Shown: piece by piece, positions 1 through 64,000 of the stretch
Layout: the number at the start of each line of letters is the position of its first letter
Position numbering within the stretch: the stretch's first letter is position 1
Source: an uncultured delta proteobacterium
GTDB taxonomy: Bacteria; Myxococcota_A; Polyangia; Polyangiales; B10-G4
Assembly (NCBI GenBank): GCA_963727445.1
Contig: CAVSGI010000006.1
Span: 320,001-384,000 of the forward strand
Length of the DNA: 64,000 bases
Direction: 5' to 3'
The notes under the pieces: model-generated
Seen by the model: only the letters and a program-made list of their open reading frames with translations
Databases searched by the model: none
Told to the model about the DNA's origin: nothing
Made by a program: the position numbers and the translations under genes

Positions 1-1003
1 GCTCCCGCTTGATCGACACGTCGTCCGCTTCGCCCACCAGGCGGGCGAGATCCGCGCCGGAGATGGACTTGCCGAGGGCGGCGATGATGCCCTCGCTCAT
101 GTTCGGCTGGTTCGTGAGCAGGCGGAAGAGCGGCTCGGCCGCACGGGGATCGCCCGTCCGCCCGAGGCCTGTCGCTGCCGACCGAATGACCTCGGTGTTC
201 CGCTCGTCCTCGGGACGCGCGAGCTCGTGGTCGACCAGGCGGGTCAGCGGGTCGATGGCCGCCGGGTCCGCGGATTCCGCGAGGGCCTGCGCCGTCAGCA
301 GTCGCACCGAGTCCTCTTCGTGGTTCAGCAGCTCGTCGGAGGCGAGACGCTCGGGGCCGAGCACCCGCGTGATGACCGCTGGATCCCAGTTGGGCATGTC
401 CTGCAGGCGGCCGGCGACGAACTGCTCGATGATCGCATCGGCCGCGTTCGACTCGCCGAGCACGGCGAGGGCCCACACGACCTGCGTGCGGTCGAGCTCG
501 TCGGTGTCGGGGAGGATGTCGAGGAGCTTCTGCCGCGCGGGGTCCGCCGTGGGCGAGCCCAGGTTCGCGAGCGCGATCGCCGCCTGGCGCCGCACCTCAC
601 CACGCTGGTCGAGCGCGGTGATGTACAGCGGTACGGCCGCCGCGTCTTCGAAGGCGTCGAGGTTCTGGATGATCCGAACGCGCACGCTCGGGTGATCGTC
701 CGCCTGGAACACGTTGCGGAGACACGTGAGCATCTCCTCCTGTGCGTCGATCTGACCGCAGCGCTCGACCTCCGCCATCATCTGGTCTTTGGCGATCGTG
801 GCGCGGTAACCGAACCACGCCATGATCCCCAACATGATGATGATCAGGACGCCCGCGATGCGGCCGGCCGTCGAGGTGCGCTTGCGCATCCCCTTGAGGG
901 CCTGCTCATCCCCCATCGGCACGGCTGCGAGCGGGTTGTCGTCTTCAAAAGCGCTGAGGTCGGTGGGCCCCTCGGCCGGTGCCTCGAAATCCTCGTCGGA
1001 CAT
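1..1003 (-). CDS. Membrane-anchored HEAT-repeat protein (3' end runs off the window)
   Basis: Manually translated from ATG 1003 with a GGAGG RBS: MSDEDFEAP...; TM segment IAGVLIIIMLGIMAWFGY; HEAT-like helices VRRQAAIALANLG, VRLLTAQALAE, VIRSAATGLGRTGDPRAAEPL; frame open to the window edge. Confidence 0.75.
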   Translation of the reverse strand, partial: MSDEDFEAPAEGPTDLSAFEDDNPLAAVPMGDEQALKGMRKRTSTAGRIAGVLIIIMLGIMAWFGYRATIAKDQMMAEVERCGQIDAQEEMLTCLRNVFQADDHPSVRVRIIQNLDAFEDAAAVPLYITALDQRGEVRRQAAIALANLGSPTADPARQKLLDILPDTDELDRTQVVWALAVLGESNAADAIIEQFVAGRLQDMPNWDPAVITRVLGPERLASDELLNHEEDSVRLLTAQALAESADPAAIDPLTRLVDHELARPEDERNTEVIRSAATGLGRTGDPRAAEPLFRLLTNQPNMSEGIIAALGKSISGADLARLVGEADDVSIKRE

Positions 1004-1062
1004 GGCGGATCCTCCCCAAAAAGGCGGCCCAACATACCGATCTTGCGTGGAAAAGGAAACGC

Positions 1063-2238
1063 TCAGGGTGCGTTTGTGTCGTCGCCGAGGTCGAATATCC
1101 GCCGCGCGTTGTCCGCGTAGAGCTTGCGGAGCACCCCCTCGGGGAGCCCGATCGCGTCGATGGTCCAGTCGCCCTGGATGGGGGTGGGGTGGGCCATGTG
1201 CCGGGCGTTCGTCTCGAAGTACCTGAAATGAGAGGCGAAGAAGGCAGAGACCGCGGAGCGGGGGTCGGGATGAGCGCCCCGCGAGCCGAGGGTCAGACCC
1301 CCCGCCGTCACGCCGAGATCGGTGCCGAAGAGGATCCGGTCCTGGTGCCGCACGAAGAGCGCGTGCATCTCCTCTGGATCGTGGCGGCCGATCTCGGGGA
1401 GGCGCGCGCCGGTCTCGACCACCAGATTCGGGTAGCGGTCGAGCATCTGCCCGACCCGCAGCGGCTCCTCCGGGTCGTTGCCGAAGTGGGCGCCAACGAA
1501 GGTGGTGTTCGGGTGGCGGGCGACGCGGGTCTCGAACTGCGCGAAGATCTCCTCCCACGTCGGCCAGGGCTCCCCGTTCGGGTCGTCGCCGTAGAAGCTC
1601 CACGCGGGATGGGCCTGTAGCTCGGCGTATCGCTCGTTGTCGGGGGTGGGCGGCCGGAAGAAGGCCTGGGGATCGCCGGAGTGGATCAGCACCGGCAGGC
1701 CGAGGCTCCCCGCGGTCTCGAAGACGACGTCGAGGCGCGGATCGTCGATGCGCAGCAGCGATCCGTCCGAGAGGCGCGTGCCGAGGCCCAGGCTCTTGAA
1801 GATCTTGAGCCCCACCGCGCCGCGCTCCCGGCAGGCGCGCAGCCAACGGACGGCGAACTCCTGAAAGTCCGCGTCCTCGACCGCGGAGAAAGCGAAATTG
1901 CAGTAAGGCCGAATGCGCCCGCCGGTCTGCTCGGCCACCTGATTCCAGGCCACCAGTTCCTGTTGGGGCGAGCCGCCGCTCGCGTTGAGCGCGATGTCGA
2001 TCCCGTTTTCGTCCATGATCGACAGCGCTTCGGGGACCTGCTCGAGGCCCAGGTGGGTGTGGACGTCGATCTTCGGCAGGTCGGCGAAGTGCTCCTCGGG
2101 CGCCTCTGGGGTGGGCGGCGGACCGGTCGGTGCCGGCGGGGGCCAGAAGGCCACCGCGAGGACGATCCCCGCGATCAGGGCCCCAGCCACCGCCCAGAGG
2201 GCCTTCGAACCCCCCCGTCTGTGTTCATTCGTTTGCAA
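1063..2238 (-). CDS. Amidohydrolase family (Amidohydro_2-like TIM barrel) with N-terminal membrane anchor
   Basis: IDVHTH metal motif, GLKIFK, PVLIHSGDP, FVGAHFG, DRILFGTD, LYADNARRIF; hydrophobic N-terminus. Confidence 0.85.
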   Translation of the reverse strand: MQTNEHRRGGSKALWAVAGALIAGIVLAVAFWPPPAPTGPPPTPEAPEEHFADLPKIDVHTHLGLEQVPEALSIMDENGIDIALNASGGSPQQELVAWNQVAEQTGGRIRPYCNFAFSAVEDADFQEFAVRWLRACRERGAVGLKIFKSLGLGTRLSDGSLLRIDDPRLDVVFETAGSLGLPVLIHSGDPQAFFRPPTPDNERYAELQAHPAWSFYGDDPNGEPWPTWEEIFAQFETRVARHPNTTFVGAHFGNDPEEPLRVGQMLDRYPNLVVETGARLPEIGRHDPEEMHALFVRHQDRILFGTDLGVTAGGLTLGSRGAHPDPRSAVSAFFASHFRYFETNARHMAHPTPIQGDWTIDAIGLPEGVLRKLYADNARRIFDLGDDTNAP

Positions 2239-2254
2239 GTGCCCGAAATCGCTG

Positions 2255-2284
2255 TTGACCCGTTGCGGGGCCCCATTCTAATCT
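2255..2284 (+). promoter_or_regulatory. Putative sigma70 promoter for ihfB-tyrS
   Basis: TTGACC (2255-2260), 18-nt spacer, TAATCT (2279-2284); GGAGG RBS downstream. Confidence 0.45.
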
Positions 2285-2312
2285 CGTGAGCCGTTGGAGG
2301 GGAGACCCCGGG

Positions 2313-2645
2313 ATGACGAAATCCGAGCTCATCGACGCAGTAGCCCAGCGGAGCAAGATCACCAAGAGCAGGGCCGAGCAGGTCGTGAACTGCGTCTTCG
2401 AGTCGATGACCAAAGCGCTCGAAAAGGGCGAGGGTATCGAGATCAGAGGCTTTGGCAGCTTCACCGTGCGCCATTACAAGCCTTACAACGGTCGCAATCC
2501 CCGCACTGGTAAGCCAGTGCCGGTGCCGGCGAAACGTCTACCTTTCTTCAAGGTGGGCAAAGAGCTCAAGGAGCTCGTCAACACCGGCAAGCTCCCAGAA
2601 GGCGGATTCGCCAGCCATCACGAGCCCGTGCCCGACGACGACTGA
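2313..2645 (+). CDS. ihfB: Integration host factor beta subunit / HU-family DNA-binding protein
   Basis: MTKSELI...IEIRGFGSFTVRHY...GRNPRTG...KRLPFFKVGKELKE signature; ATG 2313 after a GGAG-rich RBS. Confidence 0.85.
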   Translation: MTKSELIDAVAQRSKITKSRAEQVVNCVFESMTKALEKGEGIEIRGFGSFTVRHYKPYNGRNPRTGKPVPVPAKRLPFFKVGKELKELVNTGKLPEGGFASHHEPVPDDD

Positions 2646-2694
2646 GTCGGCCTTTCGGCTCGACAACTCCCAACGGCCCCACACGAGCACCACC

Positions 2695-3921
2695 GTGTCC
2701 CCCGAAGAGCAGCTCGCCGAGCTCAAGCGCGGCGTCGTCGATTTGCACGTCGAGTCGGAGCTACTCGACCGCCTGCGCGAGGGGAAGCCTCTCAAGATCA
2801 AAGCGGGTTTCGACCCGACGCGCCCCGACCTCCATCTCGGGCATACGGTCTTGATGAACAAGATGCGTGCGTTCCAGGAGCTCGGGCACGAAGTGATCTT
2901 CGTGGTCGGTGATTTCACGGCGCAAATCGGTGATCCCTCCGGCCGCAGCGCCACCCGCCCCGTCCCCACCCGCGAAGAGATCGAAGAGGGCGCGCGGACC
3001 TACGCCGAGCAGGCGTTCAAGATCCTCGACAAGGACGCGACCCGCATCGTCTACAACAGCGAATGGCTTGGTGAAATGCGCTTCGACGACGTCATTCGCA
3101 TGGCGGGGAAGTACACCCTGGCGCGCATGATGGAGCGGGACGACTTCAAGAAGCGGTGGGCGGAAAACCAGAGCATTTCCATTCACGAGCTCCTCTATCC
3201 GCTGGCCCAGGCCTACGATTCGGTCGCCCTCGAATGCGACGTGGAGCTGGGCGGCACCGACCAGCTCTTCAACCTCCTCGTCGGTCGCCAGCTGATGCGC
3301 GAGTACGGTCAGCGGCCGCAGCTCGTCATGACGACGCCCATCCTCGAGGGCACGAACGCGCGCGAAGAGGACGGGCGCATCGTGGGCGACAAGATGAGCA
3401 AGTCCCTCGACAACTACGTGGGGGTCGCCGAGGCGCCGAAGGAGATGTTCGGCAAGCTGATGAGCATCTCGGACGCCGTGATGTGGCGTTACTACGAGCT
3501 CCTGTCGGGCGAGTCGGTGGAGACCATCGCCGAGCGCAAGCGCGCGTGCGCGTCGGGTGGGATGAATCCGCGCGACGCGAAGGTGGCCCTCGCGAAGGAG
3601 ATCGTCGGCCGCTACCACGACGACCGCGCCGCAGAAGACGCGCGCGAAGCGTGGGAGGCGCAGTTCAGCCGGCGCGAGGTGCCCGACGACATGCCGGACG
3701 TGACCCTCGAGGCCGGCGACGAAGGCGAGATTCGGATCCCGAAGGCGCTCGTCGAGGCGGGGCTGGTGAAGAGCTCGAGCGACGGGCGGCGCCGGCTTCA
3801 GCAGGGCGGCGTGCAGGTCGACGGCGCGAAGGTGACCGACACGCAGGCGAAGCTGAAGAAGGGCGGGACCTACGTGGTCAAGGCCGGCAAGCGCGCCTGG
3901 GCGAAGATCACGGTCCGCTGA
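2695..3921 (+). CDS. tyrS: Tyrosine--tRNA ligase
   Basis: GFDPTRPDLHLGH (HIGH motif), ELGGTDQLFNL, KMSKS, C-terminal S4-like domain; start inferred at GTG 2695. Confidence 0.95.
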   Translation: MSPEEQLAELKRGVVDLHVESELLDRLREGKPLKIKAGFDPTRPDLHLGHTVLMNKMRAFQELGHEVIFVVGDFTAQIGDPSGRSATRPVPTREEIEEGARTYAEQAFKILDKDATRIVYNSEWLGEMRFDDVIRMAGKYTLARMMERDDFKKRWAENQSISIHELLYPLAQAYDSVALECDVELGGTDQLFNLLVGRQLMREYGQRPQLVMTTPILEGTNAREEDGRIVGDKMSKSLDNYVGVAEAPKEMFGKLMSISDAVMWRYYELLSGESVETIAERKRACASGGMNPRDAKVALAKEIVGRYHDDRAAEDAREAWEAQFSRREVPDDMPDVTLEAGDEGEIRIPKALVEAGLVKSSSDGRRRLQQGGVQVDGAKVTDTQAKLKKGGTYVVKAGKRAWAKITVR

Positions 3922-3930
3922 TGGGTCGAG

Positions 3931-5022
3931 ATGCCTGACATTCGCGCCGTCGTCATGACGGGCCCGCACGAGCCGCTCGCGCTCCGCGAGCTGCCGGAGC
4001 CGGAGCTCGCGCCGGGCGCGGCGCTCTTGCGAACCACCTACAGCGAGGTCTGCGGGACCGACGTGCATCTCGCCGACGGCAAGCTCGCCGGCGTGCCTTA
4101 TCCGATCGTGCCAGGTCACGTGTCGGTGGGGGTGCTCGAGAAGATCCGCGGCGAGATCCGCGACGTGGACGGCGTGCCCTTCCGCGAAGGGGACACGGCT
4201 GCGTTCCTCGACGTCCACGGCTCTTGCGGCGCCTGCTACCAGTGCCTGGTCGCCAAGGCTTCGACGCGCTGCCCTTCACGCCGTGTGTACGGCATCACCT
4301 TCAGCGCCGACGAAGGTCCGCTCGGCGGCTGGGCGGAGAAGATCCTGCTCCTGCCCGGGACCAAGCTGCTTCGCCTGCCCGACGGGCTGGACGGGGCGAC
4401 CTACATCGGCGGCGGTTGTGGACTGAACACCGCGTACGCGTCCGTGACGCGCGCGACCATTCGGCTCGGCGATTCGGTGGTGGTGCTCGGCGTCGGGCCG
4501 GTGGGGCAGAGCGTCTGCGCGTTCGCGAGCCTCTCCGGCGCGAGCCAGGTGCTCGCCATCGGGGCGCCCGACGAAAGGCTCGCCTACGCGAAGCGCATGG
4601 GCGCGACCGATACGTGCGGCCTCGGCCTGGACGCCGGCGCGCGGGCGGCCTGGGTGCGCGAGCGGACCTCGGGGTGGGGCGCCGACGTGGTGATCGAGGC
4701 GGCGGGGGATCCGCGCGCGGTGATCGACGCGCTCACCATGGTGCGCGACGCGGGGACGGTGGTGGTGGCCGGGCAGTACACCGACAACGGCGAGGTCGCG
4801 ATCAATCCGCACTCCCTCATCAACGAGAAGCATGTCGATCTGCGCGGCAGCTGGGGCAGCGACTACAGCCACTTCCATCGCGCGATCGCGCTTCAGGCGC
4901 AGCATCGCGCGCGTTTCCCCTGGCACGAGATGGCCGCCAAGAGCTTCGATCTCGATCACGCCGCCGACGCGCTCGAAGCGGTGCGCGCGCGCGAGCTGGT
5001 CAAGGCGACGATCCGTCCTTGA
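3931..5022 (+). CDS. Zinc-binding alcohol dehydrogenase (MDR family)
   Basis: VCGTDVH, PGH, CGACYQC..C structural Zn site, GVGPVG Rossmann motif. Confidence 0.9.
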   Translation: MPDIRAVVMTGPHEPLALRELPEPELAPGAALLRTTYSEVCGTDVHLADGKLAGVPYPIVPGHVSVGVLEKIRGEIRDVDGVPFREGDTAAFLDVHGSCGACYQCLVAKASTRCPSRRVYGITFSADEGPLGGWAEKILLLPGTKLLRLPDGLDGATYIGGGCGLNTAYASVTRATIRLGDSVVVLGVGPVGQSVCAFASLSGASQVLAIGAPDERLAYAKRMGATDTCGLGLDAGARAAWVRERTSGWGADVVIEAAGDPRAVIDALTMVRDAGTVVVAGQYTDNGEVAINPHSLINEKHVDLRGSWGSDYSHFHRAIALQAQHRARFPWHEMAAKSFDLDHAADALEAVRARELVKATIRP

Positions 5023-5023
5023 T

Positions 5024-5205
5024 TCAGTCGGCGATCCCAGGCGGCAGCTCGACGAGCCAGTCGGCGCTGGAGTAGCCGTCGTGGGTGGGCTGGGGGGCTC
5101 CGGCGCAGTGGGCGGTGGCGCAGTGGGCGGTGGCTGCACCTCCCGTGGATCGTCGCAGGCGACGGAGGTCCACACCAACAGGACGAGGAGCATCTGCCGC
5201 CTCAT
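5024..5205 (-). CDS. Small Pro-rich lipoprotein (~60 aa) with an apparent frameshift at a G6 run
   Basis: ATG overlaps the glgA stop (ATGA); signal MRRQMLLVLLVWTSVAC; adding one base at 5092-5097 joins it to HDGYSSADWLVELPPGIAD*. Confidence 0.45.
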
Positions 5206-6668
5206 GCATCGTGCCCGCGATCGCGGAGGGCGGCGCGGAACACCTTCAGGTATTCGCGCGCGGCGCGGTCCCAGCTGAAGTCGCGCGTCATGGCCGTGCG
5301 CTGCATCGTGCGCCACGCGTCATGGCGGTCGTCGTAGAACGAGCACGCCCAGCGGATGGTGCCCGCGAGCGCCTCGTCGGTGGCGCAGTCGAAGACGAAG
5401 CCGGTGGCGCGACCCGCGAGCACCTCGTTGTCGGTGGCGTTGATCACCGTGTCCGCGAGCCCGCCGGTGTTGCGCACCAGGGGTAGGGCGCCATAGCGAA
5501 GGGCGTAGAGCTGGGTCAGGCCGCAGGGCTCGGAGCGAGAGGGGACGATGATCACGTCGCTCGCCGCCTGCACCAGGTGCGCAAGGGCCTCGTCGTAGCC
5601 GACGTAGACCGCGACCCGCCCAGGGTGCGCTTCGGCGAGCGTTCGGAAGCCGTCCTCGAGCGCCTTTTCGCCGCTGCCGAGCACCACCAGCTGCCCGCCC
5701 GCCTCGAGGATGGCGCTGCTCGCTTCGAGGAGCAGGTCGACCCCCTTGAGCCAGGCGAGGCGCGAAACCATGCCGAAGAGCGGCGCGTTCGGGTCGCCGT
5801 CGAGATCGACGTGCCGCCGGATCTCGGCGCGCGCGGCCAGCTTGCCCTGGGCGACGCTCTCCACCGTGTAGCGCATCGGCAGGTGGGGGTCGTTCTTCGG
5901 ATCCCACACATCGTAGTCGACGCCGTTCACGATGCCCGTGAGCGCACGCCTCCGTCCCGCGAGCAGGCCTTCCATGCCGAAGCCGGCTTCGGGCGTCTGG
6001 ATCTCGCGGGCGTAGGTCTTGCTGACGGTGGTGATGCGATCAGCGTAGTAGAGGCCCGCCTTCAGGAAACCGACGCCGCCGTAATACTCGACGCCGTCGA
6101 TACCGCGCGCCGATTCGGGCAGGCCCAGCGAGTCGAAGATGCTGGCGTCGTAGCGGCCCTGGTAGGCGAGGTTGTGGATGGTGGTGACTGTGGCGACGTC
6201 GATCTCGTCCGCGCGGACGTAGGCCGGCGCGAGGCCAGCCTGCCAGTCGTGGGCGTGTAGGACGTCGGGGACGAAGGAGGGATCGGCGCCGGCGGCCAGA
6301 CGCGCGCCCGCCCAGCCGAAAGCGGCGAAGCGCAGGTGGTTGTCGGGATGATCGTGGCCCTGGCCGTCGAGATACGGGCCCCCGTCGCGAAAGTAGTGGC
6401 CCGGGCAGTCGAGCACGTAGGCCGGGACGTCGACCCCCCGCAGGCGTCCGCGCATGATCTGGGCCGAGCCCGCGCCGAAGAGATCGTCCACCGAGAGGAC
6501 GGGCTCTTCGTCGTAGAGGGCCTCGAAGACCGCGCCATATCCGGGGAGCAGGACCCGGGCGTCGACGTTCATCCGCGCGAGGGCCGCCGGGAGCGCAGCG
6601 GCGACGTCGGCGAGGCCGCCGGTCTTGACCAGGGGATAGAGCTCGCTCGCGACGGAGAGGACTCGCAC
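5202..6668 (-). CDS. glgA: Glycogen synthase
   Basis: ASELYPLVKTGGLADV, HAHDWQ, TIHNLAYQG, PSRSEPCGLTQL, TGGLADTV. Confidence 0.97.
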   Translation of the reverse strand: MRVLSVASELYPLVKTGGLADVAAALPAALARMNVDARVLLPGYGAVFEALYDEEPVLSVDDLFGAGSAQIMRGRLRGVDVPAYVLDCPGHYFRDGGPYLDGQGHDHPDNHLRFAAFGWAGARLAAGADPSFVPDVLHAHDWQAGLAPAYVRADEIDVATVTTIHNLAYQGRYDASIFDSLGLPESARGIDGVEYYGGVGFLKAGLYYADRITTVSKTYAREIQTPEAGFGMEGLLAGRRRALTGIVNGVDYDVWDPKNDPHLPMRYTVESVAQGKLAARAEIRRHVDLDGDPNAPLFGMVSRLAWLKGVDLLLEASSAILEAGGQLVVLGSGEKALEDGFRTLAEAHPGRVAVYVGYDEALAHLVQAASDVIIVPSRSEPCGLTQLYALRYGALPLVRNTGGLADTVINATDNEVLAGRATGFVFDCATDEALAGTIRWACSFYDDRHDAWRTMQRTAMTRDFSWDRAAREYLKVFRAALRDRGHDA

Positions 6669-6688
6669 CCCTCAGTCCATACCGCGCG

Positions 6689-7951
6689 TCAGTCGAGTGC
6701 GTCCAGCATCGCTTTGGTGATGAGGGTCACGCCGCCCTCGGTGCGGTGGAAGCGGCGGGCATCTTCGCCGGGGTCGTCGCCGACGATCAGGCCCTCCGGG
6801 ATCTCCACCCCGCGATCGATCACGACCTTCTTGAGGCGCGCGTGGCGAGCGATGTTCACCTGCGGCAGCACCACCGCCCCGTCGAGCTCGCAATAGGAGT
6901 TGACGCGCACCTGGGTACCGAGGACCGAGCGCCGCACCCGCGAGCCGCTCACGATGCTCCCCTCGCCGACGATGCTGTCGATGGCGCGGCCCCGGCGCCC
7001 CTCCTCGTCGAAGACGAACTTCGCGGGGGGGAGCTGCAGCTGATAGGTCCAGATCGGCCACTGGTCGTCGTAGAGATCGAGCTCGGGCGTGACGGCCGTC
7101 AGGTCGATGTTGGCCGACCAGTAGGCGTCGATCGTTCCGACGTCGCGCCAGTACGGGTCGGGCTGGCCTTCGCTGTAGATGGCGCTGTCGCCCAACCGAT
7201 GAGCGCGGACGTTCGCGTGCTGCACGAGGTGGGGGATGAAGTCCCTGCCGAAGTCGTGTGAGCTCGAAGCGATCTCCGAGTCGCGCACCAGCTCGTCGTA
7301 CATCTTCTCCGCGGTGAAGACGTAGATGCCCATGGAGGCGAGGGTGTGCTCGGGGTCGTTGGGGAGCCCGGGAGGATCGGCGGGCTTCTCGAGGAAGCCG
7401 ATGACGCGCTCGTCTGCGTCGACGTCCATCACCCCGAAGGCGCTCGCTTCCATGCGGGGAACGGTCACACAGCCCACGGTGACGTCGGCGCCCGACGCCA
7501 CGTGCGCCTCGATCATCAGCCCGTAGTCCTGCCGGTAGATGTGATCGCCCGCGAGGACCACCACGTACTCGGGCCCCTCCGCCCTCAAGATGTCGATGTT
7601 CTGGAAGACCGCATCGGCGGTGCCGCGGTACCAGGTGTTCTCGTCCACCCGCTGTTGCGCCGGGAGGAGGTCGATGAACTCGTTCATCTCGCCGCGGAGC
7701 ATCCCCCAGCCGCGCTGGATGTGGCGCAGCAGGCTGTGACTCTTGTACTGAGTGGCGACGTAGATGCGGCGAATGCCCGAGTTCAGGCAGTTGGAGAGAA
7801 CGAAATCGACGATCCGGTACTTTCCGCCGAAATAGACGGCGGGTTTCGCGCGGTTGTCGGTCAGGTGCATCAGGCGGCTGCCGCGACCTCCCGCGAGGAT
7901 CAACGCGACGGATTGCCGGGCGATGCGGCGAATGTCGTCATCCTGTTTCAT
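6689..7951 (-). CDS. glgC: Glucose-1-phosphate adenylyltransferase
   Basis: [47 protein letters not shown]; alternative ATG at 7966. Confidence 0.97.
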
Positions 7952-8017
7952 GCTGCCCACGAGCATATAAGCCCGGCCTACGTCGTGCGAGGGGGAAGGT
8001 GTTACGTTTTGGCAATC

Positions 8018-9307
8018 GTGAGGCTCTGGCGTTGGGCGTTGGTGCTCGTCGTGGGCTGCGGAGCCGCTTCACCCGCGGGTCCCTTCACCACACCTCCCCT
8101 GGCGTCGAGTCATCCCCTGATCGCGGAGGTCGCCGAATGTAGCGGCGGCGAGAGCGCGGTGCGTGATTGCGTGGTGCAACGCGTGTGCGCCCATGCGTTC
8201 GACGGAGCGGATCCCCGCCGTTTCCATCTTCATCCCATGGGCGAGACTCCGTGGATTCAGGTGAGCCTGAGCGCTCAACGAAGGGTCCGGGAGATCGATC
8301 TGGCCCACGGCGGGCCGAACGGGACGGAGTACGAGGTCGGCTTCACCTGCGAGGAACGAGCGAATCGAGGGGTGGAGGCGGACTCCTTCACGTTGTCGTT
8401 GGACGAGCCCGAAGAACGAAGCGATGCGCTGCTCACGCTTCCCGAAGACGAGCGAACCCGAGAGGCGGCGCGCGCGGCCTTCGACGCCGCCGATGACGGC
8501 CCGCTCGTCTTCCAGCACGCCTTGTGGCTCGCGCGCTCGACCGACCCCTCGGACCATGTGCTCGTCGGCGAGGCGCTGAAGAGCCGGGACGTGGTCGAGC
8601 TCCTCGGCAACACCACCATCGACCGGGGGCCGCGCCTGCGCTTCGAGCCGCTAGGGCATCGCTGGCCCCTGGCCCAGATCCTCTTCGCCCTGCGCGATGG
8701 GGACAGCGCGAGCGGGCGGGCACTCCTGACCGAGCTGGCAAGCGATCCACTGTGGTCGGACGAGACGCTCGACGTGGCCGACGGCCACGTGGAGTGGCTC
8801 CTTCGGGCGCTCGCCGCGGTCCGACCGCCGCCGCCGGCCGTGCTCGCGTACTTTCGGAGCCACGCGGGCCCCGGCGTCTACGCGGGCGTCGTGGCGTCGG
8901 CCCTCGTGGAAAACGGAAGCGACGAAGCGGTGAGCCTCCTTCGCACGCTCCTTCGCGACGGGCGCATCCCGGCCCCTGAGCGCGCCGCGTGGCTTCGCGC
9001 CGACATCGGCGCGGCCCGCCACCGCCCGGAGGTCCTACAAGTCGCCGAACAACTCCTGCTTCGGGGGCTACCGCCGCGACTCGATCGGCGCCTCCTCGAG
9101 GATCTCTTCGGGGACTTCACCGAAGAGCTGAGACCGGATAGCCAGCTCAGCTGCCCCGCTCTCGAAAGGGTGCCCGAGGAGGCGGCGCTCATCCTGCGCC
9201 GTATCGGCGCCCACGCGCTCGCGCGCCGCCTCGGCGCGTCGACGCGCCACGTCGTCGAGGAGGGACTCCAACGCCTTCTGTCCACGTCCGAGAGCGCCGA
9301 CGACTGA
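8018..9307 (+). CDS. Hypothetical lipoprotein with helical-repeat C-terminal half
   Basis: GTG start, lipobox-like WALVLVVGC; long open frame; the upstream part of the ORF-track entry is antisense to glgC. Confidence 0.6.
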
Positions 9308-9316
9308 GGCCGAAGC

Positions 9317-10408
9317 TCAGGGCGCGAGCGCGACCGCCTCGGGCGTACACTCGGCGGGCGCGCTCACGGGGTTGCAGCGCGCGGGCATGCCGTCGGGGAT
9401 CTGCACCCAGTAGTCGAGGCCATCCACCGGGGCGGGAAAGTCGGTGCTGACGATGTGGGCGCCGCTCGCGAGGGCGGCGTCCCTTCGGGTGGTGTCGTCG
9501 GCGCGCGCCTCGACTCCTCCCGAGTCCGCGCGGGTGCGCACGATGAAGCCGGCGGGGACCGCGGTGGCGATCCGCGGATCGCTCGGATCGTTGAGCACCA
9601 GCACGCTCTCGATCGGTGTCCCCTCGTCGCCCTCGGCGAACATCGCGCGCCCGGCCAGCGTCGTTTGGCCCGCGGTGTACGCGTCGCGGGTCTCTCCTGC
9701 GTCGTTCAGGAAGAAGATCGTCTTGCCGCGCGCCTCTGCCAGCGTGGGCCACCCGTCGGTGACGATGCCTTCGCGGGTGGAGGCATGCGTGCCGCGCACG
9801 TCATCCGGCGAGATGCGCATCTCGTCGGGCCAGATGGCGCGGATCTCGGCGTCGAGGGCATCGAGACGATCGGCGCTGGTGTCGCTCGCGGGATCCTTCG
9901 CCTCGATCTGGACGAAGATCGGCACGTGACCCGGGTTCGCGTCGGACCAATCGCGCAGCACGCTGAGGCACTCGCTCAACAAAAAGCACGTCGTCTGTGC
10001 GTCGATCAGCCCCACGTGAAAGACCTCGTAGCGGCGGCATCGCGCGTTCCAGTTCACGTCCAGCTCCACCGCACGCACGCCCTGTGCCTCGAGCTGCTGA
10101 TCGAGGGGCACGTGGGTGTACTCCCAGTCAGGCACGGCGTGCTCCGGCGGGGCGATGTGATAGCTGTTGTGCGTTCCCTTCACCTGGAGGTGATCGACCC
10201 GCAACAGATCGTCGAGGGGTCCGGTGGGGGAGGGCGCCGTGCGCGCCGGCCTGACGGCGATCGGATCGGGACAGGTCACGGCGGTACCGGTGTCGACGGC
10301 CGCGTCCGTGGCGCTGTCGGGGGCGCTCGCGTCGCTGGCGTCGCTCGGTCCGGCGGCGTCGTCGCCGCAGGCGACGAGGGCGAGCAAAGCGAAGACGAGG
10401 GCGCGCAT
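9317..10408 (-). CDS. Lipoprotein, PI-PLC-like phosphodiesterase (Ca2+-dependent phosphoinositide phospholipase C family)
   Basis: MRALVFALLALVAC lipobox; QVKGTHNSYH, QQLEAQGVRAVELDV, WSDANPGHVPIFVQIEAKD, GAHIVSTDFP. Confidence 0.8.
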   Translation of the reverse strand: MRALVFALLALVACGDDAAGPSDASDASAPDSATDAAVDTGTAVTCPDPIAVRPARTAPSPTGPLDDLLRVDHLQVKGTHNSYHIAPPEHAVPDWEYTHVPLDQQLEAQGVRAVELDVNWNARCRRYEVFHVGLIDAQTTCFLLSECLSVLRDWSDANPGHVPIFVQIEAKDPASDTSADRLDALDAEIRAIWPDEMRISPDDVRGTHASTREGIVTDGWPTLAEARGKTIFFLNDAGETRDAYTAGQTTLAGRAMFAEGDEGTPIESVLVLNDPSDPRIATAVPAGFIVRTRADSGGVEARADDTTRRDAALASGAHIVSTDFPAPVDGLDYWVQIPDGMPARCNPVSAPAECTPEAVALAP

Positions 10409-10550
10409 CGGCCCAGCATACCCGCCTGCTGAGGTCTTTCGTCCCGTCGGGTGGGGTCGGGTGATCGGGGCCCGTCGGCTCCAGTGAGCGTGGAAACCGC
10501 GACAAAGGAGCGTCGCAGACTCGGGAACGCCCATTGCACTGCTTTGCTTC

Positions 10551-11930
10551 GTGCACCACCCCCTCCGCCTCCTCGCCCCCCTCCTTTTTCTCTTCGCCGC
10601 TTGCGCGCCTCCCGGCGGCAGCCTCTCGGGCTCTTCGGGCAGGGGAGGGGGAGACGAGGACGGCAGCGTGGCGGAGAGCGACGGCGGGACCGGCTATCGC
10701 GTCGACTCGGGCACGCCCGCGCCGCCGACCCCGCCCGCCGAGCCCGACGCCGATGGTGATGGTCTGCCCGACGCGGACGAGGCTACGCGCGGTACCAACC
10801 CGAACGAAGCGGACACCGACGGCGACGGCATCGGCGATGGGGTGGAGGCGCTGGCCGGGACCGATCCGCTCGATCCGAGCAGCACCATCCCCGACACCGA
10901 CTTCTACGTGGTGCTGCCCTACATGGATCCCGCCCAGATGGGAGAGCTCGAGTTCACCGCGCGCCTCGGGCGCGCCGATGTCTTCTTCCTGATCGACACC
11001 ACCGGCTCGATGGGCGGCTCCATCAACAACGTGCGCTCCACGCTCTCGTCGGCGATCGTTCCCGCGATCGACGCGTCGATCGCCGACGCGCGGATGGGCG
11101 TGGCCGAGTATCAGGACTTCCCGACCTCGCCCTACGGAAACAGCGGCAACTCCCCGTTCCAACTGCGCCAGGCGGTCACCGACTCGGTCGACGCGGTGCA
11201 ATCGGCGCTCGCCCCGCTGCGCGCCTACGGCGGCGGGGATGGGCCGGAGTCGATGGTCGAGGCGCTCTACCACACGGCCGCCGACGGCTGCGGCAGCGGG
11301 GGCCGCGGCGCCGCGTGCTTCCGCACCGATGCGACCCCGATCGTGGTGGTGGTCACCGACGCACCCACTCACAACGGCCCTGGCGGCGCGAACGGCTACG
11401 GCATCAGCGCGCGCTCCTACTCGGAGAGCGTCGCGGCCCTCAACGCCATCGGCGCCAAGGTGCTCGGCGTCGCGGTCAACTACCGCGACCATCTGGTCTC
11501 GGTAGCCAACGACACCAGCTCGCGACGCGCGGACGGATCCCCTGCCGTCTATGCCGCGCCGGGCGGCACCGTCGACAGCGCCGTCGTCGACGGGATCGTG
11601 GACCTGGTGGGGGGCGTGCCTCAGGACGTGAGCCGCCGCCTGATCGACGACCCCTCCGACGACGTCGACGCGACGCAGTTCATCAAGGCTGTCCGGCCCG
11701 TGCGCGCCACGCGCATGGTGACCATGGACGAGACGACTTTCTTCGGTGTGCCGGGCGGTACGACGGTCACCTTCGAAGCCTCCTTCCAGAACGACTTCCT
11801 CGAGCACGGCGACACCGTCCGGATCTTCCGCGCGGAGATCGAGGTGCACGACCTGCCCGGCATGACCGCCCTCGATACGCGTAACGTCTACATCGTCGTG
11901 CCGCGTCGAGACGGGTCGATCCTCATCTGA
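10551..11930 (+). CDS. vWA-domain lipoprotein with Ca-binding DxDGDG (thrombospondin type-3-like) repeats
   Basis: LFAAC lipobox; DADGDGLPD, DTDGDGIGD; MIDAS DVFFLIDTTGSM; GGGDGPES; VVVVTDAP. Confidence 0.8.
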   Translation: MHHPLRLLAPLLFLFAACAPPGGSLSGSSGRGGGDEDGSVAESDGGTGYRVDSGTPAPPTPPAEPDADGDGLPDADEATRGTNPNEADTDGDGIGDGVEALAGTDPLDPSSTIPDTDFYVVLPYMDPAQMGELEFTARLGRADVFFLIDTTGSMGGSINNVRSTLSSAIVPAIDASIADARMGVAEYQDFPTSPYGNSGNSPFQLRQAVTDSVDAVQSALAPLRAYGGGDGPESMVEALYHTAADGCGSGGRGAACFRTDATPIVVVVTDAPTHNGPGGANGYGISARSYSESVAALNAIGAKVLGVAVNYRDHLVSVANDTSSRRADGSPAVYAAPGGTVDSAVVDGIVDLVGGVPQDVSRRLIDDPSDDVDATQFIKAVRPVRATRMVTMDETTFFGVPGGTTVTFEASFQNDFLEHGDTVRIFRAEIEVHDLPGMTALDTRNVYIVVPRRDGSILI

Positions 11931-11943
11931 TATCGTCCCCGCC

Positions 11944-12567
11944 GTGAACGACGGCGATACGAGGGCGACGCCCGGATCGGAAGAGGTCCTCGCGTTCTGG
12001 TTCGGGGCGCTCGACGAAGACGGTCTCGCCAGCACGACCAAGTCACAGCGCTGGTGGCGGAAGGACGAAGCCTTCGACGCGGAGATCGCAGAGCGTTTCG
12101 GTCCGCTGATCGACGCCGTCTGCGGCGATGAGAGGGAAGCCTGGCTGGAGACGCCCGGCGAGGCGCTCGCATACGTGATCGTCCTCGATCAGTTCGGCCG
12201 CAACGTTCACCGGGGAACGCCGCGCATGTACGCCGAGGACGACCGAGCGCTCCGTGCGGCGCAGCGGGCGGTGGAGAAGGGTTTCGACCGCCTCCTGCCG
12301 CTGTCTCATCGCGCGTTTCTCTACATGCCCCTGATGCATTGCGAGTCGAAGGAAGCTCAGGCGCAGTGTGTCGCGCTCTTCGAGACGATGCAGTCGGAGC
12401 TGTCGGGGGAGCGCGCCGAGCGGATGAAGGGGTTCGTGGAGGCGGCGCGTGCGCATCGTCGCATCGTCAATCGTTTCGGTCGCTTCCCCCACCGGAACGT
12501 CATCCTCGGCAGGACGAGCACCGCCGAGGAGTCCGCGTTCCTACAGGAGCCGGGATCGTCGTTCTGA
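11944..12567 (+). CDS. DUF924 family protein
   Basis: VLAFWF, IVLDQFGRN, FLYMPLMHCES, FGRFPHRNVILGRTST. Confidence 0.9.
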   Translation: MNDGDTRATPGSEEVLAFWFGALDEDGLASTTKSQRWWRKDEAFDAEIAERFGPLIDAVCGDEREAWLETPGEALAYVIVLDQFGRNVHRGTPRMYAEDDRALRAAQRAVEKGFDRLLPLSHRAFLYMPLMHCESKEAQAQCVALFETMQSELSGERAERMKGFVEAARAHRRIVNRFGRFPHRNVILGRTSTAEESAFLQEPGSSF

Positions 12568-12588
12568 GCTGGGTGGTAGAGTGCGCGA

Positions 12589-13788
12589 GTGGACCCCAAG
12601 AAGCTCCGCTCCCACGGTGACGTCGACCTCGCCGACAAGCTCTTGGCCGAGCGCTTGGTCATCGATCTCAACGAGCGTCTCGAGAAGGAGCAGGAGAAGA
12701 CGCCGCTGGGGATCAGGCGGCATCTGCTCGCGACGTCCATTCGAATCACCGAGCGGATGTTGCCCGACATCTTCGGGCTGGTCGCCGAGTGCCGTGAGCG
12801 ACTCGACATCGAGATCTCGCTCGAGGTCTACGTCTACGCGTCCACCTCCTTCAATGCGATGTGCATCAAGCCGGAGCAGGGGCGTCTCTTCATCCTGCTG
12901 AGCTCCAGCCTGCTCGAGGCCTTCGCGCCGGGGGAGCAGCGTTTCGTGATCGGCCACGAGCTCGGTCACCACCTCTTCGGTCATCTCGACATCCCCATCG
13001 GCTTTCTTCTGGGTGGCGACGAGCCTCCTCCGCCGGATATCGCACTTCGCCTCTTCGCCTGGTCGCGCTACGCCGAGATCAGCGCCGACCGGGCCGGGGC
13101 CTACTGCGCGAACGATCCCGACGCGGTGGCGCGCGCTCTCTTTCGCCTCGCCTCGGGGCTCACCATCAACCTCGACGACATCCGCATCGACGACTTCGCG
13201 GCCCAGGTCGACGACATGCAGGTGGAGGCGCAGGAGCCGGGGGCGAAGGCGCCGCAGGCGGATTGGTTCTCCACTCATCCCTTCAGTCCCCTGCGCCTCA
13301 AGGCCGTCCGGCACTTCTTCGATTCGGAGCTCTTCGTGCGCGACGAAATTCCGGTCAGCACCCTCGAGGCCCGGGTGCAGACCTTGATGGCGCTGATGGA
13401 GCCGAGCTATCTCGACGAGAAGAGCGACGCCGCCGAGACCGCGCGACGGCTCCTCTTCGCCGGAGCCATCGCGGTGGCCAACGTCTCCGGCGGGATCGAC
13501 GAGGCGGAGATCGCGGCCTTCGAGAAGTTCTTCGGCGAGCACTCCTTCACCGACAAGCTCGACATCGAGGCGATCGTGGCCTCTCTCGACCACCGCGTGA
13601 GCGCCGCGCTCGAACAGGTCTCCCATTCGCGCCGCATCCAGGTCTTGCGCGATCTCTGCGTGATCGCGCGCGCAGACGGACACGTGGATGATTCCGAGCG
13701 AATCCTCCTCGAGGATCTGGCGGGCCGCCTCGAAGTCCCGGCCGAGCTCGTCCACGCGACCCTTTGTGGGAACTGCGATCTGGACTGA
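12589..13788 (+). CDS. M48-family Zn metallopeptidase fused to a C-terminal TerB-like domain
   Basis: FVIGHELGH, EISADRAG, STHP; C-terminal IAVANVSGGIDEAE and IARADGHVDDSERILL. Confidence 0.8.
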   Translation: MDPKKLRSHGDVDLADKLLAERLVIDLNERLEKEQEKTPLGIRRHLLATSIRITERMLPDIFGLVAECRERLDIEISLEVYVYASTSFNAMCIKPEQGRLFILLSSSLLEAFAPGEQRFVIGHELGHHLFGHLDIPIGFLLGGDEPPPPDIALRLFAWSRYAEISADRAGAYCANDPDAVARALFRLASGLTINLDDIRIDDFAAQVDDMQVEAQEPGAKAPQADWFSTHPFSPLRLKAVRHFFDSELFVRDEIPVSTLEARVQTLMALMEPSYLDEKSDAAETARRLLFAGAIAVANVSGGIDEAEIAAFEKFFGEHSFTDKLDIEAIVASLDHRVSAALEQVSHSRRIQVLRDLCVIARADGHVDDSERILLEDLAGRLEVPAELVHATLCGNCDLD

Positions 13789-13837
13789 GCCGGACGCTTT
13801 CGAGCGCGCGCTGGCGTCATCATCTACGATGGGAGGG

Positions 13838-15169
13838 GTGGGAGCTCGACTCGCGGCCCTTCATCTGGTCGTCCTGAGCGTGGCCTGCGGCCGCATCGAC
13901 TATGGGCCGATCGAAGGGGGCCTAGGGACCGACGCCGCCACCATGGACGCCTCGGATGCGTCCGACGTGATGGACGCCGTGACAGCTGACGTCGGGACGG
14001 ACGCGATGGCCAGCGATGGCGGTGAGACCGACTCGGCGGTGGGGGATGCTTCGTCCTGTTCGGGGTGCTCTCTCGGTGCGGAGTGCCTACCAGGGACCGA
14101 CCCCTCCGCCTGTGGATCCGGCGGTGGCCCCTGCATGGTGTGCGCGCCGACCGCGATATGTGGCGAAGGGAGCTGCACGACTCCGGATCGGCATGATCTG
14201 CTGGGTCTGGGCTTCGGGTGGAGCTGCGCTGCCAGAGGGGGATCGGGGTACTGCTGGGGCGGTAACTTCTCGGGCGAGCTGGGCGACGGCACGACCACCA
14301 ATCGGCCGATGCCCGGCTTGGTGTCGGGGTTGACCGGCGTCGCGGGGGTCGCGGCCAGCGACACCGCCACCTGCGCCCTCACCACCGACGGGGCCGTCTC
14401 GTGCTGGGGCTCGCGGACCTACGGGAGTTTCCCCGTTTCCATCGCCGCCCTCACCGACGCCGTGTCCCTTTCCGGCGGCGAAACGCACTTCTGCGCACTT
14501 CGCACCGGCGGCGTCGTCTCGTGCTGGGGCGACAACTTCGACGGGCGCCTCGGTGATGGGACGACGACCAGCTCGCCCTCACCGGTGAACGTCGCTGGCT
14601 TGCCCGGCGCCGCCGACCAGGTCACCGCCGGCTTCAGCCACTCCTGTGCGCGTGTCGGCGGTCAGGTCTACTGCTGGGGCTCGAACACCTTTGGGCAGCT
14701 CGGCGACTCGACCATGGCGCCTTCCCTCACGCCGGTCACGGTCACGGGACTGGGGGATGCCGTCGACATCGCCGCGGGCTATCGTCACACCTGCGCCGCC
14801 CGCGCGTCGGGTCCCGTGGTCTGCTGGGGGGCCAACTTCGCGCCCTCGCCGGTCACCGTCCCCATGTCCGACGGTGTCACCCGGCTCCGGGCGGGTTACG
14901 ACTACACGTGCGGCATCCGCTCCGGGAGCGTGCTCTGTTGGGGCATCAACGGTCTCGGCCAGCTCGGCGACGGGACCACCACCGCCCGGAGCGAAGCGAC
15001 GACGGTCGCGGCCATCGGGGGGGTGCTCGAGGTGGAGACGGGCAACCAGCACACATGCGCGCGGACGAGCGCGCTGGAGGTGTGGTGCTGGGGGGACAAT
15101 TCCGGCGGGGAGCTCGGGGACGGCTCGACTGTGGAGAGCCACGTACCGGTCCTCGTGGCGTTCCCCTGA
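13838..15169 (+). CDS. RCC1-repeat (beta-propeller) lipoprotein
   Basis: LSVAC lipobox, DA-rich linker, repeated CWGxNxxGxLGDGT and HTCA motifs; alternative ATG at 13829. Confidence 0.88.
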   Translation: MGARLAALHLVVLSVACGRIDYGPIEGGLGTDAATMDASDASDVMDAVTADVGTDAMASDGGETDSAVGDASSCSGCSLGAECLPGTDPSACGSGGGPCMVCAPTAICGEGSCTTPDRHDLLGLGFGWSCAARGGSGYCWGGNFSGELGDGTTTNRPMPGLVSGLTGVAGVAASDTATCALTTDGAVSCWGSRTYGSFPVSIAALTDAVSLSGGETHFCALRTGGVVSCWGDNFDGRLGDGTTTSSPSPVNVAGLPGAADQVTAGFSHSCARVGGQVYCWGSNTFGQLGDSTMAPSLTPVTVTGLGDAVDIAAGYRHTCAARASGPVVCWGANFAPSPVTVPMSDGVTRLRAGYDYTCGIRSGSVLCWGINGLGQLGDGTTTARSEATTVAAIGGVLEVETGNQHTCARTSALEVWCWGDNSGGELGDGSTVESHVPVLVAFP

Positions 15170-15281
15170 GGCGTGTGAAAAACTCGTGCAGTTCCGGAGA
15201 GATGGTGCCTTTGAATGATGTCGCCGCCCGCGGCAACATTACCTGGCAAGATGCTGGGGTCGATGGCATATTCGGGGTGAT

Positions 15282-15488
15282 TTGGAACACGACGACGAAG
15301 ACCGCCGTGCGCTGGCTAGGCGCAAGTTCCTGAAAGCAGCGGTGTATTTGCCGCCGCTGGTGGTGAGCGCCGTGAGCGCGAGCAAGGCGCATGCGCAGGC
15401 GAGCTGCACGCCGGCGACGTGTGGTCCGGTGACTTGTCCACCGGTGACGACCTGCATGCCGGACACCACCTGCATGCCGGCTGGCTGA
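15282..15488 (+). CDS. Putative RiPP precursor peptide (twin-Arg-like leader, Cys/Thr/Pro-repeat core)
   Basis: 68 aa: ARRKFLK..YLPPLV..AHA then QASCTPATCGPVTCPPVTTCMPDTTCMPAG; stop lies 3 nt before the radical SAM gene. Confidence 0.75.
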   Translation: MEHDDEDRRALARRKFLKAAVYLPPLVVSAVSASKAHAQASCTPATCGPVTCPPVTTCMPDTTCMPAG

Positions 15489-15491
15489 GCC

Positions 15492-16598
15492 TTGAGCCAC
15501 GGGTTGATCTACGTCCCGCCCCGCTGGTTCGGGCGGAGACGAGGCGACCGCCTCGAGCTCTCGGAAGCGGTGCTGGGTCACGAGGTCGTCCTCGAAGGAC
15601 GCGCCGCAAAGAGCGTGGTCGATCGCGGTGAGCTCGACGAGGCCACCCGCTTCTTCGCCCGTCACGACCCGGCCCTCGCCGGCTTCGAGACCGACCTCGA
15701 GAGCTCGCCGCCGGTTCCCCTCACCCGCAAGACGCTGCTCAAGGGGACGGAGTGGGGCCGGCTCTTCGTCGAGCTCACCGGCCGCTGCAACGAGCGCTGC
15801 GTCCACTGCTATGCGAGCGCGGGGCCCGAGGTGGGCGAGGCCCTCGACTGGCCCACCATCGCTCGGGTGATCGACCAGGCGCACGGGATCGGCTTCGCCT
15901 CGATCCAGCTCACCGGCGGCGATCCCCTGGTCTCCGAGCACTGCCTCGCGGCGGCGGCGAGGGTGCGGGAGCGTGGCTTCCGCGAGCTCGAGATCTACAC
16001 CAATGGGCTCGCCCTTCGAGGCGCGCTCTACGAGGGCTTGCGCGATCTGGACGCGCACTTCGCCTTCTCGGTCTACTCCTCGGACCCCGCGGTGCACGAC
16101 GCCATCACCCAGGTGCCGGGCAGCCTGAAGCGCACCTCCGAGGCGATCCGACGCGCCGCGGCGGACGGGCTGACCTTGCGGGTGGGGATCATCGAGATGG
16201 CGGGAAACACCGCGGGCCTCGAGGCCACGCGGCGTTACGTCGAAGGGCTCGGGGTGCCGGAGGATCGCATCTCGTCGGACAGCTCGAGGGAAGTGGGCCG
16301 AGGCGACAGCTTCGCCGGCGAGTCCCAGGGCGCGCACGGGGGGCGGGGCGGTGTCGCTGCGGGCGTCCCGCGTTTCGTCGGACGCGCCGCCGTCGCTTAC
16401 GACGGCAGGGTCCACCCCTGCATCTTCAGCCGCGCAACCGTCCTCGGTGACGTGCGCGCGCAGTCGCTGAGCGAGATCCTCGAGGACGACACGCCGCTGT
16501 CGCCGCCGTCGAGGCGATTGGAAGTCTTTGGAGAGAGCGCGTCGATGGCCTGCTGGGAGTGTCGCCTCAGAAACCAGCTCCTCGGAGGTGCGACGTGA
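15492..16598 (+). CDS. Radical SAM protein with reduced SPASM/twitch-like C-terminus
   Basis: ELTGRCNERCVHCY (CxxxCxxC), LTGGDP, YTNG, HDAIT; C-terminal YDGRVHPC and CWEC. Confidence 0.92.
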   Translation: MSHGLIYVPPRWFGRRRGDRLELSEAVLGHEVVLEGRAAKSVVDRGELDEATRFFARHDPALAGFETDLESSPPVPLTRKTLLKGTEWGRLFVELTGRCNERCVHCYASAGPEVGEALDWPTIARVIDQAHGIGFASIQLTGGDPLVSEHCLAAAARVRERGFRELEIYTNGLALRGALYEGLRDLDAHFAFSVYSSDPAVHDAITQVPGSLKRTSEAIRRAAADGLTLRVGIIEMAGNTAGLEATRRYVEGLGVPEDRISSDSSREVGRGDSFAGESQGAHGGRGGVAAGVPRFVGRAAVAYDGRVHPCIFSRATVLGDVRAQSLSEILEDDTPLSPPSRRLEVFGESASMACWECRLRNQLLGGAT

Positions 16599-16873
16599 GC
16601 GCGAACCCGGTCCCGGTTCCCAAAGAGCTACCCCGCCACGAGATCGGCCCCGAGGGCGAGACCGTCCTCTTCGACGCGGACGGGAGCCAGCTCCTGGTGC
16701 TGAACGACATCGGCGCCGGCGTCTGGCTGCTCCTCGACGGAGAGCGCGGCCTCGCCGACATCGTCGACGAGATCCTCGAGGTGCACCCCGCGACGCGCGA
16801 CGCCGTGGAGCGTGACGTGCGCGCCTTCCTGGACGACCTGGTCGAGCGCGGTCTCGTCACCTGGCGCGACTGA
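16595..16873 (+). CDS. PqqD family / RiPP recognition element (RRE) protein
   Basis: GETVLFD...LNDIGAGVWLLLDGERGLADIVDEI...DVRAFLDDLVERGLV; GTG overlaps the rSAM stop; GGAGG RBS. Confidence 0.9.
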   Translation: MSANPVPVPKELPRHEIGPEGETVLFDADGSQLLVLNDIGAGVWLLLDGERGLADIVDEILEVHPATRDAVERDVRAFLDDLVERGLVTWRD

Positions 16874-17688
16874 TGATGAACGGGGTGCTGGTCGTCGCCG
16901 ACCTCGAGGTGCGCGTGTCGACGAGCGTCCCGGAGATGCTCCCACGCCTCGAAGCGATCTTCGGTGCGCCCTCCGAGCGGCCGGTGAGTCGCAGCATGTC
17001 GCTGGTGATTGGCCGGGAGCCCGAGGGGACGCTCGAGGTGACCTTCGATGGGGAGGAGACGATCGGCGAGCTCGCCGACGGCGACATCATCCCGACAATC
17101 GAAGGGCTCATCTACCAGGCGGTCACCGAGACGCCCGGGCGCGCCGCGCTCCACGCCGGGTGCGTGACGCGGGGCGGGCACACCTTGCTCTTCGTGGGGC
17201 CGTCGAACTCCGGGAAGAGCTCGCTCTGTCGCGCCGCGCTCGGCCGGGGCTGGCGGTACGCGAGCGATGACCTGACGCTCTTCGACGGCAGGCGTCTGTT
17301 GGGCCTCTCGCGGTCGATCGCCTTCGACGTGATCGACGTGGCGAAGGAGACGCCGGCGTGGGTCCGTGACGCCGACGTCTCGACCTACCAGACCTACGTG
17401 GGCGACAAGAACATCGCCGTGCCGCTCGTCTCGGTCGCTCCTACCCATCGCGTCGACGATTGGATCGACGGACAGGGCGCACACGTCGTGATCCCCGAGC
17501 GCGTTCAGACACGGACCTCCCTCGCGCCCCTGCCGGCGACCGACGCGCTGGCGGCGCTCCTCGCCGGCGCGCACCACCCCGATCCCCCGGACCTGGGCGT
17601 GCTGACACGGCGCGAGGCCTATCGTTTGTCGTGGGTCTCGCCCGACGAGGGGATCCACGCGATCGAGCGTGCTCTCGGCCTCGACTGA
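16873..17688 (+). CDS. HprK-related P-loop kinase
   Basis: ALHAGCV..GGHTLLFVGPSNSGKSS..GWRYASDD, the HPr-kinase-like His, Walker A and DD signature. Confidence 0.85.
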   Translation: MMNGVLVVADLEVRVSTSVPEMLPRLEAIFGAPSERPVSRSMSLVIGREPEGTLEVTFDGEETIGELADGDIIPTIEGLIYQAVTETPGRAALHAGCVTRGGHTLLFVGPSNSGKSSLCRAALGRGWRYASDDLTLFDGRRLLGLSRSIAFDVIDVAKETPAWVRDADVSTYQTYVGDKNIAVPLVSVAPTHRVDDWIDGQGAHVVIPERVQTRTSLAPLPATDALAALLAGAHHPDPPDLGVLTRREAYRLSWVSPDEGIHAIERALGLD

Positions 17689-18530
17689 TGCGTCGGCGTA
17701 TCGAAGACGCACTTTACCACTCGATGGCGCGCGGGACGCGACGTCTGGTCGCGTCTCCCAGAGCTGGCCGTGCGCTCGCGACCAGTGCCGCCGCCATCCT
17801 GGCGCACGCGCTGGATCCGCGTGAACGCAGCCGCATCGGCATCGGCCTCTACGACGTGAGCTACGAGCCGTCTTACGAGCGCGAGGATCTCTACGATTGG
17901 GAACAGCGATGGTTCAGCCGGGTGTTGCCGGCGCCGCCGGGACGGATCCTGGTGGGCGCTGCCGGGGGAGGTCGTGAAGTGGGCGCGCTCCTCGAGCGAG
18001 GCTACGAGGTCGCCGCCTTCGAGCCCGCGGACAAGCCGCGCGCCCACGGTCGCGCGCGTCACCGTGGCCGCGTCACCATCGAAGCCGCCGACTACGACGC
18101 CCTCACCGCCGCCGTGCGAGGCGAAACGGCGTCGCCCCTGGCAGACATCGCACGCGCCCGCTACGACGCCGTGCTCCTCGGATGGGGTAGCTTCACCCAC
18201 GTTGCCGGCGGTGCACGGCGCGCGGCGCTCCTCTCCGCCTGCGACCAGCTCACCGACGGCCCGATCCTGGCGAGCTTCTATTTCCGCGAGGGGGCCGAAG
18301 CCCCTGACTCCCGCTCGGACGCCGCGCGATGGGGACGACGCATCGGGCGCGTGATCGGCCGCGCGCGCCGCGTGGAGGGCATCACCGAGGAGTGGGATTT
18401 CTACCATTGGGGTGGGTTCGCCCATCGCCTCTCGGTCGAGGACGTGGAGTCGGCGGCTCGGGCCGCAGGCCGGAAGGTTCTCTGGAGCCTGACCGACGGC
18501 TTCCCCCACGCGACGTTCACCAAGCTGTGA
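17688..18530 (+). CDS. Class I SAM-dependent methyltransferase-like protein
   Basis: RILVGAAGGGREVGALLERGYEVAAFEP, YDAVLLGWGSFTH; ATG overlaps the kinase stop (TGATG). Confidence 0.75.
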   Translation: MRRRIEDALYHSMARGTRRLVASPRAGRALATSAAAILAHALDPRERSRIGIGLYDVSYEPSYEREDLYDWEQRWFSRVLPAPPGRILVGAAGGGREVGALLERGYEVAAFEPADKPRAHGRARHRGRVTIEAADYDALTAAVRGETASPLADIARARYDAVLLGWGSFTHVAGGARRAALLSACDQLTDGPILASFYFREGAEAPDSRSDAARWGRRIGRVIGRARRVEGITEEWDFYHWGGFAHRLSVEDVESAARAAGRKVLWSLTDGFPHATFTKL

Positions 18531-18590
18531 GCGCGAGTGCCCCGGCCCGTGGTGTGTCCGTGGCCCCACGTGACGTGGCATGATGAATAG

Positions 18591-19382
18591 ATGTCGCCTC
18601 GCTCGTGCACTTTCGGCGCGCTCCTCGTGATGCTCGCGTCGTGCACGGTGGACTCGTCGGCCATCCGTCCCGAGTCGGACGTCGCACCGGGCCATGATGT
18701 CGGCGTCGACACGAGCACACTCGATGCCATGCGCGACACCGCCGCGCGCGACACGACCGTCCCATCCCGACCGGATGGCGGTCCCGCGGACGCGACGACC
18801 CCGATGGATGGCGCGTCACCGGACGCCGCGCCCGACACCGGCACCGCCTCCGACACCAGCACCCCGCCGGATACCATCGCCCCGCCCGATGCCAGCATCC
18901 CGCTCAATTGCGGCGACCGCACCCTCGACCGCGGCGAGTCCTGCGATGATGGGAACAACACCAGCGGTGACGGCTGCAGCGCCGTCTGTGAGACCGAGTC
19001 TTCCTTCGACGACTGCCCCGGCGCACGCCTGGTCATCGGGCTCGGTAGGCAGAGCTATCGCGGGTCCAACGCCGGGGCTGCTTCGACCCAGACCTGCAGC
19101 AGTGGTCGGGGCCGCGGGCCGGACGCGGTCTACACCATCGCGCCCAACTACACGGGGCGACTCAACATCCGGGTGACCTCGCCCTTCGACGCGGTGTTGA
19201 TGACCAAGAGCGCCTGCCCGGGGGCGGTGCAGTTCTTCTGCGAGGACAGCTGGTATGGCGGGAGCACCGAGCAGGTCACGGGCGGCGTGAGCGCCGGGAC
19301 GGAGTACATGGTGATCGTCTCCGGCTACGGCTCGAGCGACACCGGCGACTTCGAGCTCGTCTTTCGGGGCTCGTCGCCCTGA
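18591..19382 (+). CDS. Lipoprotein with a myxobacterial Cys-rich repeat (DUF4215-type) and a pre-peptidase C-terminal-like domain
   Basis: MLASC lipobox; CGDRTLDRGESCDDGNNTSGDGCSAVC; GPDAVY..FDAVL..YMVIVSGY. Confidence 0.75.
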   Translation: MSPRSCTFGALLVMLASCTVDSSAIRPESDVAPGHDVGVDTSTLDAMRDTAARDTTVPSRPDGGPADATTPMDGASPDAAPDTGTASDTSTPPDTIAPPDASIPLNCGDRTLDRGESCDDGNNTSGDGCSAVCETESSFDDCPGARLVIGLGRQSYRGSNAGAASTQTCSSGRGRGPDAVYTIAPNYTGRLNIRVTSPFDAVLMTKSACPGAVQFFCEDSWYGGSTEQVTGGVSAGTEYMVIVSGYGSSDTGDFELVFRGSSP

Positions 19383-19394
19383 GCCAGCGCGTCT

Positions 19395-20819
19395 TCAAAC
19401 GAGCGCTTTGGTCAGCACCGTCTCCTTGACCGAAGTGCCGCGCTCGGTCTCCGCGATCAGGAGATCGGCCGGGCACTTTCCTTCGTTCACCAGGGTGCGC
19501 AGCTTGCTCAGATGGATGCGCTCGTCGTCGCCGTTGCGGTTCAGGTTGCTCAGGCGCGACAGACCCGCGGCCGCGATGTCGAGCAGCTCGCTCGCCCACG
19601 TGCGCACCGGTCGCCCGGCGAGGGTGGCCGACAGGGCGCGTTCGGCGATCTCCGGCCGTGCCGCGGAGACGAGCTCGTGGTCGAGGGGTGCGCTCAACTT
19701 CTCGAGCGCATCCATCGCGTCGTCGTCGTAGAGAAGACCCTTCCACAGCGCCGGCAGCGCACAGACGAGCGACTGGTCCTGGCTGTCGGCGCCGCGCACT
19801 TCCAGGGTCTTCTTCAGCCGCGACTCGGGGAAGAGCGTGTTCAGGTGCGTCTCCCAGTCGGTGTGCGTCGCGTGCGCCCCTTCGAAGCCGTCCTTCATGA
19901 AGGCGCGGAAGGTCTGGCCGGTGTTCGCGAGGATCTTGCCGTCGCGCTTGACCAGAAACATGGGCACGTCGAGGGCCCACTCCACGTAGTCGCGGTAAGT
20001 GGCGGCCTCGCTCCATGCGAAGGGCAGAAGGCCGCTCCGGTCGGGATCCATGTCCAGCCAGACGCGGACGCGGCGGCTCTTGTCGCCACAGAGCTGTCCC
20101 TCGACGAAGGGGCTGTTCGCGAACATCGCGCTCACCACCGGCGCGACCGCGAGGGAGAGCCGCAGCTTGCGCATCGCGTCCGCTTCGCTCTCGAAGTCGA
20201 GATTGGCCTGCACGGTCGCCGTTCGCAGCATCATGTCGAGCGCCATCGTGCCGCGGGTGGGCAGGTACTCCTTCATGATGCCGTAGCGGAGCTTCGGGAC
20301 CCACGGCAGGTCTTCGCGTTCGGCGAAGGGGTGGAAGCCGAGACCCAGCCACGCGATGCCGAGCTCGGAGGAGATGTCGGCGAGCTCCTGCATGTGCCCG
20401 CGAAATTCGGCGCACGTCTGGTGAACGGTCTCGTGGGGCGCTCCCGACAGCTCGAACTGGCCGCCGGGCTCGAGGGTGATGCTGGTGGCTCCGCGCTGCA
20501 GGCTGATGACCTGACCGCCCGCGTGCTCCCGCTCCTCGAACCAACCGTGATGCGTCGTGAGGCTCTCGAAGACCGCCTGAATGCTCCGCTCCCCTTCGTA
20601 GGGCAGGGGGCTTCCATCGGGGAGGAGCACCCCGATCTTCTCCATCTCGGTGCCGATGCGGAAGCGACTGCGCGGCTTCTCGGCTTCGTGGAAGGGGCGG
20701 AGGAGGTCGGAAAAGTCCCGGAGTCGCTCGCTGTCTTTTTCGTAATCCAAGGAGAAGCCCGTGGTGGGAGGTCTCTGGTTGAGCCGACTGTTCGTTCGGG
20801 CGGCCCGAGGGGTTACCAT
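19395..20819 (-). CDS. gshA: Glutamate--cysteine ligase (GCS2 / plant-alphaproteobacterial type)
   Basis: IGTEMEK, ITLEPGGQFELSGAP, WVPKLRY, MMLRTATVQANLD, HLNTLFPESRLKKTLEVRGAD; start uncertain (TTG 20750 possible). Confidence 0.9.
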   Translation of the reverse strand: MVTPRAARTNSRLNQRPPTTGFSLDYEKDSERLRDFSDLLRPFHEAEKPRSRFRIGTEMEKIGVLLPDGSPLPYEGERSIQAVFESLTTHHGWFEEREHAGGQVISLQRGATSITLEPGGQFELSGAPHETVHQTCAEFRGHMQELADISSELGIAWLGLGFHPFAEREDLPWVPKLRYGIMKEYLPTRGTMALDMMLRTATVQANLDFESEADAMRKLRLSLAVAPVVSAMFANSPFVEGQLCGDKSRRVRVWLDMDPDRSGLLPFAWSEAATYRDYVEWALDVPMFLVKRDGKILANTGQTFRAFMKDGFEGAHATHTDWETHLNTLFPESRLKKTLEVRGADSQDQSLVCALPALWKGLLYDDDAMDALEKLSAPLDHELVSAARPEIAERALSATLAGRPVRTWASELLDIAAAGLSRLSNLNRNGDDERIHLSKLRTLVNEGKCPADLLIAETERGTSVKETVLTKALV

Positions 20820-20883
20820 GGGGCCGTTCGGGCGCCCTCACAAGCGCCTACATCGCACCACACTCGCCGGAGCTGCAACAAAC

Positions 20884-21231
20884 GTGACCACACGATCCAA
20901 GGCCGGTTACATCGGGCCCAACCTGGTGATTCATGGACGTTTGTCGGGCAGAGGCGAGATCGTCGTCGACGGCCTCCTGGAGGGGGACGTCACCGTGGAG
21001 GGTGTCGTGAAGGTGGGGGCGGTGGGCACGATCAAAGCGGCGGTCGAAGCCGACGTCGTGGACGTGGCCGGAGTCCTCAAGGGTGCCGTGACCGGGATGG
21101 AAGAGGTGGCGGTGCGAGAGGGAGGGACCATCGACGGCGATGTCCGCGCCCCGCGCGTCGCGATCGACGACGGCGGCGCTCTTCACGGCGGCATCCAGAT
21201 GGACTTCGAGATCGAGCGAGGAGACGAGTAG
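20884..21231 (+). CDS. Bactofilin (polymer-forming cytoskeletal protein)
   Basis: IGPNLVIHGRLSGRGEIVVDGLLEGDV...IDGDVRAPRVAIDDGGALHGGIQM. Confidence 0.88.
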   Translation: MTTRSKAGYIGPNLVIHGRLSGRGEIVVDGLLEGDVTVEGVVKVGAVGTIKAAVEADVVDVAGVLKGAVTGMEEVAVREGGTIDGDVRAPRVAIDDGGALHGGIQMDFEIERGDE

Positions 21232-21819
21232 ATGGGCAGACCTTCGATCCTCCCGAACGGCATGAAGCTGATCGGTGACGTGTCGGGCGAGGAGGACCTC
21301 GTGATCTTCGGCACCATCGACGGCGAGGTGCACGTCGACGGTGCGGTGGTAGTCGAGGAGGGCGGCGTGGTGCACGGAAACGTCCGCGGCCGCACGGTGA
21401 CCGTTCGCGGTGTGGTGGTCGGCGACGCCAAGGCCGAGAGCGCCATCCGCGTCGACGAGGGTGGCCAGATGGTCGGTGACGTTCGCGCGCCGCGCGTGAA
21501 CATCGTCAAGGGTGCGCGCTTTCGCGGTCACGTGCACATGACCGCGCCCGATGGAACCCTGGCGGCGCCAAGTTCCAAGCGCCGTCGCCGTCGTCGCTCC
21601 GACGAAGTCTCCGCGCCGGAGCAGTCGAGCCCGCGCGCAATCGAGGAAGCGGCGCGGACGAAGCGAGCGGTGCGCGCGACGGTGCCGGGTTCCGTCCGGG
21701 CGGTGCAGAAAGCCGATACGGTGGTGGGAGAGCCCGCCCCCGGGCCGCGCCGCCCGCCCGCCCCACGCATGCCGGTGCTCCGGCGCAGCCGAGCACGGCG
21801 CAAGGACTCACCGGCATGA
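21232..21819 (+). CDS. Bactofilin with basic, low-complexity C-terminal tail
   Basis: IGDVSGEEDLVIFGTIDGEV...VGDVRAPRVNIVKGARFRGHVHM followed by an R/P/A-rich tail. Confidence 0.88.
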   Translation: MGRPSILPNGMKLIGDVSGEEDLVIFGTIDGEVHVDGAVVVEEGGVVHGNVRGRTVTVRGVVVGDAKAESAIRVDEGGQMVGDVRAPRVNIVKGARFRGHVHMTAPDGTLAAPSSKRRRRRRSDEVSAPEQSSPRAIEEAARTKRAVRATVPGSVRAVQKADTVVGEPAPGPRRPPAPRMPVLRRSRARRKDSPA

Positions 21820-22379
21820 CGACCCCGGACGTGGGGCCGCGGCTCCTCGCGCTCTTGAAGGAGCTGAGCTTCGCCCGCCGGAAGGTGACGCTCGCCTCGG
21901 GGCGCGAGAGCGATTGGTTCATCGACGTCAAGCAGACAGTGCTCACGGCACAGGGGCACGCCCTCGTGGGGCGCGCGCTCCTGGACGCAGTCCTCGCGTT
22001 GCCCACGCCGCCCAAAGCGGTGGCCGGGGTGGAGCTCGGCGGCTGTCCGCTCGCCTCCGCGGTCTCCCTTCTCTCCCACGAGCGCGGCCGGCCGCTCGAC
22101 GCGATCTACGTTCGCAAGACGGTGAAGGACCACGGCAGCAAGCGCGAGCTCGAAGGGAACGGTCGCCTGGGGGAAGGCGACGAGGTGGTGGTTCTCGAAG
22201 ACGTGGTCACCACGGGAGGCTCGACGCTGAACGCGGTGGCCAAGCTGCGGGCGCACGGGCTGAAAGTGTCGTCGGTGGTGGCGGTCGTCGATTGGAACGA
22301 GGGTGGCCGAGAGGCCCTCGCCGATGCCGACCTCGCGCTCGTCTCTCTCTACGGACGCGCGGACTTCATGGGGGACTGA
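21816..22379 (+). CDS. pyrE: Orotate phosphoribosyltransferase
   Basis: TLASGRESDWFID, VRKTVKDHG, VVVLEDVVTTGGS. Confidence 0.93.
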   Translation: MTTPDVGPRLLALLKELSFARRKVTLASGRESDWFIDVKQTVLTAQGHALVGRALLDAVLALPTPPKAVAGVELGGCPLASAVSLLSHERGRPLDAIYVRKTVKDHGSKRELEGNGRLGEGDEVVVLEDVVTTGGSTLNAVAKLRAHGLKVSSVVAVVDWNEGGREALADADLALVSLYGRADFMGD

Positions 22380-22381
22380 AG

Positions 22382-23017
22382 GTGCGTGTCGTCGGGCACC
22401 TCCTCCTCGCCTCGCTCGCGGCCACCGTGCTCGGTTGCAGCGCGACGACGGTGAGCATGCGGCCCGAGCCCCGCTCCTTCACCGCCGCCGACTACGACAG
22501 CGTCTACGAGAAGTGGACCCGAGAAGCGGACGACTTCGAGTTCGGCAAGCTCACCGACGTGCTCAACGTGACGGCGACCTTTCAGGGGTGGGAGTTCCGC
22601 TGGGCTTACGTGGTGCGCTACGCCGCCGATCACAGCCTCCGAACCGAGGAGCGGGCCGAGATGCTCCGCGCCTCCCTGGCGGACGCGCGGGAACGCCACC
22701 GATTCTTCGTCACCATGAGCGGGGCCAAGTGGAGGGACACGGACCTCACGAGCGACGACGCGGTCTGGCGGGTGATCCTCGTCGATGAGGATGACAACCA
22801 GATGGTGCCCCTCGAGATTGAGAAGCTCCATCGTCCCACCGCCAACATCGGCGCCTATTACCCCTCCGTTTCCGTCTTCCGCCACGCGTTCCGGATCGTC
22901 TTTCCGGCCCGCCGGCCCGACGGAAGCCCCGTGATCCCGGACAATGCCAGCTACGTGATCCTTCGTTTCGCCGGGCCTCTCGGGACGGTCGATTTGAAGT
23001 GGGAGTTTGCGCACTGA
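22382..23017 (+). CDS. Hypothetical lipoprotein
   Basis: LLLASLAATVLGC lipobox; coding-like frame directly after pyrE. Confidence 0.65.
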   Translation: MRVVGHLLLASLAATVLGCSATTVSMRPEPRSFTAADYDSVYEKWTREADDFEFGKLTDVLNVTATFQGWEFRWAYVVRYAADHSLRTEERAEMLRASLADARERHRFFVTMSGAKWRDTDLTSDDAVWRVILVDEDDNQMVPLEIEKLHRPTANIGAYYPSVSVFRHAFRIVFPARRPDGSPVIPDNASYVILRFAGPLGTVDLKWEFAH

Positions 23018-23034
23018 GCGCCCTTTTTCCGGCG

Positions 23035-23063
23035 TTGACACCCATGTGACGCCCCGGTATGGT
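23035..23063 (+). promoter_or_regulatory. Sigma70-type promoter
   Basis: TTGACA (23035-23040), 17-nt spacer, TATGGT (23058-23063). Confidence 0.7.
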
Positions 23064-23159
23064 CGCGCCCGGCGTCTAAACTGCCGTATTGATACGAGTA
23101 ATCCCGGGGACCTCGGGAGCTGAGCGGGGCGCCGAGACCTTGAGGGGAGGCCCTTAGCC

Positions 23160-24839
23160 ATGAGGAAAGTCGCGACCAGCGCGCTCGCGAGCGTGCTCAT
23201 CATCTCCGTCAGCATGGCCCTGTGGGGCTGCCACGCTGATCCCGACGACGCGGCCGGTCAGGCCGGCGAGCTGACGGATCCCGTGCGTCGAGAGAACGCG
23301 CTTCGGAACATCCAGAGGCTCTATTCGGCAGCGTTGGCGGCGACCGACAACGACCGCAACAGCGACAAGGTCAAGGCCGTCGTCGATGCGACGGTCGACA
23401 AGATCTCCCAGGCCTACCTCGACTATCCCGAGGACACGCAGAACGGCCGGGTGATGCTGGACATCCTGAAGGACATGCAGGACCCGCGCGGTCTGCCCGC
23501 CTTCAAGGAGGCCCTCGGTTGGCGGCCGGAGGTGACCGAGGAGCACGCGATCACCGCGGCGCAGGCGATCCGTCTGATCGACATCCCCGACGCTGACAAG
23601 GCGGACGTCATCGACAAGCTGGCCGATGCCCTCGAGCGCGTCACCGGCGCGCGCGGCGTCGACAACCGCATGCGCATCGAGTTCATCCGCACCCTGGGTG
23701 AGCTGGGCGATACGCGCGCCACGCCGATCCTCACCAAGGTCGCCACGGCCCAGAGCGAAGAGCAGAACTTCCTCATCAACCGTCTCGCCGCGACCCAGAT
23801 CGGCCGCATGGGCGACCCCGAAGCGGTGCCGGAGCTCATCAAGGCCCTCTTCCTCTTCGCGCCGAACAACCCGGCGATGCGCATGAACGACGTGGCCGCC
23901 GAGGCGCTGGTCCGCATCGGCCGTCCCTCCTACCAGCCGCTCCTGGCGCTGATGCATGGCCAGAACGACGAGGCCAAGGCGATCGTCGAGGCGTACATCG
24001 AGGCCGTGCGGGCGCGCAACGAAGAGGCCGCCGCGGCGATGTCGGCGGAGATGCTGATGAACGCGGAGGCGACCTTCACCCTGGGTGCCCTCGGATACGC
24101 GGATGCCTTCGACGCCATCGTCGAGGAGGCGCAGAGCGAGGACATCAGTCGCCGCATCAACGCGTCCATCGCGCTCGTTCGCCTCAACCTGAGCGATGCG
24201 CAGAAGGCCCAGGTACGCGACATCCTCAAGAGCACCTACGAAGCGGCGGAGCTCGAGGCCAAGCCCCAGCTCCTGGCGGCCATGCGGATGATGTATGACG
24301 CCGATTCGTTGCCCTTCTTCCTGGCGCAGGCCTCCGATACCGACCTGCATCCGCAGGTGCGACTGGAGGCCGTCAAGGCGTACGCGCTGCTCGCGAACGC
24401 GCGCGACGTCGCCGCACTGCGTGCGCTGATCGCGCGCGAGCCGGCCTCCGAGGACGGCGGCTACAAGGAGAACTTCCAGCAGAACGAGCCCCTCCTCGCG
24501 CTCGCGACCGAGTGCAACGAGGACGTCTCCTGCTGGATTGGCAAGCTCGGCGACTCCGACAAGGAGGTCGTCAAGAAGGCCGCCTACATGCTGGGTCGCT
24601 ACGGCAGCGGCAACGAGGAGGCGGTGAACGCGCTTGTGGGCCTCCTCGACCACAACGAGCTCGAGGTGCGTCTGGCGGCGCTCTCGGCCCTCGATCGGAT
24701 CGCCACCCACGGCAGCCAGGCTGCCGTCGACAAGATCGAGGAGCTCCGCGAGACCGAAGAGGGCCGCTCGATCTGGAACAACTTCAGCCGTGAGGCGCTG
24801 CCCACCCAGGCGCGCCTCCGTAATCGCTCGGCTGACTGA
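23160..24839 (+). CDS. HEAT-repeat lipoprotein
   Basis: MALWGC lipobox; repeated LGELGDTRATPIL, IGRMGDPEAVPELI, VRLAALSALDRI. Confidence 0.8.
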   Translation: MRKVATSALASVLIISVSMALWGCHADPDDAAGQAGELTDPVRRENALRNIQRLYSAALAATDNDRNSDKVKAVVDATVDKISQAYLDYPEDTQNGRVMLDILKDMQDPRGLPAFKEALGWRPEVTEEHAITAAQAIRLIDIPDADKADVIDKLADALERVTGARGVDNRMRIEFIRTLGELGDTRATPILTKVATAQSEEQNFLINRLAATQIGRMGDPEAVPELIKALFLFAPNNPAMRMNDVAAEALVRIGRPSYQPLLALMHGQNDEAKAIVEAYIEAVRARNEEAAAAMSAEMLMNAEATFTLGALGYADAFDAIVEEAQSEDISRRINASIALVRLNLSDAQKAQVRDILKSTYEAAELEAKPQLLAAMRMMYDADSLPFFLAQASDTDLHPQVRLEAVKAYALLANARDVAALRALIAREPASEDGGYKENFQQNEPLLALATECNEDVSCWIGKLGDSDKEVVKKAAYMLGRYGSGNEEAVNALVGLLDHNELEVRLAALSALDRIATHGSQAAVDKIEELRETEEGRSIWNNFSREALPTQARLRNRSAD

Positions 24840-24862
24840 GGGCTCCGCAGTAGACTCTGCCC

Positions 24863-26785
24863 ATGCGCCTGGAGGTCCTCAGCGGCGACGCACAGGGTAC
24901 CGTCGTCGAATCCGACGGGGACATCGTGCGGATTGGGCGGGGTGAGGCGAACAATCTCGTCATCGACGCGCTCCACGTGAGCGCGGAGCACGCCTCCCTC
25001 GCCCACACCGACGCCGGCTGGATGGTGCGTGATCATCACAGCACCAACGGCACGCGCATCGTCCGCGGCGAGACGGTGGTGGACCTCGCGGAGGAGCCCG
25101 GCCGCGAGGCGCTCATCGAGAGCGGCGACGTGCTCAGCCTCGGCGATCCCGAGGCCCATCTCGCCGTCGCCGTCTCCTACGAAGAGGAGCCCGACGACAC
25201 CCGGATCGTGTCGCTGCGCCGGGTGGCGGAGATCGAGAAGGTCGAGGAGGCGGTCGGCCTCGACCGCGAGCTCCTCAAGAAGCTCTACGAAGCGCAGAAG
25301 GACATCTCCTCGGCGCTGCGCCTCGCCGAGGTGCTGGACGCGGTTGCCCGGCAGGTCTTCGCGTTTCTGTCGCGCGCGACCCACGTCACGGTGGCGCTTC
25401 GCGACGTCGACGAGCCGACGAGCCGCAAGAAGCCACGGTACGTGCCGGTCGGCACGCGGGTGCGCGACGGCGGCGACAGCGGCGAGTCGATCCCGATCAC
25501 CCGCAGCGTCTTCAAGAAGGTGGTGGCGGAGCGAGCCGCGGTGCTCGCCGCGGACGCCAAGCGCGACGTCGGCGAGACCGCCTCGCTGATGGCGGCGCAG
25601 ATCCTCTCCACCATCGGCGTCCCGCTCTGGTTCGGCGAAGACATCATCGGGGTGTTGCAGGTCGACAACCGCGCCTCGAAGGGCCTCTTCAAGGAGGAGG
25701 ACCTCGACATCCTCGCGGTCCTCGCGCAGACCACCAGCCAGGCGTTCCATCACGCCCGCCTCTACAGGCGCCTCGAGGCCGCCGAAGAGCAGGCACGCAG
25801 CGAAAACGAGTACCTGAAGGAGCGCGACAAGAGCCAGCGCTTCGGCGGGATCATCGGCGAGAGCGCCGCCATGAAGAAGGTCTTCGACCAGCTCAAGAAG
25901 GTGGTCGATACGCGGGTCACCGTCCTGGTCGAGGGCGAGACGGGCACGGGCAAAGAGCTCGTCGCCAGCGCCGTCCACCACTGGTCCAAGCGCGCCGAGC
26001 ATCTCTTCGTGGCGACCAACTGCGCCGCCATGCCCGAGAACCTGCTGGAGTCGGAGCTCTTTGGTCACAAGAAGGGCGCCTTCACCGGCGCTACCGAGGA
26101 CAAGAAGGGCCTCTTCGTGATCGCCGACGGAGGCACGCTCTTCCTCGACGAGGTCGGCGAGATGCCGATGTCCCTGCAGGCGAAGCTGCTCCGCGTGTTG
26201 CAGGAAGGTGAGGTTCGTCCGGTCGGCTCGAACCAGACCAAGACCGTCGACGTTCGGATCGTCGCCGCGACCAACCGGGAGCTCGAGAAGGAGGTGCAGG
26301 AGGGACGCTTCCGCGAAGACCTCTACTATCGTCTCAAGGTCTTCCCTCTTCGCATCCCGCCGCTTCGCGAGCGGCGCGAGGACATCCCGCTGCTCGCGGG
26401 CCACTTCCTGACCCGCTACGTGCAGGAGTTCGGTCGCGAGGTCGGCGGCTTCAGCCAGCAGTCGATGGAGCTGCTGCAGAGTTACAAATGGCCCGGCAAC
26501 GTGCGCGAGCTCGAAAACGAGGTGCAGCGCCTGGTCATCCAGGTCGACGACGGAGAGTTCGTGCAGGCGGAGCACATCAGCCCGCGGATCCGCCAGGTCG
26601 AAAACGTCATCGACAAGGTCCGGCCAGAGAAGGGCACGCTCAAGGAGATGGTCGAGCAGGTCGAGAAGTGGATCCTCCTCGAAGCCCTCCGCGAGCACGA
26701 CAACAACAAGACCGCCACCGCCAAGACCCTCGGCATCACCCGCGAAGGGCTCCACAAGAAGCTGAAGAACTACGGCCTGAGCTAG
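24863..26785 (+). CDS. FHA-GAF-sigma54-dependent Fis-family transcriptional activator
   Basis: IGRG..VSAEHA..STNGT (FHA); [39 protein letters not shown]-terminal HTH. Confidence 0.95.
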
Positions 26786-26873
26786 CACCACTCGATGAGG
26801 GTCACGGCGGCCCTCGCTTGCTCAGGCATTTCCGAGCGCTCGTGGCCGTATCGAAGCTATAACAGAGGCGCCG

Positions 26874-27056
26874 ATGAGACGGTTCGCACGCGACGGCAGT
26901 GGATCGATTCTGGTGCTCGCCTCCCTGAGCTTCCTCTACATGGGCGTGCGGCAGGTCGCGGATCACGACTACGTCGCCGCGATCCTCCTGGTCCTGACGG
27001 GGCTCAGCTTGTGCTGGGCCGGGGTCGAGCTCCTGCGCCCGACGATCGGAGAGTGA
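26874..27056 (+). CDS. Small membrane protein (2 TM)
   Basis: Two hydrophobic segments; stop overlaps the start of the next gene. Confidence 0.6.
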   Translation: MRRFARDGSGSILVLASLSFLYMGVRQVADHDYVAAILLVLTGLSLCWAGVELLRPTIGE

Positions 27057-27949
27057 ACGTGCGAATGGTCCTCACGGCCTTCGTGATCGTCGTCTCGGCG
27101 TGTGGGGATGACGGACCGGCGGACGCGCCTGCCAGGGAGCAGGGCGGCGACGACGTCGGCGGTGAGACGGTGGCCACCGTCGATGGTGTCGGGATCTCCA
27201 TCGACGAGGTGGAGGCGATGGTCTCGCGCACCGGATTGTCACCGGAACAGGCGCTTCGGAAGCTCGAAGAGCAAGAGCTGCTGGCGGCTGAAGCGCGGCG
27301 GCGGGGCCTCGGCGCGCGAAGGGAGACGCGTGAGGCAGGCGAGCGCGCGATGATTCAGCGCTACCTCATCGAGCGCGTAGAGGGCGTGGTCACCCCCGCG
27401 TCGATCACCGATGAAGCGATGCGCACCAGGTACGAGGCGCAGCGGGACCGTTACGTCCGGCCGGCGCTCCGGCGGTCGACGCATCTGCTCTTCGAGGTGC
27501 CCGAGGACGCATCGCCGGAGGTGGTGAGAGAGAAGCAGAGAGAGGCCGCGCGCGTGCTCCGCGAGGCCGAGCACGGCGACGCGGCGACGGTGTTGGCCAC
27601 CGAGGCCGAAGCCGGTCCGGGACGCCGACTCGAGGAGCTCCCGCCATTCCCGCGGCAGGGGGCGCTCGAAGAGCCCTACGCTCGCGCGCTCTTCGAGACG
27701 CCGCCTGGGGAGCTCTATCCCGCGGCGGTGAGGACGCGCTACGGCTTCCACGTGATCCTGGTCACGGAGGAGATCCCCGGGGAGACGACGACCTTCGAGG
27801 AGGCCATGCCCGAGATTCGGGACGCGCTGGTCGTGGAGGGCAGGGCGGCGCTGCTGTCGCGCCTCTTGCGCGAGCTCGGCGCCGAGCGGCCGGTGCAGCT
27901 CGAGGAGCCGGCGCTGCAGCGCATCGACCGGCTGGAGCTCGACCCGTGA
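27053..27949 (+). CDS. PpiC/parvulin-type peptidyl-prolyl isomerase lipoprotein
   Basis: VVSAC lipobox, VATVDGVGI, THLLF, VRTRYGFHVI. Confidence 0.8.
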   Translation: MNVRMVLTAFVIVVSACGDDGPADAPAREQGGDDVGGETVATVDGVGISIDEVEAMVSRTGLSPEQALRKLEEQELLAAEARRRGLGARRETREAGERAMIQRYLIERVEGVVTPASITDEAMRTRYEAQRDRYVRPALRRSTHLLFEVPEDASPEVVREKQREAARVLREAEHGDAATVLATEAEAGPGRRLEELPPFPRQGALEEPYARALFETPPGELYPAAVRTRYGFHVILVTEEIPGETTTFEEAMPEIRDALVVEGRAALLSRLLRELGAERPVQLEEPALQRIDRLELDP

Positions 27950-28623
27950 CCGTGAAGAAGCGGCGGCGGCGCAAGACTCACGAGGCGCCGCGCGACATGG
28001 ACGAGAGCGCCTTCACCCACATCCTGAGGCGCCTGTGGAAGAGCAGCGAAAGCGTGCTGTCGGTCGTGTTCATCGACTCCGAGGGAGAGGCGATCGACTA
28101 CTGCTCGTCGATCGATCCATTCGAGGCGAAGGTCATCGGCGCGCAGATGATGGTCACGGCGCGCTCCATCCTCGATTCCCTCGTCAAGGCGGCCCACGGT
28201 CGCATGTACGAGATGACGGTCATCGCCGAGCAGCAGGTGCTCATCGTCCGGCGGGTGTCGAACGATCTGGCGCTCGTGATCTCCACGCGCGTAGGCGAGG
28301 ACGAGCATCCGGTGGCGGTCGCGGTGGAGCGCTGCGTGGACCGACTGCGGCGCGAAGCCAAGCTCGATGTTCCCGAGTGGGAGCCGCGTCCCAAGCCACT
28401 CGAGGTGCTGATCCGCGAAGCGGTCGGTTGGGACTACGCGCCCGCGCTCTTCAGCGACAAGGAAGGCGAATGGACCGAGGTGTCGGTGGTCCTCGGGCGC
28501 TGGGAGGATGACGATCAGGACGACCTGACCTGCTTCCGCGTCCGCACACGCGACGGAAACGAGGTCACGCTCGCCCACGACACGAAGTACGATCGCTGGA
28601 CGTTGTTGAGCGACGCGTATTGA
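27946..28623 (+). CDS. Roadblock/LC7-like domain protein with an extra C-terminal beta domain
   Basis: FTHILRRL...VLSVVFIDSEGEAID (Roadblock-like); C-terminal VLGRWE..CFRVRT..VTLAHD..RWTL. Confidence 0.55.
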   Translation: MTVKKRRRRKTHEAPRDMDESAFTHILRRLWKSSESVLSVVFIDSEGEAIDYCSSIDPFEAKVIGAQMMVTARSILDSLVKAAHGRMYEMTVIAEQQVLIVRRVSNDLALVISTRVGEDEHPVAVAVERCVDRLRREAKLDVPEWEPRPKPLEVLIREAVGWDYAPALFSDKEGEWTEVSVVLGRWEDDDQDDLTCFRVRTRDGNEVTLAHDTKYDRWTLLSDAY

Positions 28624-28651
28624 AGGGGGCGCGACCCTCGGGCGTTCCGGG

Positions 28652-30019
28652 TCACCACACCAGGAGCACGGTGCCCATCCAGATGGCGCCGGCGAGCATG
28701 ATGATGGCCGTGTAGCCGATGACGTCTTTCGCCTTCACGCCGGTGATGGCGAGCAGAGGCAGGGCCCAGAAGGGTTGGAGCATGTTGGTGAGCTGGTCGC
28801 CGTAGGCGACGGCCATCACGGCTTCGCTCAGGGGCACGCCGAGGGTGCGCGAGGCTTCGACGGCGATGGGGCCCTGCACGGCCCACTGGCCGCCGCCGCT
28901 TGGAACGAAGAGGTTGATGACCCCCGCCGAGAGCATGGTGAGCACGCCGTAGCTGTGTGCCGAGGCAGCGGAGGTGATGGCGCTGGCGAAAGTGGCGCCG
29001 AGGCCGGTGCCGCGCATGACGCCCATGATCCCGGCGTAGAACGGGAACTGCAGCACGATGCCGCTCGTGCCCGCCACCGCGTCCGCCACCGCGAGTCGGT
29101 AGCGCCTGAGGCTCCCATGCAGCGCGAGGCCGAGCGTGAGAAAGAGCAGGTTCAGCGCGTTCGGATCGAGCTTCGCGATCCCCACGTCCACGAGCCACAG
29201 GGCGAATGCCGCGCCGAGAGGGATCACCAGGAGCCACGCCGTGATGGGGCTCGCCTCGATGCGCTCCGGCAGGGTCTCGGCGGCGGCTTCCTCTTCGCCG
29301 TCGTCCTCGGGCGGCGCGCCCAGATACTCGGTCATCGACTCGCAGGGCTCCGCGCCGCGCGGCGCCAGGGCCGCCGCCAGCGCCGGCACCAGGAAGAGGA
29401 GCCCGAGCGTCACCACCAGGTTCATCGGTGAGAGCACCGTCTTCATGAAGGACAGCGTTCCGACCTCTGTCGCCACGTCCTCGCCGAGGAAGCGCGCCAC
29501 GTTCGCTTCGGTCGTCATCATGAGCGGCGCGCTTCCGCTGAAGCCGCCGTGCCAGCACATGAGCCCGGTGTATCCCGCTGCCGAGAGCAGCGGGTAGTGC
29601 GCGGCGATACCGCGCGCCGCGCAGCTCTTGCCGACCTCGCGCGCGAGGATCGCCCCCACCACCAACCCGAGGCCCCAGTTGAGGAGCGCGGTGAAGATGG
29701 CGACGAAGGCGACGAGGAACGCGGCCTGTGCGCCGCTTCGCGGCAGCGCGGCCACCCCGACGAGGAAGCGCTTCACCACCGGCGCCGAAGCGAGCGCGTG
29801 ACCCGTGACGAGGATCAGCACCATCTGCATGGTGAAGGCGAGCAGGCTGAAGAAGCCGGTGTCGCCTTGCCATGCGCGAACGATCTCGAGCGGCCCCACC
29901 GATTCGATGATCGCCGCCAGGAGGAAGGTCAGCAGCGTCAGGCCCACCGCCAGGACGAAGGGATCGGGCGTCGTTGCGCGAAAGAAGGCCGCGAATCGAT
30001 GCCCCAGCCGACGGATCAT
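28652..30019 (-). CDS. atoE: Short-chain fatty acid transporter (AtoE family)
   Basis: PDPFVLA, FTMQMVLILVTGHALA, HYPLL, WHGGFSGSAPL, PSGGGQWAVQGP, TNMLQPFWALPLL. Confidence 0.9.
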   Translation of the reverse strand: MIRRLGHRFAAFFRATTPDPFVLAVGLTLLTFLLAAIIESVGPLEIVRAWQGDTGFFSLLAFTMQMVLILVTGHALASAPVVKRFLVGVAALPRSGAQAAFLVAFVAIFTALLNWGLGLVVGAILAREVGKSCAARGIAAHYPLLSAAGYTGLMCWHGGFSGSAPLMMTTEANVARFLGEDVATEVGTLSFMKTVLSPMNLVVTLGLLFLVPALAAALAPRGAEPCESMTEYLGAPPEDDGEEEAAAETLPERIEASPITAWLLVIPLGAAFALWLVDVGIAKLDPNALNLLFLTLGLALHGSLRRYRLAVADAVAGTSGIVLQFPFYAGIMGVMRGTGLGATFASAITSAASAHSYGVLTMLSAGVINLFVPSGGGQWAVQGPIAVEASRTLGVPLSEAVMAVAYGDQLTNMLQPFWALPLLAITGVKAKDVIGYTAIIMLAGAIWMGTVLLVW

Positions 30020-30164
30020 GGCGGGCACCATAGACCACTTCTCTTTCGGGGGTGGCGGCTGAGCGTGGGCCGTCCTTCCTCCCGGCAGGGCCCTTCGGGG
30101 GCCAGGCCCTGACGCTCGCAATCGGATTGCCGCATCGGGCCAGATTCCGATACGATTTCGGCCC

Positions 30165-31391
30165 GTGAGCCGCGCTTGTCCCCAGTGCCGCACCGTCTAT
30201 CCGGACGAGGTTTTCTTCTGTGGCGAGGACGGGACCATCACGGTGCAGGTCCAGGACCCCTCCGACCCCGATGCACGCCTCGGCACGCGCCTCGGCGGTT
30301 ACATCGTCGTCGCCCGCGTGGCCGATGGCGCGATGGGACGCGTGTACGAAGGCAGGCACCCCGAGACCAAGGAGCGGGTGGCCATCAAGGTGCTCCACGC
30401 CGACGTCGCGCGCGACACGGTCTCGGTGGAGCGATTCAAGCGCGAGTACGAGACCGCGGCCGAATTCCACCACCCGAACATCGTCGCCGTGCTGGAGTTC
30501 GGTGAGACCGGTGACGGAAGTTACTTCCTCACCATGGAGTACCTCGAGGGCGAAGAGCTCGGTGAGCTGCTCCGACGCGAGGGCGCCATCCCCCGCGAGC
30601 GCGTGGTGCGCATCGTGACTCAGCTCAGCCTGGCGCTCGACTACGCGCACTCCTTCGGGGTGATCCACCGCGACCTCAAGCCGGACAACGTCTTCCTCTG
30701 CCAGAGCCCCGACGGCGACGTGGTCCGCGTGCTCGATTTCGGCTCGGTGAAGCTGCAGATGGAGATGGGACCGAAGCTCACCGCCTTCGGGACGACGCTC
30801 GGCTCGCCGTACTACATGTCGCCGGAGCAGGCGATGGGGAAGCAGGACGTCGATCAGCGCACGGACATCTTCGCCGTCGCCGCGATCCTCTTCGAGATGT
30901 GCACCGGCAAGATCGCCTTCGAGGGCAGCACCGTCGCCGAGATTCTCATGAAGATCGTCAACGGCACACCGCCCATGGCGAGCCAGGTGCGTCCGGGCGT
31001 TCCGCCCGGTCTCGACGACGTCATCCAGACCGGGCTCCGCAAGGACAAGGCTCAGCGCTACGAGAGCTGCGCCGCGCTGGCCCACGCCGCGCTCATGGCC
31101 TACGGGATCGATGGCAGCGTCGAGGAGATCGCGACCACGCCCGCGAGCGCCCTCACCGAGCGTCTCTCCCACGTCAAGGCGCCTGTGGTGCCGCCCGGCC
31201 AGACGCCCCTCGACCTGCCCGCGAATCTGCGGCCCTCCGACGGTGGGGCACCCCTCGGCTCCCTTCCGCCCAACACCGCGCAGGTGCCGACGTCGGCGCC
31301 CTCGCCGGCTCTGTTGATCGGCCTCGGCGTGGCGATCCTCGGGATCGTGCTCCTGGGGATCGTCGTGGTGGCGCTAGTCATCCTGCGCTGA
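30165..31391 (+). CDS. Membrane-anchored Ser/Thr protein kinase with N-terminal Zn-ribbon
   Basis: CPQC..FCGEDG; GAMGRVY, VAIK, HRDLKPDN, DFG, YMSPEQ; C-terminal TM. Confidence 0.95.
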   Translation: MSRACPQCRTVYPDEVFFCGEDGTITVQVQDPSDPDARLGTRLGGYIVVARVADGAMGRVYEGRHPETKERVAIKVLHADVARDTVSVERFKREYETAAEFHHPNIVAVLEFGETGDGSYFLTMEYLEGEELGELLRREGAIPRERVVRIVTQLSLALDYAHSFGVIHRDLKPDNVFLCQSPDGDVVRVLDFGSVKLQMEMGPKLTAFGTTLGSPYYMSPEQAMGKQDVDQRTDIFAVAAILFEMCTGKIAFEGSTVAEILMKIVNGTPPMASQVRPGVPPGLDDVIQTGLRKDKAQRYESCAALAHAALMAYGIDGSVEEIATTPASALTERLSHVKAPVVPPGQTPLDLPANLRPSDGGAPLGSLPPNTAQVPTSAPSPALLIGLGVAILGIVLLGIVVVALVILR

Positions 31392-33281
31392 GGCGGCGGC
31401 GACGAAGTCGTTGCCCCTCAGGGTCAACAGCCGCGTGGCCCGGAGCGGTCCTCTGCTCGCGGAGAAGCCCCCGCTCGGCGCCGCCGTCGGCGCCCGCACG
31501 TCGGTCAGCCGGGCCGCCAGGTCGGGGCGGGTGGTGGCGCCCGCGTCCACGCCGCGCCGGATAAGGCTCACCGCGTCGTATGCCCACGCCGCGAATCCGT
31601 CGGGCTCGGTTCCATAGCGCTCCATGAAGGCGTCGGCGAAGGTTCGGCCGGTTCCGCTCTCCACCGGCGCCCAGAAGGGGACCGAGAAGAGCGCACCCTG
31701 CAGGTAGCGCCCGGTGCTTCGCGGCAGCGTCGGCGCGAAACCGACGCTCGGAACGAGCAAGGTGATCGCGTGCGCGTCGCCGGGAGCGCTGCCGCCCGCC
31801 GGCACGCTCCACAGACCGCCGCTGGCCAGCGCGGGCGCGATCAACGCGACCTTCGCAGAGGCGTCAGCGACGAAGAGCGCGTCGAAGCGCTCGTGGCGCA
31901 ACTGGGTGATGGCCGGGCCGAAGGCCGTCGCGGTCGGCTCGTAGCTCGCCTGCGCCACGACCTGGCCACCGGCGCTGCCGACGCTCGCGACGAAGGACTC
32001 GGCCATGGTGGTACCGAAGGGGGAGTCGGGGCGAAGCACGGCGAAGCGGGTCGCGCCGCGGGCGCGGGCCGCGGCCACCAGCGCGTCGGTCTCTCCGCGT
32101 GGGGTGACGAACATGCGGTGCACCATCGGCCCGATCTCCGTGAGATCCGCGTTGGGCGAGAGCACGACGAGCGGCACGCCCAGCTCCTGGGCGCGGCGCG
32201 CGGCCGCCTCCGAAGTGGGGCCCGCCAGGGGACCTACGATCGCGATCACCCGGTGGAGCGAGACGAGGTCCTCCACCGCGGCGACCGCGCGCGCTGGGTC
32301 GCCCCCATCGTCGCGAAAGACAATCTGGGGCGCGTCTCCGCTCGTCGGTCCGCGGAAGGGCGCACCGGCCGCGAGCATCATGCCCTTGAGCGCGAGCTGG
32401 CCGACCTCGCGGCCGCGACCGGAGAGCGGCAGGATCGCGCCGATGGTGCGTGGGTCCGCTTCCTGGGTGCGGTCGGCGCGGACCGCCATCGAGGTCAACT
32501 CCTCGTCGAGCTCGATCCCCTCGAGCCGAAGCGCCTCCGCCAGCGCGTGCACCCGCGCCATGTCGCCCACTTCGTAGGACTGGCGGAGCGCGCGCTGTGC
32601 GACGAGGGGCCAGGCCGCGCCGTCGTGGGGGAGCTGGTCGGCGGCGCGCTGGATCTCCTCGGGTGCGTGCGGCTGCTCCACCAGCTCCGCGATGCGCACC
32701 CGCGCGGCTTCTTTCTCCTCGTCGGGAACCGGCGCGCGCGTGAGCGAGTCGAGCGCCTCGATGGCGCCGACCGCGTCGCCGAGCTGATCCGACGCGGCGG
32801 CGATGGTCTGCAGGAGGATGGTGGTCTCGGTGGGGTCGGCGGTGCGTCCGACGAAGGGCGTGAGGACGTCGAGGGCCGCCTGATACTCCCCCATCAAATG
32901 CAGCGCGACGCCGTCGTAGAAGCGCCCCTTCTCCGCCACCGCGGCGTCGGGATGCGAGGAGACCACCCCAAAGTGCTCGCGCGCCTCCGCCGGCTCTCCT
33001 TCCGACAAGAGGATGCGCCCGAGACCGAGGTGGGCGATGGGGGCGAGGGGATCGTCGCCTCGCTCCGCCAAGAAGCGCGTGAAGCGCGCCTTGGCGTCGG
33101 CGGTCTCACCAGCCGCCAGCGCCGCTTTGGCCGCGTCCATCTCCGCCTCTGCCTGCGGGTCCTCGGTGGTGAGGGCGGGCAGATCGAGGGTGGCCTCGGG
33201 CGAGGCGTGGGGGCAGCCGAGGGCGAGGGTGACCAAGCAGGCGAGGATCGCCATCGATACCAGCCTGTGCCAGAGGTCCAT
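31374..33281 (-). CDS. TPR + periplasmic-binding-fold lipoprotein (LppC/LpoA-like penicillin-binding-protein activator family)
   Basis: LALGC lipobox, TPR-like helices, IGAILPLSG, IAIVGPL, AWAYDA. Confidence 0.75.
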   Translation of the reverse strand: MDLWHRLVSMAILACLVTLALGCPHASPEATLDLPALTTEDPQAEAEMDAAKAALAAGETADAKARFTRFLAERGDDPLAPIAHLGLGRILLSEGEPAEAREHFGVVSSHPDAAVAEKGRFYDGVALHLMGEYQAALDVLTPFVGRTADPTETTILLQTIAAASDQLGDAVGAIEALDSLTRAPVPDEEKEAARVRIAELVEQPHAPEEIQRAADQLPHDGAAWPLVAQRALRQSYEVGDMARVHALAEALRLEGIELDEELTSMAVRADRTQEADPRTIGAILPLSGRGREVGQLALKGMMLAAGAPFRGPTSGDAPQIVFRDDGGDPARAVAAVEDLVSLHRVIAIVGPLAGPTSEAAARRAQELGVPLVVLSPNADLTEIGPMVHRMFVTPRGETDALVAAARARGATRFAVLRPDSPFGTTMAESFVASVGSAGGQVVAQASYEPTATAFGPAITQLRHERFDALFVADASAKVALIAPALASGGLWSVPAGGSAPGDAHAITLLVPSVGFAPTLPRSTGRYLQGALFSVPFWAPVESGTGRTFADAFMERYGTEPDGFAAWAYDAVSLIRRGVDAGATTRPDLAARLTDVRAPTAAPSGGFSASRGPLRATRLLTLRGNDFVAAASAQDD

Positions 33282-34402
33282 CAGTCGGGCAAATTCCCCG
33301 CCGACCGCGCCATGAGCTCGGCGAATCCCAGCGTCCGTACCCCGGCCTTTTCGAAGGCTCGCCGCGAGGCCGGGCAGGGGCTGACGATCACGCCTCCGCC
33401 CGCCAGCGCGAGGTCGGCGCTCCGCTCCTCTGCGATGGCGCGCGCCGTCTGTGGGGCCGTGCGCGGCAAGAGCCCGCCGGCGCCGCTGCACTCCGCGTGC
33501 TCGTGGTGCTGGTGAAGCTCCCCCACCGGACGTCCCAGGACCCGCGCGAGGGCCTGCCGGGGTGGCTCGTAGATGCCCATGCCCCGGCCCAGGCGGCAGG
33601 GGTCGTGATACCGGACCTCGTCATCTCCGAGATTGACGCGCGATAGACGCGTCAGATTCCCCGCGGCGAGCTCGCTCAGGTGCACGAGCTGGGGTCCGGT
33701 CGCGCTCAGAGGCGCGCCTGCGAGGGCGGGCGCGGTGACCGCGAGCGCGTGAAGACAGCCCGGGTCGGAGAAGACGACGCGCTCGGCGCCGGCCACCTCC
33801 GAGAGAAAGAGCCTGGCGGCGCGGACAAAGCCCTGGGGGTCGCCGGCGTCGAGGAGCGGCAGCCCGCAGCAGCGGCCGGCGACGACGCCCACCTCCTTTT
33901 CGCCACAGAGCGCCTGCGTCGCCGCGGCGCCGGCGCGCGCGTCGTCAGGGGTGACGACGCAACCAGTGCAGCCCGGGGCGTAGAGGGTCTTCGTGCGGCG
34001 GCCGAGCTCCGCGCCGAAGAGCGACTCGGCCTCATGCCGCGCGCGCGCCTCACGCTCGCCGTGCGCGCGCTTCGCCTCGGTCGCCGCCTCGGGCGCCACG
34101 CCCCGCGCGGCGGCTTCGGCCCGCCCCGCGGCGAGGGCGCGCGCCACTTCGTTGTCGTGGTCGCAGAAGGTCTTGCAGCGCATGCAACCAGTGCACGCCC
34201 AGAAGGTCGCGGCGACCTCGCGACCCAGCGGAAGGTTGCCCTCGTCCACGTGATGGAGCGCCGCCATCTTGCCCCAGGGCGTGGTCGTCTCGCGCCCCTG
34301 CACCGTCGACACCGGGCACGCATGCCGGCAGAGCTTGGGGCAGTACGTGCAGTACGTGTGCTCCTTCTCGTGGGGCTCGACGAGCGGGAGGCGGCTCGAC
34401 AT
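33281..34402 (-). CDS. (Fe-S)-binding protein (GlpC/HdrD-like, CCG domains)
   Basis: CTYCPKLCRHACP, CTGCMRCKTFC, CCG, YHDPCRLGR, CSGAGG. Confidence 0.88.
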   Translation of the reverse strand: MSSRLPLVEPHEKEHTYCTYCPKLCRHACPVSTVQGRETTTPWGKMAALHHVDEGNLPLGREVAATFWACTGCMRCKTFCDHDNEVARALAAGRAEAAARGVAPEAATEAKRAHGEREARARHEAESLFGAELGRRTKTLYAPGCTGCVVTPDDARAGAAATQALCGEKEVGVVAGRCCGLPLLDAGDPQGFVRAARLFLSEVAGAERVVFSDPGCLHALAVTAPALAGAPLSATGPQLVHLSELAAGNLTRLSRVNLGDDEVRYHDPCRLGRGMGIYEPPRQALARVLGRPVGELHQHHEHAECSGAGGLLPRTAPQTARAIAEERSADLALAGGGVIVSPCPASRRAFEKAGVRTLGFAELMARSAGNLPD

Positions 34403-34477
34403 GAGAGGGGATCTGACCACACCCGGCCCGAGACCCGCCCTGGTCATCCGTCCCCCTCGGCCGCATAGTCCGCCGCG

Positions 34478-35206
34478 ATGGCGGCCATGCCACGGCGCGA
34501 TCTGGTCCTCGACTCGGCGGAGAAGCTCTCCCCCGGGGTGCGTTCGTTGACCTTTCGCACCGCGGATGGCGCACCCTTTTCGTGGACCGCGGGGCAGTGG
34601 ATCACGCTCTATCTCACCGGGCCGAACGACGGCGAGACGCTGGACCGCAGCTACTCCATCGCCACCGCGCCCGATCCCAGCGCCCCCGACCGCTTCGAGA
34701 TCGCCGTCACCCTGGTGGAGGGCGGCCCGATGTCCACCGCGCTTCACGCCATGGCGCCCGGCGAGCGGATGGCGATGCAGGGGCCCTTCGGCTTCTTCAC
34801 CCTGGACCACGCGCCTCCCGATGCGCCGATGGTCTTCGTCGGGACCGGGACGGGCGTGACGCCGCTGCGCGCGATCCTTCAGGACGAGCTCCGGCGCCGC
34901 AGGACCCGCCCGCTCACGCTGCTCTTCGGCTGCCGAACGAAAGCGGACATCCTCTATCGCGAGGAGCTGGAGGCGCTCGCGTCGGCGCATTCGTGCTTCG
35001 ACTACCACGTCACGCTCTCGCGGCCCGAAGAGGGGTGGTCCGGGCGCCGCGGCTACGTGCAGACCCACCTCGAAGACTTCTGCGCGGATGCGCGCGCCCA
35101 CGTGTACGTCTGCGGGCTCTCGCGGATGGTCAAAGAGGTGCGCGCCACCCTCAAGGAGAGCCTCGGCTACGACCGGAAGCGCATTCACACCGAGCGCTAC
35201 GACTGA
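34478..35206 (+). CDS. Ferredoxin-NAD(P) reductase-type FAD/NAD-binding oxidoreductase
   Basis: RSYSIA, GPFGFF, GTGTGVTP, VYVCG, IHTERY. Confidence 0.9.
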   Translation: MAAMPRRDLVLDSAEKLSPGVRSLTFRTADGAPFSWTAGQWITLYLTGPNDGETLDRSYSIATAPDPSAPDRFEIAVTLVEGGPMSTALHAMAPGERMAMQGPFGFFTLDHAPPDAPMVFVGTGTGVTPLRAILQDELRRRRTRPLTLLFGCRTKADILYREELEALASAHSCFDYHVTLSRPEEGWSGRRGYVQTHLEDFCADARAHVYVCGLSRMVKEVRATLKESLGYDRKRIHTERYD

Positions 35207-35682
35207 GCTCGGAGCGAGACCAGCCGGTCCGCGATCAGGAAGCCCGCCCGGCGGATGTCACGCCGGCACCCTTCGTCGTCCCCGATCCCCCGGAACGCTT
35301 CGATGGCCGCCTCGAGGATGGCGCCGTCCACCTCGCGGGCGCTCAGATCGTCGGCGTCGAGACGTCGGGCGATGGTGAGCGCCGAGAGGGCGGCGGCTGG
35401 TGCGAGATCGGGATCGCGGCCGCGGGCGAGATCGGCGAGGGGGGCCAGGGCCTCTTCGGGGGCGTGCAGCCAGGGGGTCGCGCGGATCGCCGACAGGCGC
35501 GCCCCAACGTCGACCTCCGCGCCGAGCTGCTGGAGCACCGCGGTATCGCCCATCCGCGAGACCGCCCGGGCCAACTCGAGGGGGTCGGTGCTGGTGACCT
35601 CCGAGAGCGGATCGTCCTGGGCGCGGGCGGGCAGGGCCACCACGGCGAGGGCGAGGGCGACGAGGAGCGGGATGCGGCGCAC
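35197..35682 (-). CDS. Hypothetical secreted helical protein
   Basis: Signal MRRIPLLVALALAVVALPARA-QDD; helical-repeat-like content. Confidence 0.6.
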   Translation of the reverse strand: MRRIPLLVALALAVVALPARAQDDPLSEVTSTDPLELARAVSRMGDTAVLQQLGAEVDVGARLSAIRATPWLHAPEEALAPLADLARGRDPDLAPAAALSALTIARRLDADDLSAREVDGAILEAAIEAFRGIGDDEGCRRDIRRAGFLIADRLVSLRAQS

Positions 35683-35802
35683 GGCCCGAGGATGGCGTCC
35701 CCATCGAATGCCGTAAAGGACCTGGATCGGGCGGTGGCCATCCTCCCGGTCCCTCTTGATCCTTGCTACCGCGCGCGATACCACCCGGCCGGGAGGCGTG
35801 GC

Positions 35803-36597
35803 ATGAGGGGAAGCATCTTGGTAGCCGTCGTGGCTCTGATCTCGATCTTCGGGACGATGGGAGCCGAGGCGCAGCGGCGGCCGCGGATTCGAGAGGCCGA
35901 CGTCGAGCAGGCGCTCGGATCCTCGGACCGGGCCGAGATCGAGCAGGGGATCGAGAACGTCGGCTTGTCTGGCAACGCCCGCTTCATTCCGCTCCTCGCA
36001 GCGCGGATCCGAAGAGGGCTTCCACCCGAGCTCCTCGACACCGCCATCGACACCCTCGCCGTCCTCGCGAAGCCCGAGGCGGGAGACGTGCTCTTCGTGT
36101 TGGCGACCCACCGTCGGGCCGAGGTTCGCCAGAAAGCGATCCAGGCGATCGTCGCGTGCGGCCCCGAGGGGGCCGATGCGGTGCTCATCGCAGCGCTCGA
36201 AGATCAATCCCCCGACGTCCGCGCAGCCGCCGCGGTGGGGCTCGGCGAGATCGGCGCGCAGACGGGTACGGGCGCTCTCTTTCATGCGCTCGACCGGAAC
36301 GTCCTCGAGGCCTCCGCCGCGCTCGGTCGGCTGGTGCGTCCGGCGGAGGTCGACCGCGTGCTCGGCTACGTCGGCCAGCTCCCCTTCGACGTGATCACCC
36401 CCGCGCTCACGGAGCTGATCGCCCGCGACGACATGTCGCAGGAAAAGAAGCTCCAGGTCATCGCCCACATCGCCGAGCTCGCGACGCCCGAAGCGGGCGC
36501 GTTCCTCCGAGGGCTGGCGGAGTCCCTGCCCGATAACCGCCGGACCAGCGCGCTTCGAGACGCCGCGAACGCCGCGGCGGAGAGGATCACGCAATGA
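35803..36597 (+). CDS. Secreted HEAT-repeat protein
   Basis: GGAGG RBS; signal ending AEA; EVRQKAIQAI, DVRAAAAVGLGEIG. Confidence 0.75.
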   Translation: MRGSILVAVVALISIFGTMGAEAQRRPRIREADVEQALGSSDRAEIEQGIENVGLSGNARFIPLLAARIRRGLPPELLDTAIDTLAVLAKPEAGDVLFVLATHRRAEVRQKAIQAIVACGPEGADAVLIAALEDQSPDVRAAAAVGLGEIGAQTGTGALFHALDRNVLEASAALGRLVRPAEVDRVLGYVGQLPFDVITPALTELIARDDMSQEKKLQVIAHIAELATPEAGAFLRGLAESLPDNRRTSALRDAANAAAERITQ

Positions 36598-38732
36598 GAG
36601 CCTCCATCGTCACTCTGGCCCTGCTGACCCTCGCCGCCTGCGGTGGCGCGGGTGGTCACGCCGCCTTCGACCTGACCTTCCCCGACAACCGCGCCGAGCA
36701 GCTCGACCCCGTCCTCGCTCGGATCGCGCGCGCTGGCGCGGCGAGCGAGACCCCGGTCGCCGTCTCTCTCGGAGGCACCCCCACCGAGCTGATCGCCCTC
36801 GATCTGGACAGCGGCGAGGTGCTCTGGCGCCAGCCCGCCGAGTCGTCGGTCGCGCCCGCGATAGGTGGACGGCTGGTCTTCACCGACGAAGGCGCCGAGA
36901 TCGTGGCGAGAGACCTCGCGACCGGCACCGTGGTCTTCCGCGAGGAGGACGACGGCTATCCGCTGATCGGCGCGGCTGGGGAGGGCGAGCTCTCGGTGGC
37001 CGTGCTCTCCACCGGTGGCGGCGTGGGCGCGCATTCGAAGCTCATCGTGGCCCGCGGCGGCGACCTCGCGTGGACCAAGAACGTCGACAAGGCCTTCGGG
37101 GCCCCGGCGGTCCGCGCCGGGATGCTCTTTCTGCCGTGGAGCAATCAGAACCTGAGCGCGGTCGACGGTGAGACCGGCGAGGAGCTCGCACGCGTTCGCA
37201 TCTCCAACGAGATCCTCGGACATGCGTTCGTGACCGACGGATCGGTGTACGCGGGGCAGGGGAGCATCTTTCGGCTGACCCCCTCCATCACTCGGGGCAC
37301 GCGCGACGGTGCAGCGTGGTTCGGCGCCAACGTGGGCGAGCTGCCGGGCACCCCCTCTTTCATGCACAACGCCTACGCGCTTCCTCCTTCCCCGCAGAGC
37401 GCCATTCACCGCGTCCGTCTCGATTTCCGGCCGGTGGGCGAAGGTGACGCGGTCTCGCTCTCCGACGGCAACCTCTACTACACCTTCTACCGTCTGGTCT
37501 TCGCCCTCGACCCGGAGACCGGGGACGTGCGTTGGGTGCATCGACACGGCGCCGACGTGGTCGGCGGTAGCGCACAGCCCGGCGGTTTCGCCTTGGCCGA
37601 CGCTGCGGGTGCGGTGACCTTCCTCTCCGCGGCGGACGGGCGTCCGACCTGGAACGCCGAGACAGGCGCCACCACGGTGGTCACCAGCATGCGCCTCGGT
37701 TCCTTCAGCCCCTCCGGCGCGCCCACCGGAGAGGCCGAGAGCCTCGCCGACCAGCTCTCCGCCGCGGCGCAGGTGACGGACGCGCGCCTCACCCCGGCCC
37801 AGGTCTACGCCGTCGGCAAGCTCGCCACCGTCAGCTCCGCCGAGGTCACCGGCAACCTGATCACGCTCTGCGACGGTGGGTCGCTGCCCAACGAGGTTCG
37901 GGAGAACGCGTGCGAGGCGATGGCGCAGCGCGTCGAGGGCCCAGACCAGCTCCTCGCCGCGCTCCAGCGTCACGCGCGCTTCCTCGAGGGGACGACTACG
38001 CCTCCGGTCGGCGCGCTCTCGCGGGCCGCCGCGCGCATGGAGGACCCTCGCGCGGTGCCCCTGCTGATCTCCCATCTTCGCGATCCGGCGACGCCGCTGT
38101 CGGCGATGCCTCCGCTCCTGTCGGCCCTCGGCAGTCTCGGTGAACAGAGCGCGGCCCAGCCGATCCGCGCGTTCCTTCGCCTCTATCACGCCGAGGAGAA
38201 CAGCGACGAGCTCCTCGCCGCCCTCGCGGCCGGCGTCGACGCTTTGGTCGCGCTCGAGGGCCCCGTGGCGCGCGACATCCTCGAGGAGATCGCGGGCGAC
38301 GAGCTCGGCATTCCGCAGCTGCGCGGCAAGGCCCGCGATGCGGTCGCGGCTTTCGACGCGGCGGACGCGGAGGCGGCTGCAGAAGACGAAGAGCGGGACA
38401 CGCCGACCGAGGACGAGGCCGAGGAGGCCGAGGAAGTGGAGGAAGCGGAGGGCGAAGAGGACGATCCCCGTCCCTTGCGCATCACCCAGGAGATCGTCTC
38501 CGACGTCCTCACCCCCGTCTCGCGCGACCTCACGCTCTGCCTGTCGCAGGCCGAGGGGCGGCCCCGTTCGGCGCGGCTCATCCTCCGCCTCGACGGCGAC
38601 GGCGCCATCGAGCACCTCTCGGTGACGCCGGAGCAGGTCTCGGAGTGTGTCTCCGCCCTGGTGCGCGCGCAGACCTTCCCGGCGAACAGGCGGGGCACCC
38701 GCCAGCAGGTCATCTACACCATCCGCCGCTGA
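36594..38732 (+). CDS. Lipoprotein: PQQ-like beta-propeller, HEAT repeats, acidic linker and TonB-C-like C-terminal domain
   Basis: LAAC lipobox; ALDLDSGEVLW, ARDLATGTVVF, AVDGETGEEL, ALDPETGDVRW; C-terminal LRLDGDGAI..CVSALVRAQTFP. Confidence 0.75.
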   Translation: MRASIVTLALLTLAACGGAGGHAAFDLTFPDNRAEQLDPVLARIARAGAASETPVAVSLGGTPTELIALDLDSGEVLWRQPAESSVAPAIGGRLVFTDEGAEIVARDLATGTVVFREEDDGYPLIGAAGEGELSVAVLSTGGGVGAHSKLIVARGGDLAWTKNVDKAFGAPAVRAGMLFLPWSNQNLSAVDGETGEELARVRISNEILGHAFVTDGSVYAGQGSIFRLTPSITRGTRDGAAWFGANVGELPGTPSFMHNAYALPPSPQSAIHRVRLDFRPVGEGDAVSLSDGNLYYTFYRLVFALDPETGDVRWVHRHGADVVGGSAQPGGFALADAAGAVTFLSAADGRPTWNAETGATTVVTSMRLGSFSPSGAPTGEAESLADQLSAAAQVTDARLTPAQVYAVGKLATVSSAEVTGNLITLCDGGSLPNEVRENACEAMAQRVEGPDQLLAALQRHARFLEGTTTPPVGALSRAAARMEDPRAVPLLISHLRDPATPLSAMPPLLSALGSLGEQSAAQPIRAFLRLYHAEENSDELLAALAAGVDALVALEGPVARDILEEIAGDELGIPQLRGKARDAVAAFDAADAEAAAEDEERDTPTEDEAEEAEEVEEAEGEEDDPRPLRITQEIVSDVLTPVSRDLTLCLSQAEGRPRSARLILRLDGDGAIEHLSVTPEQVSECVSALVRAQTFPANRRGTRQQVIYTIRR

Positions 38733-39565
38733 AGCGCGGCGGCCAGCGCGGCGAACTCCTCGACGCTCAGGGTCTCGCCGCGGCGAGACCCGTCGATCCC
38801 CGCGTCCGAGAGGGCGCCATCGACGTGCTCCCTCGCTGCGCTCTTGCGGAGCGCGTTGCGCAGGGTCTTGCGCCGGGTCTCGAAGGCGGCTTTGACGACG
38901 CGACGAAAAGCGTCGCTCTCTTCGGCGCGCGGGGGATCGAGCGGAGTGAGGCGCGCCACGGCGCTGGTCACCCGGGGCGGCGGATGGAAACAGCCCGCCT
39001 TGACGTCCATGACCTTCTCCACCGCGAAGGCGGCCTGGGTGAAGACGCTGAGCACGCCGTAGTCCTTCGTGCCGGGGCGGGCGACCAGACGGTCCCGCAC
39101 CTCGCGTTGCACCATCACCACCGCGAGGGCCAGCGAGGCGCGGTGGGTGACGAGGTTCTTGAGGATCGCTCCGGTGACCGCGTAGGGCAGGTTGCCGACG
39201 ACCTTGATCGGCTTGCCCTCGTCCGCGGCGATGGCGCCGAAGTCGACCTCGGCGGCGTCCGCTTCACGAACCTCCACGCGTCCCGTGCGCCCGAGCTCTT
39301 CGCGCACCACCTCCACCATCTCCGGATCCTTGTCGATGGCGAGGACGCGTCCTTTGCGCCGCACGAGCTCGCCGGTGAGGGTCCCGAGCCCGGGGCCGAG
39401 CTCCACGATGCGCTCGCCCTCCTCGAGCATCGTCGCGTCGGCGATGCGTTCCACCACCGCGCGCGCGACCAGGAAGTTCTGGCTCATGCGCTTCTTGGGG
39501 CTCAGCGCATGGCGTCCGAGGACGCGCCGCGGATTCTCGAAGGGCGGCGGGTCCGAATTGCTCAC
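38714..39565 (-). CDS. rsmA: 16S rRNA m6,2A dimethyltransferase
   Basis: KKRMSQNFL, VELGPGLGTLT, VGNLPY, MVQREV, YGVLSV, FHPPPRVTS, RRKTLRNAL. Confidence 0.95.
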   Translation of the reverse strand: MSNSDPPPFENPRRVLGRHALSPKKRMSQNFLVARAVVERIADATMLEEGERIVELGPGLGTLTGELVRRKGRVLAIDKDPEMVEVVREELGRTGRVEVREADAAEVDFGAIAADEGKPIKVVGNLPYAVTGAILKNLVTHRASLALAVVMVQREVRDRLVARPGTKDYGVLSVFTQAAFAVEKVMDVKAGCFHPPPRVTSAVARLTPLDPPRAEESDAFRRVVKAAFETRRKTLRNALRKSAAREHVDGALSDAGIDGSRRGETLSVEEFAALAAALQRRMV

Positions 39566-41220
39566 GCCACCTTCTCGAGCGCCCCCGCCGGGCGCTGCTG
39601 CTTGTTGCCGACCGCCGTGCCCAGGGGCAGGACCGGGATGCCGAGGCGTCCGAACTCCGCCCGCGCTTCGCGCATCCGGCGCTTCTCGCCGCGTCCGTAG
39701 ACGAGGGAGAGATCCTGCTCGAGGCCGTCCTTGGGAGCCGGGGAGAGGGCTGGCGCATCCGGCACCACGAAAGTGATCGCGTGGCCGTGAGTCCGCGCCA
39801 GGCGGGCAGCGGCGACCAGCGGGCCGAGCTCGCCGGCTCCGTCGAAGTCGGTGAGCACGATGATGGAAGAGGGCTCTCGCTTCGTCCCGCCTGCCAGCCG
39901 GAGCGCGTCGGCGAGGCCCGGGGCTTTGTGGCCGTCGCGCGGGTCCGGGCGGTAGGGCAGGGGGATACCGCGGACCTGACAGAAGCTGCGCATCACCGCG
40001 CCAGTGGGGGACTCCGCCACGACGTTCTGCCCGATCTGAGAGAGGCGCGCCGTCTCCTCGTCTCCTGCCCCGCCCGTGGGGACTTCCAGCAGACTCCGAC
40101 GCACGTGTCGCAACAGGCCCGCGACGTCCCAACCTTCGTCGGTGCCGGGGCGCTTCGAGAAGTCGACCCCATCCTGATTGCGCACGTAGCGCCCGACGAT
40201 GCGTACCACCTCGTCGTCGCTCACGTCGGTCAGGTCCTGGTCGACCACCTCGGTGGCGGCGAGGAGCGCGTCGTATAGGTGGATCATGTGCGTCGCTCGC
40301 TCGCGCGGCGGCACGAAGGAAAGGACGCGCCCGTCGACGGTGATCAGCCCGAATCGGTCGCCTTCGTCCAGCGCCTTTCGCGCTTCCGCAGCGGCCGCCT
40401 CGATGGCGTAGTCGAGCTTGCGCTGGCCGGGCGCGCCGCCGCGCATCGTGCCGCTCACGTCGAGCACGACCAGACGCGTCTCCTGCACCTCCTGCTCGAC
40501 CTCGCGCACCATCAGCTTGCCGGCGCGCGCGCTCGCCTTCCACGCGATGCTCTTGAAGGGATCGCCAGGGTAGAGCTCGCGCAGCTCGTGCAGCTCGGTG
40601 CCGCCGCCGCGCCGCCGGAGCGCGTTGCGTCCCCCGCGATCGACGCCGAGACCCGAGCGCAGCCTCGCCGGCGTACGCACGCGCGCCGCCCGCGGCAGCA
40701 CCTTGATGGCCAGCGGGTTCGGGAAGTAGAGGGGAACCTCGAAGAGGCCCAGCGGGCCGCGCAGCTTCACGGCGAGGCCGTGCAGGACCACCCGCCCGGC
40801 CGCGGGAGCGACCAGGGTGAACGAGAACTCGGTGCGTGAGCGCGCGCCGAGCACCAACAGGTCCGGGTCGTCCTTCTTCACCGTCGCGCCTCCGGGCACG
40901 ATGGGCTCGAGGCCCGCGAGCAGGAGGCCCATCGGGCCGCGGTGCCGGATGTAGCACCGCACTTCGAAGGGCACGTTGGGGACCACGGCGCCGCCTCCAC
41001 CCGAGGGATCGCCGTGACCGAGCCACCAGGCGAACTCGAGTCGCTGTCGCCGAACGCGCCGGCCCAGCGGCATGGTGATGGCGAGGGCGCTCGCGAGGGC
41101 GACGAAGCCCGCGCTGGAGAGGGTCACGGCGGCGGGCGAGCGCGTTCCGAGCCCGACGATCAGCATCCCCGCAGCGCCGACGAAGGCGGCCAGCGACACC
41201 CGGGTGGGGATGGGAAGCAC
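39562..41220 (-). CDS. DUF58 domain protein
   Basis: ELHELRELYPGDPFKSIAWKASAR, VVLDVSGTM; adjacent to MoxR. Confidence 0.9.
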   Translation of the reverse strand: MLPIPTRVSLAAFVGAAGMLIVGLGTRSPAAVTLSSAGFVALASALAITMPLGRRVRRQRLEFAWWLGHGDPSGGGGAVVPNVPFEVRCYIRHRGPMGLLLAGLEPIVPGGATVKKDDPDLLVLGARSRTEFSFTLVAPAAGRVVLHGLAVKLRGPLGLFEVPLYFPNPLAIKVLPRAARVRTPARLRSGLGVDRGGRNALRRRGGGTELHELRELYPGDPFKSIAWKASARAGKLMVREVEQEVQETRLVVLDVSGTMRGGAPGQRKLDYAIEAAAAEARKALDEGDRFGLITVDGRVLSFVPPRERATHMIHLYDALLAATEVVDQDLTDVSDDEVVRIVGRYVRNQDGVDFSKRPGTDEGWDVAGLLRHVRRSLLEVPTGGAGDEETARLSQIGQNVVAESPTGAVMRSFCQVRGIPLPYRPDPRDGHKAPGLADALRLAGGTKREPSSIIVLTDFDGAGELGPLVAAARLARTHGHAITFVVPDAPALSPAPKDGLEQDLSLVYGRGEKRRMREARAEFGRLGIPVLPLGTAVGNKQQRPAGALEKVA

Positions 41221-41228
41221 CTGGTGCC

Positions 41229-42197
<969 letters not shown>

Positions 42198-42208
42198 GCT
42201 CCGGCTCT

Positions 42209-43447
42209 CTATACCTCGGGATGGCCCCCTGATTCGAGTCGCCGAAGGAGCTTCTCCCCCCGGGCCACCATGCGCCGGAAGTCGGCGGAGCTCACCCGGG
42301 GCGGCCGGGGCGGGCTGTCCTGGCGTGCTCTGAGGGCGTCCAGGGCGAGCAGAAGGCTCCGAGCGTCGGCAATCTCCTCTGCCCCGAGGCCGCGCGATCG
42401 CAGCGCCTCCACCACGTCCCTGAGGAGCGTCTTGCCCTGAAGGCCGAGGAGTCGAACGATCTCCCCTTCGAGCTCGAACTTGTAGACCAGGGTCGGCGAG
42501 TAGAGATCCTCGCGATGGCGGCTGAAGTAGCCGACGCGCCCGATGAAGCCGCCCCAGGCGGGAGGCCGCGCGAACATCTGGGAGCCGTCGTAGGGCGAGC
42601 GGCGCGGCAGGGAGGTCGCCGCCACCACCAGCAGGATGGCCGCGAGGGCGATGGCGCCGATCAGCACGGCCAGGGGCGGCGCTTCGGCGTGGGCGATCCG
42701 CGTGAGCCATTGAGACAGATCGTGAAAGGGACGGTCGGCGCCCGGCTCTCCGTAACGGCCGACGATGGTGGCGTCCCCCGCGACCAGGTACACGGTCCCG
42801 CCACTGCCGGCCTCCAGGTAGTCGAGGAGGTTCTGCGCGAAGCGCCGGTTGTCCCGGAACTCGAGCATGTTGTTGATGACGATGCTGGGGTCTCCGATCG
42901 CGACGAGTCGACCGTCCCCGACGGCACCGGCGAGGACCAGGGCGTGCCCCTGATCGTCGAATGCGAAGAGCGCGTCGAGGTCCGGGTGGCGCAGGGTCGT
43001 CGGGTGATTGGCGATCAGCGCGGCGACGCCCTCGGTGAGCGAGTGACGGCTGGTGGCCTGGGCGACCGGGAGGTTCTCGTTGCCGCGGACGTGAGGGGCG
43101 TCGTCGAGGCGCGCCACGCTGCGGCCGATCTGGTAGACGCCCAGCAGCTCGTCGCCCCGACCGAAGTCGTCGAGGAGCGCCACGCGGCCTCCGTCGCGCA
43201 GGAAGGCTGCGATGCCCGAGAGCGGCAGATCGTGCTCGGGATAGACGATGACGATCGCGTCGGTGGGTGAGAGCTCTCCCACGTCCAGGTGATCGGTGAC
43301 GACCAGATTCAGCGGCATGGCCTCGCCGATCGCGACGAATTCACTCAGTCCGTTCCACTCGGTGCTCTCGGGATCGTAGTCGTCCGCGGCGAAGGCATGA
43401 CCCGGGATCGCGAGGGCGAAGAGGGATATGAGGACGAGACGCACCAT
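42209..43447 (-). CDS. DUF4350-like secreted/membrane protein of the MoxR operon
   Basis: Signal AFA; YDPESTEWNGLS, GRLVAIGDPSIVINNML; TM segment; context next to MoxR and DUF58. Confidence 0.7.
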   Translation of the reverse strand: MVRLVLISLFALAIPGHAFAADDYDPESTEWNGLSEFVAIGEAMPLNLVVTDHLDVGELSPTDAIVIVYPEHDLPLSGIAAFLRDGGRVALLDDFGRGDELLGVYQIGRSVARLDDAPHVRGNENLPVAQATSRHSLTEGVAALIANHPTTLRHPDLDALFAFDDQGHALVLAGAVGDGRLVAIGDPSIVINNMLEFRDNRRFAQNLLDYLEAGSGGTVYLVAGDATIVGRYGEPGADRPFHDLSQWLTRIAHAEAPPLAVLIGAIALAAILLVVAATSLPRRSPYDGSQMFARPPAWGGFIGRVGYFSRHREDLYSPTLVYKFELEGEIVRLLGLQGKTLLRDVVEALRSRGLGAEEIADARSLLLALDALRARQDSPPRPPRVSSADFRRMVARGEKLLRRLESGGHPEV

Positions 43448-43536
43448 TTCGCGGAGGCCGGGATCATAACGCACTGCGTCTCTCCAAAGCGTCGGCGGAT
43501 TGTCGTGTCAATTCGGAGAGGTGCTTTGCTGAACTC

Positions 43537-43564
43537 TTGTCACCCACGGCACTGTTGCTATATT
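43537..43564 (+). promoter_or_regulatory. Sigma70-type promoter with extended -10
   Basis: TTGTCA (43537-43542), 16-nt spacer, TGc-TATATT (43556-43564). Confidence 0.5.
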
Positions 43565-43593
43565 CCGCACATCCCCTCGCTCCGGAGCAAATC

Positions 43594-43779
43594 ATGCTTC
43601 CCCCCTTCATCATCGAGCAGATCCGCAAGCGCGAAGAGGAAGAGCGTCGCGACAAGAAGGGCGAGCTTCCCCGGCTGGAGCTGCCACTTCCGATGCCCGG
43701 CGACTACGCGCCACCCCCCGGTGAGGCCGAAGAAGACGCCGAGCGCGGCGTCGTGATCATCGACCTCCGAGGCGAGTAG
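43594..43779 (+). CDS. Small charged hypothetical protein (61 aa)
   Basis: GGAG RBS; MLPPFIIEQIRKREEE...ERGVVIIDLRGE; own promoter upstream. Confidence 0.7.
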   Translation: MLPPFIIEQIRKREEEERRDKKGELPRLELPLPMPGDYAPPPGEAEEDAERGVVIIDLRGE

Positions 43780-44163
43780 CCCCCGAGGAAAAGGCTCGGA
43801 GTCGCGGAGCGGAGGTCTCGCAGAGAGCCCGCGAGGGCTCGGCGCGAGAGCGGAGCGCAGCGGGTCCGAGCCGGGAGTGCGTGCCCCCCGAGGAAAAGGT
43901 TCGGAGTCGCGGAGCGGAGGCCTCGCAGAGAGCCCGCAGGGCTCGGCGCGAGACCGGAGCGCAGCGCCTCCGAGCCGGCATTGCGTCCCCCCCGAGGAAA
44001 AGGCTCGGAGTCGCGGAGCGGAGGTCTCGCAAAGAGCCCGCGAGGGCTCGGCGCGAGACAGGAGCGCAGCGGGTCCGAGCCGGCATTGCGTCCCCCCCGA
44101 GGAAAAGGCTCGGAGTCGCGGAGCGGAGGCCTCGCAGAGAGCCCGCAGGGCTCGGCGCGACTC
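43780..44163. repeat. Tandem array of ~105-bp palindromic (REP/BIME-like) units, ~3.6 copies
   Basis: GAGGAAAAGG recurs at 43785, 43890, 43994 and 44099; nested inverted repeats GCTCGGA/TCCGAGC, CTCGC/GCGAG, GAGCCC-GCGA-GGGCTC. Confidence 0.93.
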
Positions 44164-44164
44164 T

Positions 44165-45025
44165 TCAATCCCGTCCCGGTCCTCTCATCGCCTCCGCAAA
44201 CCCGGCGGCGATCTCGGATTCCGTGAAGGGACGTCCCTCCGAAAAGATGCCCGTCGTCTCTCGCGCGCGCAGGCCGTAGAGGCGGCCCCCGGCGATGCCC
44301 ACGACCTCGCCGAAGACGTCCGCCGCATCGTCGCTCAGAAGATAAGCCACCACCGGGGCGACGTGCTCGGGGCTCATGGACCCTTCGCGCACGCCCTTGA
44401 ACATGGGCAGGTCCTCCGTGGCACGCGTCCGCGCCGTGGGGGCGACGGCGTTCACGCGGATGCCGTGCTTGCGCAGCTCCACTGCCACCGAGCGGGTGAG
44501 TCCCACGACCGCCGCCGACGAAGCGCTGCCGAGGCTCCGGCGTGCGCTACCGAAGAACGCGTCGGGCGAGGTCATGTGCACGATGGCGCCACCGCTCTTG
44601 GCGTCAATCATCGCCCCCGCCGCCGCTTGCGTCAGCGAGAAGGCGGCGAAGACCTGGTTGGTGAGATGGAACGACAGGTCTTCCTCGCTCAAGTGCATGA
44701 TGCCGCGCTCGCGCTTGAGCCCGTGCGCGGCGATCACGCCGTCGATGCGACCGAAGAGGTCGACCGTTCGTGACACCAGCTCGGCCGCGGCGCCCGGCAC
44801 GGCGACGTCCACGCTCGTGGCCACCGCCTCGCCGCCCCCGTCGACGATCGCCTTCGCCGCGAGCTCGGCGACCATCGGGTCGTGCCCCGTGCCGTCGAGC
44901 TCGGTGCCGCGATCGTCGATGAGCAGGCGTGCGCCTTCCGCAGCCAGATGGAGCGCCACGGCCCGGCCAATCCCCCGGCCGCCGCCCGTGACCAAGAAGG
45001 CGCGATCGGAAAAGGTGCCGGCCAT
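44165..45025 (-). CDS. SDR family oxidoreductase
   Basis: LVTGGGRGIG, FGRIDGVI, GIRVNAVAP, PEHVAPVVAYL; catalytic YxxxK not evident. Confidence 0.88.
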   Translation of the reverse strand: MAGTFSDRAFLVTGGGRGIGRAVALHLAAEGARLLIDDRGTELDGTGHDPMVAELAAKAIVDGGGEAVATSVDVAVPGAAAELVSRTVDLFGRIDGVIAAHGLKRERGIMHLSEEDLSFHLTNQVFAAFSLTQAAAGAMIDAKSGGAIVHMTSPDAFFGSARRSLGSASSAAVVGLTRSVAVELRKHGIRVNAVAPTARTRATEDLPMFKGVREGSMSPEHVAPVVAYLLSDDAADVFGEVVGIAGGRLYGLRARETTGIFSEGRPFTESEIAAGFAEAMRGPGRD

Positions 45026-47061
45026 CAATGCCTCACGAGCGCGTTGCGCAGGAGCACGAAGGATTGCCCCTCGCTCAGGGTGACGTTGAAGCGGCGGCCG
45101 GTGTCGCCGCCGATCGACCACCACATCAGGTTGTCACCGTCGCTTCGCGAGGTGTCGGCGATCACGTCCTCGCCGCCGAAGGGGGCGCAGGGATCGGCCA
45201 TTGTGGGTCCGGTTCCGGTGGGGCAGGGCGTGAGCCGCTCTCGGTTGTGGTAGAGGCCGAGGAAGTGGCTGGACTCGTGCGCCATGACCTGCCCGATGTT
45301 CCGCTCACCCCGACTTCCCGAGCCGATGACCGACGGGTCGTAGGTCACCACCACCCCGCTGTGCATGGAGCCGTAGAGCAGAGGCGGGCCCGGGATGCCT
45401 CCCGCGATGCCCAACGCGATCCCCCCATCCCGCTCGGCGTTGATGCTGCGCACCAGGAAGATGGGGAGCGCGCCAGGCGTCGCGTCGCTCGAGAGGCGGA
45501 AGAGCTCCGCGAGCTCGCTCGAGGGACCGTCGGTGGAATCGATGACCGACAGCCGCGACACGGTGCCGCCGGGGACGTCGCGGTAGGTGATGGTGCCGAC
45601 GCGGATGCCGGCCGGCGACCAGATGTCGCTGAGGATCGACAGGGCGTTCGACAGGCGCGCGACCGAGGGGGCCTCGGCGGCGGTGAAGCCCACGCCCACC
45701 GGATAGATGTCGAGGTCGATGGTGCCGGTGTTCACGAGCGCTGCGCGCGCAACGCGCACGACGCGCATCGCGAGCGCCACCTCCTCGGCGCGGGCGTCGC
45801 CGGGGCCGTCTCCGAGGAGCATCAGGCGCACCGAGTGCCGGCCGCCGACCATGCGCACCCGGTCGGGCGTCGACGAGGGCACGGAGATCGTCGCTGCCTC
45901 CTCGTTCGACACGGGGAGCCAGCGGACGGGCTGATCGATCCATGCACCGAGCGCCTCGAGGTCGAAGAGCAGGGTCTCGGTGGGCGACACCAGCGTGCGG
46001 TAGGCGATGGGAACCGCGTCGCCCGAAGCGTGCGATGCGACGAAGGTCACGCTCACGGCGTCGTTGGGCACGCCGACGTTGACGCGCCTGTCGAGCCCGA
46101 GGGCGGTGAGCGACAGCGTGCCGAGGGGTATGTTGGAGACGGCGTAGCCTCCGCCCCGAGCCTCGTAGCCGCAGCCGGCGAAGCTGCCTTCACGGACGCC
46201 GGCCAGGTTCAGCGTGGTGCAGACCTGACCCGGCAGACAATCGAGGGTGGGGTCTTCGCACGCCTCGACGCATTGCCGGTCGACACACGCGTGCGACTCG
46301 CAATCGTCGGGCCCGTTGCAGCGACCGGCGAGGAATCGGCCGGTGGGATTGGCCGTGGTGCATGCGCCGAGGACGAAGTCCATGGTGCCGTCGCCGTCCT
46401 CGTCGATCGCCGCCGGTGAGCAGGGCATGCCCACCCGGCAGTCACGACGGCTGCCGCAGAGGTCGGCGCAGACACCGCCCATCTCCGGTGGAAGGCAGAT
46501 CCGCGACGCGCACTCGCTCGAGAGCTCGCAGGGGGCGCCCGTCGGGAGGTCGGTCCCGCCGTCGGTGACGCCCCCGACGCATCGCCCGGCCGCGCAGATG
46601 CGCCCGCGCATGCAGTGGCGGTCCTCGGTGCACTCGACGCCGCTGCACGTGCCGTCGAGACAGGAAGCGCCGGCCATGCCGCATTCGTCGTCGTTGCGGC
46701 ACGAAGGCCGACACACGTCGCCGAAGCAATGGTAGCCAGGGCGACAGTCGCTGGACATCGTGCACGAAGCGAGGCAGAGGCCGTCGATGTAGCCGCTGTC
46801 GCAGCGAGTGCCATCGGGGCAGTCGGCGATGCCGCTGCATTCGCGGCTGCAGTAGCCGCCGGGGAAGAGATCGGAGATCACGCAGTCCAGGCCTCCCTCA
46901 CAAGGCAGACCGCGACCGCACGGCGCGCCTGGCACGGGCGGCTCGGGATCGGCCGGCAGATCGTGGCTCTCGAAGCAGGAACTCGCCCCGAGAATCACCA
47001 AAAGGCCGAGAGAGAGGCGGATTTGGGCGACAGCGCGCAAAGGGGTCGTAGTATACGCCAA
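45025..47061 (-). CDS. Cys-rich lipoprotein with C-terminal metzincin-type Zn protease domain
   Basis: ASSC lipobox-like; many C-x-x-x-x-D/E-C repeats; MAHESSHFLGLYH and downstream NLM Met-turn; start uncertain. Confidence 0.75.
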   Translation of the reverse strand: MAYTTTPLRAVAQIRLSLGLLVILGASSCFESHDLPADPEPPVPGAPCGRGLPCEGGLDCVISDLFPGGYCSRECSGIADCPDGTRCDSGYIDGLCLASCTMSSDCRPGYHCFGDVCRPSCRNDDECGMAGASCLDGTCSGVECTEDRHCMRGRICAAGRCVGGVTDGGTDLPTGAPCELSSECASRICLPPEMGGVCADLCGSRRDCRVGMPCSPAAIDEDGDGTMDFVLGACTTANPTGRFLAGRCNGPDDCESHACVDRQCVEACEDPTLDCLPGQVCTTLNLAGVREGSFAGCGYEARGGGYAVSNIPLGTLSLTALGLDRRVNVGVPNDAVSVTFVASHASGDAVPIAYRTLVSPTETLLFDLEALGAWIDQPVRWLPVSNEEAATISVPSSTPDRVRMVGGRHSVRLMLLGDGPGDARAEEVALAMRVVRVARAALVNTGTIDLDIYPVGVGFTAAEAPSVARLSNALSILSDIWSPAGIRVGTITYRDVPGGTVSRLSVIDSTDGPSSELAELFRLSSDATPGALPIFLVRSINAERDGGIALGIAGGIPGPPLLYGSMHSGVVVTYDPSVIGSGSRGERNIGQVMAHESSHFLGLYHNRERLTPCPTGTGPTMADPCAPFGGEDVIADTSRSDGDNLMWWSIGGDTGRRFNVTLSEGQSFVLLRNALVRH

Positions 47062-47063
47062 AC

Positions 47064-48399
47064 GTGCCTCCCACTCGCTACGGACGTTACGAGCTCTTGC
47101 GGAAGATCGCCGCCGGCGGAATGGCGGAGATCTATCTGGCGCGGCAATGGGGGGAGGGCGGCTTCTTTCGGGACGTGGTGATCAAGCGACTCTTCCGCCA
47201 CCTCGCCGAGCATCAGAAGGCGCTCTCGATGTTCCAATACGAAGCCCGCCTCCTCGCGGAGCTGAACCATCCGAACATCCCCCAGGTCTACGAGCTGGGA
47301 TACGAGGAGGGGACGTGGTTTCTGGCGATGGAGTTCGTGGACGGTGCCACCGTGGCGGACGTCTGGCGGGCAGGCGCCAAGCTCGGGCAGCGCATGCCTC
47401 TCGCCGGTCGCCGCCGGCGTCGTCCTGCAGGCGTGTGAGGCGCTTCACCACGCGCACGAGTGCGTCGACCGCGCGAACCGGCCGCTCCGGATCGTCCACC
47501 GCGACGTGACGCCTCACAACACGATGCTCACCCACGATGGAGTGGCGAAGGTGATGGACTTCGGCGTCGCGCAGACCGCGGCGCGCGCGGACACGGAGCA
47601 CGGCGCGGTGAAGGGGACGTTCTCGTACATGGCGCCCGAGCAGGTGCGGGCGCGGCCCCTCGACAAGCGCGCCGATGTCTTCGCCCTCGGCGTGATCCTC
47701 TACGAGCTCACGACCGGGACGCGGCTCTATCGCGGCAACGACGTCCAGGTCATGACCGCCATCGTCGAGCACGACGCGCCACCACCCTCCACCCGGGTCC
47801 AGGATTACCCCGCCGATCTGGAGGAGATCGTGATGGCAGCGCTCAGACGCGATCGCTCCCAGCGACTGCCGAGCGCGGCGCACATGGCGGCCGCTCTCGA
47901 GGATTTCGCCGTGCGCAACGCGGTGTCGATCGGGCCGCGCACCATCGCTCAGTACTGCCGCACGGTCTTCCCCTACGAACGCGAGCTCGAAGAAGAGCTC
48001 GCGCTGGTCCGCGAAGAGGAGCCGGTGGGCGAGGAGGAGTGGAACGCGAGCACCGACGACGAGTTCGGTGAGATCGACGAGTCGGGGATCATGCGCGACC
48101 TCGAGCTCCTGCATCCGGAGCCGGACACGACCCACATCGAGGCGATGGCGCACGACCGACCCACACCGGTGGCGCCGCCGCCGGCGGAGACCCTGCCGCC
48201 CGACGCCCTCGAGGAGCTGCTCTTCGACGACGTCACCCACGACAGCGACACCGACGAAGGGGACGATACTTCCCTGACCGGGTTGGACGACGACGACCGC
48301 CGCCCCGTGGTTCTGCTGGAGTCGCCGAAGTCCAAGCCCGAGCGCGACCGCGACTTCGTGGACGATCTGGCACGTCGTCTCGAGTCGGACGATGACTAG
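47064..48399 (+). CDS. Ser/Thr protein kinase with an apparent +1 frameshift near 47403
   Basis: GGMAEIY/VVIK/LAMEFVDG in one frame; HRDVTPHN, DFG, YMAPEQ in the next; removing one base restores MPLPVAAGVVLQ; acidic C-tail. Confidence 0.85.
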
Positions 48400-48458
48400 C
48401 CAGCCAAAACCGTAGCGCCCGGCACACTTGGGCACAGATCTGGTACTGTCCGTGTGCC

Positions 48459-51400
48459 ATGGTGCTCTCCCGCTATCAGATCCTGAAGCCGCTCGGACGT
48501 GGTGCTGCCGGTGGGGTGTTTCTGGCGCTGGACCGCCTCCGGCCCGGACGGCCACTCGCGCTCAAGCGCATTCACGCGCGGGCGGACGAGCTCTTGCGCG
48601 CGAGCTTCGAGCGCGAGTTCGCGGTGCTCTCCGCCATCTCGGCACCAGGGGTGGGACGGGTCTTCGACTTCGGTCTGGCCGAAGCCGAGGGCGACGACGA
48701 GGGAGGACCGTTCTTCACGCGCTCCTACGCCGAAGGCGAGCCCCTCGACGACGTGGCTCATGGGCTGTCGGAGAAGGAGCGACTCTCGCTCTTCGCTGCG
48801 CTCCTTCGGGTGATGGCGCCGGTGCATCGGATGGGGATCGCGCACGGAGACCTCAAGCCGAGCAACGTGATCGTGGACTCGGAGCGGAGGCCGCACGTCA
48901 TCGACTTCGGCCTGGCCGGATTGACCACCGACCAGGGCCGCGCGGCGGGAGCGGGCACACCGGCCTACATGGCGCCCGAGCTCTTCCGTGGCGAGCGACC
49001 CAGCGTCGCCTCCGACGTCTACGCCCTCGGCGCGACCTTGTGGTCGCTCTTCGCTGGTGGTCCGCCTTTCGCCGAGCGCGGTGAGCGCGGGCTCGCGGCG
49101 CGCCTCGAGGGTGAGCTCCCGCAGATCCCGAGCGACGCTTCCGAGCGCGCCCGTTCCGTCCTCGCGGTCGCTCAGAAGGCGCTCGCCGCCGACCCTCTCG
49201 AGCGCATCTCCACCACCGAAGAGATGCTGGCTGCCCTCGCGGAACACGTGCCCGAGAGCGATGGTCCGGGCGGCGCGTTCGTCGCCCCGCGGCCCCGGGG
49301 GCACGAAGGCGTGCTCGCGCAGCTCGACGCGCGCGTCACCGCCCGCACCGCTGGCAAAGCGGGCGATCAGAGCATGCTCCTCGTTCACGCGCCGCGCGGC
49401 GGGGGCAAGTCGACGCTCTTGCGCGAGCTCAAGTGGCGCATGCAGGTGCGGGGCCTCGAGGTGCTCGCCGTCGACGCGGGACACGGGCGTGCGCTCGAGC
49501 CGGTGCACGCGCTCCTGTCGCTGCTGAGCATGATCCTCGGTGACGAGGGAGACGCACCCTTGCCGACGACCGAAGCCGCGATCTGCGATGCGGTCGGCGA
49601 GGCGATCGGGCGGCTCGCGGCCCGCGGTCCCGCGGTGATCCTGGTGGACGACCTGGATCAGGGCGAATCGGTGCTCGGTCGCGCACTGCGGCTGGGCGTA
49701 CACGCCGAGGAAGCCTCGCGGGTTGCGTTGGTGGGGACGGCGACCGACCTGGAGGCGGTCGCGGTGCGCGACGCGGGCGCGCGCCATCTGGTGGAGGTTC
49801 CACCGCTCTCCGAAGAGGACACGACCGGTCTCTGCCGAACGGCGCTCGGGCCCGTCGACTCCTCGGTCACGAAGGCGATCTGGGAGCGGAGCGAGGGCGT
49901 GCCGGGGATCCTCGTCGACACCCTCTCGGAGCTCGCGAGTCGCACCGGCCTCAGCGCTGCAGACGTCGAGGCGCTCCCCGCGAGCCAAGCGGGCGAGGCC
50001 GCGGCGCGATCACGCGCGAGCGCCTGCACCGAGAGCGGTAGGCGCGTCCTGTCGCTCCTCGCCGCGACGCGCGTCGCGCTCGACGCCGCGACCATCGCTT
50101 CGGCGGCGCGGGTGAGTCCCGCCGACGTGGACGAGGTGGAGCGCGCCGGGTTGGTGGTGCGCGACGGCGACCGTTACGCGCTCTTCGACCACGCCTTGCG
50201 CTCGGTGCTCCTCGACGAGCTGACGGCGGAGGAGGTGCAGGAGCTGGCGTCGAAGACGGCGTCGGCGGCGGATGATCTGCCCCTCTTCGTTCGCGCGCAG
50301 CTCGCGGCGGTGGCCGGGGACGGGCCGACGCTCCGCGAGCTCGCGGAGCCCGCCGCGACCGAGCTCGCGACCGGCGGCGCGGCGATGGCGGCCCTGTCGC
50401 TTCTCGAAGAGGTCGAGGAGGAGCTCGAGGGCGAGGACCTGCGCCGCGTGAAGCTCACGCGCTCGGAGCTGGCGCACGCGCTCGGACGCTACCCGGACGC
50501 ATCCGCGACGGCGCGTGAAGTGCTGCGTGACCAGAAGGCCTCCGCGACCGAACGCGCTCGCGCGGGGATCGCCGCGGGGCGCGCGAGCATCTCGGCCGGA
50601 GAATTCGAGCGCGCCCTCGATACGCTGGGTCGCATTCCGGACGACGCGCCCGCAGAGCTCCGCGCGGCCGCACGCCGGGAAGCAGCCAAGGCGCACCTGC
50701 GCCTCGGCAACTACGACGAGGTGGTGCGGGTGGCGGACGAGGGGCTCTCGCTTTCGGGGCCCGAAGACCCGGTGCGCGTCGAGCTCCTGACGTCGGCCGG
50801 CATGGCTTCGAGCTATCGGGGCGACCGAGACGCCGCGCGCGCCCGCTACACCGAGGCGCTCTCTCTCGCGCGCGCCATCGGATCGACCCGCGACGAAGCG
50901 AACGTCATGACCTACATGGCGATCGACCGACACCGCTCCGGCGATCACCACGCGGCCAAGCAACTCTACGAAGAGAGCATGAAGATCGCCCGCGACCTGG
51001 GCGACATCGGCAGCATGGCGACCTTCGCGCTCAACCTCGGCGCGGTGAGCTACGATCTGGGCCTGCCGGGCAAGGCGGCCGAGAGCTACGAGTCCGCGGC
51101 ACGCCTCGCGCGGCGCGCGGGCAAGGCCTCGACCGAGGTCATGGCCCGGATCAATCTCGCCCAGCTCCATCTCTACCTCGGGCTCTACGAGCGGGCGCGC
51201 ACCGGGACCGACTCTGCGCTTCACGACGCCGAGGAGTCCGGGATGAAAGCCGCGGCGGCGAACGCGGTCGCGATCCTCGGCGACATTTCGGCGCGGACGG
51301 GCGACGTGGAGACGGCGCTGGTGCGCTACGACGACGCCATCGCCCGTTATCGAGGGCTCGGACATCGACGCGAGGTCGCCGAAGGGCTTCTGGACTCGGC

Positions 51401-53532
51401 GGAAGCGCTCCTGGATCGGGCGGGTCCGGCAGACACATCCGCGGCGGTCTCCCGCCTCGCGGAGGCGCGCGAGATGATCGGCGAACACTCGCTCACCGAG
51501 TTCGAGTCGCGCCTGACGCTCCTGTTGGCGCGCGCGCGGGGCGACACCGGCGACATCGACGGGGCGGTCGGGGATCTCGAGAAGCTCCTCGAGCGCGCGC
51601 GGGAGAGCGCGCAGGCGGAGCTCGAGTGGAGCGTCCTCGGGGCGCTGGGCAAGCTCAACGCGATGCGTGGCGCGGACTTCGTCGCGCGGCGCCAGGATCA
51701 GGAGGCGATGGAGGTGCTCGAATCCATCGCCACCAAGCTTCCGCGGGATCTGCGCGAGGCTTTCTGGCACGACCCGCGACGTCGCGAGGTGCGGCGAAGG
51801 GCAGGGCAGGGCACCACCACCAACCCGGGCCGCGCCCTGTCCAGCACCGGCATCGACGGCACCTTCCACGGCGTCGGGATCGAGGCGCGCACGGCGCGTC
51901 TCCTCGAGCTGATCAAGCGGCTCGCCAGCGAGCACGACCTCGACCGGCTTCTCGAGCGGATCACCGACTGCGCCGTGGAGCTCTCTGGCGCCGAGCGCGG
52001 CTTCGTGCTGCTGGTCGGGCGAAGACGGTAGCCTCTTGCCGCGCACCGTGCGCGACCGCCGCGCGACCGAGACGATCCCCACGTCGCGTTCTCGCAGTCC
52101 ATCGCCGAGGCGGTGCTCATCGACGGGGAGCCGATCATCACCGTGGACGCCCGCGACGATCACCGCCTGAGCGAGTACATGTCGGTGCACAAGCTCATGC
52201 TCAAGTCGGTGGCGTGCATGCCGATCCGCGGGCGGCGCGGGACCGTCGGCGTGCTCTACCTCGAGCACCGAATGCGGCGCGGCCGCTTCGACGAGGCGGA
52301 CGTCGATCTTCTCTTTGCCTTCGCCGACCAGGCGGCCATCGCCATCGAGAACGCCCGGCTGCTCGCGGCGATGGAGACGCAGCGCGAGGCGCTCGAAGAG
52401 GCGAACGAGGAGCTCGCGCGGCGCCAAGGCCGAGATCGAGCGCGTCCTCGGTGGCGCGCACCGCCGAGCTCGAGGAAGCGCCAAACGCGAGGTGGAGTCG
52501 GCGCGCGCGGAGCTCAAGGGCAGCTACGAACGACACGGGATCGTGGGCGCGAGCGAGGCGATGCGCCGGGTCTTCGCCGTGATCGATCGCGTGCGCGACG
52601 CGACGATCCCGGTGGTGATCCACGGCGAGAGCGGGACCGGCAAGGAGCTCGTCGCGCGGGCCATCCACTATCGGCGGGCCCGCGTCGCGAGGGACAGTTC
52701 GTCGCGCGTGAACTGCGCGGCGATCCCGGAGGCGCTCCTCGAGAGCGAGCTCTTCGGCCACGTGAGGGGCGCGTTCACCGGCGCCGACCGCGACCGGCGC
52801 GGCGTCGTCGTCACAGGCCAGCGGCGGCACGCTCTTCCTCGACGAGGTCGGGCGACATGCCGGCCGAAGATGCAGGTCGACCTCCTCCGCGTGCTGCAGG
52901 AGAGGAAGGTGCGCCCGGTCGGCGGCGACGCGGACGAGGACGTCGACGTGCGGGTGATCGCCGCGTCGAACAAGCTCCTCAAGGACCTGGTGCAGAGCGG
53001 GGCGCTTCCGCGAGGACCTCTTCTACCGCCTCAACGTCGTCGAGCTCCGGCTGCCGCCGCTCCGCGACCGGCCGACGGACATCCCGCTGCTCTGCGAGCA
53101 CTTCCTCGCGAAGTTCGCCAAGCGCGACGACGTGGCGCCCAAGCGCATCAGCCGCGAGGCGCTCGGTCGCCTGGCGGAGCACGGCTGCCCGGGCAACGTG
53201 CGGCAGCTCGAGCACGTGCTCCTCAACGCGTGGGTGATGGTCGGAGGGGGACGTCATCGACGCCGAGGACCTCGCGCTCTCGACGACGGAGCGCGGTGAC
53301 GGTGACCGACCGGATCGCCGAGCGTCGCGGGCAGCCCGCCATGGAGGCCGCCGAGGACGGGCCGAGACGCCCGCCACCGCAGAGCTTCGAGGAGTTCAGA
53401 AGGACCGAGAAGCAGCGGATCCTCGAGGCTCTCGAGGAGCACAACTGGAACCGCGTGCGGGCGGCGAAGGCCCTCGGCATGGCGCGCCGCACCTTCTACC
53501 GGCGGCTGAAGCAGTACGACATCCTCGAGTGA
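48459..53532 (+). CDS. Multidomain Ser/Thr kinase-P-loop ATPase-TPR-GAF-sigma54 activator-HTH, with multiple frameshifts after 52015
   Basis: [30 protein letters not shown]-like helices; GAF fragments; [43 protein letters not shown] and HTH spread across frames. Confidence 0.85.
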
Positions 53533-53693
53533 TCCGGGCGTGCCCGGCGGAGTCGCGATCCCTGCTGTGCTCCGCTCCCCTCCACGAGGGCTTTGCCCAA
53601 TCCGTGGGGTGTTCCGCCGCGGTGGCGCTCCGCCTTCTCCTGGACGTGTGCCGTCCTGTGTCGGCCCTGCGCGAAGATCACGGCCTTTTTTCG

Positions 53694-53709
53694 TGGCACC
53701 AACCCTGCA
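53694..53709 (+). promoter_or_regulatory. Sigma54 (-24/-12) promoter
   Basis: TGGCAC-CAACC-CTGCA, exact GG-N10-GC spacing, 14 nt before ATG 53724. Confidence 0.7.
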
Positions 53710-53723
53710 CGTACAAGGCAACG

Positions 53724-54009
53724 ATGCGGAATCCTTCGCACGCTCGCTGCGCTCGTTCTCGCGGGGCTCCTCGCTTCGGGGTGCCTGGCGGGGCCCCAGC
53801 CGGAGCCGCCCACCGGGCAGCCGGGGAGCGATGGCGGCGGGTATGCCGACGCGAGCGGGGTTGCCGACAGCGGCGCTCCCTACGATGCCTCGGCCGGGTC
53901 CGACGGCGCCTCTCCTTCGCCCGCCGCACCGGCGGTGGCGCCGACCGTCCGGGTTCCGCTGCCCTCTTCGCCGCTTCCGCTACCCCCACTGCCGACTTCC
54001 GAGGATTGA
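53724..54009 (+). CDS. Small low-complexity lipoprotein (apparent one-base insertion after codon 2)
   Basis: ATG CGG (A) ATC CTT...; corrected MRILRTLAALVLAGLLASGC lipobox followed by an S/D/A/G/P-rich body. Confidence 0.55.
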
Positions 54010-54044
54010 CGCGACCCCGCCCGTCGGCCTGCTACGCTCCCCAC

Positions 54045-54281
54045 GTGCTCAGGGTCACGGCGCTCGCCATTGTCGTCCTCTTCGCCTCGGGATGTCCGCG
54101 CAAGCCGCAGGATCCTGCGCCGGGAGACGGCACGCCATGCTCGAGCCTCGCCGACTGCAACATGGGCGCGAGCTGTGGGGAGACCCCACTCTACGCCTGC
54201 GTGGACGGTCTCTGCGAGGAGACGCCTTCGCTGACCCGCCCCTGTCCGCCGCGCGCCTTTGCGCCCGACGCCGGGATGTGA
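54045..54281 (+). CDS. Small Cys-rich lipoprotein (78 aa)
   Basis: VVLFASGC lipobox; six further Cys (CSSLADC..C..CVDGLC..C). Confidence 0.65.
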   Translation: MLRVTALAIVVLFASGCPRKPQDPAPGDGTPCSSLADCNMGASCGETPLYACVDGLCEETPSLTRPCPPRAFAPDAGM

Positions 54282-54303
54282 AGCCGGGGCGGCGCTCCGC
54301 GCA

Positions 54304-55299
54304 TCAGGTGTGGGCGTCTTCGCGGGTCTCCGGCGCTTCGGCGGTCTCGGACTCGGCCTCCGCCGCGTCGCCCTCCTCGTCATCGTCGTCGCCCTCGGTG
54401 CCGTCTCGCTGTCGTCGGCGATACTCCGGCGCCTGACCCGGCGCGGAGGTGTCCACCCAGTACGCGCGCTCCTCGCGCACGTCGACGTGGACGAAGCGGC
54501 TCTCGGGATAGAAGCCCACCCCCACGCGGTCGAGGGTGCGTGCGTAGTCGCGGATGGCGGCGATGGGGACCCCGCGAATGCGCATGTCCATCGCGCGTCC
54601 CTGGGTGTGGCGGCTGGTTTCACGCGTGTATCCGCCTGCCTGCCGAAAGCCGCTGATCACGTAGATCGGGCGTCCCCCGAAGTGATCGCTGATCTGCGCG
54701 AGCACCTGGACCAGGCGCCGATGGGGCTCGTGCGTGTGCCGCGAGTTGCGCTCGCGCATCAGGGGTGCGAGGCGGCGGACGGCCGCGCGGCGCGCGCGCC
54801 CGCCTCTGTCCACGAGCCTGAGGCGCATCTCGATCTCCGGCCGGATGCGGATGAAGCTCACGACGCCGGGGTTGCGGGGCGATCCCCAGCGTGCCTCGGC
54901 GCGCTCGCGCTCCTCGTCGGCCTCTCGTCCTGGCAGGACGAGGCGCTGGCCGACCCGGATCGCGGCGTTCGGGCGGATGCGGTTGGCGCGCGCCAAGGAC
55001 TGGATGGAGACGTCGTGGTCGGCGGCGATCTCCGAGAGCGACTCCCCCGGCTGGACGTAGTGCACACCCCGGTCTGGGATGCGGATCTCCTGGCCTTCAC
55101 GCAGCCGATCGCTCCGGCTCATCCGGTTGGCGGCCAAGAGGTCGTTCACCGCGACCCGGTGGCGTTGGGCGATGCGTGCTGGGGTGTCCCCACGGCGAAC
55201 GCGATAGCTCCGGTCGGCAGCCGAAGGGCGAGGCGAGATCAGTGCCAGGGCGGTGCAGACCGCCACGAAAGTCAGCGTGCTCGTTACCCAGCGCCTCAC
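54304..55299 (-). CDS. LysM x2 + peptidase M15A (YcbK/DUF882-like) peptidoglycan endopeptidase
   Basis: YRVRRGDT, YVQPGESL (LysM); VISGFR, SRHTQGRAMD, GVGFYP..FVHVD. Confidence 0.88.
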   Translation of the reverse strand: MRRWVTSTLTFVAVCTALALISPRPSAADRSYRVRRGDTPARIAQRHRVAVNDLLAANRMSRSDRLREGQEIRIPDRGVHYVQPGESLSEIAADHDVSIQSLARANRIRPNAAIRVGQRLVLPGREADEERERAEARWGSPRNPGVVSFIRIRPEIEMRLRLVDRGGRARRAAVRRLAPLMRERNSRHTHEPHRRLVQVLAQISDHFGGRPIYVISGFRQAGGYTRETSRHTQGRAMDMRIRGVPIAAIRDYARTLDRVGVGFYPESRFVHVDVREERAYWVDTSAPGQAPEYRRRQRDGTEGDDDDEEGDAAEAESETAEAPETREDAHT

Positions 55300-55445
55300 G
55301 GGGCGACGAGTATTGCGCGGACCCGAGCGAGAGCAACCGCCCCGCGTTTTTTTGACTCCAAGGCGCTGGCAGCCGAGTATCGATCTCGGTTCCGGTCGTT
55401 CTTTGACAACCGAAGATGCGCGCGACGCAAACGCCTGGTTTTTGC

Positions 55446-55564
55446 GATCTTGGGGTGTTGGGAATTAACCCCAAAGATCAATGAAGTCATACTTAAAATA
55501 CATATGAAATTAGGCGACAATTATAGAATATTGCTTGACGTTACGCGGGGATCACTCATAACCT
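55446..55564 (+). promoter_or_regulatory. AT-rich regulatory region with inverted repeat and putative sigma70 promoter upstream of the pil operon
   Basis: GATCTTGGGGT...ACCCCAAAGATC (55446-55479); AT-rich tract; TTGACG (55535) N18 TAACCT. Confidence 0.5.
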
Positions 55565-55615
55565 GCTTGCACCGAGACGATGGGGGAGACACCCCTTCGC
55601 GAGGCGACTTCCCCG

Positions 55616-55957
55616 ATGGATCAGAACGACAAGGCTGCCATACAAGTCTCCGGGTCGAAGACCCAGGCCACGGCTCGTTCTGCAAAAGGCGACAGCACTG
55701 CTCAGGAGTCGAAAGAGCCGGCCACGCCGAAGAAGAAGAAGAAGGGGAAGGGCAAGAAGCCCAACAACGTCCGGAAGATCCGCATCGAGCGGATGATGTC
55801 CAAAGCCGAGCTGGCCCGTCGCGCGAATCTATCGGTTCTCACGATCGATCGTGTCGAGAAGGGTTTCGGGTGCCGCATGGACACAAAGCGGAAGATTCTC
55901 GAGGCTCTGGGTTTGAGCCTCGCAGACCGCGTACGCGTGTTTGGCGAGGAGGAGTAA
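55616..55957 (+). CDS. XRE/Cro-type HTH regulator leading the pilMNOPQ operon
   Basis: NNVRKIRIERMMSKAELARRANLSVLTIDRVEKG; Lys-rich N-terminal extension; alternative ATG at 55580. Confidence 0.85.
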   Translation: MDQNDKAAIQVSGSKTQATARSAKGDSTAQESKEPATPKKKKKGKGKKPNNVRKIRIERMMSKAELARRANLSVLTIDRVEKGFGCRMDTKRKILEALGLSLADRVRVFGEEE

Positions 55958-55966
55958 TGCTCGTCG

Positions 55967-57022
55967 ATGGCGTCGGAAGGTAAGAACCTGGTCGGGGTCG
56001 ACATCGGGTCGAGCTCGATCAAGGTCGCGGAAATCAAAGAGGGGAGGGGAGGCAAGCGCAGCCTCGTGCGCTTCGGCTTCCACCCTCTTCCACCGCAGAC
56101 CATCGTCGACGGGGCGATCATGAACTCCGGCGCGGTGGTGGAGGGGCTCGAGAAGCTCTTCCACAAGGCCAAGCGCCGAGACGTGGCCATGCGGGCCAGC
56201 GGGCACTCGGTGATCATCAAGAAGATCACCATGCCGCTGATGACCCTGGCGGAGCTCAACGAGCAGATCGGCTGGGAGGCCGAGCAGCACATTCCCTTCG
56301 ATCTCGCGGAGGTGCAGATCGATTATCAGGTCCTGCACGAGCGCGAGGAGCAGCGCCAGATGGACGTGCTCCTCGTCGCTGCGAAGAAGGAAGAGATCAC
56401 CGATCTCACGAATCTCGCGGTCGAGGCGCGGCTCAAGCCGCGGATCGTCGACCTCGATGCCTTCACAGTGCAGAACTGCTACGAGATCGGGTATGGGGCG
56501 CCGGCTCCCGGGGATACCGTGGTCCTCATCCACGTGGGGGCGTCGCTGACGACCATCAACATCCTGTCGGACGGCACCACCTCCTTCACCCGCGACATCG
56601 CCAACGGGGGCAACGCCATCACGGAGGAGATCCAGCGTCAGCTGGGGATCAGCGCCGACGAGGCAGAGGCCTACAAGCTCGGCGGTGACGGCCGGGGCAT
56701 CGTCCCCAAGGAGGTGCCGGAGATCATCGACCAGGTGGTCGACGGCCTGGCCGGCGAGATCCAGAGGTCCTTGGACTTCTTCCTGGCGACCAGCGGGGAC
56801 CGGGAGATCACCCGCATCGCGCTCTCGGGCGGCACCGCGAACGTGCAGGCGCTGCTCGATTCCATCGGGCAGCGCTCTCGGGTTCCGGTCGAGCTTCTCG
56901 ACCCTCTCCGCGTCGCCGCCCCCGATCCCAAGAAGGTGGACCCGCTGTCGCTCCAAGGACGGACGTCCCAGGCGGTCGTGGCGATGGGGCTCGCGCTCCG
57001 AAAGGACCGGGAGCGGAACTGA
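55967..57022 (+). CDS. pilM: Type IV pilus assembly protein PilM
   Basis: VGVDIGSSSIK, WEAEQHIPF, VLLVAAKK, EIQRSLDFF, LSGG. Confidence 0.96.
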   Translation: MASEGKNLVGVDIGSSSIKVAEIKEGRGGKRSLVRFGFHPLPPQTIVDGAIMNSGAVVEGLEKLFHKAKRRDVAMRASGHSVIIKKITMPLMTLAELNEQIGWEAEQHIPFDLAEVQIDYQVLHEREEQRQMDVLLVAAKKEEITDLTNLAVEARLKPRIVDLDAFTVQNCYEIGYGAPAPGDTVVLIHVGASLTTINILSDGTTSFTRDIANGGNAITEEIQRQLGISADEAEAYKLGGDGRGIVPKEVPEIIDQVVDGLAGEIQRSLDFFLATSGDREITRIALSGGTANVQALLDSIGQRSRVPVELLDPLRVAAPDPKKVDPLSLQGRTSQAVVAMGLALRKDRERN

Positions 57023-57684
57023 TGATTCGCATCAATCTACTGCCCCAGGCGAAGAAGACGGCGGCGGTTCGCGCCCCCGTGACGCCAGGCAACACCCAGG
57101 CCTGGGCCATCGGCTATGCGGTGGCGGCTTTCGTGTGGGTGGCGGCCCTGCTCGGCATCTACCTTCTCTATGACGCCGAGCTCCAGGAGGAGCAGGCGAC
57201 GAACGCGGCGCTTCAGACGCAGATCGACCAGCTGCGCTCCAAGAGCGCGCAGCTCGAGGAGGTGCAGGCCCGGCTCGCGGCGAGCCAGCGCCTCGAGGAA
57301 GTGGTCGGCGAGCTCCACCGCGAGCGTACCGGCCCGACCCGGGTGCTGATGGAGCTCTCCAAGATCCTGAGCCCGCCTCCGGCGGGCGGCCCGACCATCG
57401 ACCCCGATGAGCTCGAGGAGATGCGGCGCGAAAACCCGCTGGCGGGGTTCAACCGCAGCTGGGATCCCCGCCGTCTCTGGCTCGGCTCCTTCACCGAGAC
57501 CGACGGCAACTGCCAGATCCGGGGGCTCGGGCGCACCAACGAGGACGTCGCGGAGTTCCTCCGGCGCCTCGCCCTCTCCGACCTCTTCACGAACGTCACG
57601 CTGACCAAGACGCAGAGCTCGCATGTCGCGGACCTGGGCCTGACCCTCATCAGCTTCGAGCTGACCTGCCAGGTGAGTTACTGA
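57022..57684 (+). CDS. pilN: Type IV pilus assembly protein PilN
   Basis: MIRINLLP, TM segment, coiled coil; gene order. Confidence 0.93.
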   Translation: MIRINLLPQAKKTAAVRAPVTPGNTQAWAIGYAVAAFVWVAALLGIYLLYDAELQEEQATNAALQTQIDQLRSKSAQLEEVQARLAASQRLEEVVGELHRERTGPTRVLMELSKILSPPPAGGPTIDPDELEEMRRENPLAGFNRSWDPRRLWLGSFTETDGNCQIRGLGRTNEDVAEFLRRLALSDLFTNVTLTKTQSSHVADLGLTLISFELTCQVSY

Positions 57685-58265
57685 TGGCCTCCGCAGGTAC
57701 CAGCTTCGCCACCCTACCGACCGGCGTGAAGTTCGGTCTCCTCGCCCTGATCCTCGCGCTGATCTCGGCGATGTACTACTTCATCTTCCACATGCCGCTC
57801 TCCGAGGAGATCGACCAGGAGCTCGCACGGCGCACTCAGCTTCAGTCCGACCTCAACGCCGCGCGTGACCGTCAACAGGAGTTCCTGCGCATCACTCAGG
57901 AGCTGGCGAGCCGCGAGGCGATGGACCGCGAGAACAAGCGCGTCCTTCCCGAGGACGCAGAGATCCCAGCCTTCCTCCAGGACCTGAATCGCCTCGCGGA
58001 GCTCTCGGGTCTGCAGATCAGCCTGGTCGAGCCCCGACCCGAAGAGCGGGAGGAGCTCTACATCCGTATTCCGGTCACCCTGGCTCTGAGTGGGCGTTTC
58101 CATCAGGTGGCCAAGTTCTTCTACAACGTCTCCCGTCTGGAGCGCGCGATCAGCATGAGCGACGTGCGGCTTCAGGAACCCCGCGTGCAGGGCGAGGAGG
58201 TGGTGCTTCGGATCAACGTGCGCGCATCCACCTTCCGCAGGCCTGCGGAGGAGGGCGCACAATGA
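57684..58265 (+). CDS. pilO: Type IV pilus assembly protein PilO
   Basis: TM, LPEDAEIPAFL, IPVTLALSGRFHQVAKFF..LER; gene order. Confidence 0.93.
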   Translation: MASAGTSFATLPTGVKFGLLALILALISAMYYFIFHMPLSEEIDQELARRTQLQSDLNAARDRQQEFLRITQELASREAMDRENKRVLPEDAEIPAFLQDLNRLAELSGLQISLVEPRPEEREELYIRIPVTLALSGRFHQVAKFFYNVSRLERAISMSDVRLQEPRVQGEEVVLRINVRASTFRRPAEEGAQ

Positions 58266-58909
58266 AGCGTGTGATCGAGCTGACGGGCCCCGGCTTCGTC
58301 CTCCTCTTCGTCGCGCTCGCCTGCGACGACCCGGTTCAGGTGGGGCAGGGGCTCGAGGGTGCTGCGGGCGCAGCACCTGCCGCGCCCGCTGCGCCCGCCG
58401 CGCCGGCGGCCCCCGTGGAGCAGGCCGACGCCGGTCTCGAGCTCCTCAGCTACGACGACGACGACTTCGTCGAGTCCGAGCGCAATCGAGATCCCTTCCG
58501 CAACTACGCGACGATGTTCAAGGTTCGCGCGCTCGAGACGCCTCAGCGCGCGGTGGTGATGCCCACCACCTCGATCGAGCAGATGCGCCTGATGGCCATC
58601 ATCAGCGGCGTCGCGCGGCCCCGCGCGATGCTCGTCGATCCCTCCGGGGTGGGCCACGTGGTGGCTCGCGGCGACTTCATCGGGCGTCCCGAGGTCGTCC
58701 AGACGGGTGGGGCGGACAGCACGCCTCTTCAGCTGAACTGGCGTGTCGACCGGATCCGCGCGAGCGAGGTGGTCCTCACGCGCGAGGACCCGACCGCCCC
58801 GGGCCGCGTGCCCCTGTCGCGCGTGATTCCGCTCTACGACGAGAACGACCGCGTCCGCGAAGGATTGACCTTCGCCGGCGAGGACACGCCTCCGCCGCCC
58901 GCAGAGTAA
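58262..58909 (+). CDS. pilP: Type IV pilus assembly lipoprotein PilP
   Basis: VALAC lipobox, PAA linker, RDPF, AMLVDPSGVGHVVARGDFIG. Confidence 0.85.
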   Translation: MKRVIELTGPGFVLLFVALACDDPVQVGQGLEGAAGAAPAAPAAPAAPAAPVEQADAGLELLSYDDDDFVESERNRDPFRNYATMFKVRALETPQRAVVMPTTSIEQMRLMAIISGVARPRAMLVDPSGVGHVVARGDFIGRPEVVQTGGADSTPLQLNWRVDRIRASEVVLTREDPTAPGRVPLSRVIPLYDENDRVREGLTFAGEDTPPPPAE

Positions 58910-59089
58910 CCAGACCGTCAGGGCCGCTTCCCGTGCCTGCGAGGCCGAGCCGAGCCGGCTGGCCACGGCAGGTGCGCTCCGTCTCGTGGCGACGCGCTGC
59001 CGTTGCGTACGGGAGGCCGCGGGCGAGGGCAGTACGACCGTTTTTTTGCGCCCTTCGAACCCCGCATCGGATGATTCGGTTGCAAAGGA

Positions 59090-61273
59090 ATGTCGATGCG
59101 CAGAAACCCCGTCGTCACCAGCCTTTTCGGGCTCGCTACGCTCACCGCGATTCTGCTTTCGCCTCTCGTGGCGAGCGCAGATCCGCCGACCATCTCGGGC
59201 GTCTCGCTTCGAGGGGAGGATGACCACGCCACCGTGGTGGTGCGTGGTGTCTTCGACGTCCCTGCGTATTCGGTGAGGGCGCTCGACGACGGACGACGAA
59301 TCGTCCTCGACGTCGAGGAGGCCGTCCTACCGGAGGGTGGCCTCACCACCGAGGGCAGCATCGCTGCCGTGACGGGTGCCACTGCCAGCACTACCGCGCG
59401 CGGCGTGCGCATCGAGCTCGCGCTCACTCGTCCCCTCCGCTACCACGCGCGGGCGGGTCGTGGTCGCATCACCCTCACCCTCGGCGACGCGAGCAGCAGC
59501 GAGCACGGCGACGCGGCCGACGACGGCCCGCCGGTCGTTCGTGACGTCCACCTCGAGCGCCGCGACGGGCGCGACCGCCTCGTGGTCGAGCTCGACCGCC
59601 CGGCCGCATTCCGCGTTCGCACCGAGGGCGACGACAGGAGCGTCCTCGAGATCCGCAACGCCGAGCTCGCCACACAGCTCGAGCGCGAGCTGCGCGGCCG
59701 CAGCGATTCCCTCGTGCGCCGGGTGCGCATCGAGAGCGGTGATGACCGCGCGATCGTCGAAGTGGATCGCGCTGCGCACGCCTCCGCCACCGCGATCCGT
59801 CAGGGCAACCGCATCGTGTGGCTCTTCGCCGACTCGGGTGCGCGGAACGCGCGCCCGTCGACGGCCACCCTCGCCCGCGAGGAAGAGCTCACCGAGATCT
59901 CGACGCCGGAGGCGGCCGCCTTCCTCAGCGACGTGCCGATGCAGGTGCGCGCGGCTCGCGGGCGTCGTCGCTACGGCGGTCGTCGCATCGACCTCGACTT
60001 CAAGGACGCCGACATCCACAACATTCTGCGTCTCCTCGCCGAGGTGGGCGGCGTCAACGTCGTGACCTCCGACGACGTCAGCGGGTCGGTCACCATCCGC
60101 ATGCGCAACGTCCCCTGGGACCAGGCGCTCGACGTGATCCTTCAGGCCAAGGGCCTCGGCATGGTGCGCCGCGGAAACCTGATCCGCGTCGCTCCTCTCG
60201 AAGCGCTCGAAAAGGAGCGCGAGGCGGCCATCGCGCGCCAGAAGCAGCGGCAACAGCTCGCGCCGCTGGAGACGCGCCTGGTGCCCGTCAGCTACGCGAC
60301 GGCCACCTCGCTGCAGCCGCGCGTCGCCGAGCTCCTCTCGGAGCGCGGCTCGGTCTCGGTCGACGAGCGCACCAACGTCCTCATCGTCCGCGACATCCTC
60401 GAGAACCTCGACGACGTCGAGGAGCTGGTGCGCACCCTCGACACCCAGACCCCGCAGGTTCTGGTCGAGGCGCGCATCGTCGAGGCGACCAGCAGCTACA
60501 CCCGCGACGTCGGCATCCAGTGGGGTGGGAGCGTCATCGCCAGCTCGGGCACCGGCAACCCGACCGGCCTGGTCTTCCCCTCGGACGTGACCGCGGCCGG
60601 TGGTGCCTACGACAACCGGGCGCCCACCGCGGGTCTGTCGCCCTTCACCCAGCGGGTGAACCCGTCGAACTATCTGGTGAACCTCCCGGCGGTGGCCGGC
60701 ACCGGGGCTGGTGGTGCGATCGGCCTGAGCCTCGGGAGCATCAACGGCAACGTGAACCTCAACGTGCGCCTGAGCGCCGCGGAGGCGAGCGGCAACGTCC
60801 GCATCATCAGCTCGCCGCGGATCCTGACCCTCGACAACCACGAGGCGTCGATCTCCTCGGGTACGATGATCCCGTACTCCCAGGTGAGCGCCCAGGGTGT
60901 TCAGACCGCCTTCCAGCGGGCCGTCCTTCAGCTCACCGTGCGCCCGCACGTGACGAGCGACGGCTCCGTCGCGATGCACGTCGCGGTCAAGCGCAACGAG
61001 CCGGACTTCAACAACACCTCGGCGCGAGGTGACCCCACGATCCTCCAGCGCCAGGCCGAGACCGATCTCCTCGTCCCCGACGGCAACACGGCGGTCATCG
61101 GCGGGATCTACCAGCGCAACACGGGTCGCAACATCGACCAGGTGCCGTTCTTCGGCGACATTCCGGTCCTGGGTCTGCTCTTCCAGCGCCGCCGCGTTCG
61201 GGACACCCGCAACGAGCTGCTCATCTTCCTGACGCCCCGCATCGTCAACCGCGCGGAGTCACTGCGGCGGTAG
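59090..61273 (+). CDS. pilQ: Type IV pilus secretin PilQ with AMIN-like N-terminal domains
   Basis: RIDLDFKDADIHNILRL, VPWDQAL, QVLVEARIVEA, VPFFGDIPVLGLLF, ELLIFLTPRIV. Confidence 0.96.
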   Translation: MSMRRNPVVTSLFGLATLTAILLSPLVASADPPTISGVSLRGEDDHATVVVRGVFDVPAYSVRALDDGRRIVLDVEEAVLPEGGLTTEGSIAAVTGATASTTARGVRIELALTRPLRYHARAGRGRITLTLGDASSSEHGDAADDGPPVVRDVHLERRDGRDRLVVELDRPAAFRVRTEGDDRSVLEIRNAELATQLERELRGRSDSLVRRVRIESGDDRAIVEVDRAAHASATAIRQGNRIVWLFADSGARNARPSTATLAREEELTEISTPEAAAFLSDVPMQVRAARGRRRYGGRRIDLDFKDADIHNILRLLAEVGGVNVVTSDDVSGSVTIRMRNVPWDQALDVILQAKGLGMVRRGNLIRVAPLEALEKEREAAIARQKQRQQLAPLETRLVPVSYATATSLQPRVAELLSERGSVSVDERTNVLIVRDILENLDDVEELVRTLDTQTPQVLVEARIVEATSSYTRDVGIQWGGSVIASSGTGNPTGLVFPSDVTAAGGAYDNRAPTAGLSPFTQRVNPSNYLVNLPAVAGTGAGGAIGLSLGSINGNVNLNVRLSAAEASGNVRIISSPRILTLDNHEASISSGTMIPYSQVSAQGVQTAFQRAVLQLTVRPHVTSDGSVAMHVAVKRNEPDFNNTSARGDPTILQRQAETDLLVPDGNTAVIGGIYQRNTGRNIDQVPFFGDIPVLGLLFQRRRVRDTRNELLIFLTPRIVNRAESLRR

Positions 61274-61319
61274 CGACTCGTCGCGTGGCCCGCGCCAAAT
61301 CGGGTATTGAGCTCTGTCG

Positions 61320-61360
61320 GTCGACCCGCGAAGATTCCTCTTCGCGGGTCGACTCGTTTC
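61320..61360 (+). terminator. Perfect 15-bp hairpin, likely terminator/attenuator after pilQ
   Basis: GTCGACCCGCGAAGA-TTCC-TCTTCGCGGGTCGAC followed by tcgtttcttc. Confidence 0.6.
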
Positions 61361-61363
61361 TTC

Positions 61364-62935
61364 ATGCGCATCTATCTCAGTGGTCCGATGGGGGCCGGGA
61401 AGTCGACGGTCGGGGAGGCGCTGGCAGCGCGCACCGGTCGCCCATTTTCGGACCTCGACCAGATGGTGGCCGAGGAAGCGAAGAAGTCGATCGCCGAGCT
61501 CTTCTCGCACGAGGGAGAGAAGGGGTTTCGGCGGCGCGAGTGTGCCGCGGCCTCGCGCTTGACCGAGGAGGGCGCCGCCGACCTGGTGGTGGCGCTGGGG
61601 GGCGGCACCGTCACCGACCCGCGCACGCGACGACTCCTCGTGGAGGACGGCCTGGTGGTGACGCTGACCGCGGGCGTCGACACGCTGACCCAACGGGTGG
61701 CGCACAAGACGGGGCGACCCCTCTTGGCCGAGCGTGACGCGCGGGAGGTGCTGGGCGAGCTGCTGGAGGAGCGCAAAGAGGCGTACGCGGAGTGTCACGC
61801 GACGCTGGACGCCGCGCAGCCCATCGAGAGCCTGGTCGATGCGATCCTCGAGGTGGAGAAGAGCGCACCCATCGCCGTCTGCCTCGGGACGCGGAGCTAC
61901 CGCGTCGAGGTGGGCGCGGGTGTCCGGGAGCGGGTCGGGGCATGCGCGCGCGCGCTCGCGCCGAGCTCGGTGGTGCTCGTGACCGACAGCGTGGTCCACG
62001 AGCCGTGGGGAGCGGGCGCGGTCGCCGCGCTCCGCGCGGTGGGGCTCTCCGTGGCGCCGGTCATCCTCGAGCCCGGCGAAGCGGCCAAGAACCTCGCTTC
62101 CGTGGAGGCCATCTGGGACGCGGCGCTCTCCGCATCGATCGATCGGTCGGCGCTGGTGATCGGCGTCGGGGGCGGGGTGGTCGGAGATCTCGCGGGCTTC
62201 GCCGCGGCGACGCTCCTGCGCGGCGTCCGCTTCGCCCAGCTCCCCACCACGCTCTTGTCGATGGTCGACGCTTCCGTCGGCGGCAAGACCGGCTTCGATC
62301 GGCCTCAGGGCAAGAACCTGGTCGGTGCATTTCACCAGCCGTCGTTCGTCCTCTGCGACGTCGAGACGCTCGCCACGCTCCCGGAGGCCGACCGCGTGGC
62401 CGGGCTCGCCGAGGTCGCGAAGAGCGCTTGGCTCGCGGGCCCGGCGGCGGTGGCCGAGCTCGAGTCGGATGCGGCCAAGCTGGCGAGGGGCGAGGCCGCG
62501 GCGACCGAAAGGGCGATCCGCATGTCGGTGCGCCTGAAGGCGCGGATCGTGGGCGAGGACGAGAGGGAAGGGGGCCGAAGGCGCCTGCTCAATCTGGGGC
62601 ATACGGTGGGGCATGCGTACGAGGCGGCGGCGGGCTTCGGCGGGATGCGCCATGGCGACGCGGTCGCCCGCGGCATGGTGGCGGCCTTCCGCATCGCGCG
62701 CGCGCTCGGGGTGGGCGACGTCGGGCAGGAAGCGCGGATGGTGGCGTTGCTCACCTCGCTCGGCCTGCCCACGGACGTCGCAGGTCGGGGGACGGAAGAG
62801 GTGCTGGCGCTGCTCGGATCCGACAAGAAGCGGCAAGGGGGTGATGTGCGCTTCATCGCACCTGGTGCGCCTGGTGAGGCCACCATCACACCCGTTGCAC
62901 TCGAGCGGCTTCGCGCGCTGGTCGCGTCCCTCTGA
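61364..62935 (+). CDS. aroKB: Bifunctional shikimate kinase / 3-dehydroquinate synthase
   Basis: GPMGAGKSTVG, GGGTV, RPLL (AroK); GGGVVGDLAGF, PTTLLSMVDASVGGKTG, LNLGHTVGHA (AroB) in one frame. Confidence 0.95.
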   Translation: MRIYLSGPMGAGKSTVGEALAARTGRPFSDLDQMVAEEAKKSIAELFSHEGEKGFRRRECAAASRLTEEGAADLVVALGGGTVTDPRTRRLLVEDGLVVTLTAGVDTLTQRVAHKTGRPLLAERDAREVLGELLEERKEAYAECHATLDAAQPIESLVDAILEVEKSAPIAVCLGTRSYRVEVGAGVRERVGACARALAPSSVVLVTDSVVHEPWGAGAVAALRAVGLSVAPVILEPGEAAKNLASVEAIWDAALSASIDRSALVIGVGGGVVGDLAGFAAATLLRGVRFAQLPTTLLSMVDASVGGKTGFDRPQGKNLVGAFHQPSFVLCDVETLATLPEADRVAGLAEVAKSAWLAGPAAVAELESDAAKLARGEAAATERAIRMSVRLKARIVGEDEREGGRRRLLNLGHTVGHAYEAAAGFGGMRHGDAVARGMVAAFRIARALGVGDVGQEARMVALLTSLGLPTDVAGRGTEEVLALLGSDKKRQGGDVRFIAPGAPGEATITPVALERLRALVASL

Positions 62936-62967
62936 GGTGCGCGCTCGAGGAGGTGCTTGACCGTTAT

Positions 62968-62996
62968 TTGGAGGTTTGGCCCATAGCTCCTAGAAT
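62968..62996 (+). promoter_or_regulatory. Putative sigma70 promoter
   Basis: TTGGAG, 17-nt spacer, TAGAAT, upstream of the gene at 63042. Confidence 0.35.
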
Positions 62997-63041
62997 TGAC
63001 CTTGCGTGACCCAGTGACGTGCTGGGCGCGGGAGGAGCTTC

Positions 63042-63689
63042 ATGCGCGCTGCATCTCTGATGATCCTGCTTCTGAGTATGACCTTGGTAGGTTGCGTCGA
63101 TGACAGCGGCCCCGCGCTCTACATCGAGGGCAACCTCCAGCCCGACACCGATTGCACCATCTCCGCTGGAGGGACGCTCCTCGCGCGTGGTGTGTTCAAC
63201 CCGGCGATCGCGGCCGACTACACCTTCCATCCCCGGTACGCCAACCAGCTCTTCCAGAACGCGAGCTCGGCGCCCCCGCGGCCCGACCCGAACGGCGTTC
63301 TGATCCAGGGCGCCGAGGTGACCATCATGGACGCGGCGGGCGCCAGCCTGAGCTTCGGCTCGCTGCCCAATCCCTTCACGGTCGCCAACACCGTCTTCGT
63401 TCCTTCCAGCAGCGGCCCGAATGGTGGTCCGGGCACGGCCCCTGGCGTCCTTCAGATCATTCCCGCGGTGTATGCCGACCAGCTGGCGATGATGGCGAAC
63501 GACTTCCAGCTCCTGGTGAGCATCAAGGCCTTCGGCGAGACGCTGGGTCACGTGTCGGTCGACGCGCGCGAGTTCGTCTGGCCCATCGACGTCTGCTTCA
63601 ACTGCCTCATCGACACCAGCCCCGACGCCTCCGGCACCTGCTGCGAGGTCGGGCAGGACACCGCGTCTCCTATGAGCTGCCTGCTCTGA
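63042..63689 (+). CDS. Hypothetical lipoprotein with Cys-rich C-terminus
   Basis: GGAGG RBS; TLVGC lipobox; C-terminal VCFNCL..CCEVGQD. Confidence 0.7.
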   Translation: MRAASLMILLLSMTLVGCVDDSGPALYIEGNLQPDTDCTISAGGTLLARGVFNPAIAADYTFHPRYANQLFQNASSAPPRPDPNGVLIQGAEVTIMDAAGASLSFGSLPNPFTVANTVFVPSSSGPNGGPGTAPGVLQIIPAVYADQLAMMANDFQLLVSIKAFGETLGHVSVDAREFVWPIDVCFNCLIDTSPDASGTCCEVGQDTASPMSCLL

Positions 63690-64000
63690 CGACGCGCGAG
63701 CGCGCCGCCAGAAACGCATCCGAGAGCGCGAAAGAGAGCATCGCGCGGAGCGGGCTCGAGGCGCGCGCCGCGGAGACGAAGTCCTCTTCGCTGCCGATCG
63801 CGCTCGCGGTGAGGTCGAGGCCTTCTGCGGCCATCGCTTCGATCGCGGTGCGCACCGAGCCGACGAGGAGCAGGCCGGCGCGTGCAGCGCTCTGCCGGCA
63901 GAGCGAGACGAGCTCGTCGAAGGGGGGCGGCGGTCCTTCGGCCTCGAGATGTGCGCGAAGCTCGGCCTGCACGCGCGCTGGAATGGTGTCCCAGAGGCTC
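63670..64000 (-). CDS. C-terminal end of a hypothetical protein (5' part outside the window)
   Basis: Frame open from the window edge; AARAGLLLVG and LLSFALSDAFLAAR-like ending. Confidence 0.55.
   Translation of the reverse strand, partial: SLWDTIPARVQAELRAHLEAEGPPPPFDELVSLCRQSAARAGLLLVGSVRTAIEAMAAEGLDLTASAIGSEEDFVSAARASSPLRAMLSFALSDAFLAARSRVVRAGSS

Follow-up and report, generated by a model that had tools for sequence, protein, structure and literature searches.

RiPP pathways normally need a leader peptidase and an exporter of their own. The locus described here raises the question of how a modified peptide could be released and secreted where neither is encoded nearby. It lies in the window, that is, the whole stretch of 64,000 nucleotides from an uncultured delta proteobacterium that was analysed. 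A preliminary description of one small open reading frame had proposed that a single leader serves both recognition by the maturation enzymes and Tat export with cleavage, which would explain the missing genes. The reading favoured here, with a rough probability of 0.55, is that the frame encodes the precursor of an uncharacterised RiPP family, and that its leader is both docked by an RRE and used as a twin-arginine signal. All in silico tests that were run on the dual-purpose leader came out consistent with it.

The first matter is whether the small gene is real.

15282..15488, + strand: gene for the precursor peptide, 68 aa, with TTG (read as M) as its start and TGA as its stop at 15486-15488

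The gene is unannotated. Translation of 15282-15488 gives exactly the peptide of the preliminary description, with ARRKFLK, YLPPLV and the hydrophobic stretch running to AHA all in place. That description had made its proposal depend on conservation of the frame, and the frame is conserved: of 14 related loci, 12 have a homologue directly upstream of the radical-SAM gene and one more has it inside the cassette, 13 in all. A search of a collection of 5.8 billion proteins returned 103 relatives, mostly from Myxococcota MAGs, which form a large unnamed family. None of the 103 relatives listed exceeds 58% identity to the window peptide, which is therefore itself absent from among them; family counts below refer to 104 members, the window peptide with its 103 relatives. 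The leader is under strong purifying selection: its pN/pS is 0.00-0.12 across five species of one genus, and L020 and L021 differ in it by 12 synonymous and 0 non-synonymous changes. It is also more conserved than the core, as is usual for RiPPs. Conservation of the locus, the 103 relatives and the leader pN/pS put the frame far beyond chance, and 15282-15488 is a real gene of 68 codons. No paralogue of the peptide better than E 0.05 was found in its own genome, a consensus scan of 15000-18800 for promoters and terminators gave 0 sites, and no sequencing run was listed for 15150-18550.

The precursor heads a translationally coupled operon whose genes form a conserved cassette.

15492..16598, + strand: radical-SAM enzyme, with an RRE-like N-domain, a CxxxCxxC core and a C-terminal domain with 3 conserved Cys (Twitch-like or partial SPASM)
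16559..16873, + strand: discrete PqqD-family RRE, 104 aa, matching PF05402 with 62 bits (cut-off 23.4) and sharing its first 40 nt with the end of the radical-SAM gene
16873..17688, + strand: HprK/PEPCK-fold P-loop kinase-like protein, 271 aa, weak TIGR04352 and ScmC matches below cut-off
17688..18530, + strand: methyltransferase-like protein (putative function), 280 aa, ATG overlapping the kinase stop (TGATG)

The order is thus precursor, radical-SAM enzyme, PqqD-type RRE, HprK/PEPCK-fold kinase and methyltransferase-like protein, with a gap of 3 nt after the precursor and overlaps between the downstream genes. A tblastn search for the peptide, as the preliminary description had advised, finds it in 10 of 12 larger loci; the radical-SAM enzyme is found in 12 of these, PqqD in 10, the kinase-like protein in 11 and the methyltransferase-like protein in 6.

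The radical-SAM enzyme matches PF04055 and PF13186 (28 bits, cut-off 21.5), and its alignment holds only 3 conserved Cys beyond the radical-SAM cluster. With its CxxxCxxC motif, auxiliary-cluster domain and RRE, it has the architecture of the sactipeptide and ranthipeptide maturases SkfB, StsB, AlbA and CteB. The structural model (pLDDT 83) is closest to SkfB 6efn (Foldseek E 3.7e-11; by VIA Z 24.2, rmsd 5.2, 277 residues aligned, model range 10..364), which is the only structural match spanning the N-domain. Enzymes of other radical-SAM chemistries are nearly equal, namely SuiB (Z 21.5), BlsE (21.2), viperin (20.6) and anSME (19.1), with anSME placed behind SkfB by Foldseek as well as by VIA. 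SkfB and the window enzyme share their domain plan, in which an RRE-like N-domain precedes the radical-SAM core and a C-terminal domain with a single cluster follows it, although identity between the two is 17-20%. The best NCBIfam match is the sactisynthase StsB, at 64.3 bits against a cut-off of 625; AlbA gives 38.3/850 and SkfB 36.9/300. These scores lie far under the family cut-offs, and membership in the StsB and SkfB families was rejected. Thioether formation is the most likely chemistry as judged from the fold likeness of the model, and from that only. StsBC resembles the cassette in pairing a radical-SAM enzyme with a discrete RRE, but SkfB and StsB substrates, as presented in the part of PMC10288494 drawn on here, have neither a signal peptide nor CxP repeats, unlike the precursor. 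An N-terminal YVPP in the radical-SAM enzyme was considered as a mimic of the leader and rejected, since it is not conserved in 12 homologues.

The kinase-like protein has an invariant G-x-S-x-x-G-K-S P-loop, and Y129, S131 and R147 stand out in the alignment of locus copies. Its model (pLDDT 78) resembles PEPCK 1oen (Foldseek E 1.2e-6) and HprK/P 1kkl (3.7e-3), whereas a word-indexed homologue search with the protein matched only itself. The methyltransferase assignment is a weak one drawn from profile matches: two homologues match Methyltransf_11/25/23 and TPMT weakly, the window copy matches none of these, and the protein has a weak daptide_MTase match (E 0.0015). Radical-SAM/SPASM enzymes, PqqD and/or HprK-like proteins are also combined in the SynChlorMet, GeoRSP and HprK-related kinase A systems, to which the window proteins bear weak matches. 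SynChlorMet membership was rejected on the scores (ScmC 26.3/125, ScmD 43.6/100, ScmE 36.4/400, ScmF 50.1/400), and HprK_rel_A reaches 41.8 against a cut-off of 200. We know of no experimental characterisation of these three systems or of CefA, which is taken up below.

The docking half of the proposal concerns a short motif in the leader.

15345..15362, + strand: Y22-L-P-P25-L-V27, candidate RRE-docking motif of the [Y/W]xxPx[L/V/I/F/A] type, within the hydrophobic region; YxxPx[LVIFA] in 103/104 members

Motifs of the form [Y/W]xxPx[L/V/I/F/A] are what discrete RREs bind in lasso and LPP (linear polyphosphorylated peptide) systems (PMC13381572), and lasso leaders carry YxxPxL at positions -17 to -12 (PMC10368454). 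In the window leader, YLPPLV occupies residues 22-27, which is -17 to -12 from the predicted cut; the Tyr is at -17 from a cut after the first AxA in 53 of the 70 members with AxA, the window peptide included. The lasso-type motif, its register and a discrete RRE are therefore all found at this locus. The nearest solved relatives of the PqqD profile are the lasso RRE TbiB1 5v1u (E 1.7e-10), 9x8z_B, named as a PqqD family protein (1.5e-8), and TfuB1. The complex prediction that the preliminary description had called for, PqqD with leader residues 1-41, gave 0.49 against 0.02 for the best of three controls and is graded weak: the mark it passes is also passed by 116 of 157 solved complexes and by 2 of 215 mismatches, but with scores of 0.60 or less only 18 of the 157 pass it, along with both mismatches. 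Repeated runs (0.49, 0.42, 0.50) agreed in at least 91% of contacts with a partner pLDDT of at least 62. Because RRE-leader complexes have already been solved, the pass may reflect likeness to them; the prediction, which came with no list of contacts, supports docking weakly.

The export half concerns the residues around this motif.

15318..15335, + strand: twin-arginine motif R13-R14-K-F-L-K18, RR then two hydrophobic residues in 104/104 members
15387..15395, + strand: predicted signal peptidase I site A36-H37-A38 (alternative A38-Q-A40), preceded by K35

The Tat consensus is a (S/T)-R-R-x-F-L-K-type motif near the N-terminus. The window leader has ARRKFLK at residues 12-18, and RR is invariant in the family, always in the form RR-x-h-h. 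RRKFLK is followed by 16 uncharged residues, A19-S34 (best 14-residue Kyte-Doolittle mean 1.69), and then by K35-A36-H37-A38; the length cited for the uncharged stretch is 15-17 residues. AHAQA contains two overlapping AxA sites, AHA/Q and AQA/S. The AxA site that had been claimed is thus present in the window, where it has a second, overlapping candidate, and in 70 of 104 members (with a basic residue at most 3 aa before it in 57 of the 70), while in the other 34 the repeats begin directly after the hydrophobic stretch.

An alternative is that the leader only docks enzymes. RR and the hydrophobic stretch would then serve recognition by the RRE, the radical-SAM enzyme or the kinase, or membrane association; likeness to a Tat signal would be incidental, and removal and export would be left to unlinked functions. 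The window peptide does not match TIGR01409, TIGR02811 or PF10518 even at E<=10, and its relatives match them weakly (TIGR02811 in 34/68, TIGR01409 in 10/68, PF10518 in 6/68), a gap that lowers the Tat claim only slightly, since such short models are insensitive. The region before RR is acidic, with a median net charge of -3 over 15 residues in the family, and an acidic stretch at this place is unusual for signal peptides. The Tyr of the docking motif lies 9 residues after the first Arg in 102 of 104 members, so that RR and YxxP keep a fixed register, as if they were one unit. These points, together with the 34 members lacking AxA, suit a leader that only docks, as does the presence of dedicated peptidases and exporters in the related LPP and lasso systems (PMC13381572). 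On the other side, the invariant RR, the uncharged stretch, the basic residue and the A-x-A before Q make up every part of a Tat signal, and in the descriptions available from PMC13381572 and PMC10368454 the YxxP leaders of lasso and LPP systems have none of these additions. TatC (PF00902) is above cut-off in the own genome and in 10 of 10 other cassette genomes tested (11 in total), which is a weak test because Tat is widespread.

The genes around the cassette bear on the same choice. Among 42 flanking ORFs of 8 loci there is no gene of a signal-peptidase family and no ABC/MsbA gene; one imelysin occurs, at a single locus. Neither a macrolactam cyclase nor a B2 leader protease was found by Pfam in 16 window ORFs and the same 42 flanking ORFs, and neither a SipW-like peptidase nor an MsbA-like exporter in the window ORFs or the 8 related loci. 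No gene that flanks the cassette in the window is found again in the 12 related loci. The claimed absence of a peptidase and a transporter thus holds for the cassette as a conserved unit, which argues against a leader that only docks, and we consider that alternative unlikely. The proposal of a dual leader is partly borne out: RR, YxxP and the lack of a local peptidase and exporter support it, whereas the lack of a Tat-model match for the window peptide and the members lacking AxA do not. The operon also has two RRE-like domains, the discrete PqqD and the N-domain fused to the radical-SAM enzyme, and the second, fused one counts against a dual leader.

Among characterised systems, LPPs, phosphorylated lasso peptides, bufferins and the SkfB/StsB sactisynthases come nearest. 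LPPs of Bacillota and the phosphorylated lasso peptides (paeninodin, Bsf) resemble the cassette in their discrete PqqD-type RRE, [Y/W]xxPx[L/V/I/F/A] leader and HprK-like kinase (PMC13381572, PMC10368454). [quoted passage not shown] The family shares with these pathways a conserved Ser early in the core, and also a PF14907 nucleotidyltransferase: of the 8 related loci scanned, 5 have one next to the cassette, but none lies near the window's own. Of the LPP core set, the RRE and the kinase-like gene are found here, but the set is incomplete: the cassette is without the SipW-like peptidase and MsbA-like exporter, and also without lasso cyclase and B2 protease. To what it shares with these pathways it adds, in another phylum, a radical-SAM enzyme, a core of CxP repeats and a leader with RR, hydrophobic stretch and AxA. 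The preliminary description did not mention the genes for the kinase and the methyltransferase, by which the system is connected with the phosphorylated lasso and LPP pathways.

The core is built of short Cys-containing units.

15396..15485, + strand: core peptide, beginning with Q39-A-S41 and continuing as five C-x-P-x-x(x) units

In the window it reads QA-SCTP-ATCGP-VTCPP-VTTCMP-DTTCMP-AG. It had been described as [S/T]-C-x-P repeats, and all five Cys do have S or T before them and x-P after them. In the family, 492 of 515 Cys stand in C-x-P units, but S or T precedes the Cys in only 225 of the 492 (46%). The conserved unit is therefore C-x-P-x-x(x), and [S/T]-C is a feature of the window rather than a family rule. 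The Cys period is mostly 5 (spacing 5 in 256, 6 in 84 and 7 in 27 of 390 intervals), and the repeat number, whose variation the preliminary description had also asked about, runs from 0 to 8, with a mode of 5 in 59 of 104 members. The position after Cys is most often Met (138/492), and positions +3 and +4 vary, so that the repeats offer no conserved acceptor residue. S41 is at least 90% conserved; with a cut at the first AxA, the Ser of the first S-C is at core position 3 in 38 of 70 members. Three other assignments of the core were rejected. Anaerobic sulfatase-maturing enzymes act on a C/S-x-P/A-x-R motif, and Arg at +4 from the Cys occurs in only 8 of 492 CxP units, so this is not a sulfatase-type formylglycine substrate. 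A lipoprotein signal in the members ending in Q(A)GC fails because the residues before the Cys do not fit the lipobox; this Cys is that of the first CxP unit. CefA (Cys-every-fifth peptide) shares the period of five, but its model gives 17.5/30 in 1 of 68 members, and NF038107 gives 17.6/600 on the window radical-SAM enzyme.

Based on these features, the pathway under the dual-leader reading may be as follows. In the cytoplasm, the discrete PqqD-type RRE would bind the leader at its Y-x-x-P-x-[I/V] strand, possibly with assistance from the RRE-like domain at the N-terminus of the radical-SAM enzyme. The SkfB-like radical-SAM enzyme would act on the cysteines of C-x-P-x-x, Cys-to-carbon thioether cross-links being the likeliest outcome. 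The HprK-like kinase would phosphorylate the conserved Ser just before the first Cys, and the methyltransferase-like protein may provide further decoration. After release by the RRE, the leader would serve as a twin-arginine signal that takes the compact peptide, already cross-linked, out through the general Tat machinery, and signal peptidase I would cut at AHA/Q (or AQA/S) to give a product of 28-30 residues. Since Tat and signal peptidase I would do export and cleavage in this proposal, no dedicated leader peptidase or exporter would be needed.

A second alternative is that the leader does no more than direct export, by Tat or Sec, that the enzymes recognise mainly the core, and that YxxP is kept for a cause other than an RRE. 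Its model would be the bufferins, copper-binding peptides modified by an MNIO enzyme and the one studied RiPP with a signal peptide (PMC11626156). As in the present family, their precursors start with a general-secretion signal, no dedicated exporter or peptidase is involved and the core is Cys-rich. They differ in their Sec-type signal, in their MNIO/DUF2063 enzyme and in a signal peptide that is dispensable for modification; no YxxP is reported for them in the portion of PMC11626156 used here. Because the bufferin signal peptide is dispensable, a dual role is not required of a leader of this kind. What is recognised could be the repeated CxP core itself, and the weak grade of the PqqD-leader prediction also fits this alternative. 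Against it stands first the retention of YxxPx[LVIFA] throughout the family, and its retention beyond it: a profile of the leader only finds 147 representative proteins at E<=0.001, 131 of them not seen before, and 127 of the 131 keep RR with aromatic-xxP. The cores of the 127 are wholly different, 72 with at least 3 CxP units, 23 otherwise Cys-rich and 32 with few or no Cys. Moreover, the PqqD protein is nearest to RREs known to bind YxxP. The motif does not appear to be a generic Tat feature either, since aromatic-x-x-P occurs in only 1 of 19 Tat-like N-termini of the own genome, in a sample taken with a crude filter that also excluded the window's own peptide. We regard a plain export signal as quite improbable. 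The weakest alternative, an exported Cys/Met/Pro-rich peptide left unmodified by its neighbours, acting as a soft-metal binder or disulfide peptide while the radical-SAM enzyme has another substrate, draws on Cys and Met being thiophilic metal ligands and on the frequent Met in CxP, and is made very improbable by the precursor's place beside the radical-SAM and RRE genes, by the RRE motif in its leader and by a leader more conserved than its core.

The dual-leader reading would provide a minimal route for making and secreting modified peptides, in which an RRE reads the leader first and Tat and signal peptidase I read it afterwards. The range of Tat would then include cargo that is very small and cross-linked after translation. 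To our knowledge, 28-30 residues is far below the size of known native Tat substrates, which counts against the reading; if the reading is right, we know of no smaller native Tat cargo. RREs would also be joined in function to the chaperones of Tat signals. TorD, DmsD and NapD are cytoplasmic proteins that bind the twin-arginine signal and delay export until the cargo has matured. This is the role proposed for the RRE, although the folds are unrelated and their cargoes are large cofactor enzymes, and we know of no link between them and RiPPs. PqqD would accordingly hold the signal until radical-SAM cross-linking and phosphorylation are done. That this is the first class of modified peptides to use Tat, with a Tat signal that is also the RRE leader, PqqD as a proofreading chaperone and a leader portable among many unrelated cores, is a tentative proposal to which we give less than even odds. 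In a literature search, the combination of a Tat signal and an RRE-docking motif in one leader was found in no paper, and no natural Tat-signal RiPP was among the matches listed. The main texts of PMC12452194 and PMC10288494 do not contain "twin-arginine", the former also not "Tat", the latter neither "signal peptide" nor "Myxococc". From the sequences of its relatives the leader appears to be a portable module; as such it could act as a secretion-plus-modification tag in peptide engineering. Its profile, with 147 representative proteins and many kinds of core, offers a handle for genome mining, and the relatives point to a large unexplored set of products, mostly from uncultured Myxococcota.

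A minor observation concerns the DNA of the core.

15441..15476, + strand: 18-nt unit duplicated in tandem and coding for the last two CMP units (15441-15458 and 15459-15476, 83% identity)

A duplication with an 18-nt period had been claimed for this part of the gene and is confirmed by these units; within it and across its end, the exact 13-mer ACCTGCATGCCGG occurs twice, at 15450-15462 and 15468-15480.

The peptide gene heads five consecutive genes on the forward strand, in a region of about 69% G+C where GC3 singles out the coding frames:

15282–15488, + strand: peptide gene; its translation is the 68-residue precursor
15492–16598, + strand: radical-SAM enzyme (PF04055 and PF13186), 3-nt gap after the peptide gene
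16559–16873, + strand: PqqD (PF05402, 62 bits), 40-nt overlap with the radical-SAM gene
16873–17688, + strand: P-loop (kinase-like) protein, 271 aa, following PqqD
17688–18530, + strand: methyltransferase-like protein, 280 aa; its ATG overlaps the stop codon of the P-loop gene

The precursor starts with TTG, a few bases downstream of a GGGG run, and its translation (+ strand) is organized as follows:

Peptide start: acidic N-terminus
Residues 12–18: A-R-R-K-F-L-K
A19–S34: uncharged stretch, including Y22-L-P-P25-L-V27
K35-A-H-A38: next to the uncharged stretch, on its C-terminal side
After K35-A-H-A38: core QASCTPATCGPVTCPPVTTCMPDTTCMPAG

The preliminary description of leader motifs, five Cys units and an 18-nt period is correct as written: its 13-mer lies at 15450–15462 and 15468–15480, and the 18-nt units 15441–15458 and 15459–15476 are 83% identical.

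None of the window's flanking genes (RCC1-like, M48-TerB peptidase, DUF924 and VWA upstream; Cys-rich acidic repeat protein and GCS2 downstream) recurs in the related loci. The M48-family peptidase, fused to a TerB domain (12589–13788, + strand), lies 1.5 kb upstream of the precursor with an RCC1-repeat gene between; it is not conserved in the 12 related loci, so a connection with the cassette is unlikely. Directly 3' of the operon (18591–19382, + strand) is an acidic Ser/Thr/Pro-rich protein that carries the Cys-rich acidic repeat of myxobacteria (TIGR02232 at 42 bits, DUF4215 weakly) and was not found in the related loci.

The peptide gene is real and conserved. Of 401 genomes sampled across the phylum, 15 (counting the own genome) carry a radical-SAM homologue at E ≤ 1e-25, and 13 of the 14 other loci encode a homologous peptide (10 by a strict pattern, one, L030, by a looser one, and two in the divergent loci described below); at locus L028 no peptide homologue was seen. 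In the 12 larger loci, a set that leaves out two short contigs, tblastn finds the radical-SAM enzyme in all 12, the kinase-like protein in 11, the peptide and PqqD in 10 each, and the methyltransferase-like protein in six. A profile built from 11 peptides retrieves 103 proteins from a collection of 5.8 billion, every one unnamed or 'hypothetical'; the named sources are MAGs of Myxococcales, Polyangiales, Kofleriaceae, Myxococcota or 'Deltaproteobacteria'. Their identity to the window peptide is 58% at most, so the window's own ORF is not in that list. Within one genus, pN/pS is 0.00–0.12 over a 32-codon leader segment, and between the leaders of loci L020 and L021 there are 12 synonymous changes but no non-synonymous one.

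Two loci depart from the common arrangement. In genome G265 (L024/L042), Trp replaces the otherwise invariant leader Tyr, the core holds two Cys only and an in-frame TAA interrupts the radical-SAM match, which suggests a variant copy or one in decay. In genome G041 (L025/L036, 49% G+C), the precursor (L036:11149–11457) lies 2 kb downstream, past an oppositely oriented methyltransferase-like gene, and imelysin, HTTM-domain and TonB-dependent receptor genes precede the cassette.

Counted over 104 members (the 103 profile matches and the window peptide), RR followed by two hydrophobic residues and Y-x-x-P are universal; the first Arg precedes the Tyr by exactly nine residues in 102. C-x-P units hold 492 of the 515 Cys located after RR, at 0–8 units per peptide (mode 5, in 59 of 104). 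Over 390 intervals, unit spacing is 5 in 256, 6 in 84 and 7 in 27; Met (138) and Asn (110) predominate at x, and positions +3/+4 vary, with Arg at +4 only eight times. The proposed [S/T]-C-x-P rule holds for all five window Cys but is local to the window, since family-wide the residue before Cys is Ser in 124, Gly in 104 and Thr in 101 of 492 units. AxA follows the hydrophobic stretch in 70 members, most commonly as AHA|Q (46; the bar marks the predicted cut). The 34 members without AxA (the YVPP..IG..SL[S/T]Q(A)G-C group) start their repeats immediately. Eight relatives (P0053, P0054, P0061, P0063, P0064, P0071, P0073 and P0075) carry some 22 extra residues C-terminal to the repeats; in seven of them these align with positions 1–23 of Pfam Peptidase_S74 (chaperone of endosialidase), scoring 13–19 bits where the cut-off is 22. 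Several lie on short contigs, so their genes may be cut off.

The best-supported account of these features is a RiPP pathway of docking, Cys modification, phosphorylation, and Tat export with trimming. The RRE, a leader-binding domain of PqqD fold, would dock on YxxPx[I/V] of the leader. An SkfB-like enzyme would modify the CxP cysteines, with thioethers the most likely chemistry, and by analogy the kinase would phosphorylate a conserved Ser. The product would then be exported and trimmed by Tat and signal peptidase I.

It had been proposed that one leader serves both maturase recognition and Tat export. The textbook elements of a Tat signal are the RR consensus, an uncharged stretch of moderate hydrophobicity, a c-region with a basic 'Sec-avoidance' residue, and AxA. 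All of them are present in the window peptide and in most relatives, a basic residue standing at most three residues ahead of AxA in 57 of 70. The own genome and 10 of 10 other cassette genomes tested encode TatC, a necessary but weak condition for export. A leader used for docking only is the strongest rival. The acidic N-region (family median net charge −3) and the very small size of the cargo speak against Tat. Curated models match members weakly (TIGR02811 34 of 68, TIGR01409 10 of 68, PF10518 6 of 68), and none of the three matches the window's own peptide.

The leader element bound by discrete RREs, both in lasso peptides and in the recently reported linear polyphosphorylated peptides (LPPs), is [Y/W]xxPx[L/V/I/F/A] (PMC13381572), and Y-x-x-P-x-[LVIFA] is found in 103 of 104 members (Ile 62, Val 39). 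In lasso leaders YxxPxL is placed at −17 to −12 (PMC10368454), the same register as here relative to the predicted AHA| cut; Tyr stands at −17 from the first AxA| in 53 of 70. The solved structures nearest the PqqD profile are TbiB1 (E 1.7e-10), 9x8z_B ('PqqD family protein', 1.5e-8), PqqD proper (4e-8) and TfuB1 (4.4e-7). Asp86, invariant in the PqqD alignment, aligns with their E-R/E-D Asp and may be the Tyr-binding Asp of the RRE described for LPPs (PMC13381572). A predicted complex of PqqD with leader residues 1–41 scores 0.49 (runs 0.49, 0.42 and 0.50) against 0.02 for the best of three controls, with at least 91% contact agreement between runs and partner pLDDT of at least 62. Of 157 solved complexes, 116 reach the mark, as do 2 of 215 mismatches; at ≤0.60 only 18 of the 157 do, along with both mismatches. 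RRE–leader complexes are already solved, so the pass may reflect likeness. The prediction lends weak support to docking.

Two further rivals are a leader used for export only and, least likely, an unmodified exported peptide. Among 19 Tat-like N-termini from the own genome, a crude sample whose filter also dropped the window's own peptide, aromatic-x-x-P occurs in just one (Trp, 853-aa ORF). Searching 1.84 billion representatives with a leader-only profile (11 sequences, 42 positions) gives 147 proteins at E ≤ 0.001, and 127 of the 131 not seen before retain RR and aromatic-xxP-x-hydrophobic. The cores of these 127 comprise 72 with at least three CxP units, 23 otherwise Cys-rich and 32 with few or no Cys. 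Some relatives of 120–150 aa have 11–15 Cys outside CxP units; others have Gly/Asn-rich or Cys-free tails. Retention of the same RR and YxxP leader across unrelated cores (P0116, P0149, P0156, P0159, P0160, P0182, P0203, P0230, P0236 and others) argues that the leader itself is the recognised element.

With RR and YxxP only nine residues apart, RRE and Tat-receptor binding would probably be mutually exclusive, which suggests a hand-over of the kind known from chaperones that bind Tat signals. A dedicated exporter is needed by another radical-SAM cross-linked peptide, the gamma subunit of quinohemoprotein amine dehydrogenase; Tat use here would therefore be logical. Among the literature matches listed, none describes a RiPP precursor with a natural Tat-type leader; bufferins are called 'rare examples' of RiPPs bearing a Sec signal peptide (PMC11626156). 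The system is best classed as a putative radical-SAM RiPP that depends on an RRE and bears a leader for general secretion; it belongs to no named family.

SkfB, a thioether-forming RiPP maturase, is the top match of the radical-SAM model (pLDDT 83) in both comparisons (Foldseek E 3.7e-11; VIA Z 24.2, rmsd 5.2, 277 aligned). It is the sole match covering residues 10–364 and alone aligns with the RRE-like N-domain (residues 1–71, four strands then three helices), nearly all others beginning at residues 70–89. This N-domain (15492–15720, residues 1–75) is additional to the discrete PqqD, giving the system two candidate leader-binding domains. SuiB, BlsE, viperins, PqqE, MoaA, anSME and CteB follow at Z 19–21.5, so fold alone does not fix the chemistry. 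Across 13 homologues, conservation of Cys outside CxxxCxxC is limited to three residues (P-C-I-F and C-x-x-C), a pattern that fits one auxiliary cluster. NCBIfam matches are all far under cut-offs, the best being StsB (64 vs 625 bits), which with the discrete RRE StsC is reported to install three sactionine links (PMC10288494).

The kinase-like model (pLDDT 78) matches PEPCK (E 1.2e-6, TMq 0.54) and HprK/P (E 3.7e-3), and the protein has an invariant G-x-S-x-x-G-K-S, a Y-x-S-D/E motif and an Arg. HprK-like kinases are described as phosphorylating lasso and LPP precursors, LppK, the LPP kinase, at core Ser3 (PMC13381572); here the Ser of the first S-C is core position 3 in 38 of 70. Weak matches of two homologues (TPMT included) and a GxGxG-like motif hint that the 280-aa protein is methyltransferase-like.

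The absence of a dedicated peptidase and exporter, noted earlier, extends to eight related loci, where none of 42 flanking ORFs belongs to the signal-peptidase, cysteine-protease or ABC/MsbA families; one locus has one imelysin. PF14907, an 'uncharacterised nucleotidyltransferase' that clusters for phosphorylated lasso peptides and LPPs have as their accessory enzyme, adjoins the cassette in five of these eight:

L031:11252–12184
L032:11027–11887
L038:5716–6720
L039:4027–4953
L040:9791–10690

The window cassette, in contrast, is without it, and the own genome's two copies lie on other contigs, C16 and C9.

Follow-up and report, generated by a model that had tools for sequence, protein, structure and literature searches.

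A widespread myxobacterial RiPP-type gene cluster combining a Cys-X-Pro repeat precursor, a SkfB-like radical SAM enzyme and a leader that resembles a Tat signal

We analysed a window of 64,000 nucleotides from the genome of an uncultured delta proteobacterium, in which five open reading frames (ORFs) lie on the forward strand between positions 15,282 and 18,530. The first encodes a 68-residue peptide with a TTG start (15282..15488) and is a single copy in the genome. It is followed by genes for a radical SAM maturase (15492..16598; Pfam and a structure model), a discrete PqqD-family RRE (16595..16873; PF05402, 62.6 bits), a kinase of the HPr-kinase/PEPCK fold (16873..17688; signature residues, profile and model) and an accessory class I SAM-dependent methyltransferase (17688..18530), which gives weak profile matches and belongs to a family without a name. 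The original prediction, made from the DNA alone, had named the same ORFs and annotated the last four as radical SAM enzyme, PqqD, HprK-like kinase and methyltransferase; profile and fold matches uphold these annotations, and we found the junctions as described, with a 3-nt gap after the precursor stop, a GTGA overlap at 16595 and TGATG overlaps at 16873 and 17688. The precursor gene has a weak Shine-Dalgarno sequence and its exact start is uncertain, as is that of the radical SAM gene (15492 or 15504). No sigma-70 promoter or intrinsic terminator pattern was seen at 15000-18700, and none of the five window proteins reached an NCBIfam family cut-off.

A search of 1.84 billion representatives with the precursor gave 59 matches at E<=0.001, 58 of which were retained as homologues, one unrelated repeat protein being dropped. 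From the aligned precursors, the predicted core comprises residues 39-68 (15396..15485, forward strand) and in the window copy contains Ser41 followed by five CxP units, of which the fourth and fifth have Met in the X position. A Cys/Thr repeat had been proposed, which does not hold for the family: the repeat is Cys-X-Pro and Thr richness is peculiar to the window copy. In the aligned set 295 of 303 core Cys stand in CxP, and among the precursors identified by gene order 199 of 207 do; these figures are inflated because both sets were recognised by a query or profile derived from the window's own peptide. The number of CxP units ranges from 1 to 10 across the family, the C-termini vary, and the Cys residues are spaced by 5 (127 times) or 6 (77 times) in 204 of 243 intervals, with a spacing of 4 in 9 of 243. 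Because the Pro two residues after Cys is near-invariant while repeat number and spacing vary, the reactive unit is probably the local CxP. It is possible, if doubtful, that thioethers instead link each Cys to the neighbouring repeat as unnested type-2 sactionines or ranthionines, with Pro merely setting a turn. Known sactisynthases take varied acceptor residues. The predominance of spacings of 5 and 6 would fit such rings, and there is precedent in the alternating, unnested rings formed by GggB and QmpB (PMC9389541); however, no core position other than CxP is conserved among the 59 precursors, spacing is uneven within single peptides, and precursors with just one or two CxP units (L166, L052, L162) adjoin intact enzymes, which favours a local unit.

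Residues 1-38 form a leader that motif comparison identifies as Tat-like. On the forward strand it carries a twin-arginine motif, RRKFLK (residues 13-18, 15318..15335), a YxxPx[LIV] motif with predicted RRE binding at the start of the hydrophobic stretch (residues 22-27, 15345..15362), and an AxA signal-peptidase-I-type site with a basic residue ahead of it (residues 36-38, 15387..15395), where cutting is predicted before Gln39. Measured against the consensus SRRxFLK and the criteria for Tat signals (PMC7317946), the motif and its context are SRRxFLK-like, though 49 of 59 precursors have Ala rather than Ser ahead of RR and 43 of 59 have Leu where the consensus has Phe. RR is present in 58 of the 59 aligned precursors, RRx[FL][LFI] in 55 and RRx[FL][LFI][KR] in 49; all 42 precursors located beside the enzyme have RR, and Lys takes the place of either Arg in none of the 59. 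By the same criteria the hydrophobic stretch is moderately hydrophobic (mean hydropathy 1.36, 0.47 charged residues per 14; n=43), AxA occurs in 37 of 42 precursors, a basic residue lies near the site in 34 of 51, and Gln is at +1 of the predicted cut in 28 of 38. The n-region is not positive, having a median net charge of -3 before RR, and the RR motif itself brings three or four basic residues. Two Tat models matched weakly in 15 and 3 of the 59 precursors, and the window's own precursor matched no Tat model. The RRE-binding motif YxxP, as defined in PMC13381572 and PMC12710340, is also conserved (YxxPx[ILVM] in 57/59 aligned precursors, [Y/W]xxPx[ILV] in 42/42 found beside the enzyme). When leader residues 1-45 were modelled in complex with the discrete RRE, the median was 0.31 against a mark of 0.32, with controls at 0.00-0.02, a result that we count neither for nor against binding. 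Judged by these motifs, the leader looks like a Tat signal with a YxxP motif embedded in it. In about a dozen precursors, mostly from one family, Gly/Ala-Cys stands in for AxA; a lipoprotein reading of these is unproven and was dropped because the -3 residue is usually polar and the Cys may simply be the -1 residue.

A Tat-type leader would probably explain why the cluster has no exporter or peptidase of its own. The original prediction was correct in listing lasso cyclase, B2 peptidase and exporter as absent, and overlooked this probable explanation. Neither lasso cyclase nor B2 peptidase was found among the five genes or recurring neighbours, neither the 48 loci searched nor the window's own genome gave a hit for an S26-like peptidase with a profile of four myxobacterial S26-like proteins, no peptidase recurs among neighbour genes, and one of the 48 loci has an ABC transporter, at a distance of 3 kb. 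TatC is encoded in the window's own genome and in 19 of 19 cluster genomes tested, which is weak support because 11 of 14 control genomes also have it. That RRxLL is an enzyme-recognition element, with the peptide remaining in the cytoplasm or the membrane or relying on a protease and exporter encoded elsewhere, appears rather unlikely. The acidic N-region, the imperfect consensus and two prolines early in the hydrophobic stretch would suit such a leader, and proteases outside the cluster serve many RiPP clusters (PMC10885120), but in eleven families of the phylum the RR pair, the hydrophobic stretch, the basic residue and AxA are conserved as a set with constant spacing, and the failure of Lys to replace either Arg also argues against it. 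In addition, six sister myxobacterial precursors that have YxxP without RR or a hydrophobic stretch (hydropathy -0.33 to -1.67) adjoin an S26-like peptidase or ABC transporter of their own.

The radical SAM enzyme matches Radical_SAM (65 bits) and SPASM (28 bits), both, like the PqqD match of the RRE, above Pfam cut-offs, and adjoins an RRE and a Cys-containing precursor, the architecture of a sactipeptide cluster. Its radical SAM core motif CxxxCxxC is formed by C99, C103 and C106, and the Twitch domain residues C310, C354 and C357 are conserved in 117, 116 and 116 of 117 members. The N-terminal domain has three strands followed by three helices in the model (pLDDT 90) and is assigned as RRE-type from secondary structure and superposition on SkfB, while hhalign gave no profile similarity between it and the cluster's PqqD. 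SkfB (PDB 6EFN), with an RRE-type domain, a radical SAM core and a Twitch cluster that is bound by three Cys and leaves a site open (PMC6231123), is the best solved match by sequence (E 2.3e-19), Foldseek and VIA-align (Z 24.3, rmsd 6.4, 290 aligned, residues 6-363), at 16-19% identity; the non-RiPP enzymes BlsE (Z 21.9) and MoaA (Z 19.8) rank just below, and EpeE is also structurally close. The Twitch Cys pattern is CX33CXC in SkfB and CX43CX2C here, where the substrate is a CxP repeat and an extra RRE and a kinase are encoded. From the model, the enzyme is SkfB-like in all three domains. Its scores lie under the sactisynthase cut-offs (SkfB 37/300, TIGR04403; AlbA 38/850; StsB 64/625 bits, the best NCBIfam match), the AlbA and StsB models giving best E-values of 6e-19 to 6e-22 among 117 members, and the catalytic-site residues, at positions that we mapped ourselves, are Y-T-Y-S-I-F, compared with Y-T-I-S-K-L in StsB (3/6 shared, differing at residues 3, 5 and 6) and Y-T-F-S-Q-L in SkfB. 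These differences from StsB and the proximity of BlsE, MoaA and EpeE would be compatible with chemistry other than thioether formation, in which Pro, X or Cys is altered by epimerisation, desaturation or Cys oxidation and the product is a bufferin-like, metal-binding exported peptide; Cys-rich RiPPs with signal peptides do bind copper (PMC11626156). We regard this as improbable, given that all three methods return as best match a sactisynthase with the same three domains and a three-Cys Twitch, and that no metal-resistance gene recurs among the neighbours.

The discrete RRE is the genome's single PqqD match. The kinase has His94, a Walker A lysine (Lys115) and an acidic pair, Asp132-Asp133. 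His, Lys and an acidic pair recur in 24 of 24 aligned orthologues, all drawn from mapped cluster loci, and the His-Lys-Asp-Asp set is that of kinases of linear polyphosphorylated peptides (LPP) and of lasso kinases such as the one for paeninodin (PMC9266682). Its profile aligns with L. casei HPrK across the signature residues (E 5.9e-7) and its model (pLDDT 93.5) matches the PEPCK and HPrK folds; the models of the HPr-rel-A system gave scores under their cut-offs (TIGR04352, HprK-related kinase A, 41.8/200; TIGR04353, its PqqD, 13.6/35 bits), a word-based homologue search returned the query alone, and a contig scan returned two unrelated loci. In LPP, LppK phosphorylates core Ser3 just past a signal-peptidase-type cut (PMC13381572). 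Here, Ser or Thr immediately precedes the first Cys in 55 of 59 precursors, 28 of 38 have their first Cys at position 4 or 5 of the core, and Ser/Thr near the first CxP is missing in 7 of 42; by analogy, Ser41 is a candidate phosphorylation site.

The methyltransferase orthologues match Methyltransf_11/25 weakly, and daptide_MTase reaches 19 bits against a cut-off of 175. Of 401 genomes examined from the order, 88 encode the family, and 64 of these 88 are without the cluster's radical SAM enzyme. Methyltransferase and Met-Pro in the precursor are both present at 15 loci and both absent at 22, with none discordant among 37 (10 of 47 rows, shortened or without precursor, were excluded), but on a quick tree this link comes down to four changes and two independent pairs and is not significant (p=0.5); sister cassettes are mixed, with Met in three precursors and none in L174 and L176. 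Among 39 mapped genome loci the methyltransferase occurs in 15 and a nucleotidyltransferase in 16, and both are optional accessory genes of the cluster. The five-gene set that had been proposed is present in the window, then, with two amendments: its methyltransferase is accessory, and the equally common nucleotidyltransferase is missing here, two being encoded elsewhere in the genome.

The cluster's radical SAM enzyme is present in 45 of 401 genomes of the order, and the mapped loci include the precursor in 36 of 39, the RRE in 37 and the kinase in 37. There were 335 radical SAM homologues at E<=1e-25, and the family boundary is sharp: full-length members score at least 298 bits with the radical SAM profile and other radical SAM loci at most 146, 71 outgroup metagenome loci (L077-L147) serving solely to set this boundary. 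In one sample of 401 genomes of the phylum, own genome counted, 14 matched the precursor profile. The radical SAM profile matched these 14 and one more, 15 in all, and the short precursor of the additional genome then turned up beside the enzyme; such near-identical sets place the cluster beyond chance. The original prediction had named homologous loci without an upstream peptide as a finding that would speak against it; with a peptide in 36 of 39 genome loci, it withstands that check, and the RiPP-type cluster with a conserved upstream precursor is supported. That the small ORF is a chance frame beside enzymes of a cofactor or other pathway, as the 103 ORFs of at least 40 residues in 14 kb of this high-GC DNA (many spurious), the weak ribosome-binding site with TTG start, and loci without kinase or RRE by profile (L155, L166) or without peptide (L026) might suggest, is effectively refuted by this co-occurrence and by the fact that peptide and enzyme are neighbours in 36 of 39 loci, even where the genes have been reshuffled (L024, L152, L155, L158), alongside the conserved motif structure of the 58 homologues and a frameshifted radical SAM gene at the sole assessable locus without peptide. 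No curated family matched at cut-off, in keeping with the view that this is not a characterised pathway, and we found no description of the family in the literature; it may be listed in the SI of PMC10288494, where six more sactipeptide groups are predicted, or in the supplementary files of PMC12710340 (outside the search), the PMC10288494 spreadsheet giving no match for six leader motifs or five taxon words. The five-gene cluster is real, common to many myxobacteria and apparently uncharacterised.

The combination of RRE and HprK-like kinase, with or without a nucleotidyltransferase, is not new: paeninodin-type lasso peptides and LPP have it as their tailoring arm (PMC13381572). LPP (lppAKBSDN, Paenibacillus alginolyticus) shares with the cluster a stand-alone RRE, a kinase resembling HprK, often a nucleotidyltransferase, a YxxP leader, the lack of a lasso cyclase, signal-peptidase-type processing (predicted here) and a Ser shortly after the cut. 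Unlike the cluster, it encodes a SipW-like peptidase and an MsbA-like exporter of its own, lacks a radical SAM enzyme in its core gene set, has another leader consensus and variable cores, and is found in Bacillota, whereas the cluster has a radical SAM enzyme, CxP repeats and a Tat-like leader. An SpI-like peptidase, an MsbA-like transporter and an NTP transferase are not encoded in the window cluster, nor is the LPP leader element FETxxS found after YxxP, where the consensus of the 59 precursors is hydrophobic and then AxA. Paeninodin and pseudomycoidin (PadeK, PsmK, PsmN; PMC9266682) resemble the family in their His-Lys-Asp-Asp kinase, nucleotidyltransferase partner and RRE, but here the candidate Ser is at the core N-terminus and no C-terminal Ser is conserved. 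StsABC of Streptomyces sparsogenes (PMC10288494) also pairs a radical SAM enzyme with a discrete RRE of the YxxP-binding group, but makes Cys-Gly hairpin sactionines, and a kinase is unmentioned in that paper. In bufferins and oxazolins (PMC11626156, PMC12452194) a Cys-rich precursor likewise has a general-secretion signal in place of exporter and peptidase, although this is a Sec signal and the enzymes are MNIO/DUF2063, in contrast to the twin-arginine motif, radical SAM enzyme, RRE and kinase described here. The CXXX-repeat radical SAM targets (TIGR04114/TIGR04115, Cys at each fourth residue), the Cys-every-fifth RiPP CefA (NF038108) and SynChlorMet (ScmC/D/E/F) are predicted, uncharacterised Cys-repeat precursors or sets of radical SAM, PqqD and HprK-like proteins, the repeat families being language-model look-alikes of the precursor (0.91, low recognition). 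The locus gave no match to TIGR04114/TIGR04115 at E<=1 and none to NF038108 (cut-off 30 bits), a model that matched 2/59 precursors at best E 0.058, and stayed under the SynChlorMet cut-offs (ScmC 26/125, ScmD 44/100, ScmE 36/400, ScmF 50/400 bits); SynChlorMet has two radical SAM genes and the cluster one. Members of TIGR04114 may also carry a twin-arginine-like leader.

Our best reading of these sequences, held with guarded confidence, is that the cluster makes a Tat-exported, thioether-bridged phosphopeptide RiPP whose one leader does two jobs. Given the co-occurrence, the 68-residue peptide is very probably the substrate. In the cytoplasm, its YxxP motif is likely to be gripped by the discrete RRE and perhaps also by the N-terminal domain of the radical SAM enzyme. 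The SkfB-like enzyme would then probably form thioether bridges, up to five here and each at a cost of 2 Da (-2 Da), with every core Cys bound where a site is left open in the enzyme's three-Cys auxiliary cluster. The simplest bridge acceptor would be the Pro of CxP, an assignment that we make with considerable doubt; a bridge at Pro C-alpha would give a nine-membered ring, for which the title of ref 97 in PMC9389541 indicates a sactionine precedent in QmpB. By analogy with LPP, the kinase can reasonably be expected to (poly)phosphorylate Ser41 ahead of the first CxP, the nucleotidyltransferase, where present, would decorate the Ser phosphate and, far more tentatively, the optional methyltransferase may act on Met-Pro units. 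Thioether and phosphate thus stay the best guess from the crosslinked, phosphorylated and methylated peptide originally proposed, in which methylation becomes accessory. The rigid modified peptide would probably leave via Tat; cleavage at AxA by the housekeeping signal peptidase would then probably free the 30-residue core, with Gln as its first residue. We infer that it most likely acts as a periplasmic or secreted envelope or signalling peptide. It is unlikely that an RRE-docking Tat leader with export as quality control for a peptide made rigid in the cytoplasm, repeated thioether rings of three residues closed onto the Pro of CxP, an N-terminal phospho-Ser and Met-Pro methylation all hold together; in that combination, the phospho-Ser would sometimes be nucleotidylated or glycosylated.

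We know of no Cys-to-Pro bridge, and our search of the literature listed none. If the proposal is true, an enzyme that acts on CxP however many repeats there are could serve as a portable tool for cyclisation. With more than 300 enzymes and with natural variants that have 1 to 10 repeats, with or without each accessory gene, every step can be tested directly by co-expression. Secretion signals are rare on RiPP precursors, export by a general pathway having been demonstrated in the natural host for the Sec-exported bufferins alone (PMC12452194), and our search of the literature on Tat-linked RiPPs found no natural example. A twin-arginine leader bearing an RRE motif would, if true, represent a second general export route for RiPPs, one that would suit a peptide modified by oxygen-sensitive enzymes ahead of export.

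All five plus-strand genes of the original prediction (15282..18530), encoding a precursor peptide, a radical SAM enzyme, a PqqD/RRE protein, an HprK-like kinase and a methyltransferase, are present in the window, and the predicted junctions, a 3-nt gap and overlapping stop/start codons, were verified in its sequence. The radical SAM and PqqD genes score over the Pfam cut-offs, and none of the five cluster proteins reaches an NCBIfam cut-off. The GC content of the cluster is level with the remainder of the window. In the organism's own genome (9.5 Mb, 86% complete), the precursor and the RRE occur once, and the radical SAM enzyme, kinase and methyltransferase have one strong match each. The cluster is flanked upstream by a gene for a protein with RCC1 repeats and downstream by one for a Cys-rich myxobacterial repeat protein, neither of which is a fixed member at homologous loci; nearby genes for a DUF924 protein (11944-12567, +), a fusion of an M48 peptidase with a TerB-like domain (12589-13788, +) and a glutamate-cysteine ligase (19395-20819, -) do not recur there either. 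On balance, we lean slightly towards a pathway in which the RRE would guide thioether bridging of Cys-X-Pro (CxP) units, the kinase would phosphorylate Ser41, methylation would be optional, and Tat export would be followed by AxA cleavage by a housekeeping signal peptidase. The genes, their motifs, co-occurrence and folds are established by the analysis; each step of the chemistry, the export and the role are proposals.

The core had been described as a Cys/Thr repeat; the conserved unit is instead CxP, with Thr incidental to the window copy. Among 59 aligned peptides, Pro occupies Cys+2 at 295 of 303 core Cys and Ser or Thr directly precedes the first Cys in 55, and among 42 enzyme-located peptides 199 of 207 core Cys lie in CxP and Ser/Thr falls within three residues of the first CxP in 35, figures that are somewhat inflated because both sets were recognised with the window peptide or its profile. 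The alignment shows no variation at the first Arg, the YxxP Pro, or Cys and Pro of repeats 1 and 2; X is variable, and successive Cys usually lie 5 or 6 residues apart. A divergent long Cys-rich precursor (L076) marks the limit of such recognition. One aligned precursor matches Peptidase_S74 (E 0.0066), and the core of P0058 runs on into a tail resembling the Peptidase_S74 intramolecular chaperone motif.

In the predicted model of the radical SAM enzyme (pLDDT 90), three strands and three helices with RRE topology precede the core and the C-terminus is of the Twitch type. Only three C-terminal Cys are conserved (in 117, 116 and 116 of 117 sequences), with no Cys before the hairpin. SkfB, at less than 20% identity, ranks first in the profile comparison (E 2.3e-19), in Foldseek and in VIA-align (Z 24.3, rmsd 6.4 over 290 residues, N-terminal domain included), and has the same domain layout and a three-Cys cluster with an open site (PMC6231123). 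A SkfB-like three-Cys open site favours, by analogy, substrate thiol binding and hence thioether formation. We infer CxP as the putative reaction unit because repeat number ranges from 1 to 10 and spacing is variable. A bond from Cys to the Pro C-alpha would close a ring of nine members, for which QmpB is a reported precedent (PMC9389541); Pro as the acceptor is nevertheless a guess, to which we give only tentative credence, and acceptors other than Pro are possible to a similarly limited degree.

The leader carries RR in 58/59 aligned and 42/42 enzyme-located peptides, with RRx[FL][LFI] in 55/59, followed by a nearly charge-free hydrophobic stretch, a basic residue close to the predicted cut (34/51 precursors), AxA at the cut (37/42) and Gln at +1 (28/38). 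The RR motif, hydrophobic stretch, basic residue and AxA are features described for Tat signals (PMC7317946). YxxPx[ILVM], present in 57/59, corresponds to the RRE-binding motif YxxPx[LVI] (PMC13381572, PMC12710340). That the leader is not a Tat signal appears rather unlikely. The acidic N-region, the Ala preceding RR and, in most precursors, Leu replacing Phe depart from the Tat type; Tat models match weakly (15/59 and 3/59 precursors at E<=1), and the window precursor matches none. In favour of Tat export, an S26-like peptidase occurs at none of 48 CxP loci and an ABC transporter at one, 3 kb away, whereas six precursors of sister myxobacterial cassettes, with YxxP and lacking the RR motif and hydrophobic stretch, adjoin an ABC transporter (L181, L184, L189) or an S26 peptidase-like gene (L174, L176, L178), the latter labelled from a Ser/His motif read in sequence and giving no Pfam match. 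Bufferins show a similar reliance on general secretion (PMC11626156, PMC12452194).

Chemistry other than thioether formation, giving a metal-binding product, seems improbable. The case for thioether formation is tempered by MoaA, fourth among the structural matches, which has an open site as well, by the low identity to SkfB, and by a catalytic-site profile in which three of six positions coincide with those of StsB (PMC10288494). These alternatives and that of a chance ORF overlap, and their likelihoods do not add up to one.

Scoring of 8000 candidates gave 335 homologues of the radical SAM protein at E<=1e-25; those with names come from Polyangiales and Myxococcales MAGs, which makes a myxobacterial host most likely. 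Counting the own genome, its profile (117 sequences) matches 15/401 phylum and 45/401 order genomes. The precursor profile (59 sequences) matches 14/401 phylum genomes, all within the radical SAM set, and in the fifteenth a short precursor (30 bits) adjoins the enzyme gene. Besides the own genome there are 48 positive genomes, and loci were fetched from 38 of them, the remaining 10 belonging to one well-sampled genus. As predicted, homologous loci have a conserved upstream peptide: a precursor is found at 36/39 genome loci, alongside kinase and RRE (37/39 each), nucleotidyltransferase PF14907 (16/39) and methyltransferase (15/39), so a chance origin of this small ORF can be set aside as extremely improbable. 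The three exceptions are a contig end (L163), an assembly gap (L168) and a frameshifted radical SAM gene (L026); among nine metagenome loci six have a precursor and three begin within the enzyme gene or immediately ahead of it. The commonest order is precursor, radical SAM, RRE, kinase; the precursor is displaced but still in-cluster at L024, L152, L155 and L158. At L152 (9784-10353) two tandem precursors with unlike cores are separated from the radical SAM gene by the methyltransferase. The split gene of L026 (7161-8521), where no precursor was found, may reflect decay of the copy or faulty assembly; the methyltransferase of that genome lies ~1 Mb away. L049, L158 and L165, from two families, share an ~820-aa neighbour that we take to be a putative polysaccharide chain-length/tyrosine kinase gene, which would echo the capsule-locus link of linear polyphosphorylated peptides (LPP). 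At many of the outgroup metagenome loci L077-L147, a more distantly related radical SAM gene (109-146 bits) is immediately preceded by PqqD; these probably represent a further family of peptide modifiers.

All 24 kinase orthologues examined have His94, Lys115 and an acidic pair. These residues align with L. casei HPr kinase, lie in the PEPCK/HPrK fold of the predicted model and match the His-Lys-Asp-Asp set that lasso kinases carry (PMC9266682). In LPP, a homologous kinase polyphosphorylates core Ser3 (PMC13381572), and the conserved Ser here is likewise residue 3 of the predicted core. The window has no PF14907 nucleotidyltransferase; the own genome carries two stand-alone genes elsewhere (G000:C16:38335-38928 and G000:C9:162955-163521; L149, L150), which might act on the CxP peptide in trans. 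By sequence, one adjoins a probable sugar epimerase gene and the other a probable elongation factor G gene.

The methyltransferase gene (METHYLTRANSFERASE) and a core Met-Pro occur together at 15 and are both absent at 22 of 37 scorable loci without exception, which nevertheless amounts to four changes on the tree and two independent pairs (p=0.5). Genome-wide, the gene is found in 24/45 enzyme-positive genomes and in 64 without the enzyme; of 20 loci fetched from the latter, seven adjoin other radical SAM/kinase cassettes and five a nucleotidyltransferase. Because it extends beyond enzyme-positive genomes and beside other cassettes, it is, judged from gene neighbourhoods, a mobile tailoring gene of a wider radical SAM/kinase group. 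Its targets may be Met-Pro or the phosphate arm.

We liken the cluster to the tailoring arm of LPP combined with a maturase of the SkfB type. It did not fall within the LPP, lasso, SynChlorMet, HPr-rel-A, CXXX-repeat or CefA families, and we found no description of the CxP family in the literature searched, although it may figure among the predicted groups in the supplements of PMC10288494 and PMC12710340. A CefA match (NF038108) over cut-off occurs elsewhere in the own genome (G000:C20:746544-746648), on a contig with several other radical SAM genes. A second recurring cassette (L181:2237-2413, L184:7271-7450, L189:624-812; also L180, L182 and L187) has a Cys-free precursor with YxxP and a Gly/Met/Ser-rich tail, together with a radical SAM enzyme of another kind, kinase, PqqD, ABC transporter, methyltransferase and often a nucleotidyltransferase. 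Precursors with LPP-like leaders (YxxP ... FETL, then Cys) at L174 (4872-5039), L176 (3179-3355) and L178 (3868-4179) adjoin an S26-like peptidase gene and a methyltransferase of the cluster's family, with a kinase, PqqD and SPASM radical SAM gene in addition at L176 and a sulfotransferase at L178. These three loci suggest that the range of LPP-like systems may reach outside Bacillota.
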